Position numbers and translations under genes: made by a program
The notes under the pieces: model-generated
What the model was told of the DNA's origin: nothing
What the model saw: the letters and a program-made list of their open reading frames with translations, nothing else
The model's database searches: none
Source of the DNA: a virus
Virus record (IMG/VR): IMGVR_UViG_3300012949_000001
Strand: one strand, 5' to 3'
DNA: 64,000 bases
Shown here: positions 1 through 64,000 of the stretch, piece after piece
Numbering within the stretch: the first letter of the stretch is position 1
How the letters are laid out: each line of letters opens with the position of its first letter

Positions 1-3000
1 CTATATCATAATAATTGCTAAGCACTTCTTTTGTATTAGCACTTTGTAAACTGGCATATATCTTATCATCAACAAGTATAGAGCTCTTAGCCACCTCTGC
101 AAATTTGCCAGACTTAATTGACATCTCTAGTTCATCACCAAGAGTTCTTTGAGCTTCGCTTTCATAGTATCTGTTTTCAGAAACAGCTCTTGAAAGCATG
201 TATAATCTTGTTCTGCTATGAACGTCATCATATGTTCCTCCCTTTCTTATTGCAGAAAGGTAAGTATCTTTATTCTTATTCATTATTGCATGGGCCATAA
301 TTGTGTCGCCATCGAAGTCCAGGTTAAATGCTTTCTGAGAAGCAGAAAGTGCAATTGCTGCATTACCTGTAAGCTGGTTATCAAGAATACCCCATACAGG
401 AACTGCAGAACCTTCCCTAATCATAGGGAAACGGCCTGATAATAGTATGTCACCTTGCTCTGACAGAAGCTTAACCATTTCATCTTTTGAGCTTACACCA
501 TATCTCTTTAATGATTCTTCTGCAAAGTAGCCCATCTTTTCAAATGCTTCTTCTGACAGTAACAGTGCATCTATATATCTTCCTTCGGCATAATGCTCAA
601 GATATGATTTGCCTTCGAACTTGGCTTCAGCAAGTGCCCTAATGCCATTAAGCCTCTTTAATTCTGCAAGTTTTTTGTCTGTTGGTAACTTAAGATACTC
701 TGATTCTGATAATCCAGCATATTCTCCACGGTGGATTGTAAAACCTGCACCTTTCAGATTTATAGACCGGTCAAGTCTGGTCTTAATCATTTCTCTTTGA
801 GTAGAATCAAGATATAACTTCTGCGAATCAACAAGTTCGTCAATAGCATCAACAACATTCTGCATATTCTCTGGAGTCTGATCATCCATCCAAGTCTGAT
901 ATCTGGATCTTAAAGCACCAAGCTTTTCAAAATAATCAGGAAGTATCAGAGAATCGCCTGTTGTTGCAAAAGGAGAACGAGGTACTGCCAAGTATCTTCT
1001 TGAACCGAACTTCTCTCCTAAGTCAAACACTGTATTATTCAAATATGGACTTGTTTCATCATACAGCTGAGCATCAAGTGTACCGCTGCCGCCTGGTGCA
1101 AAATCTGCAAAGTCCATTCGATTAAATTTAAACTTTTCACCAAGCTCATCAAGAGTTACACTTGTTCCTGCTTGGATCCTTTCATTGAATCTTAATGCTT
1201 CTGCAGTGCTTGCAGCTGTGTATGCTCTTTCTGCCCACTCTGCAGAAATGTCATCTCCTAATGTAAGTTTGCCATTCTGAGTGAAGAACTCTTTTATGTG
1301 TTTATATCTTGTATCTCTATCACTCACTGATGCCAGTTTCTTTTCTCCTGGCCTTGTAAATACCATGTTTTTATATAAGTCAGTGAAAGAGCTTAATACT
1401 GGTTGGTTAATAAATTCATCACGAAGAACTCCATTATCAGTGAACTCATTAAGAGCCTTATTGACTATTTCATCGTTTTTATCTCTTAAGTTGACTACAA
1501 ACTCATCATTTAGTACTTTTGCCCCAAGAAGGTTATGCATACGGTCTGAATATACAAAACCTCTATCCAAGAAGCCTTTTGTGGCCATTTCGTCTCTGAG
1601 TTCCTGAAGTTCTTTCCTTCTTGCTGTTAATTCCTGTTCTATATCTAGGAAATCTGCATCTGTTCTTTTTGCTTGTGCTCTTCTTTTTTCAAGTCTACGT
1701 ATTTCTTTTTGAAGAGAACTCATTGCGTTTTCTGCTTCTTCTGCATTGGTTATGCCTTTATAAGAACCACCGGTCCAGTCTATCTGTTCAGACATTTCTC
1801 CAAAGCCTGTATATACATCTATGGTCTTGTCGCCAAAACGTAACTGTGTCTTATCATATACAAGGCCTTCTTCTCCAAATAGTTCTTTTACTCCTTTTAG
1901 GCTTATATAGAAGTCCTTAAATTTGTTGCTTCCATTAATATATACAGTGCCATCACGTACCTCTGCCAAAGGCATAAGCTTCTTTACGTTTTCATCAGTA
2001 AGCATGCCCCTGTCTTTCAGTAATCCAATTGCAGAAGTAAATGCAACAGATACGTTCTCGTGCTTTGCTACATTCTGGTTTGTTATAGCAATTGCCTTAG
2101 TAGGCCCGAGAATTTGATTGAATATAAGATCGCCGACAGCATTCCATTCTCTCTCTGTCAAAGTCCTGATGTCTTCTATACCGGCTCTCTCCATTTCGTC
2201 AACAAGAGCTTCTGTATAATGCTTGCCAATATATTTTTCAAACCTTGTGCCTTTAAGCTTTCTTTCTATCTCCTTATTGAGTTCACCAAGTCTTACAGGA
2301 GAAGTATATGCTACCGACTTTTCGAGCTCACTGATTGTAATCTTGATGCCGTCTTTGTACTCATAAGGATCAACGTAATATTTATAGTCAAGATCGTACA
2401 TCTTTTTTAAGTAGCTTTTAACACTTTCAAGGTCTCTTCCTATGTTAAGAGGTAATGCTTTTTGGATTTCATCTTCTGATAATATATTGCCATATTTATC
2501 AAAGAAGCCTGCTCTTAACATACCAGAATATTTACTTGCAAACGGCTTCCTTGAATCAGAATATCCTTTTTGAGCGAATAAGATATCTCTGGCGTCTACT
2601 TCAACTCCAGAACCATATCTAAATTTACCATCCTGGAAGGAGAACACAACTTTGCTAAGCCTTTCTATTTCGCTTGCAAAATTGGCCTCTATTGCTCTGT
2701 TATCATTGATAACCTGTATCTGAGACTTGTTGAATATGTTTCTTGCTACTCTTGAATATAAGAGTGTTTGCTGCTCATATGTGCTTGTATGCAAAGCTTT
2801 TTCTTTTAACTCATTTGCTACTCTATCTATTTCTCTTTTTAAATCTTCAGAGCACAAATCATATTGCTGCTGTATTCCGAGAACAATCTTAGCCTGGATA
2901 ACGAACGGGTTTCTGTCACCTATAGGTTCTCCTGCGGCTAGATTAATAACTTCTTTTAATGTGTTAGAATCCATTGATACATATCTACCTGTAATCATAC

Positions 3001-6000
3001 CGGTCATTTTTACCTCAACATCTTTATTGTCGATGTTGTCTTTAAGCTTATATCCGGCACCATATATTACAGCATTCTTTCTTGCGTCAGAAACAAGAGG
3101 CTTAATATCTACACCCTTATCTCTTAGATATGCATCATGATTAATGGCTTTCTGTATCGCATCTACTCTATGATAGTACATGTTTGAGTACTGTGTAGGA
3201 TTATCACGAGACTGAGAGCCAAACGATGACATGTAACTTGGTGCAACCCTGCCGATTGATAATGTACCGCTATCATTTAAGTGAGTAGATTTGCCTGCCA
3301 CCATTGTGTTCACAAGTATCCAGTCGCTATCAGATCTTACCTCTTCAGGATACGTAGAACTTAACAATGGCATTAATAGCTTATTTATAAATATGCTTTC
3401 TTCTGATCTTGTAAGATTGCTCAACTTTACTTTCGACCTGTCACGATCATACTGTTTAATCTTATCGAATATACCCTTGATTTGTTTCTGCTCACTTGCA
3501 GTAAGCTGTGAAAAACCAGGAAGTCCCTCAGCAACACCACCTGCAGCTAATTTGTCAAGATAACCTGTAATGTCTTCGAAATAGGTTTCAAATTGCATCA
3601 TTGCTGCACCAGGGTTAAATATTTGTGCAGCTGGCAATCCTTCTCTAATCTGCTGATTCATTAAATTAAGAGCAGACTGGAAAGCCCTTGATTCATTTGA
3701 ACCTTTTCTCTTTGCTGCCTTAACAAAAGCAGTGAAGCCTCCATAACTATCAGCTATATCTCCAAGCTTTGAAGTGAACTCTATTTTTCCGTCTGCAAGA
3801 GCCTTCTTGCTGATAGCAGGACGAACAATATGGTTGGTTGTTCCAAGGTCAAAGTATAATGTGTTATTCTTTAATTTCAAAACAGGAAGCAGAAGAGATT
3901 CAGGATCCTGTCCCTTATTGCTTATGAATACTTCGCCAACAGCATTCTCCATTTCGTTAAATGAAAGCCATATATCTGATTCAGTTACTGCTGTCAGCAT
4001 ATCTCTTGCTACTTTTTCAACATCAGCTCTAGCAAGATTATAGTTAGCCATTAATGTTCGTTTATCAAAATCACTAAGATTCAACTTCTGAATATCTTCA
4101 GGAGTTACTTGTATCATTCGTTTAACAAGCTCGTTTACAGAATGCTGATCAACCTTGCTGTTTCGATCTAATGTTATTCTATTCTGAACGCTATTAATGG
4201 CGTTTTGTATGGTTTCTTTCATCCTGTCGTCAATGACTTCGTTAGCAAATCTGCTCGGTACATTTGCAACCTGAGTATTGATATTTCTGTTGATAATACC
4301 GAAGAGATTATCTTTTTCGCTTCTCTTTGTATATACAAAGTCATTGAGTTTTGTCATGATCTCTGCATACAACTCTTTTGGAGTTATCTTTTGCATCTTA
4401 TCCCTATTGTTTAATATATCGTTGAATACTCCTCGATAATCACTATCAGCATTAAGCCTTCTCATGAAGTCTATTAATGCTTGCTTACCTTGAGGCCCAT
4501 CTATATCTGCAGTGAGGCTTCCGTCATATTGATAATTGAACAGCTTTCTTAATATATTATCATCAAGTCTATGTTCACCAATATTGATTCTGTACAAATC
4601 ATCGTCCTTGATATTTCCGAACAGCTGTTTACCAGTAAGTTCTATATAATCAAGGTCTGAATCAAGAAGTAAGGTAGGTACAGAATCAAATGTAGTAGAT
4701 TGAGCTTTTCTGATTTCATTTACTGTATTCAACATTCTGTCTTTTGTGGTTGTTTGAAGAACATCACGAACAGCTAGCCTGAAAGCATCATTTCTCTTTA
4801 CTTTAGAAGCATAATCAGTACCAGGAATCTGCTCATCTATTATATTAGCTATTGTATCGAATAAAGGCATAAGGCCTTCAACATTATTTGAAGCCCATAA
4901 TAATCTGTTAACAGAGTTTGATAAAAGCTCTCTCTGACGGGTTATTGTAGAGTAGAACGTAAGACCGTCAAATGCACCTGCTATTTCGTCAAAACCACCG
5001 ACTGACTGACCTCTTGAAATTGCTTCAGACAAGAGTCTTGACATAGAAGCATTCGGATCTTCACCCTTATATTGCTCTCTTAAATCATTGAATACTTTGA
5101 CAAGTCTCTTATATCTGTCATAATCCATATCTCTGATGTAATTTGCTGCATATTCATTAGTTAATCTTTGAGTACTAAGATCAACATATTTTCTTAACAG
5201 CTCATCATCAGTAGACACTTTTTCTATTTGCTTAACTCCATCCTGAACAGTAGATAAAGCAAGAGCTTTTTCATTTCTGATTCCAGCTTTAGCTTTATAG
5301 TTTCTGAAGTCATGCAGATCTATATTTTCTCCTCTAGCAACAAGTTCGCCGACTTCAGTTAAATTATTAAGCTGTGCTTCTATTGGTGCCATGTTGCCGG
5401 AAACAAAATAGTAGTCCTGTCTTGCACCATAGGCATGAGGAACTTCTGTATCAAAAACAGGAGTTGCTTTTAATACATACAACATGCCGGTATTATATTC
5501 AGAGATCATGTTATCAATATTATCGCCGAACTCTTTTCTGAAATCTTCTGTTGTCTCAAATGTCTTCAAGTCAAAGCTATACAGAGCCCCTCTTTTGAGA
5601 CCTTGTGGTGATACATGAGACTTTCTTACGCTATCTCCGCTAATTTCATAGCCAGATAAGGTCTTATATGTATTAGTGAATTCGTCATAAACAAATCCAA
5701 GTACACCAGACTTATCAAAGCTTGAAAGAGATGACTGATCAACTCTATACAATTGCTTATGGCCACCAACAAATGTAGAAGGTGACTTATGGCGAATTGT
5801 ATCGAGCTTTGATATCATGTCTTGCAGCAATGTTGTGTTTGTGCTCGGTTCTACAATAGCAGAGAAGAGCTTACCTGATGTTTCAGCATCTTTAAATGCT
5901 GTATGAGCAACAAGGTCGCTAATATCTTCTCCATCGGCAAGATATGCTGACCTCAAATATTCCAGTGTCATCAAACCTGAATCTCTTGCTGCCTTATCTA

Positions 6001-7168
6001 AAACGCCATAATAGTTTCCGCCATACTTTGCATATATATGCTTTAATGTATCGAATGTATCAAATATGGCGGCCTGTGTTTCATCAATGTAAGCATTTGA
6101 ACCATATATTTGTGCAGCACGATTTAACATAGGGATATCAAACGTCCTTATGTTATGACCGGTTGTTGCCTTTATTTGAAATTGCTTTCCATTAACAGTA
6201 ACATTGCCTTTTGTTATACCTGTTGCTATTTGTTGCAGGTCAGCTTGTAATACTTTTCTCTGTTCATCTGTAAGCGTACCAAGCTTTTTAAGACCTTCAA
6301 TAGCATTCTCTATTGTAAGATCTATATCCTTAACCTCAACAGACTTTGTGATACGTCTTCTTGCTTCTCCAGGGATGTCTTCTATAGTTGCTTTGTTATA
6401 GAAGTTCAATCTGCGAATAATGATCTTATCTAAGTCAGACCATTCCTTATTACTCTTACCTTTAAGAGTCTCTAAGCGTTTCATTATCCGTTCGTATCTG
6501 TCTTTTTCAAGACCGACAACGTTAGAAATTGTTCCGGCGAATTCATTACCAGCACCATATATATTGTAAGCATACTCAGTTATACCAAGTAAATCATTAT
6601 ATCCATATTTATTCTTGCCACCAAGAGATTCTATGTCGAGAGTAGCAAAAAAGCCACTTGCACCATTAATTATATTATTAATAGCGACAGCATTCTCATA
6701 TAACTTTTCTGCACTTGATACTCCTCTCAGCTTTGTAAACTGAGTGTTGATTTGGAATGTTTTATCAATGAGCTTTAAGCCAGATTGTTGATTAGAGGCA
6801 ACAACCTTCTTAAAGGAATCCATGTCATTTATGATTTGATCAAAGAACTTATTATTTCTTGCAAGCCTCTCATAAAGCTTAATAAGCTGCTTTGTATCGT
6901 CTTCATAAATAGGATCCCTCTTAGCGTCTCCTATGCCCATGAATGTAGTTATATTTCCATATCTCTTATTCAGGAGGCTAAGTTCTTCATTATATAAAGG
7001 AGCTACATGTGCAAACATTTCTTCTGTTAACTTCTCAGTGTTGCCAACTAGCTCCTCTTCATGTCTACGCTGAATATATTCAGAGTATAATTCTCCTCTT
7101 CTCTTTTCTAAGTTCTTTATTCCGATCATCAAATCGGTTTGCATGTCATTATATTTGAATTTCGGCAT
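1..7168 (-). CDS. Giant putative virion RNA polymerase (two-barrel type) with N-terminal DEDDh 3'-5' exonuclease; 3'-partial, at least 2389 aa
   Basis: ATG at 7168 after RBS AGGTAGGTGA (MPKFKYNDMQ...). The track lists no minus-strand ORF here, consistent with no stop before the window edge, and the segments I translated were open. Exonuclease motifs: TLDIESLGG (D178,E180), GHNIRTFD (D344), AHTAFKD (H422,D427). RNAP motifs: GRFPMIREGS (R2246) and AFNLDFDGD (aa 2284-2288, nt 305-319). Confidence 0.85.
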   Translation of the reverse strand, partial: MPKFKYNDMQTDLMIGIKNLEKRRGELYSEYIQRRHEEELVGNTEKLTEEMFAHVAPLYNEELSLLNKRYGNITTFMGIGDAKRDPIYEDDTKQLIKLYERLARNNKFFDQIINDMDSFKKVVASNQQSGLKLIDKTFQINTQFTKLRGVSSAEKLYENAVAINNIINGASGFFATLDIESLGGKNKYGYNDLLGITEYAYNIYGAGNEFAGTISNVVGLEKDRYERIMKRLETLKGKSNKEWSDLDKIIIRRLNFYNKATIEDIPGEARRRITKSVEVKDIDLTIENAIEGLKKLGTLTDEQRKVLQADLQQIATGITKGNVTVNGKQFQIKATTGHNIRTFDIPMLNRAAQIYGSNAYIDETQAAIFDTFDTLKHIYAKYGGNYYGVLDKAARDSGLMTLEYLRSAYLADGEDISDLVAHTAFKDAETSGKLFSAIVEPSTNTTLLQDMISKLDTIRHKSPSTFVGGHKQLYRVDQSSLSSFDKSGVLGFVYDEFTNTYKTLSGYEISGDSVRKSHVSPQGLKRGALYSFDLKTFETTEDFRKEFGDNIDNMISEYNTGMLYVLKATPVFDTEVPHAYGARQDYYFVSGNMAPIEAQLNNLTEVGELVARGENIDLHDFRNYKAKAGIRNEKALALSTVQDGVKQIEKVSTDDELLRKYVDLSTQRLTNEYAANYIRDMDYDRYKRLVKVFNDLREQYKGEDPNASMSRLLSEAISRGQSVGGFDEIAGAFDGLTFYSTITRQRELLSNSVNRLLWASNNVEGLMPLFDTIANIIDEQIPGTDYASKVKRNDAFRLAVRDVLQTTTKDRMLNTVNEIRKAQSTTFDSVPTLLLDSDLDYIELTGKQLFGNIKDDDLYRINIGEHRLDDNILRKLFNYQYDGSLTADIDGPQGKQALIDFMRRLNADSDYRGVFNDILNNRDKMQKITPKELYAEIMTKLNDFVYTKRSEKDNLFGIINRNINTQVANVPSRFANEVIDDRMKETIQNAINSVQNRITLDRNSKVDQHSVNELVKRMIQVTPEDIQKLNLSDFDKRTLMANYNLARADVEKVARDMLTAVTESDIWLSFNEMENAVGEVFISNKGQDPESLLLPVLKLKNNTLYFDLGTTNHIVRPAISKKALADGKIEFTSKLGDIADSYGGFTAFVKAAKRKGSNESRAFQSALNLMNQQIREGLPAAQIFNPGAAMMQFETYFEDITGYLDKLAAGGVAEGLPGFSQLTASEQKQIKGIFDKIKQYDRDRSKVKLSNLTRSEESIFINKLLMPLLSSTYPEEVRSDSDWILVNTMVAGKSTHLNDSGTLSIGRVAPSYMSSFGSQSRDNPTQYSNMYYHRVDAIQKAINHDAYLRDKGVDIKPLVSDARKNAVIYGAGYKLKDNIDNKDVEVKMTGMITGRYVSMDSNTLKEVINLAAGEPIGDRNPFVIQAKIVLGIQQQYDLCSEDLKREIDRVANELKEKALHTSTYEQQTLLYSRVARNIFNKSQIQVINDNRAIEANFASEIERLSKVVFSFQDGKFRYGSGVEVDARDILFAQKGYSDSRKPFASKYSGMLRAGFFDKYGNILSEDEIQKALPLNIGRDLESVKSYLKKMYDLDYKYYVDPYEYKDGIKITISELEKSVAYTSPVRLGELNKEIERKLKGTRFEKYIGKHYTEALVDEMERAGIEDIRTLTEREWNAVGDLIFNQILGPTKAIAITNQNVAKHENVSVAFTSAIGLLKDRGMLTDENVKKLMPLAEVRDGTVYINGSNKFKDFYISLKGVKELFGEEGLVYDKTQLRFGDKTIDVYTGFGEMSEQIDWTGGSYKGITNAEEAENAMSSLQKEIRRLEKRRAQAKRTDADFLDIEQELTARRKELQELRDEMATKGFLDRGFVYSDRMHNLLGAKVLNDEFVVNLRDKNDEIVNKALNEFTDNGVLRDEFINQPVLSSFTDLYKNMVFTRPGEKKLASVSDRDTRYKHIKEFFTQNGKLTLGDDISAEWAERAYTAASTAEALRFNERIQAGTSVTLDELGEKFKFNRMDFADFAPGGSGTLDAQLYDETSPYLNNTVFDLGEKFGSRRYLAVPRSPFATTGDSLILPDYFEKLGALRSRYQTWMDDQTPENMQNVVDAIDELVDSQKLYLDSTQREMIKTRLDRSINLKGAGFTIHRGEYAGLSESEYLKLPTDKKLAELKRLNGIRALAEAKFEGKSYLEHYAEGRYIDALLLSEEAFEKMGYFAEESLKRYGVSSKDEMVKLLSEQGDILLSGRFPMIREGSAVPVWGILDNQLTGNAAIALSASQKAFNLDFDGDTIMAHAIMNKNKDTYLSAIRKGGTYDDVHSRTRLYMLSRAVSENRYYESEAQRTLGDELEMSIKSGKFAEVAKSSILVDDKIYASLQSANTKEVLSNYYDI

Positions 7169-7230
7169 TGAGTTCACCTACCTATTTATTCTCTATTATC
7201 ATAATACTTATTCTGTTGTGTTATATAATA

Positions 7231-7260
7231 AAAACCCATTGCGATTGTGCAATGGGTTTT
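7231..7260. terminator. Intrinsic terminator-like hairpin
   Basis: Perfect 12-bp stem AAAACCCATTGC/GCAATGGGTTTT with a 6-nt loop, just after the stop of 7268..7528. Confidence 0.7.
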
Positions 7261-7267
7261 ATATGTA

Positions 7268-7528
7268 TTATTCTTCTACTTCTTGTTCGACAATATTGCC
7301 GTCTTCATCTATCAGTCCTTGTTCTTGGCCTAGCTCTATGAGCAACCGGTACTCTCCTTGACATTTTGCCATTTCTGTTAGGATTTGTGAAATCTCGTCT
7401 TCCAGTCTGTTGATCTTATTCAGTGCATCTTCCTTGATTTCATTAATCTTATTTTCTCTTGCGGCTATTTCTGTCTTAAGCTCTTCAAATCTGGCTGTCG
7501 TTTCCTTCATTCTTAACAAGATATCCAT
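7268..7528 (-). CDS. Small coiled-coil protein, 86 aa
   Basis: ORF track; heptad-like E/K/L-rich sequence; RBS AGGGG upstream. Confidence 0.7.
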   Translation of the reverse strand: MDILLRMKETTARFEELKTEIAARENKINEIKEDALNKINRLEDEISQILTEMAKCQGEYRLLIELGQEQGLIDEDGNIVEQEVEE

Positions 7529-7562
7529 TTTATAATCCCCCTATTATATTGTGGTTAATTAT

Positions 7563-7592
7563 AGTATAACACATGAAAATTATGGTAGTCAA
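7563..7592 (-). promoter_or_regulatory. SigA-like promoter
   Basis: Minus strand TTGACT-18 nt-TATACT upstream of the 86-aa gene. Confidence 0.5.
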
Positions 7593-7599
7593 TATGATT

Positions 7600-9549
7600 T
7601 TATCCAATTACATTAATTTTTACAATTGGATTATCAATAAGAGAAGTTATTTCTATTCTATGTGTATACATATCAATATCATATTCGTTGGGTTTCATAA
7701 GTTTCATATGTCCATTAGCATCAAACTTCCATTCTAGCTGATCTGTTTCTGCTTTGTCTTGGTAAGTAGGCTTACTTAATACATAAGCAAATCGTAATTT
7801 CTCAGAATTCAGAGTATTAAAATCGATTGTTTCAATCAGTGAAGCAGGAATGCCATTAACACTAATTATCTCTTTTGCGTTATTAAGTTGTGCTTTTTCC
7901 TGCTCTGTCATAAGATTAAACTGTTTTATGGGAATAACACAATCTAATACAGCCCACGATGATGTATCTGTATTATAAGTAAGCCAAGTGTTTCCAGAGT
8001 CAATAGATACAGCTATTTTTATATCTCCGTCACCTGTTATATTTGACAGTACCTTAAAATAATCAATATTTTCTGCAATCGAAGTGATAATGTCATCATT
8101 GGCAATTATTAATTCTTTATTTGATTTCAAACCAGATATAGTAATTTTATTCACCAAATCTCTATTGTACACAATTTTTACATTAGAATTTTTAAATTTA
8201 TCAATAGGTTTAAATGCTGTTTCACCTATAGTAATTTCTTCTAATAACTCTTTTGGATTAAATGCGTAATCATCAAACAACTCTGGATTAAAATCTAATA
8301 TTGGATTATATATTTGGGCTTCTGTATCATAATATTCTTCTTTAATTGAGTAATATAAACCATTTTGTTTTAACAATATGGCGTTTTTAATAAGTGATAT
8401 AGTGACCGCAGTTAATATAGGAGATTCTGTAGTTCCTATACCAAGTTGACCATAAGTATTTAAACCCCATCCTTTTAATTTGTTATTATTTAATAAAACA
8501 ATAACAGGTGCAGTATTAAGAATTTCTTTAACGTCAGCAATAGGAAATTCAACTATATTAATACTCTGTGTGCCTGAATATCCCAATAATGGTCTTAAAT
8601 TAATATTATTGTTTCCGCAACCTTTTATTTTCCCATCGTTTAATAAAAATAATGTAAAAACACCGTCACTTTTGATGTCTTTTATATTGTCTATAGGAAT
8701 AGTAACTATAGAAGTTTGGTTTTTAGTATTTCCGATACCTAATTGCCCCTGAGTATTGCTTCCACAACCTTTTACTGTTCCATCATTTAATAAAAAGAAA
8801 GTATTAGTAGGAGAGCCATAAATCCATTTTACATTAGATATTGGTATAGTAGTTATTTCTAATTTACTGCTAGTGACGCCTACACCTAATTGTCCAGCAT
8901 TATTACTACCACAACCTTTTACTGTTCCGTCTGCAAGAAGAAAAAATGTATTAGCTGCTATTGAGAACACTTTTTTAACATTAGTAACAGAAATGTTGAC
9001 AGGGCTTTGTTGCCAGCCAGTTGTACCTATTCCTAATTCTCCATTAGTATTACTACCACAACCCTTTACTGTACCATCATTTAATAGAAAAAACGTATTA
9101 CTCCCATTATAATAGACAGAAACATCTATTACATTTGAAATTGGTATATCAACAATATTATATTGATTATTTTTATTGCCTATACCTAATTGACCGCTTC
9201 TATTATTACCACAGCCTTTAACCGTACCATCGTTTAATAAGAATATAGTATAGCTAGTGGTACAAAAAATCTCTTTTACATTAGATATAGGTATATCAAT
9301 TATATCGTATTGTGGATTAGTATTTCCGATACCTAATTCTCCATTAGTGTTTTGACCACAACCCTTTACAGTTCCATCGTGCAATAAGAAAAAAGTATTG
9401 TAGCTTGTTTCAATTATTTTCTTTACGTTTGATATTGGTAACTCAACAGGTGTTAATTGAACTTGTATATCATTACCAAGACCTAATTGACCATAGGAAT
9501 TATCTCCCCATACTTTAACTTTTCCATCTTGAGTTAAATATAATGCCAT
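7600..9549 (-). CDS. RCC1/BLIP-II repeat beta-propeller protein, probable receptor-binding protein
   Basis: Eight ~50-aa repeats of type FFLLNDGTVKGCGxNxxGQLGIG; lies next to the fibre gene. Confidence 0.8.
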   Translation of the reverse strand: MALYLTQDGKVKVWGDNSYGQLGLGNDIQVQLTPVELPISNVKKIIETSYNTFFLLHDGTVKGCGQNTNGELGIGNTNPQYDIIDIPISNVKEIFCTTSYTIFLLNDGTVKGCGNNRSGQLGIGNKNNQYNIVDIPISNVIDVSVYYNGSNTFFLLNDGTVKGCGSNTNGELGIGTTGWQQSPVNISVTNVKKVFSIAANTFFLLADGTVKGCGSNNAGQLGVGVTSSKLEITTIPISNVKWIYGSPTNTFFLLNDGTVKGCGSNTQGQLGIGNTKNQTSIVTIPIDNIKDIKSDGVFTLFLLNDGKIKGCGNNNINLRPLLGYSGTQSINIVEFPIADVKEILNTAPVIVLLNNNKLKGWGLNTYGQLGIGTTESPILTAVTISLIKNAILLKQNGLYYSIKEEYYDTEAQIYNPILDFNPELFDDYAFNPKELLEEITIGETAFKPIDKFKNSNVKIVYNRDLVNKITISGLKSNKELIIANDDIITSIAENIDYFKVLSNITGDGDIKIAVSIDSGNTWLTYNTDTSSWAVLDCVIPIKQFNLMTEQEKAQLNNAKEIISVNGIPASLIETIDFNTLNSEKLRFAYVLSKPTYQDKAETDQLEWKFDANGHMKLMKPNEYDIDMYTHRIEITSLIDNPIVKINVIG

Positions 9550-9551
9550 AA

Positions 9552-11024
9552 TTATATCACCTCTATATCGTTTATATTAACAAAACTGCTTACATCTATA
9601 TCTTCACTCTCGTATAATCCGTCAGAATTAAGTGTTATGTTGTATTCATAAGCATCTTTAATTTTCATAACGCCATTGAACACCACATTTTCAGAATCGT
9701 AATAGAAATTCTCTGAATCGGCATTGTCAAATGTCTTTAAAATCTCGATAATATCTTTTTCCCCTTCAATAAACTTAAATACTTGTATCAGAGTCTTATC
9801 TAAAATAAAGTCATTATCAGTAGCATTTATTTTAATAATGTTATTTTCTTGCACATTAAGACTTGTTTTTTGCCATACCTTTGTTGAACCACCGCCGCCT
9901 GTATTAGATATGGTTTTGTATGTACCATCATCAGATAAATACTTTGTACCGTCACCAGAGCCTGTAATGGTATCTAATAGATTTTTATTGACATGGCTGT
10001 GCAAATCATCATGTGTATGATTGACATGTGCTTTCACATCCAATTCACTTACGATTTTACTTGAACTGTAAGTTGTTGATGTTGAAACATTATTATCATC
10101 AATGTTTGCAGAACCATTACCTGATTCTATTTCTTTATAGGTACCATCATCGGCAAGAAACTTGTTGCCTGTACCATTCTGATCTATTAAAGAGGTTTTC
10201 TCTTCCCATTTATCAATTTGTTCTGTTGTTATGCTATCTAATACTTCTTTATTAGTATGTGTATGCAATTCAGTATGAGTATGTTCTATATTTGCTTTAG
10301 TGTTTAATTTCTGCTCTATTTTGCTTGAGCTATATGTTGTATTTGAAGAAACATTATCGTCATCAATATTTGCTCCATTATTACCTCCAGACACAATGGT
10401 TTTATATGTACCGTCATCAGCAAGATACTTTGTACCATCTCCATTGGTCTTTATTTTTGAAACCTTAAGTGCATCTGTGTTTGTGTAATCATTAGTAGAT
10501 AGACCTTTACCTTCTACCTTATCAACTTTGGTCCCTATAAGATTAAGGACTGTAGTTGAGAAGTTTGCGTCTTCACCTAAAGCCTTTGCAAGTTCATTAA
10601 GAGTGTTTAATGCTTCAGGAGCAGAATCTACTATTTCTGCTATCTTATCATCTACATATTCTTTAGAAGCAAAATCTTTAATAGCGTCGTTTACGGCTTC
10701 AATAATCTGATTAACATCTTGACTTATTTCAAGCTCTCTCCAGGTCAAGTTATTATTTTTCTTGTATAAAATAAAGAGTTGTGTTCTATCATCATCAAAG
10801 CATATTGCCATGTTACCTTCAGCAAGAAACTGCTTATAGTTTGTGCTTATATTTTCTAGTTCTTCTGAATTATGTATAATAAATATGCGTGTTGGATTAT
10901 CAAGTTTATCAATCACTTCATCCTTTTGTACAGGCACTATGGTTTCATTTAGTCTTTTGGCACGAATAAAATACTCAAAGCGATTACGCTCATCAAGCTT
11001 GATAAGTTCATATTGTGTAGACAT
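9552..11024 (-). CDS. Tail fibre protein
   Basis: IVDSAPEALNTLNELAKALGEDANF, a typical fibre motif; internal repeats GxGxKYLxDDGTYK (x3), NIDDxNVSxxTTYSSSKI (x2) and His-rich HTH segments (x2). Confidence 0.75.
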   Translation of the reverse strand: MSTQYELIKLDERNRFEYFIRAKRLNETIVPVQKDEVIDKLDNPTRIFIIHNSEELENISTNYKQFLAEGNMAICFDDDRTQLFILYKKNNNLTWRELEISQDVNQIIEAVNDAIKDFASKEYVDDKIAEIVDSAPEALNTLNELAKALGEDANFSTTVLNLIGTKVDKVEGKGLSTNDYTNTDALKVSKIKTNGDGTKYLADDGTYKTIVSGGNNGANIDDDNVSSNTTYSSSKIEQKLNTKANIEHTHTELHTHTNKEVLDSITTEQIDKWEEKTSLIDQNGTGNKFLADDGTYKEIESGNGSANIDDNNVSTSTTYSSSKIVSELDVKAHVNHTHDDLHSHVNKNLLDTITGSGDGTKYLSDDGTYKTISNTGGGGSTKVWQKTSLNVQENNIIKINATDNDFILDKTLIQVFKFIEGEKDIIEILKTFDNADSENFYYDSENVVFNGVMKIKDAYEYNITLNSDGLYESEDIDVSSFVNINDIEVI

Positions 11025-11076
11025 TATTTTGTTATCTCCTTTCTTATTGATATATTAAGAAGTAGACATAAAATAC

Positions 11077-11481
11077 CTACTTCTTAATGTTTAGCTCAAC
11101 TAATGTTATTTTCTTTTTCTTGGTTTTATTGTTTTTCTTTTTTGTGTCTTCATCGTCATCATCGTCGTCGTCATCACCGATTAATTTATCTATAACCTTT
11201 GTGGCTATTTTAAGAGATTTCTTATAACCGGCATATCCTGCAATTCCTGAGCCTCCTAAGACTACGTAATGATTATCTTTACCAACGGTGCCCTGCAAGA
11301 TTAGCCCAATCATTACTCCGCCGAATCCTGATCCCATCCATGTGATCACAAATCTTGAAAGTTGTAATGCCTCTTCATCATCAATTTCTTTTTTCATTTC
11401 TCCCAGTAAGGCTCCAATATAGGCGACTAAAATTATTTGTACTACTTGATACTGAATAATTTCAAGAAGAAAATTATACAC
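11077..11481 (-). CDS. Probable holin
   Basis: 134 aa, 2-3 hydrophobic helices, highly charged C-terminal tail; adjacent to tail genes. Confidence 0.55.
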   Translation of the reverse strand: MYNFLLEIIQYQVVQIILVAYIGALLGEMKKEIDDEEALQLSRFVITWMGSGFGGVMIGLILQGTVGKDNHYVVLGGSGIAGYAGYKKSLKIATKVIDKLIGDDDDDDDDEDTKKKNNKTKKKKITLVELNIKK

Positions 11482-11502
11482 AACTTCACCACCCTTGGAG
11501 TT

Positions 11503-12609
11503 TTATGTCTTCAAATCACTGTCCTTCATGTATGTTTTGCACTGATAGGCATTAATTCTTAACACGAATATAGCGAGCAATATTACTATTAGTGAGATGA
11601 TAACACTTATAAATGGGAACAGAATTTCATATTCCACAGTATCAGAAAACTTCTGCTGAGTTTTCAGGAATTCCTCCTTTACTTTCTTAAAAGCTGCACT
11701 TATTTCTGATTCTTGTGCTCCAAGGACAACTGTAATTTGCATAGATTGGCCTTCTACACCAACAGCTTCATATGGTAGAATAATCTTCTCTTGAAATTCT
11801 CTGTGATAGTCTCCAAGAGGATATTTGGCAAAGTTCTCTGCTTCATCTCCCATATCAATAGGCTCAGAAAAATAATATACTATTTTACTATTGCGATCAG
11901 TGTCTTTTCTTAATGTGATTTCATTCTCTATGACACGTTTACAAGCTTCAGGATTTTTGTTGGCCGGATGTAAATAATCTAACTGTATGTACCGTTTTTC
12001 ATCTGGTCCTAAGACTTCAACCGTGTCTTTATTATCAGAGTTATCTATTATAATTTCCCCAGTAAAAGAATCAAAAGCTAAGATAGTGCCAGTGCTGCCA
12101 AATGCTTTTATTGGAGTAGCTATAATGTCAAGAATAGCCTTTACTTGTTCTTTGTTCCATTGCTGTCTGCAGTTACTTAATAAAATTTCCCCTGTCTTTT
12201 TATCTTTTATGTTGAAGTAATTAAGATACTTCTCTACAGTCATTGTCTTGCTGTCATATGCGATTGTATTACCATCGGCATCGGCATATATATACCTTCC
12301 ATAACGGTCTTTTAATATAAGCTCTGTGTTTTTGTTCGTGATAAGATACTGCACCCATGACTGTCTTATTGATGATAATACGAGCCTAAGTTGTGGTCTG
12401 ATAATATCATCCACAAATGCTTGCTGCGTATCAACATACACTTCAGAGTATCCATTGTTGATATCATCAAAATCTTCTCCGAGATTTGATATCTCATAAA
12501 ATAGAAATAGCTGTACAGTCAATAGGAAAATAAACACCTTAGATATCGCTTTCTTTTGCTTTTCTAATTTTTCAGGGGTTGCCTTTGAAGTCTTTTTCAC
12601 ATTTACCAA
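11503..12609 (-). CDS. Two-TM membrane protein with ~290-aa extracytoplasmic domain (sensor/Cache-like topology)
   Basis: TM1 VFIFLLTVQLFLFY near the N-terminus; TM2 ILFPFISVIISLIVILLAIFVL near the C-terminus; short basic cytoplasmic ends. Confidence 0.55.
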   Translation of the reverse strand: MVNVKKTSKATPEKLEKQKKAISKVFIFLLTVQLFLFYEISNLGEDFDDINNGYSEVYVDTQQAFVDDIIRPQLRLVLSSIRQSWVQYLITNKNTELILKDRYGRYIYADADGNTIAYDSKTMTVEKYLNYFNIKDKKTGEILLSNCRQQWNKEQVKAILDIIATPIKAFGSTGTILAFDSFTGEIIIDNSDNKDTVEVLGPDEKRYIQLDYLHPANKNPEACKRVIENEITLRKDTDRNSKIVYYFSEPIDMGDEAENFAKYPLGDYHREFQEKIILPYEAVGVEGQSMQITVVLGAQESEISAAFKKVKEEFLKTQQKFSDTVEYEILFPFISVIISLIVILLAIFVLRINAYQCKTYMKDSDLKT

Positions 12610-12623
12610 TCTCCTTTCAGTTA

Positions 12624-15600
12624 CTAATAGAAGATCCTCCCAGTAATTGAGTTTACTTTTTGTTTTATTTTATATTCATTTATCCTTATAATGTTTGCAA
12701 CCATCTGAATTCCAGGTTGTGATGAAGGCTCTATGCTTACATCAACTCCTATCAATCCGGCTCCATTTAATGCAGCAAGAAGATTTTTACGTAATTCCAA
12801 TGGACTTGTTTGTCTGTCATAATCTACTTCTGGGGCCATTATTGTTTCTATATCTTCTGCTTCTGATTCATAGAATCCGAAATCTGATAAGAGCATCCCC
12901 TCATTTTTGATTGTCTTAACAGCAACCTTATCTAAATCAATGTCAGGTTGCCAGCCGGCCCAGAATACTCCTGGCAGCTGATGATTAGCAAAGAATTCTC
13001 TATTAGTTTTGACCTTAGTTGGCTCTTCACCCCAGAGGATTTGAAGAACCTTTCTTCTATAAGGGGAAATGTATTTAAGAATTTCTTTTCTACGTTTAGG
13101 ATCTGTTTCTTGTCCAAATTCAAGAATATAATCTCGTTCATATTTCGGAACTGCTCTTAGTACTTGAGACCATGTAGCGTTTTTCTTAAGACCATATACT
13201 GTAGATTCTGCAGCTTGCTTATATGCTATGGCCGCTTTGGTGTATTTTCCTGCTTTTAAGATTTGCTCTGGATAAGATAATGCTTCGAGTTTCGCATCTA
13301 TATCTGCGAGCATTGCCTCGCGACGTTCATCGCCTTCCAGATATGTATTACTTATCAATTGCTTGTTTGCTAACAACTGTTGTCTGATTTTTTCTCTTTT
13401 TTCTGAGTCGTATTCATACTTATTGATAAGTCTTTTGATATCTACATTTTCTTTTCTTTTAGCCAGTTTTGCAGCTTTTTCGTAAAGACCCATGTACTTA
13501 ATATATTTGAGTCTGTCGAAGTATTCTTCAATTTCCCATCTCTTCTTGACCTTTTCAGGAATCCATGGGCCAAACATATTATCCAAATCAAGAGAAGGAT
13601 TCTTTAATGCAGAAAGTGCAAGCCCTGCTGCCGCACCTATTGCCGCACCACGTTTACCTGTGCCTTTCCAGAATTGTTCTGCTATTTCTCTACCGATTAT
13701 TGCTCCTGCACCAGTTGAGAATATAGGATTATTTGAATTTGTATAAGCATATCCTGCTAATCCTATAGCAGCTCCAATTCTTGCTCCCGCATTTACGTAT
13801 TTACCATCAAGTCGTGTAATGAATCCTCCTACCGCACCTGCAAAAGCTCCAGGGTTAGAAAGAAGGAATGCTACTTTTGATACACCCTTTGCTATTGCTC
13901 CGGCCGATTCTGTTTTAGCTATCTTTTCTGCTATTACCCATGAAGTCATTCCAATAGCAGCATGTGTATGGCTTACGCTAAATGCTCTATTTATTGCAGG
14001 GATGACGAATCCTTGAATAGGATGGCTCCATGTAGCATATGGTACTCCATAGATATGTTCATCTTTTAATGATTCGAGAGGAGTATTAATCCTTAAGAAC
14101 TTTCTATGGATTAACGGAATAGGAGCATGAGCTATTAATTCATTTATCTTTGCTCTATCTATCTGAGACTGTGAGTATCTTGCATGTAGTGCAATAGGAC
14201 TATCATCTTTTGACTTCTCTGCCCTGCCGCTGTTCAGAAGTCGTCTGTTTAGATTCTCACCTTCAGCTATAACTATTGCACTGATTGATTTTTGATTTGC
14301 ATCGTTACGATCGAATCTTAATCTTACATTAGTACCTGGAGCCAGAAAATCCTTGAGAGAACCTTCTGTAAATTTAACTCCTGCTACTTTATATCTGACG
14401 TCATTTCCTACGAGTGTAAATCCATGATTATCTACCGATTCTACAACACCAGAAGTCTCATCAAGTTTTACTCCCAGGAACTTATAAGGATAGAAATCGT
14501 GTTGCTTAGATTGCTGATTAACACGCTCTCTTATTTCCTCCATCTCTTTTCTGAGATTAGGATCCTGTACTGTCTTATTTGCGATATCTCTCCATAATCT
14601 ATATTCACTTGACCATGGAGCTATATCTGCAAGAATCTTCATTCTATCAAAAGCACCATATCTGCCGTACTGATCTGGATGTAGTTGATTTATTGATTCA
14701 TATGCTTTGCCAGGGAGCCTCATTTCGCCTTTTGGCAACTTCTCATAAGGATCTCCAAGCTTAAATCTTTCAGGCATCCAATCAGGCATTGTGTTTCTGA
14801 TAGGATTGATCCTATTAATATTATGGTCTTCATGTGGAATGAAACGTCTTACTATTTCCATGAATTCTCCACCAAGACCGCCAAGAGATTCATCCCAGAA
14901 TCGTCTTGTAAATGAAGCCATTCTATCAGCACTCTGTAATCTTGCTGATTTCCTTGTAGGCAACAATTCATCAATTAAGAAACCATACATACCAGATAAT
15001 TCTTTTGCTGAATATCCAGCGTCTTCTAAGAACTGTCTGGTTGAGGTTACATTTCTAAGATCTGCAGCAAAGTTAGGATCTACAATTAAGCTCTTATCGC
15101 GAGCAGATGTCTTAAATATTGCGTCAGGAGAAATAATTCCTTCATTCCTATCCGGTGCATTAGATATTGCTTTGGCTTTTATACTTTCGTTTACAGAGGA
15201 TATAATATCTATAGGGATCATGTTTCTTACGACCCCTGCAATTATATTTCCTCTGTCTGCTGCCAATTGAACCCTTTGTGTAACTGGAAGGTTAGGATTG
15301 ATATTATTTACGTCAATCCTTTCTCCAGTTGCTATAGCTATTGCTCTTGCTTGCAACATATCATGAGTCGGTTCATATTCAGACACAGACATTGCTTGAT
15401 ATTCTGAGCCTGTTACGTAATAATTCGATACTTTACCTCCTGATATATCTAAAGAAAGAACAGTTTCAGAACCAGTAGGAGCTCCTAATGGTGTATAAGA
15501 AACAGGAGTAAATGTTCCGGTTCCGTCTAACTTAACAAGACTATTATTAGCATCGGCCTTTTCCCTTATCTCCTGGTTTCTTTGTGCTATTAATGTTCTT

Positions 15601-18600
15601 ACATCTACAAGGGTATTTCCCAACTCTGCCTGATGCATTCTCCTTTGAGGCTTTATTATTTGTCCTATAGTAGGATTTAAAATAGCACCCCAAGGAGTTC
15701 CTTCCTCAAACAGCTTACCTGTTACTGGATAAGGCCGATCCCAATAATGCTTTCTCTCTAACCAATATGGATCGAGTAATGCTCTGATAGGAGAGAATGG
15801 ATGACGTGGAGTAGGTATCCATGAATGTTGCCATTTCTCTTTAGAGCTTCCATATACACCTATATCTCTCCAGTCACTATGAGCTCTTCTTAAATAGTTA
15901 GGCTGGAAATAATCTATCTTACTGCCACGGTATTCAGAGTCTGAACCGAAGCTCCACCATCTGCTCTTACGAACAGGAGTATAGCCTCTTTCATACCACT
16001 CTTTACGCTCTTCATAACTATGATATGGCTGGCCATTATTCAAATACTGTCTAATTGGATTAAGTTCATATGCACTCTTCCTGAATGAAGTAAGACCTAT
16101 TGCGTCTGAAATTCTTCTACCGAACAAGTCTAAGTTGGCAAGAGAATTAGCTGCAGCTCCTCTTAAACTTGTACCGGTAAAGTTCTTGGCCTCATAATCA
16201 AGATAACTGAGAGTAGTTAATGCACCTGCTATAGGAAGCACTCTCTTAAGCATAATATTCTTAGCCAGATCTATAGTGCTTCCTGTTGATTTTGCAGTAA
16301 AGCCAAGACCTATATCAGATACACCCTCAACCAGACGATGGAGCATAAAGTAAGGGAACATTGTGGCAGATGTTACGTCTTCAAGATTATCTCTGCCCGC
16401 AACGAATTGCTTAAAGAATGCTTTTACTTTAGTCTGGTCATTAATATTCTGCAGCATATCTAATACGCCAACAGATTTCTGCATTGTTGTATATCTTCCA
16501 AGTCTGTGACCAGGAATTATATTCTGATCTCTTTGGAAACCTCGCTGTATAACAGAAGCATGTTCTTTAACCATTGTTTCAATATTTTCTCTGAATGCTT
16601 CTGCGAACTCTTGATCTTCCATTCCAAGGCCGGAGAATAAAGATTGTACATTAAGAGCTCTCTTTGCTATATCATTTATATCCTGGACTCCAGAGCCTGT
16701 GTAGTTTTTCATTGTGTCTTTCAGTATAGCCCAGTTTGCCAGGTATTTTGCCTCTTTAAGTCTTGTACTTTCTAATCCGGCCGATTCAAGAAGTTTAATG
16801 ACTGACAGATTAGAACCTTCTATATCTCTATAAGACAAAAAGGCCTCCTTAGCGATTTCTTTACGAATCATTTCAGTAAAGCTAACCGCTCTGGTGGTAC
16901 CTATTATTGCTTTATTATCAGAAACAATAGACATTGCTCTTCTTGCAGAGTCAGAGTCCTTCAGATATCTTTTTACTAAGGACTGCAGCTCTTTATTCTT
17001 AAACGTAGAGAAGTTATGCTGCATCAATTCATTAATCATATCTTCATCTTTCATATTGAGCAGCTTTAACATGTCTTTTGCATTACTTATATGATTGTCA
17101 GGTATTACTTCTAATAATTTGTTTACAGTTGTTCTGTCAAGCTTTCTTGTGGTCTGATTCAAGAAACTATCAAGTTTCTTTGCCTTATCAAAATATTGTC
17201 CTATGTATTGTTCTATGGCTTTCTTTTCTTGAGAGTCAGTAGCATCTTGTAGACGCTGTATAGCGAACATTAATTCATTTTCGTCCATTGTTAAAAATGA
17301 ATTTACAAGATTTCTACTCCAACGAGGATCATTAAACTTAGTAAATATAGATGTAAATCTCTTAAGCTTGCTTGGTTCTGCATTATATCCAAGCTCAAGA
17401 GCATTTCTTATTCTGCTATTCCCAAGTGGCTTTCTATCTACGTCTCCTACTATGCTTTTAAGCAATCTGTTTGCTGTGCCATGTTCTCCTGATATAAGAT
17501 AAGTATTATCCAGATCAGATAAGTATTCTAATGTATTATCTTTAAGATTAATCCTGTAAGTCTTATCGAGTATTCTTACATATGGATTATTAAGCAGAAC
17601 AGAATCATGGCCTTCAGCAAGTTTAGCAAGTATAGGATCTGCAGAACCAGGACCTATATAACGATATATAGGAGCCTTCTTTATTTCAAGATAGTCTCTG
17701 GTCTTAAACAACTTGCCAGGCAATGTCTGAGCAAACTCTTCAAGAAATCTATTCTTAAGAGAAGCTGCTTCTACAAATGAATATAATTCTCCAGCTTCGT
17801 TTATTCTTAATGCATATGGATCAACAAATATGTCTCCATATCTTGCATCTTTCTCTACAAGCTTAGCTAGAACATCCATTGCATTCTCTTGAGCTAATCT
17901 GTCTGTCCTACCCTTTTCATCACTTAAGCCAAATATTTTAAATTCGCCAAGCTTATCTCTATTTTCAAGCAAATCGCTTACGGTAGCTGCTCTGTCACCA
18001 GTTATTTTATCAAATAACTTTTGTTTTGATGTTTCTTCGCCTCTTCTACCGTAATAACTTGCAAGGTTTTCAAAATCAAATTTTGAAAGCATCTCGTCTG
18101 CAAGAGCCTTATGCTCTTCAACGAATTGAGCTGCCTCTTCTTTTCTCCTTTCAAGAGCATCTGTAAGCATATCGAGCATTTGTGCTTGTTGCTCTTCATT
18201 GAAGATATTGTTCTTGAAATGTCTTTCTAAGAAATCAGAACTGAATTCATAAGCATCATTATTATAAGAAATGGCACTGTTTATGTGGTCAACAAAATCA
18301 TCTATAACATACTCTGCTCTTCTGGTAAAGTCAGGATTATCTGTTCCAAACAGATCCTGGAATTGGTGCTTAAGAGCTGAACGAATATTTGCATCATCAT
18401 AGATAGGATAAAGACGAGAAGATTTATTTTGAGCCATTTGATACATTTCTGTAATGGCATTGAAAAGGCTCTCCGGACGATCTGAACGGAGAGTAATCTT
18501 ATCATCTACTTCAGAGAATGCTTTTTTAAACCCTGATATTGCATTAGATACAAACTTTGCATCCATGTCTTTCAGGGCTGTTTTAGACACAGTATCCATT

Positions 18601-18752
18601 GTTTCGTCAAGTGCATTGCTTAAACGTCTCAATCCTGAAGATAGTGCTTTATAACCACCACTTCTATATAACAGTGCTGCACCTGCACCAACAGCTAAAG
18701 CTTTATAGGCTATGTCTGATAATCTATTTTCATTTCTGTTCTTGTTATCCAT
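12624..18752 (-). CDS. Tape-measure-like or large internal virion protein, 2042 aa
   Basis: Size; position directly after tail chaperone genes; mostly helical sequence; glycine-zipper hydrophobic segment; degenerate SNase-like segment. Confidence 0.65.
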   Translation of the reverse strand: MDNKNRNENRLSDIAYKALAVGAGAALLYRSGGYKALSSGLRRLSNALDETMDTVSKTALKDMDAKFVSNAISGFKKAFSEVDDKITLRSDRPESLFNAITEMYQMAQNKSSRLYPIYDDANIRSALKHQFQDLFGTDNPDFTRRAEYVIDDFVDHINSAISYNNDAYEFSSDFLERHFKNNIFNEEQQAQMLDMLTDALERRKEEAAQFVEEHKALADEMLSKFDFENLASYYGRRGEETSKQKLFDKITGDRAATVSDLLENRDKLGEFKIFGLSDEKGRTDRLAQENAMDVLAKLVEKDARYGDIFVDPYALRINEAGELYSFVEAASLKNRFLEEFAQTLPGKLFKTRDYLEIKKAPIYRYIGPGSADPILAKLAEGHDSVLLNNPYVRILDKTYRINLKDNTLEYLSDLDNTYLISGEHGTANRLLKSIVGDVDRKPLGNSRIRNALELGYNAEPSKLKRFTSIFTKFNDPRWSRNLVNSFLTMDENELMFAIQRLQDATDSQEKKAIEQYIGQYFDKAKKLDSFLNQTTRKLDRTTVNKLLEVIPDNHISNAKDMLKLLNMKDEDMINELMQHNFSTFKNKELQSLVKRYLKDSDSARRAMSIVSDNKAIIGTTRAVSFTEMIRKEIAKEAFLSYRDIEGSNLSVIKLLESAGLESTRLKEAKYLANWAILKDTMKNYTGSGVQDINDIAKRALNVQSLFSGLGMEDQEFAEAFRENIETMVKEHASVIQRGFQRDQNIIPGHRLGRYTTMQKSVGVLDMLQNINDQTKVKAFFKQFVAGRDNLEDVTSATMFPYFMLHRLVEGVSDIGLGFTAKSTGSTIDLAKNIMLKRVLPIAGALTTLSYLDYEAKNFTGTSLRGAAANSLANLDLFGRRISDAIGLTSFRKSAYELNPIRQYLNNGQPYHSYEERKEWYERGYTPVRKSRWWSFGSDSEYRGSKIDYFQPNYLRRAHSDWRDIGVYGSSKEKWQHSWIPTPRHPFSPIRALLDPYWLERKHYWDRPYPVTGKLFEEGTPWGAILNPTIGQIIKPQRRMHQAELGNTLVDVRTLIAQRNQEIREKADANNSLVKLDGTGTFTPVSYTPLGAPTGSETVLSLDISGGKVSNYYVTGSEYQAMSVSEYEPTHDMLQARAIAIATGERIDVNNINPNLPVTQRVQLAADRGNIIAGVVRNMIPIDIISSVNESIKAKAISNAPDRNEGIISPDAIFKTSARDKSLIVDPNFAADLRNVTSTRQFLEDAGYSAKELSGMYGFLIDELLPTRKSARLQSADRMASFTRRFWDESLGGLGGEFMEIVRRFIPHEDHNINRINPIRNTMPDWMPERFKLGDPYEKLPKGEMRLPGKAYESINQLHPDQYGRYGAFDRMKILADIAPWSSEYRLWRDIANKTVQDPNLRKEMEEIRERVNQQSKQHDFYPYKFLGVKLDETSGVVESVDNHGFTLVGNDVRYKVAGVKFTEGSLKDFLAPGTNVRLRFDRNDANQKSISAIVIAEGENLNRRLLNSGRAEKSKDDSPIALHARYSQSQIDRAKINELIAHAPIPLIHRKFLRINTPLESLKDEHIYGVPYATWSHPIQGFVIPAINRAFSVSHTHAAIGMTSWVIAEKIAKTESAGAIAKGVSKVAFLLSNPGAFAGAVGGFITRLDGKYVNAGARIGAAIGLAGYAYTNSNNPIFSTGAGAIIGREIAEQFWKGTGKRGAAIGAAAGLALSALKNPSLDLDNMFGPWIPEKVKKRWEIEEYFDRLKYIKYMGLYEKAAKLAKRKENVDIKRLINKYEYDSEKREKIRQQLLANKQLISNTYLEGDERREAMLADIDAKLEALSYPEQILKAGKYTKAAIAYKQAAESTVYGLKKNATWSQVLRAVPKYERDYILEFGQETDPKRRKEILKYISPYRRKVLQILWGEEPTKVKTNREFFANHQLPGVFWAGWQPDIDLDKVAVKTIKNEGMLLSDFGFYESEAEDIETIMAPEVDYDRQTSPLELRKNLLAALNGAGLIGVDVSIEPSSQPGIQMVANIIRINEYKIKQKVNSITGRIFY

Positions 18753-18797
18753 TCGTCATCACCATTATAAATGATTTTAATGATGCTTTTAAAACTA

Positions 18798-18824
18798 AAG
18801 GTAGAGAAGCGTATTCTCTACCTT
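18798..18824. terminator. Terminator-like hairpin
   Basis: 11-bp stem AAGGTAGAGAA/TTCTCTACCTT with a 5-nt loop and flanking A/T runs. Confidence 0.65.
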
Positions 18825-18864
18825 CGTTTTTTATATAAAAATATGAGGGAGTTAATTCAGTTGT

Positions 18865-19707
18865 TTACCAACCAGGCCTTAGTGCAGGTGAAGTAACATC
18901 TACTGAGTCTTTAAAACTTTCTATTGTTGTTTCTTCTAATACGTTATTGCCCCATTTCATTTCGGGATATTTTCTTCTTAGCTCTTCCAGTTCTTCAGGT
19001 GTAAGCTTTTTCTTTACTCCACCCTTTTTGTTTAACCTGGCCATTCTTTCTTCAATAGTCTCAATCTTGCCTTGTTTAATAGGAGATTCATCTTCTATCT
19101 CTTCTGTATAAACCTGATTGTCCTGCTGATTTTCTTCAGACTGTTGCTTCTGTATCATTTGTTCTGCAGCTTTTTCTATGGGGTCATAATACGCCTCCAT
19201 ATTTAAGCCTCTGAGATTTTGAAGTTTCCATTCAGCTCTTGAGAGATACTTGGCTGTTTTGATTAAATCCCATTGCTCAATCTCTTCTATATCATACTGA
19301 GGGAAAGCCTCGTTAATTATACAGGTTATCTGATTATCAAAGTCGAACATCTCTTGCCTGTGATATTTTATGATATTAACTTGAGATTGCAAATCACCCA
19401 GGAAAGAATTCTTAATAATTGCTGCTGCAAGAGTTGTTGGAATACCTGCTTCGCAATTCTCATAGTCATAGTCTTCAGGCCAAAGAACACATGCCTGGCA
19501 AACAATTTCTTCTTTCTCAAGATCACTGAAATTATCATCTCTTACAAGCTGTTTGAATTCAGCTCTACCAAGTGGACGATATATGAATATTTGATCCTCA
19601 ATCTGATGAATATATATGTTCTTATATTGTTTTTTGAGGGTTAAGAATACTTCAGTCAAATCTTGCATTTGCTGTTTTTTCTGCTGATTGTCATTATTGA
19701 GTTTCAT
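18865..19707 (-). CDS. Tail assembly chaperone-like protein
   Basis: N-terminal half resembles the upstream 120-aa gene (YxxIY...IYRPLGRAEF...VLWP...AGIPTTLA); lies before the tape-measure-like gene. Confidence 0.55.
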   Translation of the reverse strand: MKLNNDNQQKKQQMQDLTEVFLTLKKQYKNIYIHQIEDQIFIYRPLGRAEFKQLVRDDNFSDLEKEEIVCQACVLWPEDYDYENCEAGIPTTLAAAIIKNSFLGDLQSQVNIIKYHRQEMFDFDNQITCIINEAFPQYDIEEIEQWDLIKTAKYLSRAEWKLQNLRGLNMEAYYDPIEKAAEQMIQKQQSEENQQDNQVYTEEIEDESPIKQGKIETIEERMARLNKKGGVKKKLTPEELEELRRKYPEMKWGNNVLEETTIESFKDSVDVTSPALRPGW

Positions 19708-19726
19708 AGGAGATTGGCACCTCCTT

Positions 19727-20089
19727 TTACAGTTCTTCTGTGTCTACTATTTCAAATCCAGACTTCAAAATAACTTCATCAGCAATTGTAGTGGCCAGAC
19801 CGGCATTTGCCTCAATCAATTCATCAATGTTTGCCGGATACAAAACAACCATTCTTGTGATTGCTTCTTGCCTTTCATATACCTTGCCGGTGACTTGATC
19901 ATCATCAGCCTTATCGGCCATTAATTCAACATATTCTTTTCTTCTTAATTTTCTCCATATGTATTCTTCCCCACCGACTTTGGTCTTATATAATTTGCCA
20001 TACTGGGCTTTCCATTCGCTAATCATTTGCTCTAATGATTTTTCAGCGTTTGGCATTGCCTTTGAAACCTTTACGTTTTCTGTATTCAT
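19727..20089 (-). CDS. Tail assembly chaperone-like protein
   Basis: WKAQYGKLY...YIWRKLRRKEY...VLYP...AGLATTIA; position between tube genes and tape measure. Confidence 0.55.
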   Translation of the reverse strand: MNTENVKVSKAMPNAEKSLEQMISEWKAQYGKLYKTKVGGEEYIWRKLRRKEYVELMADKADDDQVTGKVYERQEAITRMVVLYPANIDELIEANAGLATTIADEVILKSGFEIVDTEEL

Positions 20090-20165
20090 TGTTCCATCCT
20101 CCCTAATAATAAAAATTATTTCCTTCGAAATTATATTACTTATATAATTTCTTATTTTAACAACA

Positions 20166-21257
20166 TTATTTTTTATCAGTGTAGACAGTTCCTATTTTGA
20201 GCTTGCTGCTGACTATCTTTGTGCTTAGGTTTTGATAAGCAAACATTACATCAGCATTAACATTTAATGAATTTGGTGTATATAAGATTTTATCGTTGCA
20301 ATATTTCCTAATCTTCTCTCTCCATTCAGGAGAAACACGATAAGAAACATTACTGGAAAGAGGGCCTACTCTTTCTCCTTGTGTAGCTATTGCTATCATT
20401 TCTGTCTTGATGTCAACAGAATTTAACTGCAGCTTGATTTCATATATTGGAGCCATTGATCTATATGACATAGTTATAACACCATAAGGCCTATTTGTAG
20501 CTGCATCTATTTCTTCAGTATAAGTAAGGCTATTAATAGCAATATCACTATGTTTATCTGTAGTGCTTTCAGAAATTGTTTCTTTAGGCTTTGTGGTCGT
20601 ATTGTTAGATGGTATATTCGAAACCATATCTCTTGCAATGAAACTATATGTTTCATATACAGGCTCACCATTGATTCCTAATACCTGTGAACATCCTGTA
20701 AGCACTACTCCAGTTAATGTTAGCATTGTTGAAGAGTTAGCAAAATTGCTTTGCCTTGCGTCTCCATATGATAAGACTATTTCAAAAGTCTTATTCAATA
20801 TTGGCCCGTCAGGCTGCCCCATGTACAAAGTCTTGTTTTCTGTTTTTGCAGTGCTTTTATCAAACTCATCAATCGTATTTTCTGGATCCTTAATGATCAT
20901 CTTTTCTGAAGAAGTGATAGAATTAGATAGAGTGTTCAACACGTCGTATAGATAATTTGCCTTTGTGAAATTTATTGTGAAGCTTCCATTTATGATCCTG
21001 GAACCTCGTGCAACTTGGTCGTACACATAAGAATTGTATCCAAACAAAGGCAAAGTATTTTGTTGCATTTGAAACTGTATTTGTACTACTTCATCAATGT
21101 ATATTTCATCAAAATATATTTCTGCATCTGTACCGGAAAAATATCTTGTTTGTGAAATCCCGTTATCTATAATATTTGTAAAGAGGGTTTTGTTTCCTAG
21201 CCGTTGTTTTGTAGGAACAACGCCATATACTCTGTTATTTGGCCATTTATTACTCAT
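20166..21257 (-). CDS. Tail-tube-like baseplate/tube initiator protein
   Basis: YFSGTDAEIYF...RGSRIINGSFTINF...GEPVYETYSFIARD aligns by eye with the tube protein at 24119. Confidence 0.55.
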   Translation of the reverse strand: MSNKWPNNRVYGVVPTKQRLGNKTLFTNIIDNGISQTRYFSGTDAEIYFDEIYIDEVVQIQFQMQQNTLPLFGYNSYVYDQVARGSRIINGSFTINFTKANYLYDVLNTLSNSITSSEKMIIKDPENTIDEFDKSTAKTENKTLYMGQPDGPILNKTFEIVLSYGDARQSNFANSSTMLTLTGVVLTGCSQVLGINGEPVYETYSFIARDMVSNIPSNNTTTKPKETISESTTDKHSDIAINSLTYTEEIDAATNRPYGVITMSYRSMAPIYEIKLQLNSVDIKTEMIAIATQGERVGPLSSNVSYRVSPEWREKIRKYCNDKILYTPNSLNVNADVMFAYQNLSTKIVSSKLKIGTVYTDKK

Positions 21258-21260
21258 TGC

Positions 21261-24035
21261 TTACCCTCCTATCGAAACCTTATATGTCTTTATACTATCT
21301 GTTAATGTGTCAATGAATATCATTCCTGACTTAGTATATAAATCAGGCGATGTAGCAAAGATTACAACGTACCTGTACTCCTTATCGTATGTTACACTCT
21401 TTGCTTCTGACGCATTTACTTTAATTGCAGTATTTAATACATTATAATGATTTATCTTATAAACGCTGAGTATATAGCCATGTGCTTTTGCATCAAATGA
21501 TATTGTATTGTTATCGACTGTAATATTTCTGAAGAATGTAGTATCAACATGATATAAGATATCTATTTGGCTCTCATAGATAGCCTTAATCACTTTGTCT
21601 ACATTGGCTATCTTTGGAATATATGATAACATATTTAATGTTAATTTATCAAATACATTTTTGTATGTAACAGTTTCGTCTATTTCAAGATTCTCAATTG
21701 CAGATGATATATCATTTGTAATATTAATCTTGTTACCAAGTGTTTGCTTAACCTGATTAATAATCTTTTTAACTCTATAGAGAGTAATTCTTTCTTCTTC
21801 ACCAAGAAGCTCTGCCGTTGCTGCTGAATATACAGGAACAGTAATACAAGGAGATACTTGTTTTCCTTCAGCATTTTCTATCCAGATAGCATATATCTTA
21901 TCAGCTTTTATGCCGCCATATGCAGGTGTAAACTCAACTGTATCTGATGTTATTAGCTTCTTGTATCTTACTTTATCATACATTGCCTCATTAACATCAG
22001 AAATAACTGCATAAAACTCTGAATTAAATAAACCAATTGATTTATTGTTTGATACATCTACTGTTATTCTCGATACATTACTTTCAATAACAGTAGGAGC
22101 AGGGAAGATATTTATCTCCATTTCTTTTGCTTTCTCTACAAGAAGACGATTATAATTATCTTCGTTTATATTGAGCTTCTGTAGCTCTTTACCTATAGCT
22201 CTTTCTGCTTCAAGAAGCAAAGTATTAACAGCTCTTGTTTCTGCATTATAATCGCCTATTGCCTTTGTTCTTTCTTTATCTGTTAATACATAGAATTGTA
22301 ATCCAGGAGATCTTTCTCCTCTTGGCCCAAATGCATATACAGTATAATAATATCCTTGTTTGCCTAAGAATCTGAATGCCTTCTTGCCGTTACCGTAATC
22401 ATAGAAGGATATTTTATCTACATCCGCAGCAAATTGAGTTATCTTGCCAACATGTCTGTAGAACTCAAGCTTCTTAACATTTTCATCAAGAAGGAATATA
22501 CAATTAACTGCATCGGCCATTTCAGGAACAGGAGGCCTTATTGGCATATACTGATTAAGAGCATAATAACCATCATTATGAATCATATTATTCATCATTA
22601 TGAGATGATAGCAGATATTATATTTCTTATAGAGCTCTGCATATACTATTTCATATTCACCGTAACTAGGGAAGTTGCTTGGATTCAAAGATAAAATTGC
22701 CTTAAGAATCCTTTCTCTGTATTCAAGAATAGCTTGGGCCGCAGATAATCCTTCTTCAAATCCAACATCTTTTATCTCATTTATAACGTTAATATAATCT
22801 GCCAATGTTCCTTCTTTTAATGAAGCCTGATTGCACAGAACGAGCTCTATTAATGCATTATATGGTTCATAATTAAATTCCTTCGTTGTAGCATATACTC
22901 GTACAGATTCTGTTGTTTGCCCTGCAGTATAAATTATGTAAGTCGTTTCAGGATCCAACTCCTTCAATCTTGCACGTCTTGCTGATATATTTGCATAACT
23001 CCATTCAAGAACACCAGAACCATCTATCTTGGCATATAGAACAACATTATGATCTTTATTATTAGAATACACCACTATTTCTCTGTCAGTGCAGTATTCT
23101 ATAATAGGAGCTGCTTGAAGTAGTTCATTATTAACGCTTAATGCTCCAACAGAAAAATTAGTTTCATGCGAATATATCTTATCTGTCTCGCCTTCAAACT
23201 TAGCAGTATAATTACCGGCATCAAGTTCAATATATATATCAGCGTTTTTGTAATCACTGACATCTATATTGATATTTGCTGATAAGGATTCTCCTCTTAT
23301 AATTAATGTTCCGGCCTGCTGCCAGGGAACCAATTGTATTTTAACTACACCCTTTTTATTTTCGGATGCAGCACTTACATTAGTAATTCTAAGACTAATG
23401 ATTATATCCTTCTCATCATCATCTTTCTGATTTTTTATTTTTTCAGAAATCTCCTTGCCTATTGTTTCTGTATTGCTTATAGGAGAAGAACTTTCTATCT
23501 TAGGTTTATCTTGAATTATCTGATAGCTTGAGTATCCATTTTCATCTGTTAAATATTCAATATCAGTAGCAACAAACTGATACGTGTTTTCTGTATATAT
23601 ATCATTTACAGACATTACTTGGCCTTCATTAACGAGTCTTATGCCGTATATAACCATTTTAGCTTTGGCACCATATTCGTTTGCAAATGATACAGTAACA
23701 TCAAATGGAGGCAGCTCATCTGCTAAGAAGGCATGGTTAGTTTTAAGACCGTATGATTTCTTTATGTTTTTCATTATCTCATATGCAAAATGCTTATTAA
23801 AGACAGCAAAAATCAAAGACCCAGCTATAGTTCTCGGCCCTAACACATAGTCCTTTGCATTTACATCACCAATAGCACGGATAGGAGCTCTTTGCATATG
23901 GATTGAATATGATAATGTCTGTAAGGAACCTAATGTATAAGTCTCTTTAATTCCATTGATAGTCATCTGGACTGTTGCAACCATGTCAACACCAGAAAAA
24001 CTTTTATTCTGCGTTATAATATCATAAGTGTTCAT
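21261..24035 (-). CDS. Tube-like N-terminal domain fused to long C-terminal extension (FN3-like segment)
   Basis: SFSGVDMVAT...LQTLSYS...GPRTIAGSLIFAVF...ELPPFDVTVSFANEYG closely resembles the tube protein; LDPETTYIIY is FN3-like. Confidence 0.6.
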   Translation of the reverse strand: MNTYDIITQNKSFSGVDMVATVQMTINGIKETYTLGSLQTLSYSIHMQRAPIRAIGDVNAKDYVLGPRTIAGSLIFAVFNKHFAYEIMKNIKKSYGLKTNHAFLADELPPFDVTVSFANEYGAKAKMVIYGIRLVNEGQVMSVNDIYTENTYQFVATDIEYLTDENGYSSYQIIQDKPKIESSSPISNTETIGKEISEKIKNQKDDDEKDIIISLRITNVSAASENKKGVVKIQLVPWQQAGTLIIRGESLSANINIDVSDYKNADIYIELDAGNYTAKFEGETDKIYSHETNFSVGALSVNNELLQAAPIIEYCTDREIVVYSNNKDHNVVLYAKIDGSGVLEWSYANISARRARLKELDPETTYIIYTAGQTTESVRVYATTKEFNYEPYNALIELVLCNQASLKEGTLADYINVINEIKDVGFEEGLSAAQAILEYRERILKAILSLNPSNFPSYGEYEIVYAELYKKYNICYHLIMMNNMIHNDGYYALNQYMPIRPPVPEMADAVNCIFLLDENVKKLEFYRHVGKITQFAADVDKISFYDYGNGKKAFRFLGKQGYYYTVYAFGPRGERSPGLQFYVLTDKERTKAIGDYNAETRAVNTLLLEAERAIGKELQKLNINEDNYNRLLVEKAKEMEINIFPAPTVIESNVSRITVDVSNNKSIGLFNSEFYAVISDVNEAMYDKVRYKKLITSDTVEFTPAYGGIKADKIYAIWIENAEGKQVSPCITVPVYSAATAELLGEEERITLYRVKKIINQVKQTLGNKINITNDISSAIENLEIDETVTYKNVFDKLTLNMLSYIPKIANVDKVIKAIYESQIDILYHVDTTFFRNITVDNNTISFDAKAHGYILSVYKINHYNVLNTAIKVNASEAKSVTYDKEYRYVVIFATSPDLYTKSGMIFIDTLTDSIKTYKVSIGG

Positions 24036-24056
24036 TTTCTGTCCTCCCTATAACAA

Positions 24057-24092
24057 AAATGAGAGAAAAACCAAATTGCTTTTCTCTCATTT
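24057..24092. terminator. Terminator-like hairpin after tube gene
   Basis: 13-bp stem AAATGAGAGAAAA/TTTTCTCTCATTT. Confidence 0.55.
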
Positions 24093-24118
24093 ATTACCTT
24101 ATTTATTTTACTTTTTAC

Positions 24119-24787
24119 TTAGAAGGTTGATGAGAATCCAACTGTATTTGCATCATCAAGAGCCTTCATAGGATCGATTCTCCTTGCAACGAAGGTATAA
24201 GCCTTTTCAGTTGTTACAGAATCGATTGAGTAGCCGGATCCCTCGTTGAGCAATTCAACGCCGTAGATTACGAGAACTGCTTTCTGGCCATATTCGTTAG
24301 CAAAGGTGATTGTGATGTCGAACGGAAGAATTTCGTCTGCATACTTAGGGCTAGCCTGTCTTAACAGATTTGATACTGTTCCGGTACCTGTGCCACCGCC
24401 ACCACCAGCTGCCAGGTTACTCATCTGAGCATCCCAGTCCTCAATTGATACATAGCCGGAGCCACCAACGTAGTCGGGATCATTCATAGCAAACTTCTGG
24501 ATCTTTCCTCTTTCACTCTCATTCTGAGTCTTGAACTCTTCGATGAGAGCATCTCTATTGAACACTGTGAATACCAATGTTCCCGCAATACCTCTCTTAC
24601 CTCTTGAGAAAGATCTTGGCTCTGCAGAACCCATAGTGTATACTGGTGCCTTTTCACGACTTACACTGTATGTAATGGCTTGCAGCTCTCCGATTACTTT
24701 ACCGTTAAAGGTAGCAACGATATCGCATCCAGCAAATGAGGTATAGGTTTTAGTGTAATCTTCAATCAATGCCATGATCGTATTCAC
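24119..24787 (-). CDS. Major tail tube protein
   Basis: 222 aa directly after the sheath; SFAGCDIVATF...FSRGKRGIAGTLVFTVF...ILPFDITITFANEYG. Confidence 0.75.
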   Translation of the reverse strand: MNTIMALIEDYTKTYTSFAGCDIVATFNGKVIGELQAITYSVSREKAPVYTMGSAEPRSFSRGKRGIAGTLVFTVFNRDALIEEFKTQNESERGKIQKFAMNDPDYVGGSGYVSIEDWDAQMSNLAAGGGGGTGTGTVSNLLRQASPKYADEILPFDITITFANEYGQKAVLVIYGVELLNEGSGYSIDSVTTEKAYTFVARRIDPMKALDDANTVGFSSTF

Positions 24788-24814
24788 TCCTTATTTTTGA
24801 TGATTATTAGTAAG

Positions 24815-24842
24815 TTTAGGGGAGATGTGAGTCTCCCCTAAA
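24815..24842. promoter_or_regulatory. Intergenic hairpin between sheath and tube genes
   Basis: 11-bp stem TTTAGGGGAGA/TCTCCCCTAAA. Confidence 0.5.
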
Positions 24843-24844
24843 CA

Positions 24845-27760
24845 TTAAGCAGACTCCTTAACAGTAATCCTGTTGCGAACTTCTCTTATTTCGTAAATCG
24901 GTATAATTGTGTAGTCGATGTCAACTATACCAAGCTTTGTATTTGCAGGGTCTACGGTTATCTTGAAGTCGAACTCTTCAATCAATCTGCCCTTCAGAGT
25001 ATCCAGAGCTGACTTAATAGCTGTCTGCATTGAGTTTCTGTTGGTCAGATGATTCTGCTTACCAATGAACGGCTCAGTTGCAGAACGGATAAGCTCTTCG
25101 ATTGCATTGGTGATCCTTGCAACATTAAGTCTTCTGAATACTGATGTGCTAGGAGCCATTGTAATACCGTCTGTTACTACATAACCCTTGGTGTAGCTCT
25201 GCTTGAATGTTACAAAGCCTTTCTGGTTAAGCTTCTCAAGCTGATAATTTGTGAGGTCATATTGAGGAGTCGGTATATCAATTGCCTGACTGGTAGATGA
25301 CTGATCAAGAGGCAGCACTGAAACCATACCAGCATAACCGGAAGCACCATTTGAAATGTAGCTATAACCGTTATCCATGTTGATTATATACTGGCCTACT
25401 ACAACAGAGATGTTTCTTCCTATCGGATAAGGAAGGTTATTTCTGTCGAGCATGTCTCTACCATTTGCCTTCTTAGCGTACAGGTTGAGGTCGAGACCGC
25501 TAAGAGCTTCAACCTTATTAGCTACGCTGGTGAGATTTACATCCATCAGCTTAGAGCAGCCAATGATACCATGAGTAGGAGCAGTCTTCAATGATGTGTA
25601 GGTACAATGCTGAGCAAGATGTCTTGCAAAGTTATCAGTTGTCTTATATGGAATATACAGGTTAAGGTCATATGTGAAGTCCTTTTCCTTATCATTTATA
25701 ACAGGACCGAAGCCTGAAGAGATAGCAGGATCAAGCTCAAGAACGTATTCGTCCTTATCTGCTGCGTGATCGTTGTTTATAGAGAACTCGAAATACTTCT
25801 TCAGGTTAGAATCAGAATTCAGAACCTCTATAAACTCCTCCAGGGTTGTGTAGTCAAGAGCTGATGACTTAACTACTACATCGTTTACAACGCCGTATTC
25901 TGACTGAACTGTTACCAGTGTCTTATCGTCATTGTCATTGAATATTTCATCAAGTCCGCCAACCGGATCGAAGGTTACAGGATCTTCTCCGTCCAGACCA
26001 GGAATTATTTCGTAAACTGCTACAGAATCACCGCTCTGGATCAGAACGTATTTGTCTGTGCCGAACTCTGCCTGAAGCACTTCAGTGTATGTAAGAGCGT
26101 TACCTGCACCGACACCAACCTTGTAAGCATGCTCTCCTATTAAGAAGATCTCTCCTACAAGATCAGCATGAATTGTTGCATCTTGAATAGCAACCATTTC
26201 GCTGCCTTCTGCTCTGTACAGTGTAAATGCACCAGCAGTACCAACCATGAACAGAGTTCCTTCAGGATACTTTCTGAAAGCTGACATAGAATCTGCAGAA
26301 TTCTCTCTGAGGGCGTCAAGAGTTTCAACGTTAGCAACTCTCTTGATTACCTTATTGGTGTACAGCTTGCTCTGGATGATAGAAGCGTCACCATAAGAGC
26401 CATCTACAGAAACCAGCTTAAATCTATACTGCTTCAAAGCGTACAGATCTGAACGGGTAATCTTTGACTTAGCTGTGATATAGCCACCAAAGATATTGGA
26501 TGTTGCAGGCACTGCAATCTTAAAGTCATCCTTCTTCGGAATCTTGCCAGTAATCTTTACATCAGCAACACCGTTAGCAAGAACTCTGTAGTCTGACTTA
26601 TGATTCTCAAGCATTGAATAAATACCGTCGGTGATAGGCTGAATTCTGTTTTCATCAGAAACAGGGGTTTCCTTAATCTTAATGTCAGGACCTTCACCCT
26701 TAAGCTCAGCCTTTGCAGTGATAGCGAAACCGGAACCAAGTTTCTTGTACAGCTCCATATCGGAAAGCTCTACTTCTTCATAGTCGATAGCATCCTTACC
26801 GAATACGAGATCAACCTTGCCAGGAACTGCGAGGAAGTCCCACATCTCGTTCATCTGCACGAACCTGAACTTAGTGTTCAGAGTGCTCATATCACCATAG
26901 ATAGGAAGATCCTGATTTATATCGGTGTTCAGAACCAGCTTCTTATAAACCCTATCTTCAAATGTATCATAAGGCTTATTAGAACCGTCTGTACCAACGA
27001 ACTCATAGGTAACGTTTGTAGTTGCGATACCCTTATTGACGTTTCTACCTATGAAGTATGCACCAGGGAACATAGCTCCTAATGAAAGGGCCTGTGCTTC
27101 TTTAGAGGAGATTGTTACGTCGTTGCCGTTTTCGTCAACGATTGACAGCTTAATAACGTTGTTATAGCTGTGCTCATTTACGATCTTGATTAAATCGTAA
27201 AGTCTGCTGTCCTTTGTCAGGCCATAGCTGTTTGTTAAATCGAGAGTTGTAACCAGGATTGCTTCGTCATTCTCTACAAGACCGAGCATCTTCTCTTCGA
27301 TAGTTGCTCTCTTTGCAGGCTTGTAGAAATACAGCTTTGAATTGCCAACGGTATCATCGTACACCATGTATACGTTCTTGTTATCGTTGGACGGGAACAT
27401 GCCGGACACTCTCAGCTTCAGATTTGTTTCAGGAGCCAATCTGAAGTCCTTTGCGATATCTTTACCGGATACGCGAACTGCATATATTGTGCGGCAGCCT
27501 CTATCCCAAGCATCCTGAATTTCTGCAACAAGTGTAGCCTCTCTTCTTGTAGTGCTGTCATAAGTTTCTCCGAAGATATACCTTGCATGTTCTGGGCTAT
27601 AAATTGCTACAGGTTTTCCAACAGGTCCGTTAAACGCTGTACCGATTATAGTCACGGAATCAGTTGTTCCGAACTGGCTGGTATCATAACCATAACTATA
27701 ATCTGACATGATTTCGGTTATTGTACCTGGCAGAATTAATTCATTATCAAATACTCCCAT
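24845..27760 (-). CDS. Contractile tail sheath protein, 971 aa
   Basis: N-terminal LPGTITE...IIGTAFNGPVGKPV; C-terminal RRLNVARI...EPFIGKQN...IDYTIIPIYEIREV, typical of sheath proteins. Confidence 0.85.
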   Translation of the reverse strand: MGVFDNELILPGTITEIMSDYSYGYDTSQFGTTDSVTIIGTAFNGPVGKPVAIYSPEHARYIFGETYDSTTRREATLVAEIQDAWDRGCRTIYAVRVSGKDIAKDFRLAPETNLKLRVSGMFPSNDNKNVYMVYDDTVGNSKLYFYKPAKRATIEEKMLGLVENDEAILVTTLDLTNSYGLTKDSRLYDLIKIVNEHSYNNVIKLSIVDENGNDVTISSKEAQALSLGAMFPGAYFIGRNVNKGIATTNVTYEFVGTDGSNKPYDTFEDRVYKKLVLNTDINQDLPIYGDMSTLNTKFRFVQMNEMWDFLAVPGKVDLVFGKDAIDYEEVELSDMELYKKLGSGFAITAKAELKGEGPDIKIKETPVSDENRIQPITDGIYSMLENHKSDYRVLANGVADVKITGKIPKKDDFKIAVPATSNIFGGYITAKSKITRSDLYALKQYRFKLVSVDGSYGDASIIQSKLYTNKVIKRVANVETLDALRENSADSMSAFRKYPEGTLFMVGTAGAFTLYRAEGSEMVAIQDATIHADLVGEIFLIGEHAYKVGVGAGNALTYTEVLQAEFGTDKYVLIQSGDSVAVYEIIPGLDGEDPVTFDPVGGLDEIFNDNDDKTLVTVQSEYGVVNDVVVKSSALDYTTLEEFIEVLNSDSNLKKYFEFSINNDHAADKDEYVLELDPAISSGFGPVINDKEKDFTYDLNLYIPYKTTDNFARHLAQHCTYTSLKTAPTHGIIGCSKLMDVNLTSVANKVEALSGLDLNLYAKKANGRDMLDRNNLPYPIGRNISVVVGQYIINMDNGYSYISNGASGYAGMVSVLPLDQSSTSQAIDIPTPQYDLTNYQLEKLNQKGFVTFKQSYTKGYVVTDGITMAPSTSVFRRLNVARITNAIEELIRSATEPFIGKQNHLTNRNSMQTAIKSALDTLKGRLIEEFDFKITVDPANTKLGIVDIDYTIIPIYEIREVRNRITVKESA

Positions 27761-27777
27761 GTGAAAATTCCTCCTTC

Positions 27778-28428
27778 TTATTCAAGAACATATGTCTCAA
27801 TTTCTTTGATTTTTTCTTGGAAGAGCACTGTAAGTTTTTCAACCTCTACATAATATCTGAGGTTTCTGACTGAAACTGTTTGACGGAACATGTCATAATT
27901 TTCATCTGTTAATTGTTTCTGAAAGACTATTTCAGCTACGCCATTTTTCTTTAGATAACCTGTATATGTAAAAATCATCTCCTCGAACTTTTCCATTACC
28001 TGTTCTGCAATGTCATATACACTTGCAAATATATTAAATTGTATAATACATTGAAATTTTTGTCCGTAAATTTCACCGATTCTTGCATCTTCCAAAACAT
28101 CAGTTCGTTCTCTGATTGTCTGTCTCTGTCTCGGCTTTATTTCTCCTTTTGGTTCTCGTGTTATTACTTTGTATGTGATAATTGGATGTTCCAATTGCAA
28201 TTCTGGACTTGTTGCAAAATGTCTATTTTCATCAGGAATAAACTCGACTTTCAGATCCTTCAATACAAGCGATGTTAATTTTCGAACCATCTTGATAAAG
28301 TCAAACAGCGAAGCACTTTTTTCTGCCGTTTGAATTCCTGGATTGTCATACGAAGTAATTGCTGTTTTGACTGTATATGTTCTTTGTTCTCGTTTTTGTA
28401 ACAGTTCTTCTAAGCTTTCCCCTGCCAT
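27778..28428 (-). CDS. Putative tail completion/terminator protein
   Basis: 216 aa; position before the sheath; function inferred from synteny. Confidence 0.45.
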   Translation of the reverse strand: MAGESLEELLQKREQRTYTVKTAITSYDNPGIQTAEKSASLFDFIKMVRKLTSLVLKDLKVEFIPDENRHFATSPELQLEHPIITYKVITREPKGEIKPRQRQTIRERTDVLEDARIGEIYGQKFQCIIQFNIFASVYDIAEQVMEKFEEMIFTYTGYLKKNGVAEIVFQKQLTDENYDMFRQTVSVRNLRYYVEVEKLTVLFQEKIKEIETYVLE

Positions 28429-28431
28429 ACC

Positions 28432-29472
28432 TTACACCTCTATTGTTATATCGAATTCTTCAATTGAATTAATAGGAAGGATACTGAATGTATTTAATAT
28501 AGAGCCAGCTCCTGGAGATGTGACTACAAACTCGACTGATTTGATTTCGTAATCAAGGATTGCTACTCCAACGATAGATTTCAGAAATTCATTTAGCTTG
28601 TTATATATTTTCAGTTTTATATAATCAGTGAATATTTTGCCTCTGAATTCCGAAAAATCCAGCTCACGCTCTATAAATTTTATTACCCTGTCGATATTGA
28701 TTAATTTAGCCTGATCGCTTTCTGTTCGAAAATTTTTTAAATTCTCAACAGTTGTATCTGTTAATACATTATTCTTGAAATATACCAACTCAAGATTTTC
28801 AACATCAAAGTCATCTATGTCAAATATGGCCGGACCAAAATCTGCTTCTGGATACTTTGAATATTCTGCAGTACACAAAGCACAAGCAAGAACAAGATTT
28901 GCATATTCATAATTCTGAAGGTTATTGGCCACCATACATAGATTTCTTCCATTCAGCAATGCTTTCTGGGCAACATGTTTAAATCTATCTATTTTTTCTG
29001 ACATGTCGCCAAGAAAAGCGTCAATATTTTCATATAATGAAGCATGATTATCTGTCATTAATATTAATGCATTATTTATGTTACCGATGTTCTCAAGATA
29101 AAACTCTGCATATGTCATTAATCTGTTTAATACAGGATTAAAGAATGAGTCAGAGAATTTTATACCGAGAGGAACGATGTATGTAAAATCATATTGCTTT
29201 ATAACATCTATAAGCTCAATATAATCTGTTTGCGTTTGAATGTTTGCCAGGAAGATATCAGGGACACCCATAGATTTTGCCAGAACAAAAGCATCTGTTA
29301 ATTGAGAAGCTCCATATAAGCTTTTAACAGCACTTTCTGAGCTCTGGTAAGAAATCTGGTTCAGCTTATAATCTGTGGCAGCCTTTCCTATGATTAAGAT
29401 GTTCTTGTGACGATTAACGTTTGTATATAAAGAATTACTTGCATTATGAGTTAATGTAATCACCAATATCAC
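28432..29472 (-). CDS. Short sheath-like paralogue
   Basis: ILIIGKA...AVKSLYG resembles the sheath N-terminus; INIDRVIKFIE...EFRGK...ILDYEI...ILPINSIEEF resembles its C-terminus. Confidence 0.5.
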   Translation of the reverse strand: MILVITLTHNASNSLYTNVNRHKNILIIGKAATDYKLNQISYQSSESAVKSLYGASQLTDAFVLAKSMGVPDIFLANIQTQTDYIELIDVIKQYDFTYIVPLGIKFSDSFFNPVLNRLMTYAEFYLENIGNINNALILMTDNHASLYENIDAFLGDMSEKIDRFKHVAQKALLNGRNLCMVANNLQNYEYANLVLACALCTAEYSKYPEADFGPAIFDIDDFDVENLELVYFKNNVLTDTTVENLKNFRTESDQAKLINIDRVIKFIERELDFSEFRGKIFTDYIKLKIYNKLNEFLKSIVGVAILDYEIKSVEFVVTSPGAGSILNTFSILPINSIEEFDITIEV

Positions 29473-29930
29473 CTGCCAACGATCTCATTGAAATTCTTCA
29501 AAAAGATACTTTTATCACTTTTCTTGGGGACAGTGGCATATTTTCTATACACCTGATTTCCATGAAAACTTGTTTTGTCATTCAATTGGTATACAGACCA
29601 AACACTATCCCCATCAACAATAATATCATCAAGACCAAGCTCTACTTCACTGCTTTTAATATAATAGTTTCTTGCAGTGATGAATCCAGAAGTCGGCCTA
29701 ACTGTTTCAGGGACATTGGAATCCTGTGAAGCCCCTTCAACCTCTTTTATCTTTATTTTATATCCTGTTCCAAGACATTTCTTACATTTAGGATCAGCCT
29801 GATTTGTACCATGGTTGAGACAGGTACATTTTACATCTTCATTCTTTATTACAACGAAGAACTTATATGAAAACCTTTCGATTATTCTTAGGACGCTTCT
29901 GTCAAAGCTATTCATTACATACCACTCCAA
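29469..29930 (-). CDS. Putative neck/head-closure protein with Zn-finger
   Basis: CTC...CKKCLGTG motif; neck-region position. Confidence 0.5.
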   Translation of the reverse strand: MEWYVMNSFDRSVLRIIERFSYKFFVVIKNEDVKCTCLNHGTNQADPKCKKCLGTGYKIKIKEVEGASQDSNVPETVRPTSGFITARNYYIKSSEVELGLDDIIVDGDSVWSVYQLNDKTSFHGNQVYRKYATVPKKSDKSIFLKNFNEIVGR

Positions 29931-30544
29931 TCTGTACGTCTAGGAGGATATTCGTTTGTAGGTCTTGTATTGACAATATAGCTGCCTTTAACTGCAGACA
30001 GTGGCTTAGCTCTTCCTTCAAATTTATATCCTCTCAGTCTGTCCATCCATGTGTTTGATTCTGCTCTTAATGTTTTGAGCAATTCAGAAATGTCTTCATG
30101 CTTAGTCGCATTATCAAAATGAACATCTCCAAGTTGACCTTTTTCACCACTTAATGATGCCTTATCGATCTGGAATCTAAGAATGCATTCATAAGCTGCT
30201 TTATATTTAACGAATTGTTCTACCTCAAATGGAACTTCTTTATATGATTGGCCAGTAACATATTCAACAAATCTCGAAGCTTCTCTTATATGATAAAGAA
30301 TAGTATCATCCGGAATATTGCAGCTCTCTATAAGAGAATTAACAGCTTGAATATTGGCATATGCAGGAGTGATTGCTGTACAAACCTTAATATTTGCAGA
30401 TTCAAGAAACTTCTTACCACTCAGCTGCTTAAGGTTTTTCAGTTTAATTTCATATACGGAATTATCCTTGACTCCGCCTTTTGGAGTAATCTCTATGAAG
30501 TTGTCAAAAACTTTGAAGGTAAAATCAACTTTTTCAACAGCCAT
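29915..30544 (-). CDS. Putative head-tail adaptor
   Basis: Short Ig-like N-terminus followed by a helical adaptor-like part; synteny. Confidence 0.45.
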   Translation of the reverse strand: MAVEKVDFTFKVFDNFIEITPKGGVKDNSVYEIKLKNLKQLSGKKFLESANIKVCTAITPAYANIQAVNSLIESCNIPDDTILYHIREASRFVEYVTGQSYKEVPFEVEQFVKYKAAYECILRFQIDKASLSGEKGQLGDVHFDNATKHEDISELLKTLRAESNTWMDRLRGYKFEGRAKPLSAVKGSYIVNTRPTNEYPPRRTDWSGM

Positions 30545-31338
30545 TAGATTGACCTCCTTATAACCAAAATGTCTTCAACGGAGTCAGGATCAATTTCGCA
30601 ATCAAATTCTATAAGAATTGATTCTGGAGTTTCTCCATTTTGAGGAGTGGCAATTATGTTTATTGTAGGGACATAGATATCATCTTCTTCATCTTCTCCA
30701 GAATCAAAAATAGGCTCTGGTTTTGCAGCCTTATCACTAATAATGAAAGTAATTACTTCGCTCCAAGCTCCATACTCGTTATCTTTTTGAACTCTGCCTC
30801 GAACATAATATTGACCATTAGGTAGCTCAGAAAGATCTACTTCATTTCGATCAACCACAAGAACCTTTTTAAGGATATTATGAAATGCATTTTCAGAAGA
30901 TATTTCTATATAATACGAACTAACATATTCATGTGCTTCAGATGCCAAGACTTCTTTCCAAGCTACCTTAAGGTCAGTTATGACTTCAGTATAAGCAGGA
31001 TATGTTATCTCCAGCTTAGAGCATATAGAACTTTCAAATATGACTTTTCTGCGTATACCAGAGACTAAATCATCTCCAATCACAGATTTCAGTTGTTGAA
31101 TAATAAGAACATATTCAGAGTTCGGTTCGGGCCAATCAATGAGTTCCAAGGTAAGAATCTTTCCGTCCAACTTAGAAACGTATTCAACATCGTTTCTTGA
31201 TGCCTTGCTATATACCCTAATATTTGCATCGTTAATGGTAAGTGGATCGATATCCATTGTGAATGCAACTATTATGGATTTGTTCTGCATTTCGACATCA
31301 ATTGCGGAAATCTTGAATTCTCGAACCATGGTACTCAA
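30544..31338 (-). CDS. Ig-like/FN3 virion protein
   Basis: IIVAFTMDIDPLTIND (Big_5-like) and LPNGQYYVRGRV...YGAWSEV (FN3-like). Confidence 0.6.
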   Translation of the reverse strand: MSTMVREFKISAIDVEMQNKSIIVAFTMDIDPLTINDANIRVYSKASRNDVEYVSKLDGKILTLELIDWPEPNSEYVLIIQQLKSVIGDDLVSGIRRKVIFESSICSKLEITYPAYTEVITDLKVAWKEVLASEAHEYVSSYYIEISSENAFHNILKKVLVVDRNEVDLSELPNGQYYVRGRVQKDNEYGAWSEVITFIISDKAAKPEPIFDSGEDEEDDIYVPTINIIATPQNGETPESILIEFDCEIDPDSVEDILVIRRSI

Positions 31339-31349
31339 CCCCTATTTAG

Positions 31350-31517
31350 TTATACTTGCTTGCCATGAACCGGCCTTTCGCTGAATAATGGCTTAGCAGA
31401 ACCATTACCTTTCTTACCAATGTTACCGATTGGAGCTCCGGTTGTTGGCTTCAACGGAATCCTGAAATTTGTTACGCCCTTATAATTTCCAGTCCTCTCG
31501 ATTTCCTTATTTGTCAT
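31350..31517 (-). CDS. Small basic protein, 55 aa (not in track)
   Basis: RBS AAGGAG 8 nt before ATG; MTNKEIERTGNYKGVTNFRIPLKPTTGAPIGNIGKKGNGSAKPLFSERPVHGKQV. Confidence 0.6.
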   Translation of the reverse strand: MTNKEIERTGNYKGVTNFRIPLKPTTGAPIGNIGKKGNGSAKPLFSERPVHGKQV

Positions 31518-31552
31518 TTATACCATCTCCTTATTATATGGTTGTTGCACGA

Positions 31553-31609
31553 CTACTTCTTCATTGTTTTGCAGCCGCCCTTAGACTTCTTGCCCTTTTT
31601 CTTATTCAT
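31553..31609 (-). CDS. Lys-rich micropeptide, 18 aa (not in track)
   Basis: TAATG stop/start overlap with the upstream gene plus AAGGTGA RBS; MNKKKGKKSKGGCKTMKK. Confidence 0.45.
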   Translation of the reverse strand: MNKKKGKKSKGGCKTMKK

Positions 31610-32124
31610 TACTGTTCACCTTCTTCCTGCTTCTTCTTGGAACCGCCTCTTTTGGTTGTTTTTTTAGGAGTCTCTTTTTCTTCTGCAACTTCTTCAGCTG
31701 CAGCTTCTACAGGATTAAGCTCCTCAACATTAGGCTCTTCAACAACCTCTTCAGCAGCTATAGCCTCTGTTGCTTCAGCTTCGACTGGAGCTTCTTCAAC
31801 AGCAACTTCATCAACAGCAGCAACCTCGTGAACCTCTTCCTTAACTTCCGGCTCTGCTACAACAGGCTCTTCCTGAACTACTTGTGCAGGAGTTTCTACC
31901 TTTGCTTGAGGTTTTTCAACAGGAGCCTGTGTCTTAACAGCTTCATCAAGAACACCAGAAACGAGCAGTATTCTACCAGATCTTACTGCTCTCTTAAGAT
32001 TTGTTGTGTTCATGCCAGCGATGACTGGCTTTTCAGGACTAGCAATAGTTAAATGAATTCTTGTTAATTCATCGAAATAACCAACTTGCCCTGGTGCTAA
32101 TCTAACAACACCTATTACTGACAT
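31609..32124 (-). CDS. Head-associated protein with acidic E/A/V/P low-complexity tail
   Basis: ~60-aa globular N-terminus, long acidic linker, basic end; directly after the capsid gene. Confidence 0.6.
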   Translation of the reverse strand: MSVIGVVRLAPGQVGYFDELTRIHLTIASPEKPVIAGMNTTNLKRAVRSGRILLVSGVLDEAVKTQAPVEKPQAKVETPAQVVQEEPVVAEPEVKEEVHEVAAVDEVAVEEAPVEAEATEAIAAEEVVEEPNVEELNPVEAAAEEVAEEKETPKKTTKRGGSKKKQEEGEQ

Positions 32125-32151
32125 TAATCATATCCTCCTTTTTTGGTAATG

Positions 32152-32177
32152 GAGGCTACACTGTTACATGTAGCCTC
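32152..32177. terminator. Hairpin after major capsid gene
   Basis: 9-bp stem GAGGCTACA/TGTAGCCTC. Confidence 0.45.
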
Positions 32178-32195
32178 GCAGTCTAATGATTAAGA

Positions 32196-33410
32196 TTAAA
32201 CTTCTTCAGTCTGAACACGTACTGTAGGCGGCACAGGATAGGAAGGAGCAACTGCGATGTTCCTGCAAACAGTGATTGCTCTACCGTTATTCAGAACGCC
32301 AACACCGTATCTTTCCTTAGCCTTAAGAGCTCTGATGTCTCTCTCAGGATCTGTCCAGTTCTCGGTGCTCAGACCTTCCTTCTGAACGATAACACCAACT
32401 TCGTTTCTGTCTATGCAATACATATCAAAACGCTTGTTGATCTTGTCGAAGTGAACGAACGGGCTGAAGTTTACAGTCAACGGAACAGGCAGTCTGTTCT
32501 GAACCTGATCAGGTCTCATGATAAGCTTCTGACCAGCACCGTTGTTAGCCATACCGAATGCAGCAGGTGTACCTTGAACAGCTCCGTTAGGATGAACATT
32601 CATGCCACCCAATGCACCGAATGTCAGACCGTTACCGATCATGCTGTTTCTTGCAAAGATAACCCATGTCAGAGGATGCATAATAACATCTGTAGGAACG
32701 AAACCGTTACCCATCAGAGCAAGAACGAGATCCAGGAAGTCCTCAACTGACAAAGTATCGTTGAAGCTACCATCTTCTGCTCTACCAGTTGTTCCGGCTT
32801 CAGGGAACTGTGCACGAAGATTGTTATCAAATACTACATGGCCGTGATTGGAGAATGTATTGAAGATCCACTCTTCCTTATAACGAGCCATTGCTTTACC
32901 CATCTTACGAATGTTGATTCCGAGAATGTCCCAGCTGGAATCTGTGATAGCTTCCTCAGTGATAGCAACCTTAACACCGATCTTCTTCACACGAATTTCC
33001 AGAGCGGAATTCTCGATGGTATTGAAGTCTACATAATCTTCGTTGTATCTTGTACCTTCGCCAACCTCGCTGGCTACCAGTTCACCTACAACGGGGATTA
33101 CGTATACTGTTGAATTGCCGCCTTCTACATGAACAGTGTTCATAAAGCGGGTACCAAGATATTCAGGCTCAGCAGCTTCTCTAAGCTGTCCTTCGATAAC
33201 CTTAGGAATCATCTTAACAGTATCAGTAGAAGTCAATGCTTCCTGGATACTTGCACGGCCCATTGAATAATCGCCTGAAATATTACGAGCCATCTTCTCC
33301 ATGAGATCAAAAGTCTTTGAGGAAACCTTGGGAGTCTCTCCTCTGCCCTCTTGAGCCTTAGCTTCCTCTCTCAACTGATTTATAGTATATAATGCTTCTG
33401 CAAGATTCAT
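32196..33410 (-). CDS. Major capsid protein, 404 aa
   Basis: Position after protease; KKIGVKVAITEEAITDS...MGKAMARYKE and KAKERYGVGVL fit an HK97-fold capsid. Confidence 0.8.
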   Translation of the reverse strand: MNLAEALYTINQLREEAKAQEGRGETPKVSSKTFDLMEKMARNISGDYSMGRASIQEALTSTDTVKMIPKVIEGQLREAAEPEYLGTRFMNTVHVEGGNSTVYVIPVVGELVASEVGEGTRYNEDYVDFNTIENSALEIRVKKIGVKVAITEEAITDSSWDILGINIRKMGKAMARYKEEWIFNTFSNHGHVVFDNNLRAQFPEAGTTGRAEDGSFNDTLSVEDFLDLVLALMGNGFVPTDVIMHPLTWVIFARNSMIGNGLTFGALGGMNVHPNGAVQGTPAAFGMANNGAGQKLIMRPDQVQNRLPVPLTVNFSPFVHFDKINKRFDMYCIDRNEVGVIVQKEGLSTENWTDPERDIRALKAKERYGVGVLNNGRAITVCRNIAVAPSYPVPPTVRVQTEEV

Positions 33411-33450
33411 TGAGTAACTCCTCCTTTATTGGAATTCAATTATTATTGTC

Positions 33451-33472
33451 CGGAGGAGCATAAGCTCCTCCG
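33451..33472. promoter_or_regulatory. Intergenic hairpin upstream of capsid gene
   Basis: 9-bp stem CGGAGGAGC/GCTCCTCCG with ATAA loop. Confidence 0.5.
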
Positions 33473-33485
33473 ATTATTCAGTTGA

Positions 33486-35132
33486 TTATTTTGTTAACAG
33501 GATCTTTACGCTACCTACGCAGCCATCCCAGTCAAGGAAAGTAGGAACGCCAGCAAGGCCTCTCTTGCGATACTTAACCTTAACTTCCAAACCTTGAGGT
33601 GCATTGGCCTGTAAGAAGCTGTCTGCAGCTGACTTATTAGTAACCTCAAGAACGATGATACCCTGAAGTTCGTCTGCATATGAAACCTTAACGAAAGTAG
33701 CAGTGTTGCTACCAACCTTGGCTGTTAAAGCAGCACCTTCAGTAGCGGGAGCGAATGCGGCCTCACCAAGAGCGATTTCAAGGCTGCCCTTCTCAAGATT
33801 AACTTCTGCAGTCCTGAAGAACATCTGTACATAATCCTGACCGCCTGCATAATTGATTCGACCAACTTTTTCAGGAGCATACTGTCTTGATACAGCATTA
33901 ACACCGTCGGTCAATCCAGGAATACCAAGGTTCTCATACTGATACTCAGGATTCATGCGGTTGCTGAATGAACGTGCTGTTGAAGCAAGCATATGTAAAT
34001 CATGAGTACCGATTGTCCTATCATAAGGATATCCAGGATATTTGCCTTCACTGTTATAAGGAGAATGATCAACTGCGTCTTCTCCCTTTCTATTATTCTG
34101 ACGATATACATCAGGATTGAACTCATTGAAGTTCATTCTGTCGTTGAGAGCCCAAGTAGCCCACTTAGCAGCACCTTCAGGTAACAGATCGTTGCTTACA
34201 GCGTAAACCTGACCAACAACCTGCTGTCTCTCAAGCTCATACTCAAGTATGCTCATTGTAGAAACTTCTGTCTCAGGGAATGACAGAGGAGATACAACGA
34301 AGCGGCCGTTTTCGTCTGACTTAACGAGTGCACCAGGGAATAATCCGCCGTATGCAGAACCCCAAGGATTCTGTTCAGCCTTATCCTTGTATGCGAACCA
34401 AGGAAGCTCTACCATTGCGTCTGTCAATACAGCACCAGGCATGATGCCGTTGAACGCATCGTCATCCCTAGTGTATTCATTTCTGGACATGATACCTATC
34501 GGTATATTGCCAGGTCTTACAACATCGTCTGCAGGTGAACCGTCTGTCTTAACAACCTTACCGGTGTTAGGATCAATCTTCAGACCTGCATCTGTCAACT
34601 GCTCCAGAGGACCGCCATTGTCTTCCTGGAAAGGTCTGAATGACAGCTTAGTATAAGCGTTATCCATACCAATGAGCGGGATCCATTCCTTGCCTTCCAT
34701 AAGGACCTGTGCACCCTGACGCTCTGTTGATACAAGAGCTGTAGCGTCGCCGCTGTCATCTCTGTACTCGTCAGTTGACTTTCTCAGTCTTACAGGAACA
34801 CCACCGTTTGCAAGAGTAATTGTGTTATGCTGCTTTCTCATATCAAAGTCAACAAGATCCATATAAGGATCAACAGCAACAAGACGCCCCTTCGGGATTA
34901 CGATCTGGTTGTATCCATATGCGAATCCGTATTTGAAGAGAACAGGGAGTCTCCTGTCGAACTCATATTTAATATTCGGCACATCATGAGCGTTCGTGTT
35001 GAGCTTATTGTTTGTTCTGTTGATGCGGTCCGCTCCATCTCTGTAGCCTGGCATGTCGACCTGAAAAATTTCACCTCTAGCACCTGGCTGAAGCTTATCC
35101 TGTCCGTTAAATTTTGATGGATATAATGCCAT
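33486..35132 (-). CDS. Head structural/decoration protein, 548 aa
   Basis: Between protease and capsid genes; function inferred from synteny. Confidence 0.55.
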   Translation of the reverse strand: MALYPSKFNGQDKLQPGARGEIFQVDMPGYRDGADRINRTNNKLNTNAHDVPNIKYEFDRRLPVLFKYGFAYGYNQIVIPKGRLVAVDPYMDLVDFDMRKQHNTITLANGGVPVRLRKSTDEYRDDSGDATALVSTERQGAQVLMEGKEWIPLIGMDNAYTKLSFRPFQEDNGGPLEQLTDAGLKIDPNTGKVVKTDGSPADDVVRPGNIPIGIMSRNEYTRDDDAFNGIMPGAVLTDAMVELPWFAYKDKAEQNPWGSAYGGLFPGALVKSDENGRFVVSPLSFPETEVSTMSILEYELERQQVVGQVYAVSNDLLPEGAAKWATWALNDRMNFNEFNPDVYRQNNRKGEDAVDHSPYNSEGKYPGYPYDRTIGTHDLHMLASTARSFSNRMNPEYQYENLGIPGLTDGVNAVSRQYAPEKVGRINYAGGQDYVQMFFRTAEVNLEKGSLEIALGEAAFAPATEGAALTAKVGSNTATFVKVSYADELQGIIVLEVTNKSAADSFLQANAPQGLEVKVKYRKRGLAGVPTFLDWDGCVGSVKILLTK

Positions 35133-35169
35133 TGTAAATTCACTCTCCTTTAATTTTTAAAGAATTTGG

Positions 35170-36519
35170 TTATTTATTAAGATGCGTTGATAAAAGTTGA
35201 GAGAAAACTTGTTCTAAGCCCTCCGCTAAATCAATATTACCAGTGTTTTTTGGTTCTTTCACAGAAGTGCCCTGATTATTGTCGTCATTTTCTACAAGGG
35301 CAGGGCTTCCTACCTGTGTAATCTGTGTTACATTACCTATCTTTTCAAATTCTTCTTTGAGGTCATTAATTGCATCGTTAAGTGAATCGTCGCTTCTCTT
35401 TTCAAGCTCTTCTTTAGTTATTACAGGCTTACCAAGGAATCCTCTTAACATGATTATCTTATCAATAGCGTTCTCTCTTACTTGAGTATTGAGTTGAACA
35501 ATCTGATCTTCAAGAGATTCTCTTAGTTTAATTTCATTGTTGAGCTCTGACTCTTTAGCTTCAAGAGCTTGCTGAGCTTCATCGATAGATTTCTGAGCCT
35601 TATTTAGAAGAACCTTGGTGTCTTCAAGCTCTTTCTGGGCAGCTTCGCTTGCCTTAGTGAGCTTTTCATTCTCTTCCACAAGACCATTTACTTTGTCTTC
35701 GAGCTCTTTAACCTTTTGCTTAAGATTTTCATTTTCCTTTTCAAGCTCGGTTGTATTATCTACAGTCTGGGTCTCAGTTCCCTCTACAGGCTTTTCACCA
35801 TTCTCGTCAATGATAGTTTCTTCAACTATACCAGTTAGCTTATTGGCTTCTGACACGTTAAGCACCCCTTTATTTTCAAAATTTGCTGCCATATTCATAT
35901 TGGCTTTTGATGGTTTATATACCCTAATGTTATGAGCATATATATCTGATGGTACTATTACATATGACAGTTCTTTAGCTTCCATTGAGTGAATAACCCA
36001 ATAACAAACCTTGCCGTCATACTTCTGTCCTCTTTCGTGTTCACATGGGCCATCTTCTGCAATGTTTTGACCGCATATTGAACATCTGCAATCATGAACA
36101 ATTACGCCAATAGATACAGTCTTCAATCTACCATCCTGAATCTGTTCTTTTCCTTCCGGATCTGGTACATTAGCTGTAAATATTAAAGCACCTGTTCCTG
36201 ACCGCGTATTTTTGTCAGTGTATGTAACAAATCTGATTCGACCTATAATCTTGCCGTCCTTTTCATTGTGATGCATGATTAATGGTCTTAAATATGGTTT
36301 GGTCCATGTTGGTATGCTACCTTGAAGAGCTCCATCTGTATACCATGTATAGTTTCTAGTAGGGCCAACATGAATACCTTCTATGTCAACCATAATAGAT
36401 TGTGGTGATATATCATCAAAAGTTGATTCTGTAACATCGAGTCCAGTCTCAACTTCTTGATGATCCCATTGCACTTCAAGGCCTTCACTGCCCAGATATT
36501 CTCTGATCATTATAGCCAT
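35170..36519 (-). CDS. Prohead protease fused to coiled-coil scaffold
   Basis: LIMHH...IIGRI...LKTVSIG...CSICG...C.H...KELSYVIVPSD, followed by a long coiled coil. Confidence 0.8.
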   Translation of the reverse strand: MAIMIREYLGSEGLEVQWDHQEVETGLDVTESTFDDISPQSIMVDIEGIHVGPTRNYTWYTDGALQGSIPTWTKPYLRPLIMHHNEKDGKIIGRIRFVTYTDKNTRSGTGALIFTANVPDPEGKEQIQDGRLKTVSIGVIVHDCRCSICGQNIAEDGPCEHERGQKYDGKVCYWVIHSMEAKELSYVIVPSDIYAHNIRVYKPSKANMNMAANFENKGVLNVSEANKLTGIVEETIIDENGEKPVEGTETQTVDNTTELEKENENLKQKVKELEDKVNGLVEENEKLTKASEAAQKELEDTKVLLNKAQKSIDEAQQALEAKESELNNEIKLRESLEDQIVQLNTQVRENAIDKIIMLRGFLGKPVITKEELEKRSDDSLNDAINDLKEEFEKIGNVTQITQVGSPALVENDDNNQGTSVKEPKNTGNIDLAEGLEQVFSQLLSTHLNK

Positions 36520-38669
36520 TAGTCCTTATCACCTGCCTTAAAACTGACTTTACAATCACAGAATGAATGATATGCTGGAATATCATCTATACTGAATGCT
36601 TTTGTATCAATTTCAGCAGGATGTGTTTCTGCATCACTACTTCCATTGAATACTATATAAGCTTTCTCGATGCCGTAGAATGCACCAGCTTTAATATAAG
36701 AATACCAATATACTTTTGGCATGATGAACTCAAGTAAGAATCTTAATCTGTATTCAAGAGAATTGACTACAGCATTTACTGCTGTAGTATCTCTATTTGT
36801 TTTTACTCTCTTCTTAATGTCATTCAATATGCCTTTTAATGTTTTTTCTGCTTCTTCATAGAACTGTTCAAGTGACATATTCATATTAGGAAGCAGATAA
36901 TGATTTTTATCTTTCTCTACATTCAGATCTGATATTGCCTTAGACATACCATCATAAGCTTTTAACTGAATATGAGTTTTGATTTCTGCCATGATGCTGT
37001 CCTTTGCTACAGGGAACAGCATATCAAGATCAACATTGGTATCTGTTATATCATTACGCAGATTCTCATATCTTTTATATATTGAAGAGAATAATTTTTT
37101 ATGTTTTTTTATTTTATTTACACTTTTTTCAGTCAATTCAGTAGATTCTGACATTTCTAAGCTTTGTGTCTCATCGTCGTAATCTTCTTTTATCTTTACT
37201 GATGTTGTTCCATATTGATTAGTAGGACGATTGTTTGTTACTACAGCATCAGATGGTTTTGCTGATTTTGTCTGACCATTTCCTGAAGGGCTTACTGCTT
37301 TTGATGCTGCAGCATTTGCAGCATTAAGCTTTGCAATTTCTAATGAGCCCTCTGTCTTTGCTTTTATCTGTTCGATGACAGACTTAGTTTCAATCATATT
37401 GACATACAACTTATCTTCATCAATGTTAGACTTCTTACCAATAGCATGTCTTGCTTCATCAAATGAGATAAGGTTAGACTGGAACTTAAGCAATTCATGA
37501 TTTTCAATCTTAACTTTTGTATCAAGTGAAATTTCATTGAATTCATAAGTCACTATATCATCTTCGTTAAGTATAGGATTGAAACCACCTTCTAAAAGAA
37601 GCTCGTTTATTATGTAGTTCTCAGTAAATACAGCAATGACTCTCTGAATGTATTTTACTGTATCATGTACTTGAGCTTCCATTGAATCTGCGTCTTGTTT
37701 TGAGCCTCCTCTACCCATTTGTGCTTCAGAAACACCAAGGGCAGTGAAGACACGTTTTTCAAAGTACTCGAGATATTTTGAAGCATCAAGTGCTTCTCCT
37801 TCAGCTCCTACAGCCTTAATTACTGTTTTTTCATTTGTGACGATTACGCCATCAAGTGGCATATTCTCAATTTCTTTTTGAACCTCTTTAATCTCTTGAT
37901 CTGTAGCCTGAAATCCTGGTTGTGCAAGACCAACTATCCATTGATAGATAGGCATTGCAAATCTATATATCAGACTTACAATATTACCTTCAATTCTTCT
38001 TAACAGCTTAACATCTTCAAGAGCTGCTACGATTCTTGGCGTACCATAAGCATTGTTTGCTTCTCTATCCATATAGAAGTGAATTACTTCTGATGGATTG
38101 AATTGCTTTTCTTCACCGTCAACAACTTGGACGTATTTTAATACGGTACCATTCTTATCACGCTTGATTTTCATTGTTGAAGGATCTATTCTGAAATAAC
38201 CTCCAATTGGCTTATCATTGAATATGCCCCTTGCATGTATTCCAGGCATTAATCTATCAACACGTGCTTTAACCAAGAATGCATTAGCGTATGTAACGAT
38301 GTCATCTGCTATCTCCTGAAACAGGATATCCATTGGTTTGCCTGTAGCAAAACTCATTATACGAAAACGTTTCTTGATGTATTCTGCTGCGGCTTCATTA
38401 TTGCTTTTAAGTTGATATCCTGCTTTATACACGAGATATCGATATCGCATTAATGCCATCTTAATATAAGAATCGGTTTCTGCAGCAGCTCTTATCTCTT
38501 CAAGATTATATTCAGGTTCAATTAACTGTTCCCTTGAAAAACCTTGTTTTGCTATCATGCCAACAGCTTTAACTATAAAGTTCTTATAGTTAAGATTACG
38601 CTGTGCATTATTAACAGGTGCTTCAACAGCAACTATTTCTTTCTTCCTCCAAGGGATGCGAATCTTCAT
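36519..38669 (-). CDS. Portal protein, 716 aa
   Basis: Y.NAFLVK...F.PSEVIHF...YGTPRIVAALED...KRVFTALGV...FDEARHAIG; position between terminase and protease. Confidence 0.8.
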   Translation of the reverse strand: MKIRIPWRKKEIVAVEAPVNNAQRNLNYKNFIVKAVGMIAKQGFSREQLIEPEYNLEEIRAAAETDSYIKMALMRYRYLVYKAGYQLKSNNEAAAEYIKKRFRIMSFATGKPMDILFQEIADDIVTYANAFLVKARVDRLMPGIHARGIFNDKPIGGYFRIDPSTMKIKRDKNGTVLKYVQVVDGEEKQFNPSEVIHFYMDREANNAYGTPRIVAALEDVKLLRRIEGNIVSLIYRFAMPIYQWIVGLAQPGFQATDQEIKEVQKEIENMPLDGVIVTNEKTVIKAVGAEGEALDASKYLEYFEKRVFTALGVSEAQMGRGGSKQDADSMEAQVHDTVKYIQRVIAVFTENYIINELLLEGGFNPILNEDDIVTYEFNEISLDTKVKIENHELLKFQSNLISFDEARHAIGKKSNIDEDKLYVNMIETKSVIEQIKAKTEGSLEIAKLNAANAAASKAVSPSGNGQTKSAKPSDAVVTNNRPTNQYGTTSVKIKEDYDDETQSLEMSESTELTEKSVNKIKKHKKLFSSIYKRYENLRNDITDTNVDLDMLFPVAKDSIMAEIKTHIQLKAYDGMSKAISDLNVEKDKNHYLLPNMNMSLEQFYEEAEKTLKGILNDIKKRVKTNRDTTAVNAVVNSLEYRLRFLLEFIMPKVYWYSYIKAGAFYGIEKAYIVFNGSSDAETHPAEIDTKAFSIDDIPAYHSFCDCKVSFKAGDKD

Positions 38670-38679
38670 ATCATCACCA

Positions 38680-38979
38680 CTATTCTCTAATGATAGCTAG
38701 AATGTCATTCTCTTTGATAATCAAATACAGATCGTCTCCAGATTCTATTTCTGTTCCAGAGAACTTGTTAAATATAACAGTATCGCCTTCTGCTACGCAC
38801 ATAGGAATATGTTTGCCATCGTTCAGGATTCTCCCAGATCCTACTGCAACGACTTTTCCTGTGTCTTGCTTCTCTGGATTCTTTGCCTTTGGAATAATAA
38901 TACCTGAAGCAGTTGTTTCATTGGTTGCCTGCTTCTCAATCTTTATTATTACATTGTCATGAACTGGTGTTATAATCAT
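38680..38979 (-). CDS. groES: Co-chaperonin GroES (Cpn10)
   Basis: PVHDNVII...TTASGIIIP...GKVVAVGSG...VAEGDTVIFNKFSGTEI...YLIIKENDILAI. Confidence 0.95.
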   Translation of the reverse strand: MIITPVHDNVIIKIEKQATNETTASGIIIPKAKNPEKQDTGKVVAVGSGRILNDGKHIPMCVAEGDTVIFNKFSGTEIESGDDLYLIIKENDILAIIRE

Positions 38980-39965
38980 AATTTAATCCCCTCTTCTTTC
39001 ATTAATATCATTTTTGCCTGTGCCTCCTGAACAAACATCATAAGGCACTCATCAATTAATATTACTGATGAATTTAGGTATTTATATAAGTTCCTCAAAT
39101 TTTCTTTGTATTTTTTATCGTAGATTTTTCTTGAGTCTGTCAACATTACATTGCTCACAAGATCAAGATACTCATCGTTTGAAACTTTCTTTTCTTCATA
39201 GTATCTAATCTTTAATTCTTTTGCTACTTTACAGGCACGAACATGAGATATCGTCTCATTAAGATTAAAGAGCTTTCTGAATAATCTTAACTTCTGATCT
39301 CTCACTATCTGGCTCCGTATAATCATATCTGATGCATGGTGTAAATTCTTATTCTGAATATCTGTTGTCTTTATCTCATATGTTGAATTAATAGCTGCTA
39401 AGTTAGAAGTATCTATCTCTGCAGCACTTGCAATTATATTTGAGAAATACTTATTAAAGCTTACCTGGATTTTATCAAGATAGTCTTTTAAGATAGATGC
39501 AAGAGTATTATCATATTCTTCTTGGATTGCCTGAACCGGATCCTTTCTATTTATTTCGACATTCATAAGAGGAATTGTGTCAGAGAAAATACCATCAGGG
39601 CCTTCATCATCTGCATTATCAGTATTTTCATCTGAGCTTGGTGCTTGTGTTTTCTCATCTTCAGACGGAGTTATCACAGTCTTTACATCTGAATTAACAT
39701 AATCGGGATCATAGTTATTTGGATCGATTTGTTCATATATGTATTCTGCACATCTGATTACGTTTGATAAAGCTTTTGCAATATCATATGGTAACGCAGA
39801 CAAAACAGACTCTACCTGTATAAGCTTATCAAGAATATCTCCCAATCCGTCCTGAGGAGACGTTTCTTGAGTGTCAGTAGTTATTGCTTCTGCTTGTTCA
39901 AACGTTCCCTTAGTGCTATAGCTTTTTTCATAATCTAAATTTGGTCTATATAAAATATCTGACAT
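38976..39965 (-). CDS. Hypothetical protein, 329 aa
   Basis: ORF track; RBS AGAGGTG; overlaps the groES start. Confidence 0.7.
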   Translation of the reverse strand: MSDILYRPNLDYEKSYSTKGTFEQAEAITTDTQETSPQDGLGDILDKLIQVESVLSALPYDIAKALSNVIRCAEYIYEQIDPNNYDPDYVNSDVKTVITPSEDEKTQAPSSDENTDNADDEGPDGIFSDTIPLMNVEINRKDPVQAIQEEYDNTLASILKDYLDKIQVSFNKYFSNIIASAAEIDTSNLAAINSTYEIKTTDIQNKNLHHASDMIIRSQIVRDQKLRLFRKLFNLNETISHVRACKVAKELKIRYYEEKKVSNDEYLDLVSNVMLTDSRKIYDKKYKENLRNLYKYLNSSVILIDECLMMFVQEAQAKMILMKEEGIKL

Positions 39966-39989
39966 ATAAACACCTCTTCTTATAAAATC

Positions 39990-40019
39990 AAGACGCTAGA
40001 GAGGGGGATCTAGCGTCTT
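39990..40019. terminator. Hairpin after terminase gene
   Basis: 11-bp stem AAGACGCTAGA/TCTAGCGTCTT. Confidence 0.5.
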
Positions 40020-40059
40020 AAATGGGAGGATATATAGTATAGCGGGGCAAAACCGCTTA

Positions 40060-41829
40060 CTACCACATTCTACGACCGCCATAATTGCTTCGTTTAAGAC
40101 CAGCGGCTCTAGATCCCCATGTACCACCACTGGCGGGGCTCCTGTACCCTAATGGTACTTTTACCATTGTAGGTCTGTCACCAGGTAATTCTGTAGGATC
40201 ATATTCTAATACCTTCTTAAAATCAGAAGAAAGATTTGTTTGAATAGAGTTAAACATTTTGGTCAGACCTGCACCGCCAAGTTGTACTCCAGTAAACTCT
40301 ATTATTGTGCTAGACTCTGGCATCTTTATTGTCTTCGTAAGCTCTGGGAATTCTAATACGAATGCCAGATAAGCTAAACCAAGAGCATCTACAAAGTGTT
40401 CGTTTTCCTTAGAGAATACAGGGTCTCCAGATGCATTTATTCTTTCTACTTCATAATCGATAAGCTGTTTATGTAATACTTCATCGAATGGCGAAAGTAT
40501 TATCTTTTCTCTTTCAAATGCTATCTGTAATTGAGTAACCATAAACGGCTTAAGAGGCTCTTTGGTCTTTTCGAATGTTATAGGGTCTGTAACTTCAATT
40601 GAGTTTTTAAACTGCCAACCTTTAACCTTATTCTTCAGATTGGTTGCCGGTCTTTCATCTCCGATAATATGGAGACGCTCTATTTGATATTCTCCAGAAC
40701 CTCTGTCACAATAAATCCAGGAAGGATTATATTGTTCATTAAGCTCAACGATTGTATTAACAGCATTATCGTATGAGTACTCGCCTCTTGGTACTTCTAC
40801 TCTCTTTATTACCTTGAATTTGTTTTTATTTATATCAAAATCCAAAATAATGATTGAAGAAGATGCTCCATATTTATCCCAGTCAACTCCCATAGTTCTG
40901 AAAGGGTTCATTGGAGCAAGTTGTCCAGAAGGATAAATGTACATCTTTGGATGCAGATTATTTTGTTTACATTTTTCAAGCTGATAATAATCAAGCTCAT
41001 TATATGCATATAACTCATGTGTTGTCGCTAAGTCTACTTTTGCTTTATTGAATACACCAGTGTCCTGTGTACCGAACTCTGCAAGAATTTCATGTACATA
41101 ACCTTGTTCTGATAACTGAGCTCTAAACTCTGCTTCCATTTCAGGTCCCCAGTTAGGGTTATGAGTAGAAGGATGATAATGCTCAGTATAGCCCATTGCT
41201 TTATTTGTACATGCTTCATAGAACTTAGAACGTCTACCTGTAGGGGTTGATGACATGAAGATACCGATATCGCTACGCTCTGCAGCAATAGTTGTAACAG
41301 TATCAAAGTCGGCATCACTCATATAGTCAACCTCGTCCATGTAAATATAGTCAGCTTTCTGACCGCGGATTGAGGCACCGCCAGAACCAGATGCGGCACC
41401 AGTAGTAAAGCCTAAGATAGCAGATCCATTTTTGAATACAATCTGATATGGATTACTAGTCATCTTTACTACTTCTCTCTTGATAAGAGGAGAAGCATCT
41501 ATAAGTTCTCTTAATCTCATGAATATGAGACGAACCTGGTTCTCATATGGTGTAACTACAAGACAACGATAGTTTGGATGTGTATTTGTTCTATGTAGAG
41601 CATCGATACACATGGTCTCTGTTTTACCAGTACGTCTTCCGCATCGTGCAACTTTCTTTAATGATTTGTCACGAAGCATTTCTTTCTGATACCATCTGGC
41701 AATCCATGGGCCATATGCTTTCTTTACACTATCGTATGTAACAACAAATAATTGAGCCCACTTGACGGGATCTTCCATTATCTCTTTTACTTTTTTAGCT
41801 TCAATCGGAGAAAGTTTCTTCGCACTCAT
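40060..41829 (-). CDS. terL: Terminase large subunit
   Basis: Walker A GRRTGKT, Walker B YIYMDEVD, coupling motif STPTG, nuclease GVDWD and HFVDALGLA. Confidence 0.92.
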   Translation of the reverse strand: MSAKKLSPIEAKKVKEIMEDPVKWAQLFVVTYDSVKKAYGPWIARWYQKEMLRDKSLKKVARCGRRTGKTETMCIDALHRTNTHPNYRCLVVTPYENQVRLIFMRLRELIDASPLIKREVVKMTSNPYQIVFKNGSAILGFTTGAASGSGGASIRGQKADYIYMDEVDYMSDADFDTVTTIAAERSDIGIFMSSTPTGRRSKFYEACTNKAMGYTEHYHPSTHNPNWGPEMEAEFRAQLSEQGYVHEILAEFGTQDTGVFNKAKVDLATTHELYAYNELDYYQLEKCKQNNLHPKMYIYPSGQLAPMNPFRTMGVDWDKYGASSSIIILDFDINKNKFKVIKRVEVPRGEYSYDNAVNTIVELNEQYNPSWIYCDRGSGEYQIERLHIIGDERPATNLKNKVKGWQFKNSIEVTDPITFEKTKEPLKPFMVTQLQIAFEREKIILSPFDEVLHKQLIDYEVERINASGDPVFSKENEHFVDALGLAYLAFVLEFPELTKTIKMPESSTIIEFTGVQLGGAGLTKMFNSIQTNLSSDFKKVLEYDPTELPGDRPTMVKVPLGYRSPASGGTWGSRAAGLKRSNYGGRRMW

Positions 41830-41886
41830 TAACTTATCAGTCCTCCTTGTTGATAGAGGCCGGTTTTGAAGCCGACCTCTAAAGAA

Positions 41887-42243
41887 TTAATAATTAATGC
41901 TGACAATACCTTCTCCTACTTTGAAATCTGTATCACTAGCTTTATCGGCCAGAATATACATTTCTTCAGCAAGTCGATCCTGTATCTCTTCGAAGAAAAG
42001 ATTAGCTGCTTCAGCTGCTGCCTGCAGGTTTTCAGTTCCATCGAATTTCACTTTTACTTTAAATCCGGTTCTTATCTTCTTCTCAAATTGAACAGCGAAG
42101 TTTGGAGGATATACCTTTTCAAAAGAGATAACAGGTTCGCCAAGTTCATCGAGTAATTTATTTTCCTGAGGAGTAAAGTTGATTGTCTCCAGCTCCACAA
42201 CGATTACTTTTTTCTGAATAGATTTCTTATATTTTAATTGCAT
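41887..42243 (-). CDS. Hypothetical protein, paralogue of 42276..42749
   Basis: FTPQENKLLDELGEPVISF vs ITPQEEQELVENFGNPIISI. Confidence 0.7.
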   Translation of the reverse strand: MQLKYKKSIQKKVIVVELETINFTPQENKLLDELGEPVISFEKVYPPNFAVQFEKKIRTGFKVKVKFDGTENLQAAAEAANLFFEEIQDRLAEEMYILADKASDTDFKVGEGIVSINY

Positions 42244-42275
42244 TATATGAATCTCCTTTCAGTCAAATGATTAAT

Positions 42276-42749
42276 TTATATAACAAAAAATTCTGGAGTA
42301 TCTTTGTCAAAGTAACTGATATTCACTCTTAATTTGTTAATAGCTTGAGTTAATATTTCTTTTATCTTTGTCTCAAACAATAAGCATTTGGCTTCTGCTA
42401 CTAAAGCCGCAGTTGTTAAGTAGGTATTGTTTTCATATTCAGTCTTAGGCAGCTTCTTTGCATCAATTGTATATGTTATTTCAAATTTTTCATCGAGAAT
42501 CATTTTGGTGCTATTAAGAACAAATCTTACTTCATCGCCGTCTTCATCTTCGATAAACTCTTTTGTATCTGTATCGTATTTATATTTACCAACATATTGT
42601 TCTCCGCCAATACTTATGATTGGATTACCAAAGTTCTCAACCAATTCTTGTTCTTCTTGAGGTGTAATATATTCGCCACCGTAAGAAACAAATTTGATTT
42701 TGGTTGTGAACACAAGATTAGAAAGATCTCTTTCATTCTTAAAGTTCAT
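42276..42749 (-). CDS. Hypothetical protein, paralogue of 41887..42243
   Basis: Shared TPQE..L..GxPxIS and AExxxxxFE motifs. Confidence 0.7.
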   Translation of the reverse strand: MNFKNERDLSNLVFTTKIKFVSYGGEYITPQEEQELVENFGNPIISIGGEQYVGKYKYDTDTKEFIEDEDGDEVRFVLNSTKMILDEKFEITYTIDAKKLPKTEYENNTYLTTAALVAEAKCLLFETKIKEILTQAINKLRVNISYFDKDTPEFFVI

Positions 42750-42796
42750 ATTGATTCTCCTTTTATGAAAATTTACACCGTTCTATTATTCATACA

Positions 42797-43852
42797 TTAA
42801 AATGGTTGCTGTCCATATAATTGAGAATTTGACATCTGGCCTTTAGATTCGCTTAGTTTATTTACAAGCCATGCTGTCATACCGACACCTGCAGCAGTCT
42901 GAGGGATCTTATAATAGTTTATATAATCAAACGCATTAGCATTTGAAGCACGATTATGTAGGCCAGCACTCAAAGCAGATCTTATGTCGGCTTCAGATTG
43001 TAATCTGTCTGCAGGAGTATTTGTAAGTTGTGACACATAATTACGGAATTCATCCATGTCTGAATATCCTTTTCTTATTGTGTCATAATCATATTTTGAA
43101 GCTTCCCTTTTCATTATGTAATCGTACACACTTTGATTTTTAGCGGCTTTTCTAATGCTTGCAGAAGTAACATCATTACCTGTGCTTACAGAATCCGTTA
43201 CTGCTTCTGCAGTAGCTGCAGCTCGATTGTTTATTCTTTGCTGATATGAATATGAATTGTCTATTATATTCCTGATTTCGTTTTTCTGTGCACTATAAAT
43301 ATTAAGACTTTCTGCAGATAATGACCCTTGACTTCTTAGTTCTCTAATTGCTCCGGCTAACTCGTCGTCTGTATATCTGTTTGCAAAATCAGGAGTAAAT
43401 TTCTTAAGGTTTTCAACCTGTTCATCGACAGAGAATAAGCTTCTGTCCCAATTCATATTTTGATAGTCCTTAAGTCTTGCTTGATATTCTGGAGTAGAAA
43501 ATCTACGTTGTGCTTCTAATTTTCTACGAAGATCATCTTTACCCGTAATTTTACTTATCTCTGCTGCTTTCTCGTCGAGATCAATAGCCGCTTCTATATC
43601 ATTGATACGTTTTCGTACTCTTAAGTCTGTAGTATATATATCATCAATATATTTTCTTGCAACATCATCAGCTTTCCCATTTCCAGCCTTCCTAAGATAA
43701 TCAGAAAATCTTTTACTTAGTAACTCAACTTCTTCTTCAGCTAAATCATCTAATTTTGTAGCTCCTTCTTTTACAGTTTTAAAAAGTGCTTTCGATTTAT
43801 ATTTTGGTACTTCTTCCAGGACTTCTTTAAGAGCCTTATGTATTGATGCCAC
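42797..43852 (-). CDS. Hypothetical helical protein with C-terminal hydrophobic segment
   Basis: ORF track; ends IPQTAAGVGMTAWLV... Confidence 0.65.
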   Translation of the reverse strand: MASIHKALKEVLEEVPKYKSKALFKTVKEGATKLDDLAEEEVELLSKRFSDYLRKAGNGKADDVARKYIDDIYTTDLRVRKRINDIEAAIDLDEKAAEISKITGKDDLRRKLEAQRRFSTPEYQARLKDYQNMNWDRSLFSVDEQVENLKKFTPDFANRYTDDELAGAIRELRSQGSLSAESLNIYSAQKNEIRNIIDNSYSYQQRINNRAAATAEAVTDSVSTGNDVTSASIRKAAKNQSVYDYIMKREASKYDYDTIRKGYSDMDEFRNYVSQLTNTPADRLQSEADIRSALSAGLHNRASNANAFDYINYYKIPQTAAGVGMTAWLVNKLSESKGQMSNSQLYGQQPF

Positions 43853-43867
43853 TTATATCACCTCACT

Positions 43868-44317
43868 TTACATATGTAGATATTGTGCTTCATTACCAAG
43901 CATTGTTTGTTGCAAGTTATACTTAGCTGCTTTTGCTAATTGCATTCCTGCCTGTCTCATTGTGTATGCTTGAGGTGTATCATTAAATCTTGCATTCTGG
44001 AATGGAATATTTCTGCTGTTATATGCCATAGATCTTGCTTGCTGATTTATTCCTTCCCAGGCCCTTACTCCTAATCTGGGCAATTGTATTGCTGCCTGTA
44101 CTCCTAAGTATCCGAAGCCTAACATTTCACTTACTACGGCTTCACCAACGGCTCTTGCTGTAGCTCCAAGTACAGTTGAACCTTCAGCTCTTGCTTCTCT
44201 ATATTCCTTAACACCAAAGTATACGTCCAGACCCACACCAAAAAGAGTTCCTACCCCTAATGATTTTAAGGCCTTACCGTCCATTATATCTCCAACAAGT
44301 TTTGTCCCAGCACCCAT
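43868..44317 (-). CDS. Gly/Ala-rich small protein (possible ejection protein)
   Basis: ORF track; amphipathic Gly-rich helices. Confidence 0.6.
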   Translation of the reverse strand: MGAGTKLVGDIMDGKALKSLGVGTLFGVGLDVYFGVKEYREARAEGSTVLGATARAVGEAVVSEMLGFGYLGVQAAIQLPRLGVRAWEGINQQARSMAYNSRNIPFQNARFNDTPQAYTMRQAGMQLAKAAKYNLQQTMLGNEAQYLHM

Positions 44318-44321
44318 TTAA

Positions 44322-45203
44322 TTACCCCCTTCTGTTAGCATTAAGAGCAAACACGAGATCTCCTGTTGCTCCTGCATTGTTAAGATATGAAGAAGCTCTT
44401 GGGGCCGGTCTTGTTATTTGACCGTCCATTTGTCCCATACGAATACGATTCATTTCGTTAAATGCTCCAGATAATCCTGCAGCTATCGCTCCACCAGCTA
44501 TTAATAATTTACCGTTAAATATTGAACCTGCTACAGTCTGAACTGGTTTACTTCCGGCAGCATATCTTCCTACAGCTCCAGCTTTCTCAAGAAAACCACT
44601 TGCATTTCTAATAGACTCTATTCCTTCTTTTAGAGACATTCCTGCTTTAAATCCTGCTTTTGCTCCGCTTATAGGCCCAGTTATCTTAACTGAACGTAAT
44701 AAGTCCATACCGGTTTTGGTTGTGTCCCAATCAACTAACATGGATGCAAACCCTGCAAAAGCTCCACTTGCATTTCTCATTAAAGGAGAGCCTACATTAT
44801 TGGCAAAGCTCATTCCAACTCTTGCAGTATTGAGTGCAGCAGAAGGAGCTTTCATTACAAGAGAACCTATACCTCTTGTAGCAGCAAGACCGGCATCTAT
44901 TCCTATTCTTGTGGCAAGTCCAAGAGTAGGTAATGCAACAGCACCTATAGCAGCACCAATAACTGCACCCTCTGCAATCATATCTCCTTCCATTTGTGAA
45001 CCTATGACTGCACCTGTTGCAGCACCTGCTGTCATAAGACCTCCTGCAGTCATAAGTCCACTAAAACTTAATCCCCTACCTGCCCCATGGAAAGTAGAGG
45101 TTAAGGCATCAAAAGGAGATTTGTCTATAAATGATTGAGGACTAAAACCTAATTTAAAAGCATTATATATATTTTTTGCCGCATCAGTGCCTGGAATCTT
45201 CAT
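44322..45203 (-). CDS. Glycine-zipper protein (possible ejection/membrane protein)
   Basis: GAATGAVIG...GAVIGAAIGAVA GxxxG repeats. Confidence 0.6.
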   Translation of the reverse strand: MKIPGTDAAKNIYNAFKLGFSPQSFIDKSPFDALTSTFHGAGRGLSFSGLMTAGGLMTAGAATGAVIGSQMEGDMIAEGAVIGAAIGAVALPTLGLATRIGIDAGLAATRGIGSLVMKAPSAALNTARVGMSFANNVGSPLMRNASGAFAGFASMLVDWDTTKTGMDLLRSVKITGPISGAKAGFKAGMSLKEGIESIRNASGFLEKAGAVGRYAAGSKPVQTVAGSIFNGKLLIAGGAIAAGLSGAFNEMNRIRMGQMDGQITRPAPRASSYLNNAGATGDLVFALNANRRG

Positions 45204-45409
45204 TCAATCACATCCACAAATTCAAAATCTATACTATCTCTGAACTCTTCTCGATTACATAATGCAATCATCCTTTTATAAAAAGTGCGTAGACAATTAT
45301 CTTTTTTAATACGTTTTATAGGAGCAAAGATTGCAATATCTTGATCAACACATATTGCTATATAATTTTTGTTATTAAACTGAATCTTATCTCCTTTTTG
45401 AAATATCAT
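45200..45409 (-). CDS. Hypothetical protein, 69 aa
   Basis: ORF track; RBS AGGAGG; 4-nt overlap with the next gene. Confidence 0.6.
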   Translation of the reverse strand: MIFQKGDKIQFNNKNYIAICVDQDIAIFAPIKRIKKDNCLRTFYKRMIALCNREEFRDSIDFEFVDVIE

Positions 45410-45421
45410 AACGTCCTCCTA

Positions 45422-45817
45422 TTATATGAATGGAATACCAATCAGATTTGTATTGCCATGCCTATCTTTATATATTCCGCCACCGGAAAGTACACGCCCT
45501 GCTGCTGATACGCCAATATATGAACCTGCTATCTTACCCCAGTCTAATTGTTTAGTAGCCTGTTTTGCAGCTTCCTGTGTTCCTTCAGCTACCATATCTG
45601 CAGCAACTTTCTTTCCAAATGTATCATAGAAAACATCAGATATACTTCCGCCCTTCTTTGTAATTAACTTGGCTGCAAATTCTCCGCCACCAAGTAAGCT
45701 ATTAGCTATTCTATTGATGGGCTCGTTAGCAGTATTAATAGCCTGACCTGTTGCAAGTTTCTCCATCATCTTTGAGAAAGCATCAGCTGCTTCATTAAAT
45801 ACCTTTCCCATATACAA
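45422..45817 (-). CDS. Gly/Ala-rich small protein
   Basis: ORF track; C-terminal GSYIGVSAAGRVLSGGGIY. Confidence 0.6.
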   Translation of the reverse strand: MYMGKVFNEAADAFSKMMEKLATGQAINTANEPINRIANSLLGGGEFAAKLITKKGGSISDVFYDTFGKKVAADMVAEGTQEAAKQATKQLDWGKIAGSYIGVSAAGRVLSGGGIYKDRHGNTNLIGIPFI

Positions 45818-45826
45818 CTCTCCTTT

Positions 45827-46522
45827 CTAAATGACACTTGCCAATATCTCTGTCATGAAATGTGTATCACTATATAATCCTCTTATGTTCTCTATCATAT
45901 TAACATCAACTATCTCACTCTTTGTTGAAGGAGCATGATGTATACTGAAAGCTCCATGACAATCTTCTCGTATAGTTGTCGACAAAGGAGTGCCAACAGC
46001 AATTATCTTTGTATCATTTGTCATTGCAGAGATATAACTTAATGCGTCTTGGTTTGACGATATTACATAGAAAACTTCATCTATGTATACATAGTCATAA
46101 CTCTTAAAATTTATTTCTCGATAATATGTCGTTATATAAATAGAAGAATCATTTGTGAAATATATCTCCCTACTGTTATTTCTTATCATGTATACTGTAT
46201 CCATTAGATTTGATGCGTTTAAACATGATTGCATCTTACGCGACACAAAAGATATGCTAGATTGAGTTGGCACGATTATTAAACACTTGGTTTTTGGTCT
46301 TCTTATTACATTAGCTATAGAATCCGCAATAACAAGACTTGTTTTCCCTATTGAACGGCCTCCTACAACCAATATTTTTTTAGAAGCATCGTTAAGTACT
46401 CTTCTTTGCTGTTCAGTAGGAATAAAATTAATCGGTTCTGTTAAACGCCAATCCGAGAAACGAATATTGTTTTCTATCCAATTTATATTATTTCTCGCTA
46501 AATATGCATTGGTTAAATTCAT
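45827..46522 (-). CDS. Stand-alone terminase-like ATPase domain (no nuclease domain)
   Basis: QQRRVL...VVGGRSIGKT (Walker A), YVYIDEVF (Walker B), GTP coupling-like motif, HHAPST and TEILA; parallels TerL residues 1-250. Confidence 0.7.
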   Translation of the reverse strand: MNLTNAYLARNNINWIENNIRFSDWRLTEPINFIPTEQQRRVLNDASKKILVVGGRSIGKTSLVIADSIANVIRRPKTKCLIIVPTQSSISFVSRKMQSCLNASNLMDTVYMIRNNSREIYFTNDSSIYITTYYREINFKSYDYVYIDEVFYVISSNQDALSYISAMTNDTKIIAVGTPLSTTIREDCHGAFSIHHAPSTKSEIVDVNMIENIRGLYSDTHFMTEILASVI

Positions 46523-47263
46523 TTATTTCCCCTCCTTAAATTGCTCAGGTGTTTCTTCAATAATAAAATCGTTCTCTGCTGCCTCAACAACTGTAGCAAT
46601 AATTTGATGAATACTTTGTGTATCATCAGCCTTATCCTTCTTCTTATCTCTTCTTGTTGCCATCATTAATTGATATATTTCATTACGACGCTTTTGTGCC
46701 CTTTCATATGCCTCCCAATACTTAGATACTTCTGGTCTATAAAATGGTTCACCTTCTTGTGATAATCCTGCTACCACATCTACAACAGGCACTCCTTCTT
46801 TAGCTATTAATGCTTTACATCTTTCAATCATAATATCAAGATTGATTATCTCAGCAACTAAATTACGATCTGTAAAGCTAGATTCGTCCAGGCCAAAATC
46901 TGTTGCATATCCCATATACCTACTCTCTATCTGTGCCGTCTCTATAGGACAATACTCTCCTACAGGAGCAAGATTATACGGTAGTAAATGACATGAATCC
47001 GAATAAGGACAATTATCTCCCTTACAAGATAACGGAACACGAGCATACATACCATGCTTAGTAGATAACATAGCCATAGCAGCTTTCTTTGCCTGTAACC
47101 CTAAGTCAGAATATCCCCATATGTTTTGATTCTTTATTGCATTCTCAAAATTAATTCTATTCTGTTCTGCCTCTGTTATTTCTGCAGACTTAACTGTATC
47201 ACATGGAAAATTTTCATCTCTTATCTCTTTCTCTTTTGCCATATTAATCTTCTTCACCTCCAT
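46523..47263 (-). CDS. Putative terminase small subunit-like protein
   Basis: 246 aa, Cys cluster CKGDNCPYSDSC...CP, helical body; position upstream of the packaging genes. Confidence 0.35.
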   Translation of the reverse strand: MEVKKINMAKEKEIRDENFPCDTVKSAEITEAEQNRINFENAIKNQNIWGYSDLGLQAKKAAMAMLSTKHGMYARVPLSCKGDNCPYSDSCHLLPYNLAPVGEYCPIETAQIESRYMGYATDFGLDESSFTDRNLVAEIINLDIMIERCKALIAKEGVPVVDVVAGLSQEGEPFYRPEVSKYWEAYERAQKRRNEIYQLMMATRRDKKKDKADDTQSIHQIIATVVEAAENDFIIEETPEQFKEGK

Positions 47264-47567
47264 ATATCTCTTTCTCTTTCTGTCTTATATACTCTTCATC
47301 GTATATAGTCTCTCCTCCATTAATATAGAAGCTACCTGCTACAAATGAGTACACTATGTTAAAATCTTCACTTCCAAAGGATTCTTGGTATACCGTAATA
47401 TCTCCAATATAATATCTTTCTGATTGAAGTGACTTTATCTCTTCAAAATAACGATGTGTTGCAAATTGCCCCACTATCGTAAGTATATTAGTTGTAATAT
47501 CAAGATGACGAGTAATACTCATCTTACCGTTTACAACTTTTTCGTTATTAACAACTATCTTTGCCAT
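47244..47567 (-). CDS. Hypothetical protein, 107 aa
   Basis: ORF track; RBS AAGGGGG. Confidence 0.65.
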   Translation of the reverse strand: MAKIVVNNEKVVNGKMSITRHLDITTNILTIVGQFATHRYFEEIKSLQSERYYIGDITVYQESFGSEDFNIVYSFVAGSFYINGGETIYDEEYIRQKEKEIYGGEED

Positions 47568-47708
47568 TATGTAATTCCCCCTTCTTATACTATCTCTCTA
47601 TAGTTATTACTACACGATTATCCATTATTTAATAAATTCATTATCATTTGCCAAAAATGGCAAACGAGCCATATATAGGATTGAAATCATATAAAAATAT
47701 ATAGCGGA

Positions 47709-47737
47709 TTTTCATTTATAAGACTTTTTCCTATAAT
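47709..47737 (+). promoter_or_regulatory. SigA-like promoter in divergent intergenic region
   Basis: TTTTCA-17 nt-TATAAT, upstream of the plus-strand gene cluster; strand switch at 47568-47903. Confidence 0.4.
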
Positions 47738-47903
47738 ACGATATTTTGCTATATAGAAATTTGCCGAATAGCGAAATCGAATTTGAGAAAAATTTTCTGG
47801 AGGGACCAGGTTGTATATTAAGAAGGTTGAACTCGGAATTTGAGCCCTGGGGGTGTCATTCCGAGCAACGTATTAAAAAGATAAATCAAAGGAGGAACAA
47901 AAG

Positions 47904-48221
47904 ATGGTAAGAATCAAAGAAATTATCAAAGAGTGTATCGAAGGGTGCACTGCACACAATGCAGATGAAAGGAGGATGCATTTCAACATCAATTATTATG
48001 TTAATGATGCAACAGGTAAAGGAACAAAACATTATTGCTTTGTTTACAAGGTTGTCGACCTTGAAGAAAACCTGTACAACATTATCAGGGACAATATCAG
48101 TAAAGACCACGATGTGGTCATTGCTGACATAACAATCAAATTGGACAATGACATCATCAGGGTAAACAAAAACAACTATCATTACTCTCTTAGTGGATTC
48201 ATGAAATGGTTAGTCTCATAA
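47904..48221 (+). CDS. Hypothetical protein, 105 aa
   Basis: RBS AAGGAGG. Confidence 0.7.
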   Translation: MVRIKEIIKECIEGCTAHNADERRMHFNINYYVNDATGKGTKHYCFVYKVVDLEENLYNIIRDNISKDHDVVIADITIKLDNDIIRVNKNNYHYSLSGFMKWLVS

Positions 48222-48242
48222 TAAAAAGAAGGAGGAATTTGC

Positions 48243-48788
48243 ATGTATGAATTTGTATTAGAAGAAAAGAAGCTTATAACTGACCCTTATATCAAGAAAA
48301 GAACAAAGGAGGAAGGCTTTGAACAGTTCTTGTACAGGTTTGTGTACGATGGCATTAAGGGTATCTTTGAGGATACTGGCTACAATGGTTTAAACCGTTA
48401 TCACTTAGCATGGGATGGATTACATGCTAACTATGATGAAATAACAGGAACAGAGAATTACTCTGACTTCTCTGAGAATGATCCTGCACATATTAAGCTA
48501 TTAGAAGAACTGTATAAAGTAAGTGGTATACGGGTACTGTCTGCAGAGTACTTTATGGAAAAGAAGAGAGAACCGTATAAAAAGATATTTGGTGATTTAG
48601 ACATTGATTTCACTATGCCTGTTAAGGGTGAAGTGATAATGCAACACATCGACATAATAGTAGCTTGCTTAACAAAAGCAGGTTATAAACCATGGATTAA
48701 AGAAAAGATTCTATTAAACCCTGATAATTTGTATACCCTATGGATTAGAGGCGAATTGTTTGGGTTCTATAAAACAAGAGAAAGGTAA
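48243..48788 (+). CDS. Hypothetical protein, 181 aa
   Basis: RBS AAGGAGG. Confidence 0.7.
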   Translation: MYEFVLEEKKLITDPYIKKRTKEEGFEQFLYRFVYDGIKGIFEDTGYNGLNRYHLAWDGLHANYDEITGTENYSDFSENDPAHIKLLEELYKVSGIRVLSAEYFMEKKREPYKKIFGDLDIDFTMPVKGEVIMQHIDIIVACLTKAGYKPWIKEKILLNPDNLYTLWIRGELFGFYKTRER

Positions 48789-48823
48789 TATAAAAACAAA
48801 TAATAACTTAGGAGGACAATATC

Positions 48824-49504
48824 ATGAAGAGCAAAATATTTTTATCACTAGTTGTATTGGGAACAGTTTTATATCTTACAATCTTTACAGCAATCGTTAC
48901 TAATATTGATACAGGTGTACAATCAGATCCTGTAGCATTGGCAGTTATATTGCCAGAAGAAGAACCAGAAGAGATTGCAGTGCAAGATATAGTTATTGAA
49001 GAAATTGTCATTGAAACAGTTGTTGAAGATAATCTTGTTTTTGTATCAGCAGAAGCACCAATAGCAGGCTTTGCCCTTGCAACACAGGACGCAATAGAAG
49101 CAGCCATTGAAGAGAAAGAAGAGGATGATCTTTATTGGCTTGCTAAAGTAATTCATTGTGAAGCTGGTGTTGACAACATGGCTGGAAAACTTGCTGTTGG
49201 CACTGTTGTGGTTAATAGAGCTGCACACTGGAACCGTAAGTTGTTTGGTGGACCTACTATCAAGGGAGTTGTTCTTCATAAACTTCCTGGTAGTAGTCTA
49301 CATCAATTCAGTTGTGTAGATGATGAGAACCTGTGGGCAGAAGAACCTTCTGAACAAGCTTATGAAGCTGCAAGGAAGGTTCTTAATGGTTATAGAACAT
49401 TCAATAAACATTACGTCTATTATTATAACCCTAAACTTAGTAGGGGAATAGACGGAATAGTTTGTAACTTAAAGATTGGTCAGCACCTGTTTGGTACTGA
49501 ATAG
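48824..49504 (+). CDS. Membrane-anchored SleB/CwlJ-like cell wall hydrolase (Hydrolase_2)
   Basis: N-terminal TM/signal, acidic linker, LAKVIHCEAG...KLAVGTVVVNR...HQFSCV...YYYNP...IGQHLFG. Confidence 0.85.
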   Translation: MKSKIFLSLVVLGTVLYLTIFTAIVTNIDTGVQSDPVALAVILPEEEPEEIAVQDIVIEEIVIETVVEDNLVFVSAEAPIAGFALATQDAIEAAIEEKEEDDLYWLAKVIHCEAGVDNMAGKLAVGTVVVNRAAHWNRKLFGGPTIKGVVLHKLPGSSLHQFSCVDDENLWAEEPSEQAYEAARKVLNGYRTFNKHYVYYYNPKLSRGIDGIVCNLKIGQHLFGTE

Positions 49505-49540
49505 TCTTTTAATATATATACAATCAAAGGAGGAAGTGAT

Positions 49541-49819
49541 ATGTTGGAAATAGTTCTTAACGACAACTTAAAAGAATTTGTTTTTGTTTGTGCTGAATGT
49601 GGTTACATAGTAGATTCATTTAAGGCATGTTCTTGTGGAAGTAAGCACTTAGTATTATGTGAGCTTATTGAAGAAAACCCTGTATGCATAAAAATAGCTG
49701 TTTCTAGTCCTGTCATGGCCAAGACATTATTGCATAAGAGAATAGTTCTTGGCATAACACATGTTGATAACAACTTGCCAGTGTTTACATTGCTCAAAGC
49801 AAGTGTGTTTAAGATTTAA
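49541..49819 (+). CDS. Zn-ribbon protein, 92 aa
   Basis: CAECG...CSCGS. Confidence 0.65.
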   Translation: MLEIVLNDNLKEFVFVCAECGYIVDSFKACSCGSKHLVLCELIEENPVCIKIAVSSPVMAKTLLHKRIVLGITHVDNNLPVFTLLKASVFKI

Positions 49820-49833
49820 AAGATAGTTAATAC

Positions 49834-49872
49834 AGAGGGCCATCTAAAACAGGTGGCCCTCTTAAAATTTGA
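49834..49872 (+). repeat. GAGGG/CCCTC hairpin element H1
   Basis: 12-bp stem AGAGGGCCATCT/AGGTGGCCCTCT, 5-nt loop, then TAAAATTTGA and RBS. Confidence 0.75.
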
Positions 49873-49889
49873 GAGGAGGTGAGAAAGAG

Positions 49890-50039
49890 ATGATAATCAT
49901 GGAAGTAACTATCCCAATCAAATCACAACCACAACAAGTACCACAGCAAAGTAAACCTAAGAAGAGACGCAAAGGAAAGAATGAAGAAGTTTTGACATTC
50001 AAGCAGTTACTGGACATGGCAATGAAAAAGTACGAATAA
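49890..50039 (+). CDS. Small basic protein, 49 aa (not in track)
   Basis: RBS GAGGAGGTG; MIIMEVTIPIKSQPQQVPQQSKPKKRRKGKNEEVLTFKQLLDMAMKKYE. Confidence 0.6.
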   Translation: MIIMEVTIPIKSQPQQVPQQSKPKKRRKGKNEEVLTFKQLLDMAMKKYE

Positions 50040-50069
50040 CATTTAAGAGAAGGAAAGGAGAAAACACGT

Positions 50070-50345
50070 ATGATTACAACAAGAACAACAAATGAACTCA
50101 AAGAGGTAGCAGCAAGAGCACTGGAGAATTACTTAGAGGAACTGTTTAATGAGGCTATGGAGACATATGACACCAACAGAGAACTGTTATTATTATCTTT
50201 CTATTTCGTAGGTTGTGAATCTATTAAGAAGGGAACTTTCATGATTGTCAACAATGAAGACCTTGCATACATAGTAGTTCCTGGCATTCCATTTGATGTG
50301 ACAAAAGATTGGAGCTTTAGAAACACAGAAAGGAGATGGTCATAA
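50070..50345 (+). CDS. Hypothetical protein, 91 aa
   Basis: RBS AAAGGAG. Confidence 0.65.
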   Translation: MITTRTTNELKEVAARALENYLEELFNEAMETYDTNRELLLLSFYFVGCESIKKGTFMIVNNEDLAYIVVPGIPFDVTKDWSFRNTERRWS

Positions 50346-50695
50346 TGTTAATAACACCGAAGGTAGAAGTAGGACGCTGCTATACATCAATAGCACTTGG
50401 CATCTTTATTGTAAAGCATATTTCAATGAATGGCATTCTTGTAACCATAATCAACAAGTATGGTGAAGAGAGAAAGCTGAGCTATCTTATGTTTGACGAG
50501 GAACAGGACAGATCATTTAAGTGCAGAGAGATTTCAAGAGATTTCTTCATCAAAGAGTATAAGAACAATAGCAAGGATTATACTCTTAGATTTCTGTATG
50601 AAGATAAACCAAGAGAAAGATTAAAGGGGGTGACTAAGTTCAGAAAGATAAGAGCTGTGTATCAAGTATGTCAGCAACAAGAATATTGCTATTAA
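50345..50695 (+). CDS. Hypothetical protein, ~116 aa
   Basis: TAATG coupling with the previous gene; track start is 50336. Confidence 0.65.
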   Translation: MLITPKVEVGRCYTSIALGIFIVKHISMNGILVTIINKYGEERKLSYLMFDEEQDRSFKCREISRDFFIKEYKNNSKDYTLRFLYEDKPRERLKGVTKFRKIRAVYQVCQQQEYCY

Positions 50696-50710
50696 TAGGA
50701 GGTGATTGTT

Positions 50711-50788
50711 GTGAAGAAGGGCGAAATTGTGACAGTGGCTGCATTGTTCGCAATTGCAGCAATTCTATTGATTCTGTCAACCAGATAA
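50711..50788 (+). CDS. Single-TM micropeptide, 25 aa (not in track)
   Basis: RBS AGGAGGTG, GTG start; MKKGEIVTVAALFAIAAILLILSTR. Confidence 0.55.
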   Translation: MKKGEIVTVAALFAIAAILLILSTR

Positions 50789-50805
50789 TACAAAGGAGAG
50801 TGCAT

Positions 50806-51009
50806 ATGAAAAAAGTACTAGCAGTTAAGAAGAGATTTGTTCAAGATGGAAAAGTGTACATACAGGATTGCATCTCTGGACAGATCGCAGTGGTTGGTAG
50901 GAGCTTTGTTGCTCCTACTATCACTGATACCACACCAAAGGGGCCATATGTTGAAATTCCAAAATTCATGATTGAAAGGAGAAAGAAAGAGTATGGACGG
51001 AATGATTGA
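50806..51009 (+). CDS. Hypothetical protein, 67 aa
   Basis: RBS AAAGGAG; 3' part of track ORF 50668..51009. Confidence 0.6.
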   Translation: MKKVLAVKKRFVQDGKVYIQDCISGQIAVVGRSFVAPTITDTTPKGPYVEIPKFMIERRKKEYGRND

Positions 51010-51433
51010 GCTCCCAAGATTCAGAACAGTAGCTCTTGGGTATAGCAAAGAAGACATTGCCAACTATCTTGATTTGATTGGCAATGAAATCTTGAGATCA
51101 AAAGAGATTATTAAGGAGAATGCATCTCTTAGAGATCAGATTGGGGTGCTGCAGCTGTATCGTGACAACTATGAAGAACAGAAAGATTTAATAGCTCAAG
51201 CACTTATTGATGCTCGTGAAGCAGCTACGAATATTATCAAAGAAGCAGAAGATATTGCTGCAAAGATAGTACGCGAAGCTGAATCGAGGGCAAAAGAAAT
51301 CCTCACAAAGGCAAAAGAAGAAGCTAATATTACAATCAACGCTGCCAATGCTGCAGTTGCAAGAAAGGAGGAAGAGTTCAATAAGATACAAGGCAAGATT
51401 GAAGAACTTAGAAACATGCTAAATAAAGCATAA
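50993..51433 (+). CDS. DivIVA/GpsB-like coiled-coil protein
   Basis: PRFRTVALGYSKEDIANYLD followed by a long coiled coil with AIIxEAExxA-type repeats. Confidence 0.75.
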   Translation: MDGMIELPRFRTVALGYSKEDIANYLDLIGNEILRSKEIIKENASLRDQIGVLQLYRDNYEEQKDLIAQALIDAREAATNIIKEAEDIAAKIVREAESRAKEILTKAKEEANITINAANAAVARKEEEFNKIQGKIEELRNMLNKA

Positions 51434-51442
51434 CACATAATA

Positions 51443-51479
51443 AGTCTAGGAGGGCTCATATGCTGGGCCCTCTTAGACT
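51443..51479 (+). repeat. Hairpin element H2
   Basis: 16-bp stem AGTCTAGGAGGGCTCA/TGGGCCCTCTTAGACT with 2 G-T pairs, 5-nt loop. Confidence 0.75.
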
Positions 51480-51625
51480 AAAAGGAGGAATTATTGATGA
51501 TGTTAAGAGGAGCTTAGAGAAATACAATGATGAATATTTTATTTGCGAAATAGGCTTGACAGAGGAAGGATACAAAAACCTGTTGAATGAGTTAACAAAT
51601 AAAAATAATGTCAAGGAGGAAGGCT

Positions 51626-52261
51626 ATGTCAACCATAAATGATGTACTAACAATACTTCGCAACTACAATGATGAACCTGAAGAAATGGAACGTATACTT
51701 ATGTGCCTATCAAAAGAAGAGCAAGCAAAACTTAAGGATTTAAGAATTACGCTCGTAGATCAGATTGATTGCCCTAATAAATGTGATATTTTAATTGATT
51801 TTTACGAGATGCTAAAAATCACATCCGAAACACCTGAAACAAAAATAGATAAACCCAAATTAAATGACTGGAAAATCTATCTCTGGGGCAAAGCATATAG
51901 AAATTGCAAACCTCTAGTTAAATGGTGCAGACAAGCTATTAAAGATGGCAAATTACCTAAAAGAGTTGATGAAAACGGGTGGCTATATCTATATGTCAAT
52001 GACTTGCTCCCATATAAAGGTCATGTATTAGATGGTATTAATGCGGGTAGCATAGATTTATTTACGGTTATTAACGATGATGTTATTTCTGGCATAGAAA
52101 TTAAAATGCTAATAAAACAGATAATAAATGATGGCATGCCAAATATTAACCCATCATATTTGCCAGAATTAAAAGCAGGTCGCCTGGGATATGTAGCAGC
52201 ATATAATAAAGGCACTGAAAAATATCTACAAGCTGTTGGTTTAGGCAAATGGCTTAATTAG
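51626..52261 (+). CDS. Hypothetical protein, ~211 aa
   Basis: RBS GGAGG before ATG 51626 (track start 51608). Confidence 0.65.
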   Translation: MSTINDVLTILRNYNDEPEEMERILMCLSKEEQAKLKDLRITLVDQIDCPNKCDILIDFYEMLKITSETPETKIDKPKLNDWKIYLWGKAYRNCKPLVKWCRQAIKDGKLPKRVDENGWLYLYVNDLLPYKGHVLDGINAGSIDLFTVINDDVISGIEIKMLIKQIINDGMPNINPSYLPELKAGRLGYVAAYNKGTEKYLQAVGLGKWLN

Positions 52262-52279
52262 CCAGATAAACAAAATTAA

Positions 52280-52558
52280 GCAGGGATTAGCAATAAACTG
52301 CTTGGCAGAAGAGTTCAGATGCATAGTAACTGGGATAACATAAGACTGCAAATCATGTATCATGTTTTAAAGGCTAAGTTTACTCAGCATCCTGACTTAT
52401 TAAAGAAACTAAAGCAAATCAATGAACCAATTATAGAGGAGAATCATTGGAACGATACTTACTGGGGAACATGCAATGGAGTAGGCCATAACTATTTAGG
52501 AAGGTTTTTAACGAGAATAAAGAACGAATTGGAGGTCAATGATGATAAGAATAGTTAA
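52280..52558 (+). pseudogene. C-terminal half of a NADAR (YbiA-like) protein, N-terminus missing
   Basis: LLGRRVQMHSNWDNIRL...AKFTQHPDL...IIEENHWNDTYWG...GHNYLGRFL; in-frame TAA at 52277; weak RBS. Confidence 0.65.
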
Positions 52559-52856
52559 TATGAGAAATCACACCTATAGGCTATATGAGGTGCTCATTCG
52601 AGTAGACAGAACCACAACAGTAGGTAATCCGTTTCGTATGTACACTGAAGAGCAACGTGATGAAGTATGCGATAAGTATGAGAGTTATTTTTATCGCAGG
52701 CTTCAAAAGGATAAGAAGTTTAGGGATTATGTTGAGTACATAGTCGACACGGCCAGGAAGCATGATGTGGCATTAGGATGTTGGTGTTATCCAAAACGTT
52801 GCCATGCAGAAACAATTAAACGATATGTTGAAGAACGACTAAGAGGGGACCATTAA
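52539..52856 (+). CDS. DUF4326-like protein
   Basis: VDRTTTVGNPF...R.EVCDKY...LGCWCYPKRCHAETI. Confidence 0.75.
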   Translation: MMIRIVNMRNHTYRLYEVLIRVDRTTTVGNPFRMYTEEQRDEVCDKYESYFYRRLQKDKKFRDYVEYIVDTARKHDVALGCWCYPKRCHAETIKRYVEERLRGDH

Positions 52857-52877
52857 GGTTCCCTCTTAAAATTTGAA
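52841..52877 (+). repeat. Hairpin element H3
   Basis: 11-bp stem AAGAGGGGACC/GGTTCCCTCTT, 5-nt loop, then AAAATTTGA and RBS. Confidence 0.75.
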
Positions 52878-52938
52878 AGGAGGTGATGCAACCATCTTGC
52901 TATTAGCAAATCAATCTATTAAGAAGGGAGGTGCTGAT

Positions 52939-53361
52939 ATGGGTAAGAAGCTTATTAAGTCATGTATGCTGTGCATACTGCTTGCTTTAATAGCTATCAT
53001 GGTGAACATTGTTTTACCATCGTTGACTATTAGAGTGGCAGACTTAGTAACCTTTGCTGCCATTGTTTTTGTGATAGTGATAGTCATAAGGATGATTCCT
53101 GTCATAAAGCAGATGTGGCAAGATTACTGCGACCGCACAGATAAGGCTACCATGCGAGCCATGTTAGGAGTAAAGATGGCTATGGATTATGGCATAGACA
53201 TCAATGCTCCTATCGAGCGTGGTAATCCTTTAAAGCTTCTTATTAATGACGTCAACTGGCCGAAGAAATTCAACCAGTACAAGTATCAATTTGGCGTCAT
53301 GCCCAAAGGCGAAGATGAGTCAGAGGTAGACATCTATGCTCTGATGCATCAAGAAGTATAA
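52939..53361 (+). CDS. Two-TM membrane protein, 140 aa
   Basis: RBS GGGAGGTG; two hydrophobic N-terminal helices. Confidence 0.65.
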   Translation: MGKKLIKSCMLCILLALIAIMVNIVLPSLTIRVADLVTFAAIVFVIVIVIRMIPVIKQMWQDYCDRTDKATMRAMLGVKMAMDYGIDINAPIERGNPLKLLINDVNWPKKFNQYKYQFGVMPKGEDESEVDIYALMHQEV

Positions 53362-53528
53362 CCATACATAGAAAGGAGGTGATTATCAAAAAACGGTGGT
53401 ATCACAATCAATACTGGAGGCTGGAGGGCGGAGGTGTCCACGACGTACTGCTGATGGACGTTGGAGGAGAGTAGGCAGTAGATCGGCTATTTTTACAATA
53501 TCACTAGTTGAAAAAGGAGGAGATTCCG

Positions 53529-53639
53529 ATGACATGCAGTGCTTTACTAGTTCTTGGGGTACACATGATGTACTCACACAATTTGCAAATGATGGGTTTT
53601 CGGCAATACTATCGAAAGGTGGTGTTGCTGGGGATCTAA
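53529..53639 (+). CDS. Possible 36-aa peptide
   Basis: RBS AAGGAGG; MTCSALLVLGVHMMYSHNLQMMGFRQYYRKVVLLGI. Confidence 0.35.
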   Translation: MTCSALLVLGVHMMYSHNLQMMGFRQYYRKVVLLGI

Positions 53640-53683
53640 CCGTCACAAAAGAAAGGGCAGCCTACCCTACCTATGATAAGGGT

Positions 53684-53830
53684 TTTCCCTGGGATCGAGA
53701 GGAGGTGATGCCAGGGGAAGCAGCGTAACCGTTGACCTCTCGCCGGAGACCTTCCAGGTGCAGAATCTGGAATTCGTCTGCCAATGAGTGATTGTCTCGG
53801 GATAATGACGGGGCGAGTGCCAGATTGATG
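53684..53830 (+). ncRNA. Candidate structured RNA/leader upstream of the polymerase gene
   Basis: GC-richer than flanks; helices 53684-92/53711-19, alternative 53696-702/53736-42, 53764-70/53820-26 and 53791-806. Confidence 0.35.
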
Positions 53831-53865
53831 AGAGAGGGGTGTCAAATCCCTCTTTTAAAATTTGA
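53831..53865 (+). repeat. Hairpin element H4
   Basis: AGAGAGGGGT/ATCCCTCTTT, 5-nt loop, then AAAATTTGA. Confidence 0.7.
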
Positions 53866-54003
53866 AACGTGTTAGCCTAGCATAGCACGTTAAATCAAAA
53901 GAAAGGAGGATTAATAAGTCAAGACAAAACCATGACTGATATATCCATCAGTCTGTCATGGTGCTAGGAACAAGGTGGATAAAAAATTTGAAAGGAGATA
54001 ATT

Positions 54004-56052
54004 ATGAAAATGCACATCTTCAACAAAATGGACAAGGAACAAGAGGTAAAGATAATATTCAGAGGTCATGAGTTTTCCATGGCTCTGAAGGATCTACTTG
54101 ACAGAGTAGATGCAAATGGTGTTGGTAATATTTTAGGAACCAATGCTTTGTATTTCATTGACAACATCAAGTCAATGAATCCGCTGACAATTGAAATCGT
54201 GTCAGCAGAAACAGAAATGAATACAATCACATCAGCTTCTATTGCAGACAGAATCATGCCTATAGTTCAGAAACGTGGTCGTGGTTTGTCTCACATCCAC
54301 ATTGAACTTGGTATAGTACAAGTAGATGATAAAACCTATTTGAACAACAGGGTAGGTTTTATGAAGGTCCCTGAGAATTTGGCTTCAAGATTAGGAGTGT
54401 TCGACATCGAAGATTCTGTTGTGTTCCGTCATGGCAAAGACTTTGTACGGATTAACTCGACAGATAAATACCCTGCAACATTACAGATTATATCTGTACA
54501 CTATGCAGGGGATGAAGAACAAGGCAAATATGCTATTGAGAATGGCATATTCATGAAGCCTGATAAGAATGGCAACTATAAGTTCTATATCAAACAAGGT
54601 GATAAGTTATACGACTTAGAATCTGGTGAAGTAGTATTTGAAGGGAATGGCTTAATAAAGTATGTGCCATTTCCGTCATCAGCATCCAGTGAGAGAAGGA
54701 AATCGCTCTATTTCATAGATGCTTCCACAGAGGAGAGAAAGAGAAGAGCAGATGAAATTCTGGATTTGGTGACAAGCGGGGCTTATAGCATCGACTATGG
54801 CAAAGAAATGCAGTATGCCAAGTTTGCTAAACTGGCTGGTAGATGGACTCAGTTCCAAGCTCCTTCTGTTAGCCTTGGCTCTGTAGGAAGATATGCCCTA
54901 TTTGATGGGGTAATAAATGAGAACCGCTTGGATGGAATGATGTATGGTTCTGCAACATTTGTTGCAGATGCCATATTAAAGATGAAAGGATACAGGATTC
55001 ATCCAGATGCATTAAACGGTATATTCATGCAGATAAGACCTACTTTGATTAAGGCAGGTATGATTATCACAAAGGATGAGTATATCGAAAATCTGATTTA
55101 CACCCTGGATCCTAATCCGATTGTATTCCGTTATGAAGATGTAACTGAAGAGATTATCAATAACATTCGTAACGGACAATATCGTAACAGGATCATCATC
55201 ATTGGTGATCCTGAAGAACCTATAGCATATGTTGCTGACAGGAATGCACTGAAGTCAGATTATGATTTCAGAATCGTTCCTGAGTTTACTGTACTCAGAT
55301 TCTTAAAGAGTACAGATTCTAATTTTAGCAGCACCATATTCCAGAAGTGCGTTGCTAAAGATGCCAATAAAGCTATTAATCTTGCAAAGAGACTGTTTGT
55401 AGAGTTCTCTGCAGAAAGACTTAATAGCATGTTGGAGCCTAAAGCAAGAGTACTGTCTCCTGATAAGTTTGAAGGAGCATTCTATATGGATGAAATCCTG
55501 GAGAATGTATTCCCGAAATACGTCATGATGGACAGTAATTTTGCAATCAACAAATTAGACAACGTTACTAAGTCAATCAATAAGGCACTGGATAGATTTA
55601 AGGTGCCGATGAATGGTAAGAATGCTGGTCTCACAGTAGGTCTTGAAGTAGCATTTGGACTTAAGAGCTTTCTTGGGGACCATGAAGTATATTGCCATTC
55701 TCTTGAAAGGATGCTTAAGAAAGAAGAACGTCCTGAGGAGAAATGGAAGGTATTCATGATTAAATATCCTTCAATGGATATTGATGAATATCAAGTTGCA
55801 AGACTTGTTTCTACTTCAGAGCTGAAGAAGAGAATCAAGGCATCTGGACTTAGTAAAGACATGCAAAACATGTTCATTGATTACTATTGCAGTCTGCATG
55901 ACTCAGTTATAGTAGTACCTGCTTGTGAAGTATTCAAGAACATGTTGGCTGGTTCTGATTTCGATACTGACCAGGTTTGCTGCAGTATTGATGAAGAACT
56001 TGTTGAGTTACTTGAAAATGAACCTGTTGCTATCGTTTGCAGAGAGGAGTAG
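54004..56052 (+). CDS. RdRP-family (YonO/QDE-1-like) two-barrel RNA polymerase, catalytic part
   Basis: Ordered motifs KLAGRWTQF, LDGMMYGS, FMQIRPTLIKAG, LGDHEVYC, IKYPSMDIDEY and LAGSDFDTDQV. Confidence 0.85.
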   Translation: MKMHIFNKMDKEQEVKIIFRGHEFSMALKDLLDRVDANGVGNILGTNALYFIDNIKSMNPLTIEIVSAETEMNTITSASIADRIMPIVQKRGRGLSHIHIELGIVQVDDKTYLNNRVGFMKVPENLASRLGVFDIEDSVVFRHGKDFVRINSTDKYPATLQIISVHYAGDEEQGKYAIENGIFMKPDKNGNYKFYIKQGDKLYDLESGEVVFEGNGLIKYVPFPSSASSERRKSLYFIDASTEERKRRADEILDLVTSGAYSIDYGKEMQYAKFAKLAGRWTQFQAPSVSLGSVGRYALFDGVINENRLDGMMYGSATFVADAILKMKGYRIHPDALNGIFMQIRPTLIKAGMIITKDEYIENLIYTLDPNPIVFRYEDVTEEIINNIRNGQYRNRIIIIGDPEEPIAYVADRNALKSDYDFRIVPEFTVLRFLKSTDSNFSSTIFQKCVAKDANKAINLAKRLFVEFSAERLNSMLEPKARVLSPDKFEGAFYMDEILENVFPKYVMMDSNFAINKLDNVTKSINKALDRFKVPMNGKNAGLTVGLEVAFGLKSFLGDHEVYCHSLERMLKKEERPEEKWKVFMIKYPSMDIDEYQVARLVSTSELKKRIKASGLSKDMQNMFIDYYCSLHDSVIVVPACEVFKNMLAGSDFDTDQVCCSIDEELVELLENEPVAIVCREE

Positions 56053-56058
56053 TCAATC

Positions 56059-57726
56059 ATGGCTACTTCTCTTTTTATATCATCAAAAAAAATAACAGAA
56101 AGGGAGATTAATGAAATGGTTACTTTAAAGGGCGTTAATGAGGAACTGTATAAGGTATCTTATGAGAGCATTGGTTTAATGACTCTTAAGAAGATGGAAG
56201 GCATCAAGTATAGCATAGGCCAGATTTCAAACTGGGTTACTAAGTGGATAATGGTTAGTCCAGAAGAAATCAGAAAGGCTTTACGTGCTGATGGTTACAG
56301 AGAAGGCCGCAACAAGCACTATATCGGTCTGGTTGGCAAGCACAGCAATGAGATTGAAGAGTTCAAAGATGAGATTACTAAAGCTATCATCTTTGAGGTG
56401 AACTTTGCTCTTGATAAAGCTTGTCACAAAGAAATACAAACTTGCATCTGGTCTGATGAGAACATTAACAAATTCAGACTAGATATGATTAAAATTGGTC
56501 GTCTTTATCAAGAAAAGACGATCGATTATGCTAAGAAACTCTGCAAGTTAGATATCATCAATTCTCCAATGAGACACATTCAACTGTTAAGCATTGCTCC
56601 TATGAATGTGGCATTAGGAGAGGACAGGATAATCATTACACCTCCAATTGAAGACGAGAACAAGATTGTAGTAAATGATATTATCAATCAGGTTCGTCTC
56701 GATTTGGTTAATGAGTATAAGGAGTTTGTTGATGAGAAGCTGCTTCCTGCTATTAAATCAGCAAGACTTCCTAAAGATATGGCTGCAGAATTAGAGAGAC
56801 GTCGTTATGGCGACGTTGAAGCATTCGTAGCCATGAAGGAATATTACAAAGATATCTCTGGAGGATACATCAGAGTTTCTGATGATGTTGAGAGCGGAGA
56901 AGATGAAGAGACTTCATTATCCGTTGTTAAAGAACAGTTCAAGGAAGACAAGGCTCGTATTGAGAACATGATTCGTCTTGCAACACAATATATGAGCCCT
57001 GAAGAAAGAGGAGCATATATGAAGTATATTGCTGGACGCACAAAGAACAATCAGAAAAGAACTGATGGTTCTGAGAATAGGTTCTATCAGGCTCTTTGCC
57101 GTGAAGAGTTCCTGAGGTGGCTTATCAGTCTTGGCCTGAACGAAATAGACTTTGCTGGATACAAACTCTTAAACAATAAGGGTTATGTAGACGGTGATAT
57201 GGTCTGGTTCGAGAATGGGCAGGCTGCAAAGGCAATCATTGATGGAACCTATACAGGTTGGCTTACTATCAGAGAATACAATAATAAACTGTATGCTACA
57301 GTTGATATTAAGGACCTGATAGTTGTGCCTGAACCTAACAACAAAATCATAATCAAAGTACAACAGGGCTTTGTTTCAAAGCATGGTGCTGATAAGATTA
57401 TAAGAGCTATTAATACAAGCCGCAATGTAGTTATCAAGTCTGGAGGCAAAGATGGTTTCGTAATGGACATCATCAATGCCGAAGGTAAGAAGTGCTCAAT
57501 ACCTTATGATCTTAGACCTGTATTCTTCAAGATGTTTAAGGATTTAACAGGTAAGATCGTTAAGGTATCAAAGAATACTGTAAGAACACAGGCAGGTATG
57601 CTTGTTGATTCAGTGTATATTAGCATTGATCTTGATACTGTACCTGAAGGTCCTGAAGTAACTCCTATTAAGTTGCCTGAGGCCTTGACACTTGACGATA
57701 TAGTTGAGACAGATGAAATCATGTAA
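56059..57726 (+). CDS. C-terminal part of split RdRP-family polymerase
   Basis: SIGQISNW and LYQEKTIDYAKK match the post-catalytic RdRP motifs (lG.isn; aVD.aK); own RBS AGAGGAG, 6 nt after the upstream stop. Confidence 0.7.
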   Translation: MATSLFISSKKITEREINEMVTLKGVNEELYKVSYESIGLMTLKKMEGIKYSIGQISNWVTKWIMVSPEEIRKALRADGYREGRNKHYIGLVGKHSNEIEEFKDEITKAIIFEVNFALDKACHKEIQTCIWSDENINKFRLDMIKIGRLYQEKTIDYAKKLCKLDIINSPMRHIQLLSIAPMNVALGEDRIIITPPIEDENKIVVNDIINQVRLDLVNEYKEFVDEKLLPAIKSARLPKDMAAELERRRYGDVEAFVAMKEYYKDISGGYIRVSDDVESGEDEETSLSVVKEQFKEDKARIENMIRLATQYMSPEERGAYMKYIAGRTKNNQKRTDGSENRFYQALCREEFLRWLISLGLNEIDFAGYKLLNNKGYVDGDMVWFENGQAAKAIIDGTYTGWLTIREYNNKLYATVDIKDLIVVPEPNNKIIIKVQQGFVSKHGADKIIRAINTSRNVVIKSGGKDGFVMDIINAEGKKCSIPYDLRPVFFKMFKDLTGKIVKVSKNTVRTQAGMLVDSVYISIDLDTVPEGPEVTPIKLPEALTLDDIVETDEIM

Positions 57727-57735
57727 CAAACAAAT

Positions 57736-57764
57736 AAGGGCTGCCTGGATAACAGGTGGCCCTT
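57736..57764 (+). repeat. Hairpin element H5
   Basis: 12-bp stem AAGGGCTGCCTG/CAGGTGGCCCTT, loop GATAA; shares CAGGTGGCCCT with H1. Confidence 0.75.
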
Positions 57765-57790
57765 TCTTTACAACAGAAAGGAGATAAAAA

Positions 57791-58099
57791 ATGAATAGTA
57801 CAAATAAAACAATGAGCTTGGTGCTTAACCAGTTTGTTCTAAACAGTCTGTTAGCAGACAAAGAAGTAAAAGAAATAGTATTCAAACACATTGATAAGGA
57901 CTTTTGCAGCGACTACTTTGCAAAAGTGACGTTTGCGTCAGATGAACAGGTTGTTCTGTTATTTGACTTTAAGAATAATGCCTGGATAGATGCTAATGAG
58001 ATATTCTTCCCTAAAGGTAAGACACATGAATGCCCATTCCATCCAGGTACTATCTGCAGACATACTTGTGATGAATGCTGGTTTAATAAAACACTATAG
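57791..58099 (+). CDS. Hypothetical protein with C-terminal Cys/His cluster
   Basis: CPFHPGTICRHTCDECW; RBS AAAGGAG. Confidence 0.7.
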   Translation: MNSTNKTMSLVLNQFVLNSLLADKEVKEIVFKHIDKDFCSDYFAKVTFASDEQVVLLFDFKNNAWIDANEIFFPKGKTHECPFHPGTICRHTCDECWFNKTL

Positions 58100-58110
58100 G
58101 AGGGATAAGT

Positions 58111-59289
58111 ATGCTAATAACAGTAAACGGCATCGAGAAAGAAGTTAATGTCATAAAGAAAGGTAATGTATGGGTCTGTAGAGTAGGCGAAGCGATAGCA
58201 TACTGGAATGCGAAGTATCAGATGCCATATGTAATATGTAAAGGTAAAACACTACAAGAGATTAATGAAATGAAACCAGTCATTGTTGCTTATCTGCGTG
58301 AATATAAGAGACTGGTTACATTAGAAAAGAAACCTTCTCCCTTATCATTTGAGGGAGAAGGAATAACTGACTCTGAATATAGAGAACAGAAGTCAGAGAA
58401 GAAAGAAGAGCATTATGTGTCTGGTGTTCCTCAATGGTTGCGTGAAGTAAAGATTAAACAGCTGTGCTCAGGACCCAAAAGAACATTTTATAGAGGCATC
58501 AGAATACCACAGGAATATAAAGACATGGCTAAAAAGTATATTCCATTTTGCTGCAACTGTGTTCACAGAGTTAATTGTGACACGCCTTGTTTATTACCAG
58601 AAGTAAAATCACAAGAAACATTATTAGAAGGTATTGAAAAGGAGGAAATGAATATGTCAAAGTTTTATGGAGTAAAGGTAGGAAGAACAGTAGGAGTTTA
58701 TACAACATGGGCAGATTGTGAGGCTCAGGTAAAAGGTTTTTCAGAAGCACAATACAAAGGCTTTAACACAAGAGAAGAAGCAGAAGAATATGTAGGAATC
58801 AAGAATCAAGCAACAACATCCAGTGAGACACAATCAAACACTAACAGCAAACTTGTTACTATCTATACTGATGGTGCATGCTCAGGAAACCCTGGCCCTG
58901 GAGGTTGGGGCTGCATTCTGATGTATAAGGAGCACTACAGAGAATACTCTGGTTATGTTCCTGATACAACCAATAACCAGATGGAATTATTAGCAGCTAT
59001 TAAGGCATTAGAACAACTCAAGTTCCCTTGCACCGTGGATTTGTATAGCGACAGCAAGTATCTTGTTAACGGTATGAATCAGTGGTTGACAAACTGGAAA
59101 CGTAACAACTGGAGAACAACATTGGGAGCAGTAAAGAATAAAGAATTATGGGAAAGACTTGATGAACTTAACAGCATTCATACTATCAGATGGCATTACG
59201 TTCAAGGTCATGCGTCTAATCAGTATAACAATCGCTGCGACCAATTAGCCACTGGTGCAATAAAGAACAAAGGACCTGTTGCACAATGA
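58111..59289 (+). CDS. rnhA: Ribonuclease HI with hybrid-binding domain and ~180-aa N-terminal extension
   Basis: FYGVKVGR..GVYTTWADC..QVKGF (HBD); IYTDGACSGNPGPGGWG, TNNQMELLA, LYSDSKY, VQGH and NNRCDQLA. Confidence 0.92.
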   Translation: MLITVNGIEKEVNVIKKGNVWVCRVGEAIAYWNAKYQMPYVICKGKTLQEINEMKPVIVAYLREYKRLVTLEKKPSPLSFEGEGITDSEYREQKSEKKEEHYVSGVPQWLREVKIKQLCSGPKRTFYRGIRIPQEYKDMAKKYIPFCCNCVHRVNCDTPCLLPEVKSQETLLEGIEKEEMNMSKFYGVKVGRTVGVYTTWADCEAQVKGFSEAQYKGFNTREEAEEYVGIKNQATTSSETQSNTNSKLVTIYTDGACSGNPGPGGWGCILMYKEHYREYSGYVPDTTNNQMELLAAIKALEQLKFPCTVDLYSDSKYLVNGMNQWLTNWKRNNWRTTLGAVKNKELWERLDELNSIHTIRWHYVQGHASNQYNNRCDQLATGAIKNKGPVAQ

Positions 59290-59293
59290 TTGT

Positions 59294-59329
59294 ATATGAG
59301 AGGGCTCTAATTATAGGGCCCTCTTATAT
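59294..59329 (+). repeat. Hairpin element H6
   Basis: 16-bp stem ATATGAGAGGGCTCTA/TAGGGCCCTCTTATAT with G-T pairs. Confidence 0.75.
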
Positions 59330-59394
59330 TTTGAGAAAGGAGCGTGATGTTATGTTTCATCTGTCTTTTTAATAATGCTCGTATGTATCCACGT

Positions 59395-59760
59395 AACGGT
59401 ACGGCCCCTTCGGGGCGTAGTGAAAAAGGTTCCTTCGGAACTACAGTCATGTTTTCCCTCACACGATATGTTTGAGGTTAAAAGTTCGTCAAAAGGCGAG
59501 CGAGCCCTTCGGGCTATCCCACACACCCTTTGGATAAAAACCAACCGTGAGGGAGACGGGTGCCAGCCTGCTCCCTCACACATCTCCCTTGCATACCCAC
59601 TCATATCATAATTTTACTCTTCCTCTATTATTAACTATTCAATAATAGGGGAAGAGGAAATAAATAGTGACGAGGGTGAACAATCTATAAGTTATTTAGA
59701 TTATGCCCTCACACGCTATTAATGAAGGCTGTCTAAGTTATTGTACGGCCTTATAAAATT
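59395..59760. ncRNA. Structured non-coding region (ncRNA or origin candidate)
   Basis: Three C-TTC-G hairpins, three CCCTCACAC copies, a 9-bp and a 16-bp helix; no convincing ORF. Confidence 0.4.
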
Positions 59761-59777
59761 TAAGCAAGGAGGATATT

Positions 59778-60182
59778 ATGGCCAGCAAACGTATCGCAAT
59801 AGTTTTTAATCATCCTGTCATAGTCAGAATAGATGATGTATTCGACAGAACCAAATCAATCAAGGTATATGACAGGGCGTATGATGACACATTAGACCCC
59901 ATAGGTTACTACAGCTACCATAAGGCGATAACAGAAGTATTGAAAGAAATCGTCAATGCCAATAAGGAAGACATGATATATGGCATCTATGTTGATTTTG
60001 ACACATTGAACAGGGGGTCATATACAGAAGAAATCGCTAAGAAAGAGTTAGAATGTATACTAACAATGCGTGAGTATGAGAGATATCGTAAGCTTACGCA
60101 CTTTAACACAGCGTTTCTTAGCATTAGTTCATGTAACAATTATGAACAGTTAAAGAATATAATACAGGCCCTCACACAATAA
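59778..60182 (+). CDS. Hypothetical protein, possibly degenerate RNase H fold
   Basis: RBS AAGGAGG; YHKAITEVLKEI...IYVDFDTLNRG weakly parallels the RNase H core. Confidence 0.55.
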   Translation: MASKRIAIVFNHPVIVRIDDVFDRTKSIKVYDRAYDDTLDPIGYYSYHKAITEVLKEIVNANKEDMIYGIYVDFDTLNRGSYTEEIAKKELECILTMREYERYRKLTHFNTAFLSISSCNNYEQLKNIIQALTQ

Positions 60183-60318
60183 CTTTGAGGAAGTAACACG
60201 CATATAGAGAGCACGATGTTGCGACCTGTAAGCGTGATACTTTTATAGAAAACAAATATTTCAGGAGGCGTCCGAAGAGAATACGCGACCCCGTTCTGGG
60301 GATAGGAAAGGAGCAAAA

Positions 60319-60855
60319 ATGGCTAGAAATGTAATTATTGTTGGACGTGGAAATTCTATTAGCAGACTGATTTATGATCCCGCTACACAGAAGGCATCCG
60401 CAACAGACTACACTGGACTGGTGAACACTGAAATTAAGGGTAGCACCAGAATCAACTGCTTGAGCGTACTGGTAAGGACTCTCCAGCAGTTGTCCGAGAA
60501 GGAAGGCTTCTTGGAGGAGACAACACCGACTGTTGTATATACTGTTGGCATGGTTGCAGACACAATCAATAACGGCACATTCAAGCATTGGTTGCTTGGA
60601 GAAGGCAAGAAGCTGAACGGTGAAGCAGTAAATGAAAGCGAACTGGAGCTTTGGCAGGAGTTCTCAAGACTTTATACAGAGCTGTTCTCTCACATCATCA
60701 TCAAGAACGTTGCCGACATACGTATTCCTAAGAACCCCAGATATGCTATTTCTATGGAACAGAGAATACTCAATGATTTTGTTGAGAAGGCCTGGGATAG
60801 AATCAAGGTTACGGCTCCAGAGATCGAAGAGAGCGACGACGAAGCGTTCAACTAA
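60319..60855 (+). CDS. Probable catalytically inactive RNase H-fold protein
   Basis: STRINCLSVLVRTLQQL...VVYTVG...INNG...HWLLGEGKKLNGEAVNESELELWQEF parallels RNase HI helices but lacks the acidic triad. Confidence 0.55.
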   Translation: MARNVIIVGRGNSISRLIYDPATQKASATDYTGLVNTEIKGSTRINCLSVLVRTLQQLSEKEGFLEETTPTVVYTVGMVADTINNGTFKHWLLGEGKKLNGEAVNESELELWQEFSRLYTELFSHIIIKNVADIRIPKNPRYAISMEQRILNDFVEKAWDRIKVTAPEIEESDDEAFN

Positions 60856-60865
60856 CAGGAAAAAT

Positions 60866-60888
60866 CGTTCCCCTATACTGGGGGAACG
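60866..60888 (+). terminator. GC-rich hairpin after 60319..60855
   Basis: CGTTCCCC/GGGGAACG stem; no long T-tract. Confidence 0.45.
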
Positions 60889-60949
60889 TTGGTCGCAGAA
60901 CGGTTGAAAAGTCGATACCGTGTCGTCATGCATACGATGTTGCGAATCG
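60889..60949 (+). repeat. Structured repeat motif, copy R1
   Basis: TTGGTCGCAGAACGGTTGAAAAGTCGATACCGTGTC...TGTTGCGAATCG. Confidence 0.85.
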
Positions 60950-61305
60950 CTTTACTCATATTTCACCAGACGAAGTATGAGGACATATCAGGTCTGGCGT
61001 TGGCATCCCTAACCAGCATAGGGTGTCGCGAAAATACAAAGCTGGTAGCCGTGTTTTTCATTTGTTTGGCGGCGGAAAATCAGAATAACAAGTGCAGGGT
61101 ACCCACTCTGAAAACTGGGTAGAGAATGGGTGCGGACATTCTCCCTACGTCCCGCACGATGTAGGAATATTCGGTATATATGCAAAGGTCCCGGCCGGAG
61201 CATGGTTGCCTCTTGTTCATAGGAACAACAGGTATATATATTGTCATGAGTATATGCGTAAAAAACCTGTTCCCAAATGACATTCCGGTCTTTGAGGGCA
61301 GGTTT

Positions 61306-61373
61306 TTGGCCACAGAACGGTTGAAAAATCGAAACCGTGTCATAGTATGTCCAGGCTATGATGTTGTGGATCG
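61306..61373 (+). repeat. Structured repeat motif, copy R2
   Basis: TTGGCCACAGAACGGTTGAAAAATCGAAACCGTGTC...TGTTGTGGATCG. Confidence 0.85.
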
Positions 61374-61641
61374 TCGTCTTATAGGCTGTCGTGTCCTGAC
61401 TACCAGACTATAAGAACAGAGACTTCCTTTCTTATAACGAAGTGTCAGGTAGGAGACCCATCCTATGCTATAGACATTATAGCAGAATGGTAGAGAGTAG
61501 GATGTGGCTACTCTCCCTGCAACCACATCAAGCGGGCATGTATTTGGAATATGTATTTGGAGAAAAGCTGAAAAGCCCACGCCGCTAGGAGAAAACTCGG
61601 CCTTGGGGAAAGAGAGAAATGAGGACCGAAGGCGACGTGGG

Positions 61642-61700
61642 TTGGTCTCAGAACGGTTGAAAAGTCCATACCGTGCTAATCAGATTAGTGTTGAGAATGG
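61642..61700 (+). repeat. Structured repeat motif, copy R3
   Basis: TTGGTCTCAGAACGGTTGAAAAGTCCATACCGTGCT...TGTTGAGAATGG. Confidence 0.85.
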
Positions 61701-61726
61701 CAAATACGCACAAGGAGGCATAACAT

Positions 61727-62002
61727 ATGAACACCAGTAACACAGTAAGGCTTTCAGGGACACATGATTTTGGCCCGTTATATAAGTTTAAGCCAGACAT
61801 AGGTTTACTTATAATACTGCCGCCAAACTGTATGAGGAAAGCCTGTACTAAAGGACGTATTAAAAAGAGTATAGTAGCAAAGTTGAGAGACCTGACTCTG
61901 GAGAACATGCTTGATCTCAATGAAAAGCATGGTGTAACTTTCGAGGCAGTGAACAAGACTTTGGTACTAGAGAAATTAAGAATGGGAGGAACACTGTCAT
62001 GA
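61727..62002 (+). CDS. Hypothetical protein, 91 aa
   Basis: RBS AAGGAGG. Confidence 0.65.
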   Translation: MNTSNTVRLSGTHDFGPLYKFKPDIGLLIILPPNCMRKACTKGRIKKSIVAKLRDLTLENMLDLNEKHGVTFEAVNKTLVLEKLRMGGTLS

Positions 62003-62280
62003 AGGTAAGAGGTAAAATAGTTCTGAAAGGTTCTAAGGTTATTCTATCAGACGTCGAATTAGACTGCCAGAATATCGAACTTGAATATGAAGCAAGTTAT
62101 TCAGTCAAAGAACTGGCTGATGTGTTTGATTTATTGCCAAAGGCAGTGGATAAAGTATGTGAAGCAGGAACGAAACTCATAACAGGACAAAACAATATTG
62201 TATCATTAGAAGATATTGTGAATGAATTGATAAAGTATGAGGCGGAGACAGCTTCAACAGAAGAAGACACAGAAGAGTAA
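61999..62280 (+). CDS. Hypothetical protein, 93 aa
   Basis: RBS GGGAGG; ATGA overlap with the previous gene. Confidence 0.65.
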   Translation: MKVRGKIVLKGSKVILSDVELDCQNIELEYEASYSVKELADVFDLLPKAVDKVCEAGTKLITGQNNIVSLEDIVNELIKYEAETASTEEDTEE

Positions 62281-62298
62281 CTGATAGGAGGCATACCT

Positions 62299-62796
62299 AT
62301 GGCACCAACAAAAGAGATAGACGTATTCGTAGACGGCAGCTGTACAGGCAATGGCCAGCCTGGTGCCGAAGGAGGTTGGGCATTCTTTGCGACACTGCCT
62401 AACTCAATAGATATAATAAATGGGTCAATCCATATAGGCAAACTCAGGATAGGCAAGCAAACAAATAACAGAGCCGAACTTGAATCAGTCTATCAAGGTT
62501 TACTATGGATAGACGCACAACCGAATGATGGAACAAGATATACTATATGGAGTGATTCAGAAGTAGCTGTTAATGGTATAAATGGTTCCTCTGGAAGAAA
62601 TGCGAATAGAGACATATGGGAAGACATCGAACCACTATGTAGAAAACTCGTAAGAGAAAAGAAACTTGCAGGAGTAAATTATATTGAAGGTCATAAGAAA
62701 AACAGCACAGAGCCCCGTCACATAAATAATTGTGCATGTGATAAATTGGCTAAGCAAGGAACCAATAGTTTATTATTAGAACCATATCAACCATAA
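62299..62796 (+). CDS. Second ribonuclease H (RNase HI family)
   Basis: VFVDGSCTGNG, TNNRAELESV, IWSDSEVAVNG, IEGH and NCACDKLAK; catalytic D/E/D/D present. Confidence 0.88.
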   Translation: MAPTKEIDVFVDGSCTGNGQPGAEGGWAFFATLPNSIDIINGSIHIGKLRIGKQTNNRAELESVYQGLLWIDAQPNDGTRYTIWSDSEVAVNGINGSSGRNANRDIWEDIEPLCRKLVREKKLAGVNYIEGHKKNSTEPRHINNCACDKLAKQGTNSLLLEPYQP

Positions 62797-62812
62797 GAAA
62801 GGAGTTACGTAA

Positions 62813-63631
62813 ATGGCTAAACCTACAGTAAATAATGACACTGTAATAGTATTCGGTGGCAAGACATATAATGTTGAACAATTTGCCAACGAATTTTCAG
62901 CTGGTAATACAGATATAGCTATTCTCACAATGGAGAAATTGTTGGAGACAGGTAGAGCTCATCTGTTTAACGAAGTCAAATCAAGACAAATTAAAGCACT
63001 GGAGAAGACATTTACAGAACAGCAAATCAAAGAAGCCGCAGCAGAACATGAATATTTCGAAGAAGCAGGAAAAGACTTCAGAGCCGAAGAGAAAAGAGAA
63101 GGAAGACTCACATATGAACTTGTTGAGTTTGATTTCCCTTATATGTTGAAGGCTCAGGAGTTTGAACGTTACGTTAAAGAAGACCTCAGGATAAAAGATA
63201 CAGAAATATCTGTACGTAACGGTCAATGTGTCCTGAAGGTTTATAATGTAACTGATTCAGAAATCAATGTAATGAGTAGAGCCTATAAGGCAGATAAGAT
63301 TACCCAGACTGCCGTAGGAGCTGTAGATAACACTGTCAAGAAAGCAACAGACGCTGTTCATTATGGAGCAACTAAGATTGTAGCTCCTATAGCAAAAGCA
63401 GGAGCAAAAGCAAGTGCAAGTATTCTGAAGACAGTGTTGACCACCGCAGCAAAGACAGCAGGTGGTTTTGTATCAGCGACCACTCAGGGAATCAAGAGTG
63501 CCGCAACCGAAATCAAAAATGATCCTGATGTATTAAAAGGAACAAGAGATGTCCTTGAAGCTGGTGACGCTATCAGACGTAAAATCAAGTTTGAGCATCC
63601 TGGCGGTAAAGGCATTCGTGTTTACCAGTAG
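62813..63631 (+). CDS. Hypothetical protein, 272 aa, Ala/Thr-rich C-terminus
   Basis: RBS AAAGGAG. Confidence 0.7.
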   Translation: MAKPTVNNDTVIVFGGKTYNVEQFANEFSAGNTDIAILTMEKLLETGRAHLFNEVKSRQIKALEKTFTEQQIKEAAAEHEYFEEAGKDFRAEEKREGRLTYELVEFDFPYMLKAQEFERYVKEDLRIKDTEISVRNGQCVLKVYNVTDSEINVMSRAYKADKITQTAVGAVDNTVKKATDAVHYGATKIVAPIAKAGAKASASILKTVLTTAAKTAGGFVSATTQGIKSAATEIKNDPDVLKGTRDVLEAGDAIRRKIKFEHPGGKGIRVYQ

Positions 63632-63633
63632 GT

Positions 63634-63678
63634 TAAGAATGTGATGAGGGGGAAGATAATTCTCCCTCACACTTCTTA
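63634..63678 (+). repeat. Hairpin element H7
   Basis: TGAGGGGGAA/TTCTCCCTCA core with GATAA loop, extended by a bulged outer stem. Confidence 0.65.
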
Positions 63679-63710
63679 TATATAGTGAAGCACTGCTCGT
63701 TGTGCTCTAA

Positions 63711-63810
63711 CATCTCCTTTCAATGAAATACTGGAAGGGAAGCATGTCAGTGTTATAAGATATTTAACGCTGACATGCGGCTCTCCAGGATATTATTGAA
63801 GAAGGGGATG
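63711..63810 (+). promoter_or_regulatory. Long rod-like hairpin covering the RBS of the next gene
   Basis: Nested helices CATCTCCTT/AAGGGGATG, TTCAAT/ATTGAA, CTGGA/TCCAG and GCATGTCAGTGTTA/TAACGCTGACATGC. Confidence 0.55.
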
Positions 63811-63817
63811 AATTTAT

Positions 63818-64000
63818 ATGAGCTATTTTTCTTTTATTAGAAAACAAATTTATAATAGCTCGGAAGTTTTTATAGCTAATGGCTATGTAAACCATGAAGC
63901 TATCGAGTGCCATAATATCTTTCTAGCGATAGATTACGAGTGCCATGAAATTATTGATGGCCGTGAAATTTCTTGGAACCAGAATTATTTTACCATGTAA
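63818..64000 (+). CDS. Hypothetical protein, 60 aa
   Basis: ORF track; stop at 63998-64000. Confidence 0.5.
   Translation: MSYFSFIRKQIYNSSEVFIANGYVNHEAIECHNIFLAIDYECHEIIDGREISWNQNYFTM

What the first reader, a model, noticed from the sequence alone, without database searches (positions are those of the whole stretch)
60925..61641. Repeat-spacer-repeat-spacer-repeat array with long, heavily structured spacers
Seen: the 381-nt and 300-nt intervals between the 36-nt cores have no ORF with a convincing RBS, are GC-richer than coding DNA and are rich in helices. Examples: 61144-51/61158-65, 61261-72/61296-307, 61409-16/61429-36, 61459-65/61498-504 enclosing 61466-72/61478-84, and 61574-85/61632-43. 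Each repeat starts right at the 3' arm of a strong helix (also 60866-88 before R1). Inference: a polycistronic ncRNA precursor cut at the repeats into two ~300-400 nt RNAs, loosely like a CRISPR array but with structured cargo.
Basis: partly seen in the sequence, partly recalled or inferred. Interest (0 to 1): 0.75.

Follow-up and report, generated by a model that had tools for sequence, protein, structure and literature searches.

The report
Pseudoknotted RNA element heading phage RNA modules
The three "repeats" are the front halves of a previously undescribed, pseudoknotted RNA element of about 60-70 nt in this phage (52-85 nt across relatives) that starts each RNA module in this non-coding stretch: two related, highly structured non-coding RNAs and then the next genes' mRNA; it is not a CRISPR-like array.

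Summary
Three 35-nt direct repeats lie at 60888, 61305 and 61641 (+ strand), with none expected by chance, and each directly abuts an upstream hairpin.

The repeat is not a self-contained unit. It is the 5' half of a three-stem pseudoknotted RNA motif: UUGG, P1, a P2 hairpin with an invariant UGAAAA loop, an optional P3 hairpin, and a pseudoknot between the P2 loop and the tail after P1.
- On 16 instances from the window and related phage contigs, 96% of cells pair, against 23-43% in slid controls. 12 of 19 pairs show compensatory changes.
- No Rfam family matches.

The motif also heads ordinary genes. It is carried by mobile HNH-endonuclease cassettes built as motif, ORF, hairpin.

The two "spacers" are paralogous ncRNAs conserved in relatives, with further covarying helices.

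My best reading (about 0.45) is a cis-acting 5' boundary element on a polycistronic transcript. The RNA would be cut between hairpin and UUGG, by itself or by a host RNase, and the element would protect the new 5' end. No RNA data exist, so cleavage is inferred.

CRISPR-likeness is rejected.

The scan holds notes only on this same window, none on other DNA.

The parts
60866..60888 (+). P0(1): hairpin cgttcccc/ggggaacg, 10 nt after the stop of gene 60319-60855; its last paired base touches UUGG
   Evidence: dG -21, 0 nt gap
60889..60949 (+). Motif copy 1. UUGG 60889-92; P1 60893-97 with 60941-45; P2 60900-04 with 60917-21 (loop UGAAAAGUCGAU 60905-16); P3 60923-26 with 60934-37; pseudoknot 60913-16 with 60946-49
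   Evidence: CM R1 77.8 bits over 60887-60953; pair counts
60950..61261 (+). Body of ncRNA module 1. Hairpin 60955-64/60972-81 with conserved loop ACCAGAC (60965-71), complementary to GUCUGG at 60992-97. GGUAGAG domain 61118-61165: helices a 61122-28/61137-43, b 61130-35/61151-56 (GTGCGG/CCGCAC, the run found) and c 61144-48/61161-65
   Evidence: homologous bodies in L001, L003, L037, L060
61262..61305 (+). P0(2): long hairpin with an A-tract before it and a T5 run after it (terminator-like); the T run overlaps UUGG of copy 2
   Evidence: (I3)
61306..61373 (+). Motif copy 2. UUGG 61306-09; P1 CCACA 61310-14 with UGUGG 61365-69; pseudoknot tail AUCG 61370-73
   Evidence: CM R1 78.2 bits over 61304-61377
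61374..61575 (+). Body of ncRNA module 2, a paralogue of body 1. Hairpin CUUAUAG/CUAUAAG with an ACCAGA-containing loop; GGUAGAG domain 61489-61536
61576..61641 (+). P0(3): hairpin cccacgccgc...gcgacgtggg, touching UUGG of copy 3
61642..61700 (+). Motif copy 3 (P1 UCUCA/UGAGA, pseudoknot CCAU/AUGG). It is the leader of the next gene: RBS AAGGAGG 61712-18, ATG 61727
   Evidence: CM R1 77.0 bits over 61640-61704

Best explanation
The non-coding stretch 60866-61726 is transcribed on the + strand and is built of modules. Each module starts with (U)UGG and a pseudoknotted three-stem RNA element, 59-68 nt in this window and 46-85 nt across relatives. Each module ends with a hairpin that directly abuts the next module.

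The 35-nt 'repeat' is the conserved 5' half of that element: P1 5' strand, P2 hairpin with invariant UGAAAA loop, and pseudoknot 5' strand. Modules 1 and 2 carry paralogous pseudoknot-rich ncRNAs, with bodies of about 310 and 200 nt. Module 3 is the mRNA of gene 61727 and the genes after it.

I read the element as a cis-acting boundary element for RNA 5' ends on a polycistronic transcript. The RNA would be cut in or next to the junction between hairpin and UUGG, either by the element itself or by a host endoribonuclease. The upstream hairpin would then guard the new 3' end. The knotted element would guard the new 5' end against 5'-to-3' decay (RNase J in a Firmicute host).

Shown: the repeats, the fold (four covarying helices), the strand, the modular layout, its use before genes and in mobile HNH cassettes, and the homology of the two bodies.

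Inferred: transcription as one precursor, the cut, its position, and the protective role.
For: Fold:
- On a MAFFT alignment of 16 instances, not fitted to the structure, 96.1% of cells pair against 23-43% when partners are slid by 1-3 columns. 12 of 19 pairs have changes on both sides. 0 of 500 shuffles reach the covariation score.
- P1 occurs as UCGCA/UGCGA, CCACA/UGUGG, UCUCA/UGAGA, UCAUA/UAUGA, UUGCA/UGCAA, UCACU/AGUGA, AUACA/UGUAU and CUGCA/UGCAG, and UCGUU/AACGA.
- P2 occurs as CGGU/ACCG, GCCU/AGGC and GUCA/UGAC.
- The pseudoknot alternates CGAU/AUCG and CCAU/AUGG.

Strand: 12 G.U cells against 1 A.C cell.

Specificity: model R1 gives exactly three hits of 77-78 bits in the window; the next best is 14 bits.

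Boundary position: the hairpin touches (U)UGG in 16 of 19 instances although hairpin sequences differ.

Module logic:
- Copy number is 1 (L005), 2 (L001, L003, L060) or 3 (window, L037).
- The last copy always sits 15-25 nt before the RBS of the next gene.
- HNH endonuclease cassettes (PHROG 3377, E 1e-43 to 1e-47) in L037 and L004 consist of a minimal motif, RBS and ORF, then a hairpin. They are inserted at the junction between hairpin and UUGG.

Independence from the phage's own RNA polymerase and RNase H: the motif also occurs in an unrelated 37-kb IMG/VR phage contig in which neither was found.

Bodies: helices a, b and c of the GGUAGAG domain pair perfectly in 5 different sequences with different letters.

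Precedent: three-way-junction plus loop-to-tail pseudoknot folds (flaviviral xrRNAs) mechanically stop bacterial RNase J1 (PMC5760640).
Against: - No RNA data: no end, cut or transcript has been seen.
- The upstream hairpin could equally be a fourth helix of the element itself, in which case no cut is needed.
- Only P0(2) looks like a canonical terminator, so termination plus re-initiation cannot be fully excluded for that junction.
- No catalytic core or nuclease site can be named.
- The sample of instances is small (about 20) and comes from a few related phage lineages, so shared ancestry inflates the cell counts. The many different pair types per position do not depend on that.
Confidence: 0.45

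Rival explanations
1. Regulatory leader without cleavage. The element, including the upstream hairpin as a fourth helix, binds a small ligand, a protein or the transcribing RNA polymerase. Models are riboswitches or cis-acting antitermination RNAs such as HK022 put or EAR. It would control expression of whatever follows.
For: - About 12-15 conserved unpaired nucleotides (UGG, AA before P2, UGAAAA, G before P1 3' strand). That is typical of ligand- or protein-binding folds.
- It always lies in 5' leader position on the coding strand.
- The hairpin adjacency fits an integral helix as well as a cut site.
Against: - No expression platform. In gene-proximal copies the pseudoknot tail is followed by 15-25 A/U-rich nt and a free RBS, with no terminator or sequestering helix.
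- It also heads ncRNA bodies that need no translational control.
- It is present in a phage contig in which the window's polymerase was not found, so it is not specific to that polymerase.
- No Rfam riboswitch or leader family matches.
Confidence: 0.22
2. DNA-level element. The repeats are promoters of a phage RNA polymerase, possibly hairpin promoters as in phage N4, each following a terminator. Alternatively the region is a replication origin whose structured transcripts are processed by the flanking RNases H into primers, as with ColE1 RNA II.
For:
- P0(2) is terminator-like.
- The YonO-dependent start site in SPbeta lies upstream of an unannotated ncRNA, and the YonO promoter is unknown (PMC5467207).
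- Free-standing homing endonuclease genes often carry their own promoters (my own knowledge).
Against: - Four helices, one spanning up to 70 nt and one a pseudoknot, covary with G.U pairs on one strand only. This is expected of RNA, not of duplex DNA signals.
- RNA starting downstream of a promoter inside the repeat would lack P1 and P2, so nothing would select for their pairing.
- No conserved -10 element.
- Nothing upstream of UUGG is conserved in sequence.
- The motif exists in a contig in which that polymerase and RNase H were not found.
Confidence: 0.1
3. CRISPR-like mini-array, or repeat-mimicking anti-CRISPR RNA (solitary repeat units), with very long spacers.
For: Three near-identical repeats of CRISPR-like length, each containing a small hairpin, in a phage.
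Against: - Spacers are 381 and 300 nt, homologous to each other and conserved across relatives.
- The repeat pairs with sequence inside the 'spacer'.
- The same element heads genes.
- No cas gene was found among the neighbours.
- The motif was not found in 150 other genomes of the Lachnospiraceae family, the only host hint.
Confidence: 0.02
4. Protein-coding under a recoded stop codon. The repeats are in one frame and both spacings are multiples of 3.
For: Spacings of 417 and 336 nt. Three same-frame ORFs of 77-78 aa contain the repeats.
Against: - That frame has both TAG and TAA stops.
- Relatives differ by indels that are not multiples of 3.
- The substitution pattern is compensatory base-pairing.
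Confidence: 0.01

Closest known systems
Flaviviral exoribonuclease-resistant RNAs (xrRNA)
   Same: - Compact three-way junction.
- Pseudoknot between a hairpin loop and the strand just after P1.
- A few conserved single-stranded nt before P1.
- Occurs in tandem.
- Sits at the 5' end of a stable structured ncRNA.
- xrRNAs stop bacterial RNase J1 in vitro (PMC5760640).
   Different: - The loop that makes the pseudoknot belongs to the first hairpin after P1, not the last.
- No sequence or Rfam match.
- A DNA phage of a probable Firmicute host.
- An upstream hairpin abuts the element.
- Resistance to exonucleases is untested.
5'-cleaving small ribozymes in phages (HDV-like 'theta' ribozymes next to phage tRNAs, PMC10879173; hatchet)
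   Same: - An intergenic, coding-strand, pseudoknotted element placed directly after a structured upstream RNA.
- P1 stacks on a loop-to-tail helix, as P1 stacks on P1.1 in HDV, with the 5' strand entering at that junction.
- Several copies per locus.
   Different: - No P2, P4 or J4/2 with a catalytic C.
- An extra hairpin between the P2 3' strand and the P1 3' strand.
- The first P1 pair is U-A, not G.U.
- No hit to any Rfam ribozyme model.
- Cleavage is untested.
- How theta ribozymes work is taken from my own knowledge and the abstracts.
Inter-cistronic processing sites and 5' stabilisers of phage early RNAs (T7 RNase III sites; Bacillus phage SP82 sites) - own knowledge
   Same: Punctuation of a polycistronic phage transcript. 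It leaves hairpin-protected 3' ends and structured, stabilising 5' ends.
   Different: Those are simple long hairpins cut by RNase III. Here a conserved pseudoknotted fold follows a variable hairpin.
CRISPR arrays and solitary repeat units
   Same: Repeat length and regular recurrence.
   Different: See the membership test. Spacer length and uniqueness, repeat autonomy and cas linkage all fail.
Tandem paralogous sRNA genes (for example LhrC1-5, Qrr, RsmX) - own knowledge
   Same: Two paralogous ncRNAs in tandem sharing their most conserved segment. Copy number varies between relatives (0, 1 or 2 bodies).
   Different: The shared segment is also used as an mRNA leader and travels with mobile HNH cassettes. 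The bodies, at about 200-310 nt, are larger than these sRNAs and rich in pseudoknots.

Membership tests
CRISPR array | Near-identical direct repeats of 23-50 nt | tested here: met
   35 nt, 86-94% identity
CRISPR array | Unique spacers of uniform short length (about 25-75 nt) | tested here: not met
   381 and 300 nt; paralogous to each other and conserved in relatives
CRISPR array | The repeat is a self-contained unit | tested here: not met
   The repeat's P1 and pseudoknot partners lie downstream in the 'spacer' and covary
CRISPR array | Associated cas genes | tested here: not met
   None among 19 neighbouring + strand proteins in Pfam and PHROGs; the PADLOC library was not run
HDV-like ribozyme | Nested double pseudoknot with P1, P1.1, P2, P3, (P4) and a catalytic C in J4/2 | tested here: not met
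   A P1 plus loop-to-tail helix and a P3-like hairpin exist, but no P2 partner, P4 or J4/2 could be placed by inspection. No hit to the Rfam HDV models at E <= 10
Hammerhead, twister, twister-sister, pistol, hatchet, hairpin ribozymes | Match to the family's covariance model or conserved core | tested here: not met
   cmscan of 60700-61800 at E <= 10 gave only a chance ATPC hit; relatives also negative. The junction strands (GAA / G / GUGUU) do not fit the hammerhead core
Self-cleaving ribozyme (any class) | Site-specific self-scission giving 2',3'-cyclic phosphate and 5'-OH | not testable with these tools
   Needs in vitro transcription or end-specific RNA-seq
xrRNA | Three-way junction plus a pseudoknot between a hairpin loop and the strand 3' of P1 | tested here: met
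   P1, P2, P3 and the pseudoknot are supported by covariation. The minimal HNH-linked variant lacks P3
xrRNA | Pairing of the 5' single strand with junction nucleotides, closing a ring around the 5' end | tested here: inconclusive
   UU of UUGG could pair with the conserved AA before P2, but there is no covariation to test it
xrRNA | Halts 5'-to-3' exoribonucleases | not testable with these tools
   Needs an RNase J1 or Xrn1 challenge assay
Riboswitch | Aptamer coupled to an expression platform (terminator or RBS sequestor) | tested here: not met
   No such helix between the pseudoknot tail and the RBS in the gene-proximal copies; no Rfam hit
tRNA / tmRNA | Recognised by ARAGORN | tested here: not met
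   0 genes in the window
Sigma-70-type promoter after a terminator | Conserved -35 and -10 hexamers at fixed spacing | tested here: not met
   TTGAAA is invariant, but the -10 position falls in the covarying P3 strand and is not conserved

The most novel reading that the evidence does not exclude
The element is a new class of autonomous RNA device. Either it is a self-cleaving ribozyme that cuts at its own 5' edge, between the hairpin and UUGG. Or it is the first phage or bacterial exoribonuclease-resistant RNA. In both cases phages, and the homing-endonuclease cassettes riding in them, would use it to punctuate polycistronic RNA and release stable, pseudoknot-rich ncRNAs of unknown and possibly anti-host function.
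Probability: 0.25. Interest if true: 0.9.

Novelty: categorically new. Interest (0 to 1): 0.72.

Why it matters
A compact RNA fold with four covarying helices, about a dozen conserved unpaired nucleotides, no Rfam relative and a fixed position at module boundaries is the kind of signature that has in the past turned out to be a ribozyme, a riboswitch or a nuclease-blocking knot.

It is short: 52 nt in its smallest natural form, L007 4256-4307. That makes it directly testable in vitro.

If it cuts or shields RNA on its own, it would be a new tool for RNA processing. It would also explain how phages with densely packed operons, and selfish HNH cassettes that insert between genes, define RNA ends without host signals.

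The two cargo RNAs are themselves an undescribed family of pseudoknot-rich phage ncRNAs (bodies of about 200-310 nt) whose copy number varies between relatives.

Tried and rejected
RNA evidence: no RNA holder was listed for the stretch. Laying four DNA runs gave only fragmentary contigs at 99% identity or more, with no joints or copy-number variants.

Database searches:
- No DNA match in the 50,697 GenBank phage records.
- IMG/VR holds no relative of the flanking proteins, whether searched as single proteins or as an alignment.
- The strict repeat pattern found nothing in IMG/VR. A looser one gave 10 hits, of which only L007 is real.
- The metagenome pattern scan gave 20 hits with 1 real (L027). 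The genome scan gave 19 hits with 1 real (L041, a contig binned in a Lachnospiraceae MAG).
- The motif was not found in the 150 other genomes of that family that were searched.
- One relative's contig could not be fetched because the file was too large.

Ideas dropped:
- Stop-codon recoding: TAG and TAA stops are mixed.
- A sigma-70 promoter using the invariant TTGAAA: no conserved -10.
- Hammerhead, pistol (including a circular permutation) and HDV threading by eye: junction strands and helices do not fit.
- RNase P RNA, because of 'ACAGAAC': no Rfam hit.
- Pairing of UUGGU with an ACCA just after the start codon of the next gene. It is present in the orthologous genes but absent in L007 and L027, so it is probably shared ancestry.
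- An obligatory link to the split RNA polymerase or RNase H: neither was found in the L007 contig (that contig is about 80% complete).
- A simultaneous kissing-loop fold of helices a, b and c in the bodies. This is sterically doubtful because a' and c are contiguous. Either a tight pseudoknot or alternative folds remain possible; this was left open.

Full report
**1. Observation**

The repeat finder gives three direct repeats of 35 nt at 60888-60922, 61305-61339 and 61641-61675. They are 86-94% identical and spaced 417 and 336 nt apart. The 27-nt core occurs three times in the 64-kb window, all on the + strand; 100 shuffles gave none.

The 871 nt between the stop of gene 60319-60855 and the ATG at 61727 has stops in every + frame. 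The frame that holds all three repeats is closed by both TAG and TAA.

GC is 0.43-0.50, against 0.35-0.40 in most neighbouring genes. The region folds better than shuffles on both strands, z = -3.9 and -4.4, so folding energy alone says little. There is no tRNA or tmRNA and no Rfam family at gathering score or at E <= 10.

**2. Setting**

The window is a large phage. Very long ORFs lie on the - strand and an arm of small genes on the + strand from about 47.9 kb. It has no DNA match among GenBank phages.

Two RNase H genes (58111-59289 and 62299-62796) flank the region.

Near-identical DNA occurs in bioreactor, manure and sludge metagenomes. Three things hint at a Firmicute host. Shine-Dalgarno sequences are strong (seen directly in the sequence). 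There is a Hydrolase_2 (SleB-type) cell-wall hydrolase domain. A related contig is binned in a Lachnospiraceae MAG.

**3. Relatives**

The upstream 178-aa protein has 12 relatives at 47-68% identity. Their contigs (L001-L005, L036-L038, L058-L060) keep the gene order and a non-coding gap of 290-1300 nt after that gene. The repeat recurs there:
- once in L005;
- twice in L001, L003, L004 and L060;
- three times in L037.

**4. What the repeat really is**

Reading the copies side by side shows that the repeat is the 5' half of a larger element:

[variable hairpin P0] - (U)UGG - P1 5' strand (5 nt) - GAA - P2 hairpin (4-5 bp, 12-nt loop UGAAAAnUCsAU) - G - P3 hairpin (variable, optional) - GUGUU - P1 3' strand - AUsG

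The last four letters pair with CsAU at the 3' end of the P2 loop. That is a pseudoknot which stacks on P1.

P1 takes at least nine different sequences, and both strands change together. P2 is CGGU/ACCG in most copies, GCCU/AGGC in L004b and GUCA/UGAC in L037a. The pseudoknot alternates CGAU/AUCG and CCAU/AUGG.

I counted pairs on a plain MAFFT alignment of 16 instances (A2), not fitted to any structure. The 19 pairs of P1, P2, P3 and the pseudoknot are formed in 96.1% of cells, against 23-43% when the 3' partners are slid by 1-3 columns. 12 pairs have changes on both sides, and no shuffle out of 500 reaches the observed covariation score.

G.U cells outnumber A.C cells 12 to 1 when the motif and body helices are taken together. 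So the folded molecule is the + strand, that is, RNA.

A covariance model (R1) finds exactly the three window copies at 77-78 bits. With filters off nothing else scores above 14 bits. It also finds true copies in three other places:
- an unrelated 37-kb IMG/VR contig (L007, 50.6 bits, smallest form 52 nt);
- a JGI contig (L027);
- the Lachnospiraceae-binned contig (L041, 71 bits, with a further P1 variant UCGUU/AACGA).

It was not found in 150 other genomes of that family. The relatives have no Rfam hit either.

**5. Position and modules**

In 16 of 19 instances the last paired base of an upstream hairpin touches (U)UGG. In the other three the gap is 2 nt. The hairpins differ in sequence and length, from 6 to more than 16 bp.

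The last copy of each locus is followed, after 15-25 A/U-rich nt, by a strong RBS and the next gene. In L007 and L027 the motif heads 150-190-nt leaders of other genes.

In L037 and L004 an HNH endonuclease gene (PHROG 3377, E 1e-43 and 1e-47) has been inserted. The inserted DNA is in both cases [minimal motif without P3] - [RBS and ORF] - [hairpin]. In L037 it sits exactly between the old hairpin and the old motif, which now follows the cassette's own hairpin. In L004 it has replaced the 5' part of the next motif, which is left degenerate (25.6 bits).

So the natural unit is (U)UGG-motif + cargo + hairpin. The cargo may be an ORF, an operon or an ncRNA.

**6. The 'spacers'**

The two window bodies are paralogues, and they are homologous to the single bodies of L001, L003, L037 and L060. 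Shared features are:
- a hairpin with covarying stem and a conserved loop ACCAGAC, complementary to a downstream G(U)CUGGU;
- a domain GGUA-a-b-a'-c-NN-b'-N-c', in which a/a' (7-9 bp), b/b' (6-7 bp, using the whole loop of hairpin a) and c/c' (5 bp) pair without a mismatch in all five distinct sequences, although the letters differ.

Because a' and c are contiguous, the three helices form either a very tight pseudoknot or alternative folds.

The bodies are therefore conserved, pseudoknot-rich ncRNAs, not spacers. L005 has none, most relatives have one and the window has two.

**7. Mechanism**

The fold begins exactly where the preceding hairpin ends. It is used before mRNAs, ncRNAs and selfish cassettes alike, and it lacks any expression platform. 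It also occurs in a phage contig in which the window's polymerase and RNase H were not found (that contig is about 80% complete).

This points to an RNA-autonomous or host-dependent function at module boundaries. The simplest such function is definition and protection of RNA ends on a polycistronic transcript. A cut at the junction between hairpin and UUGG would leave a hairpin-capped 3' end upstream and a knotted 5' end downstream.

Two sub-mechanisms fit the architecture:
- *Self-cleavage at the 5' edge.* The 5' strand enters at the junction of P1 and the stacked loop-to-tail helix. This is the geometry of the HDV family, whose phage members ('theta' ribozymes) sit directly after tRNAs (PMC10879173; details from my own knowledge).
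- *A mechanical block to 5'-to-3' exonucleases.* A three-way junction plus a loop-to-tail pseudoknot is the xrRNA plan, and xrRNAs stop bacterial RNase J1 (PMC5760640).

Neither is shown. The element fails the membership tests for HDV-like and all other Rfam ribozymes. It meets only the topological features of xrRNAs.

**8. Rivals**

- *An uncut regulatory leader* (ligand, protein or polymerase binding) remains possible, because P0 could be an integral fourth helix.
- *DNA-level readings* (promoters, origin, RNase H-processed primers) are disfavoured by strand-specific covariation across four helices, the absence of any conserved upstream or -10 element, and the L007 context. P0(2) is nevertheless terminator-like. 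In SPbeta the YonO-dependent start does precede an unannotated ncRNA (PMC5467207).
- *CRISPR-like and coding readings* fail direct tests.

**9. Novelty and verdict**

The CRISPR analogy is wrong.

What is there is an undescribed RNA family plus an undescribed cargo ncRNA family. It is known so far from about 20 instances in a handful of phage lineages from digesters, manure and gut-type samples.

The structure is high-confidence and the function is inferred. It is small enough for immediate bench tests.

Noticed in passing
L037:1469-2025 and L004:6092-6620: Free-standing HNH endonuclease cassettes (PHROG 3377) that carry their own minimal copy of the motif (no P3; P2 GUCA/UGAC or GCCU/AGGC) and end in a hairpin. 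They are inserted at or inside a resident motif. L004:6623-6686 is the degenerate remnant.
   Followed up: partly
window 59290-59777: A second GC-rich non-coding block, about 490 nt, after the first RNase H gene. The relatives keep a 600-700-nt gap at the same place. Model R1 does not hit it. It may be another ncRNA.
   Followed up: no
window 61262-61309: The hairpin before repeat 2 has an A-tract before it and a T5 run after it, like a bidirectional intrinsic terminator. The hairpins before repeats 1 and 3 have only two U after them.
   Followed up: partly
window 60889-61740: All three repeats lie in one reading frame, both spacings are multiples of 3, and three same-frame ORFs of 77-78 aa contain them. 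Mixed TAG/TAA stops and indels that are not multiples of 3 in relatives argue that this is coincidence.
   Followed up: yes
L058 (ends at 1483) and L059 (ends at 1275): Independent assemblies of the same phage break within or just after repeat 1, as expected if the repeats confuse assemblers. Copy numbers in short contigs should be read with care.
   Followed up: no
window 61727-61745; L001:5725-5745; L003:6071-6090; L037:2461-2480: An ACCA(A/G) complementary to UUGGU lies within the first five codons of the gene after the last motif copy, although the amino acids differ. It is absent in L007 and L027. Possibly a long-range pairing, more likely shared ancestry.
   Followed up: partly
L041 (JAQYAV010000095.1, Lachnospiraceae MAG contig): A 9.7-kb contig of a related phage binned with a Lachnospiraceae genome. 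It carries two RNase H genes and the 267-aa homologue of window 62813-63631. Here the motif lies after that gene instead of after the 178-aa gene. This is only a hint at the host.
   Followed up: partly
window 49864, 52868, 53857, 53983: Four exact AAAATTTGA on the + strand of the small-gene arm (about 16 kb), against three in the other roughly 48 kb, all on the - strand. Counts with one mismatch are not above chance.
   Followed up: partly
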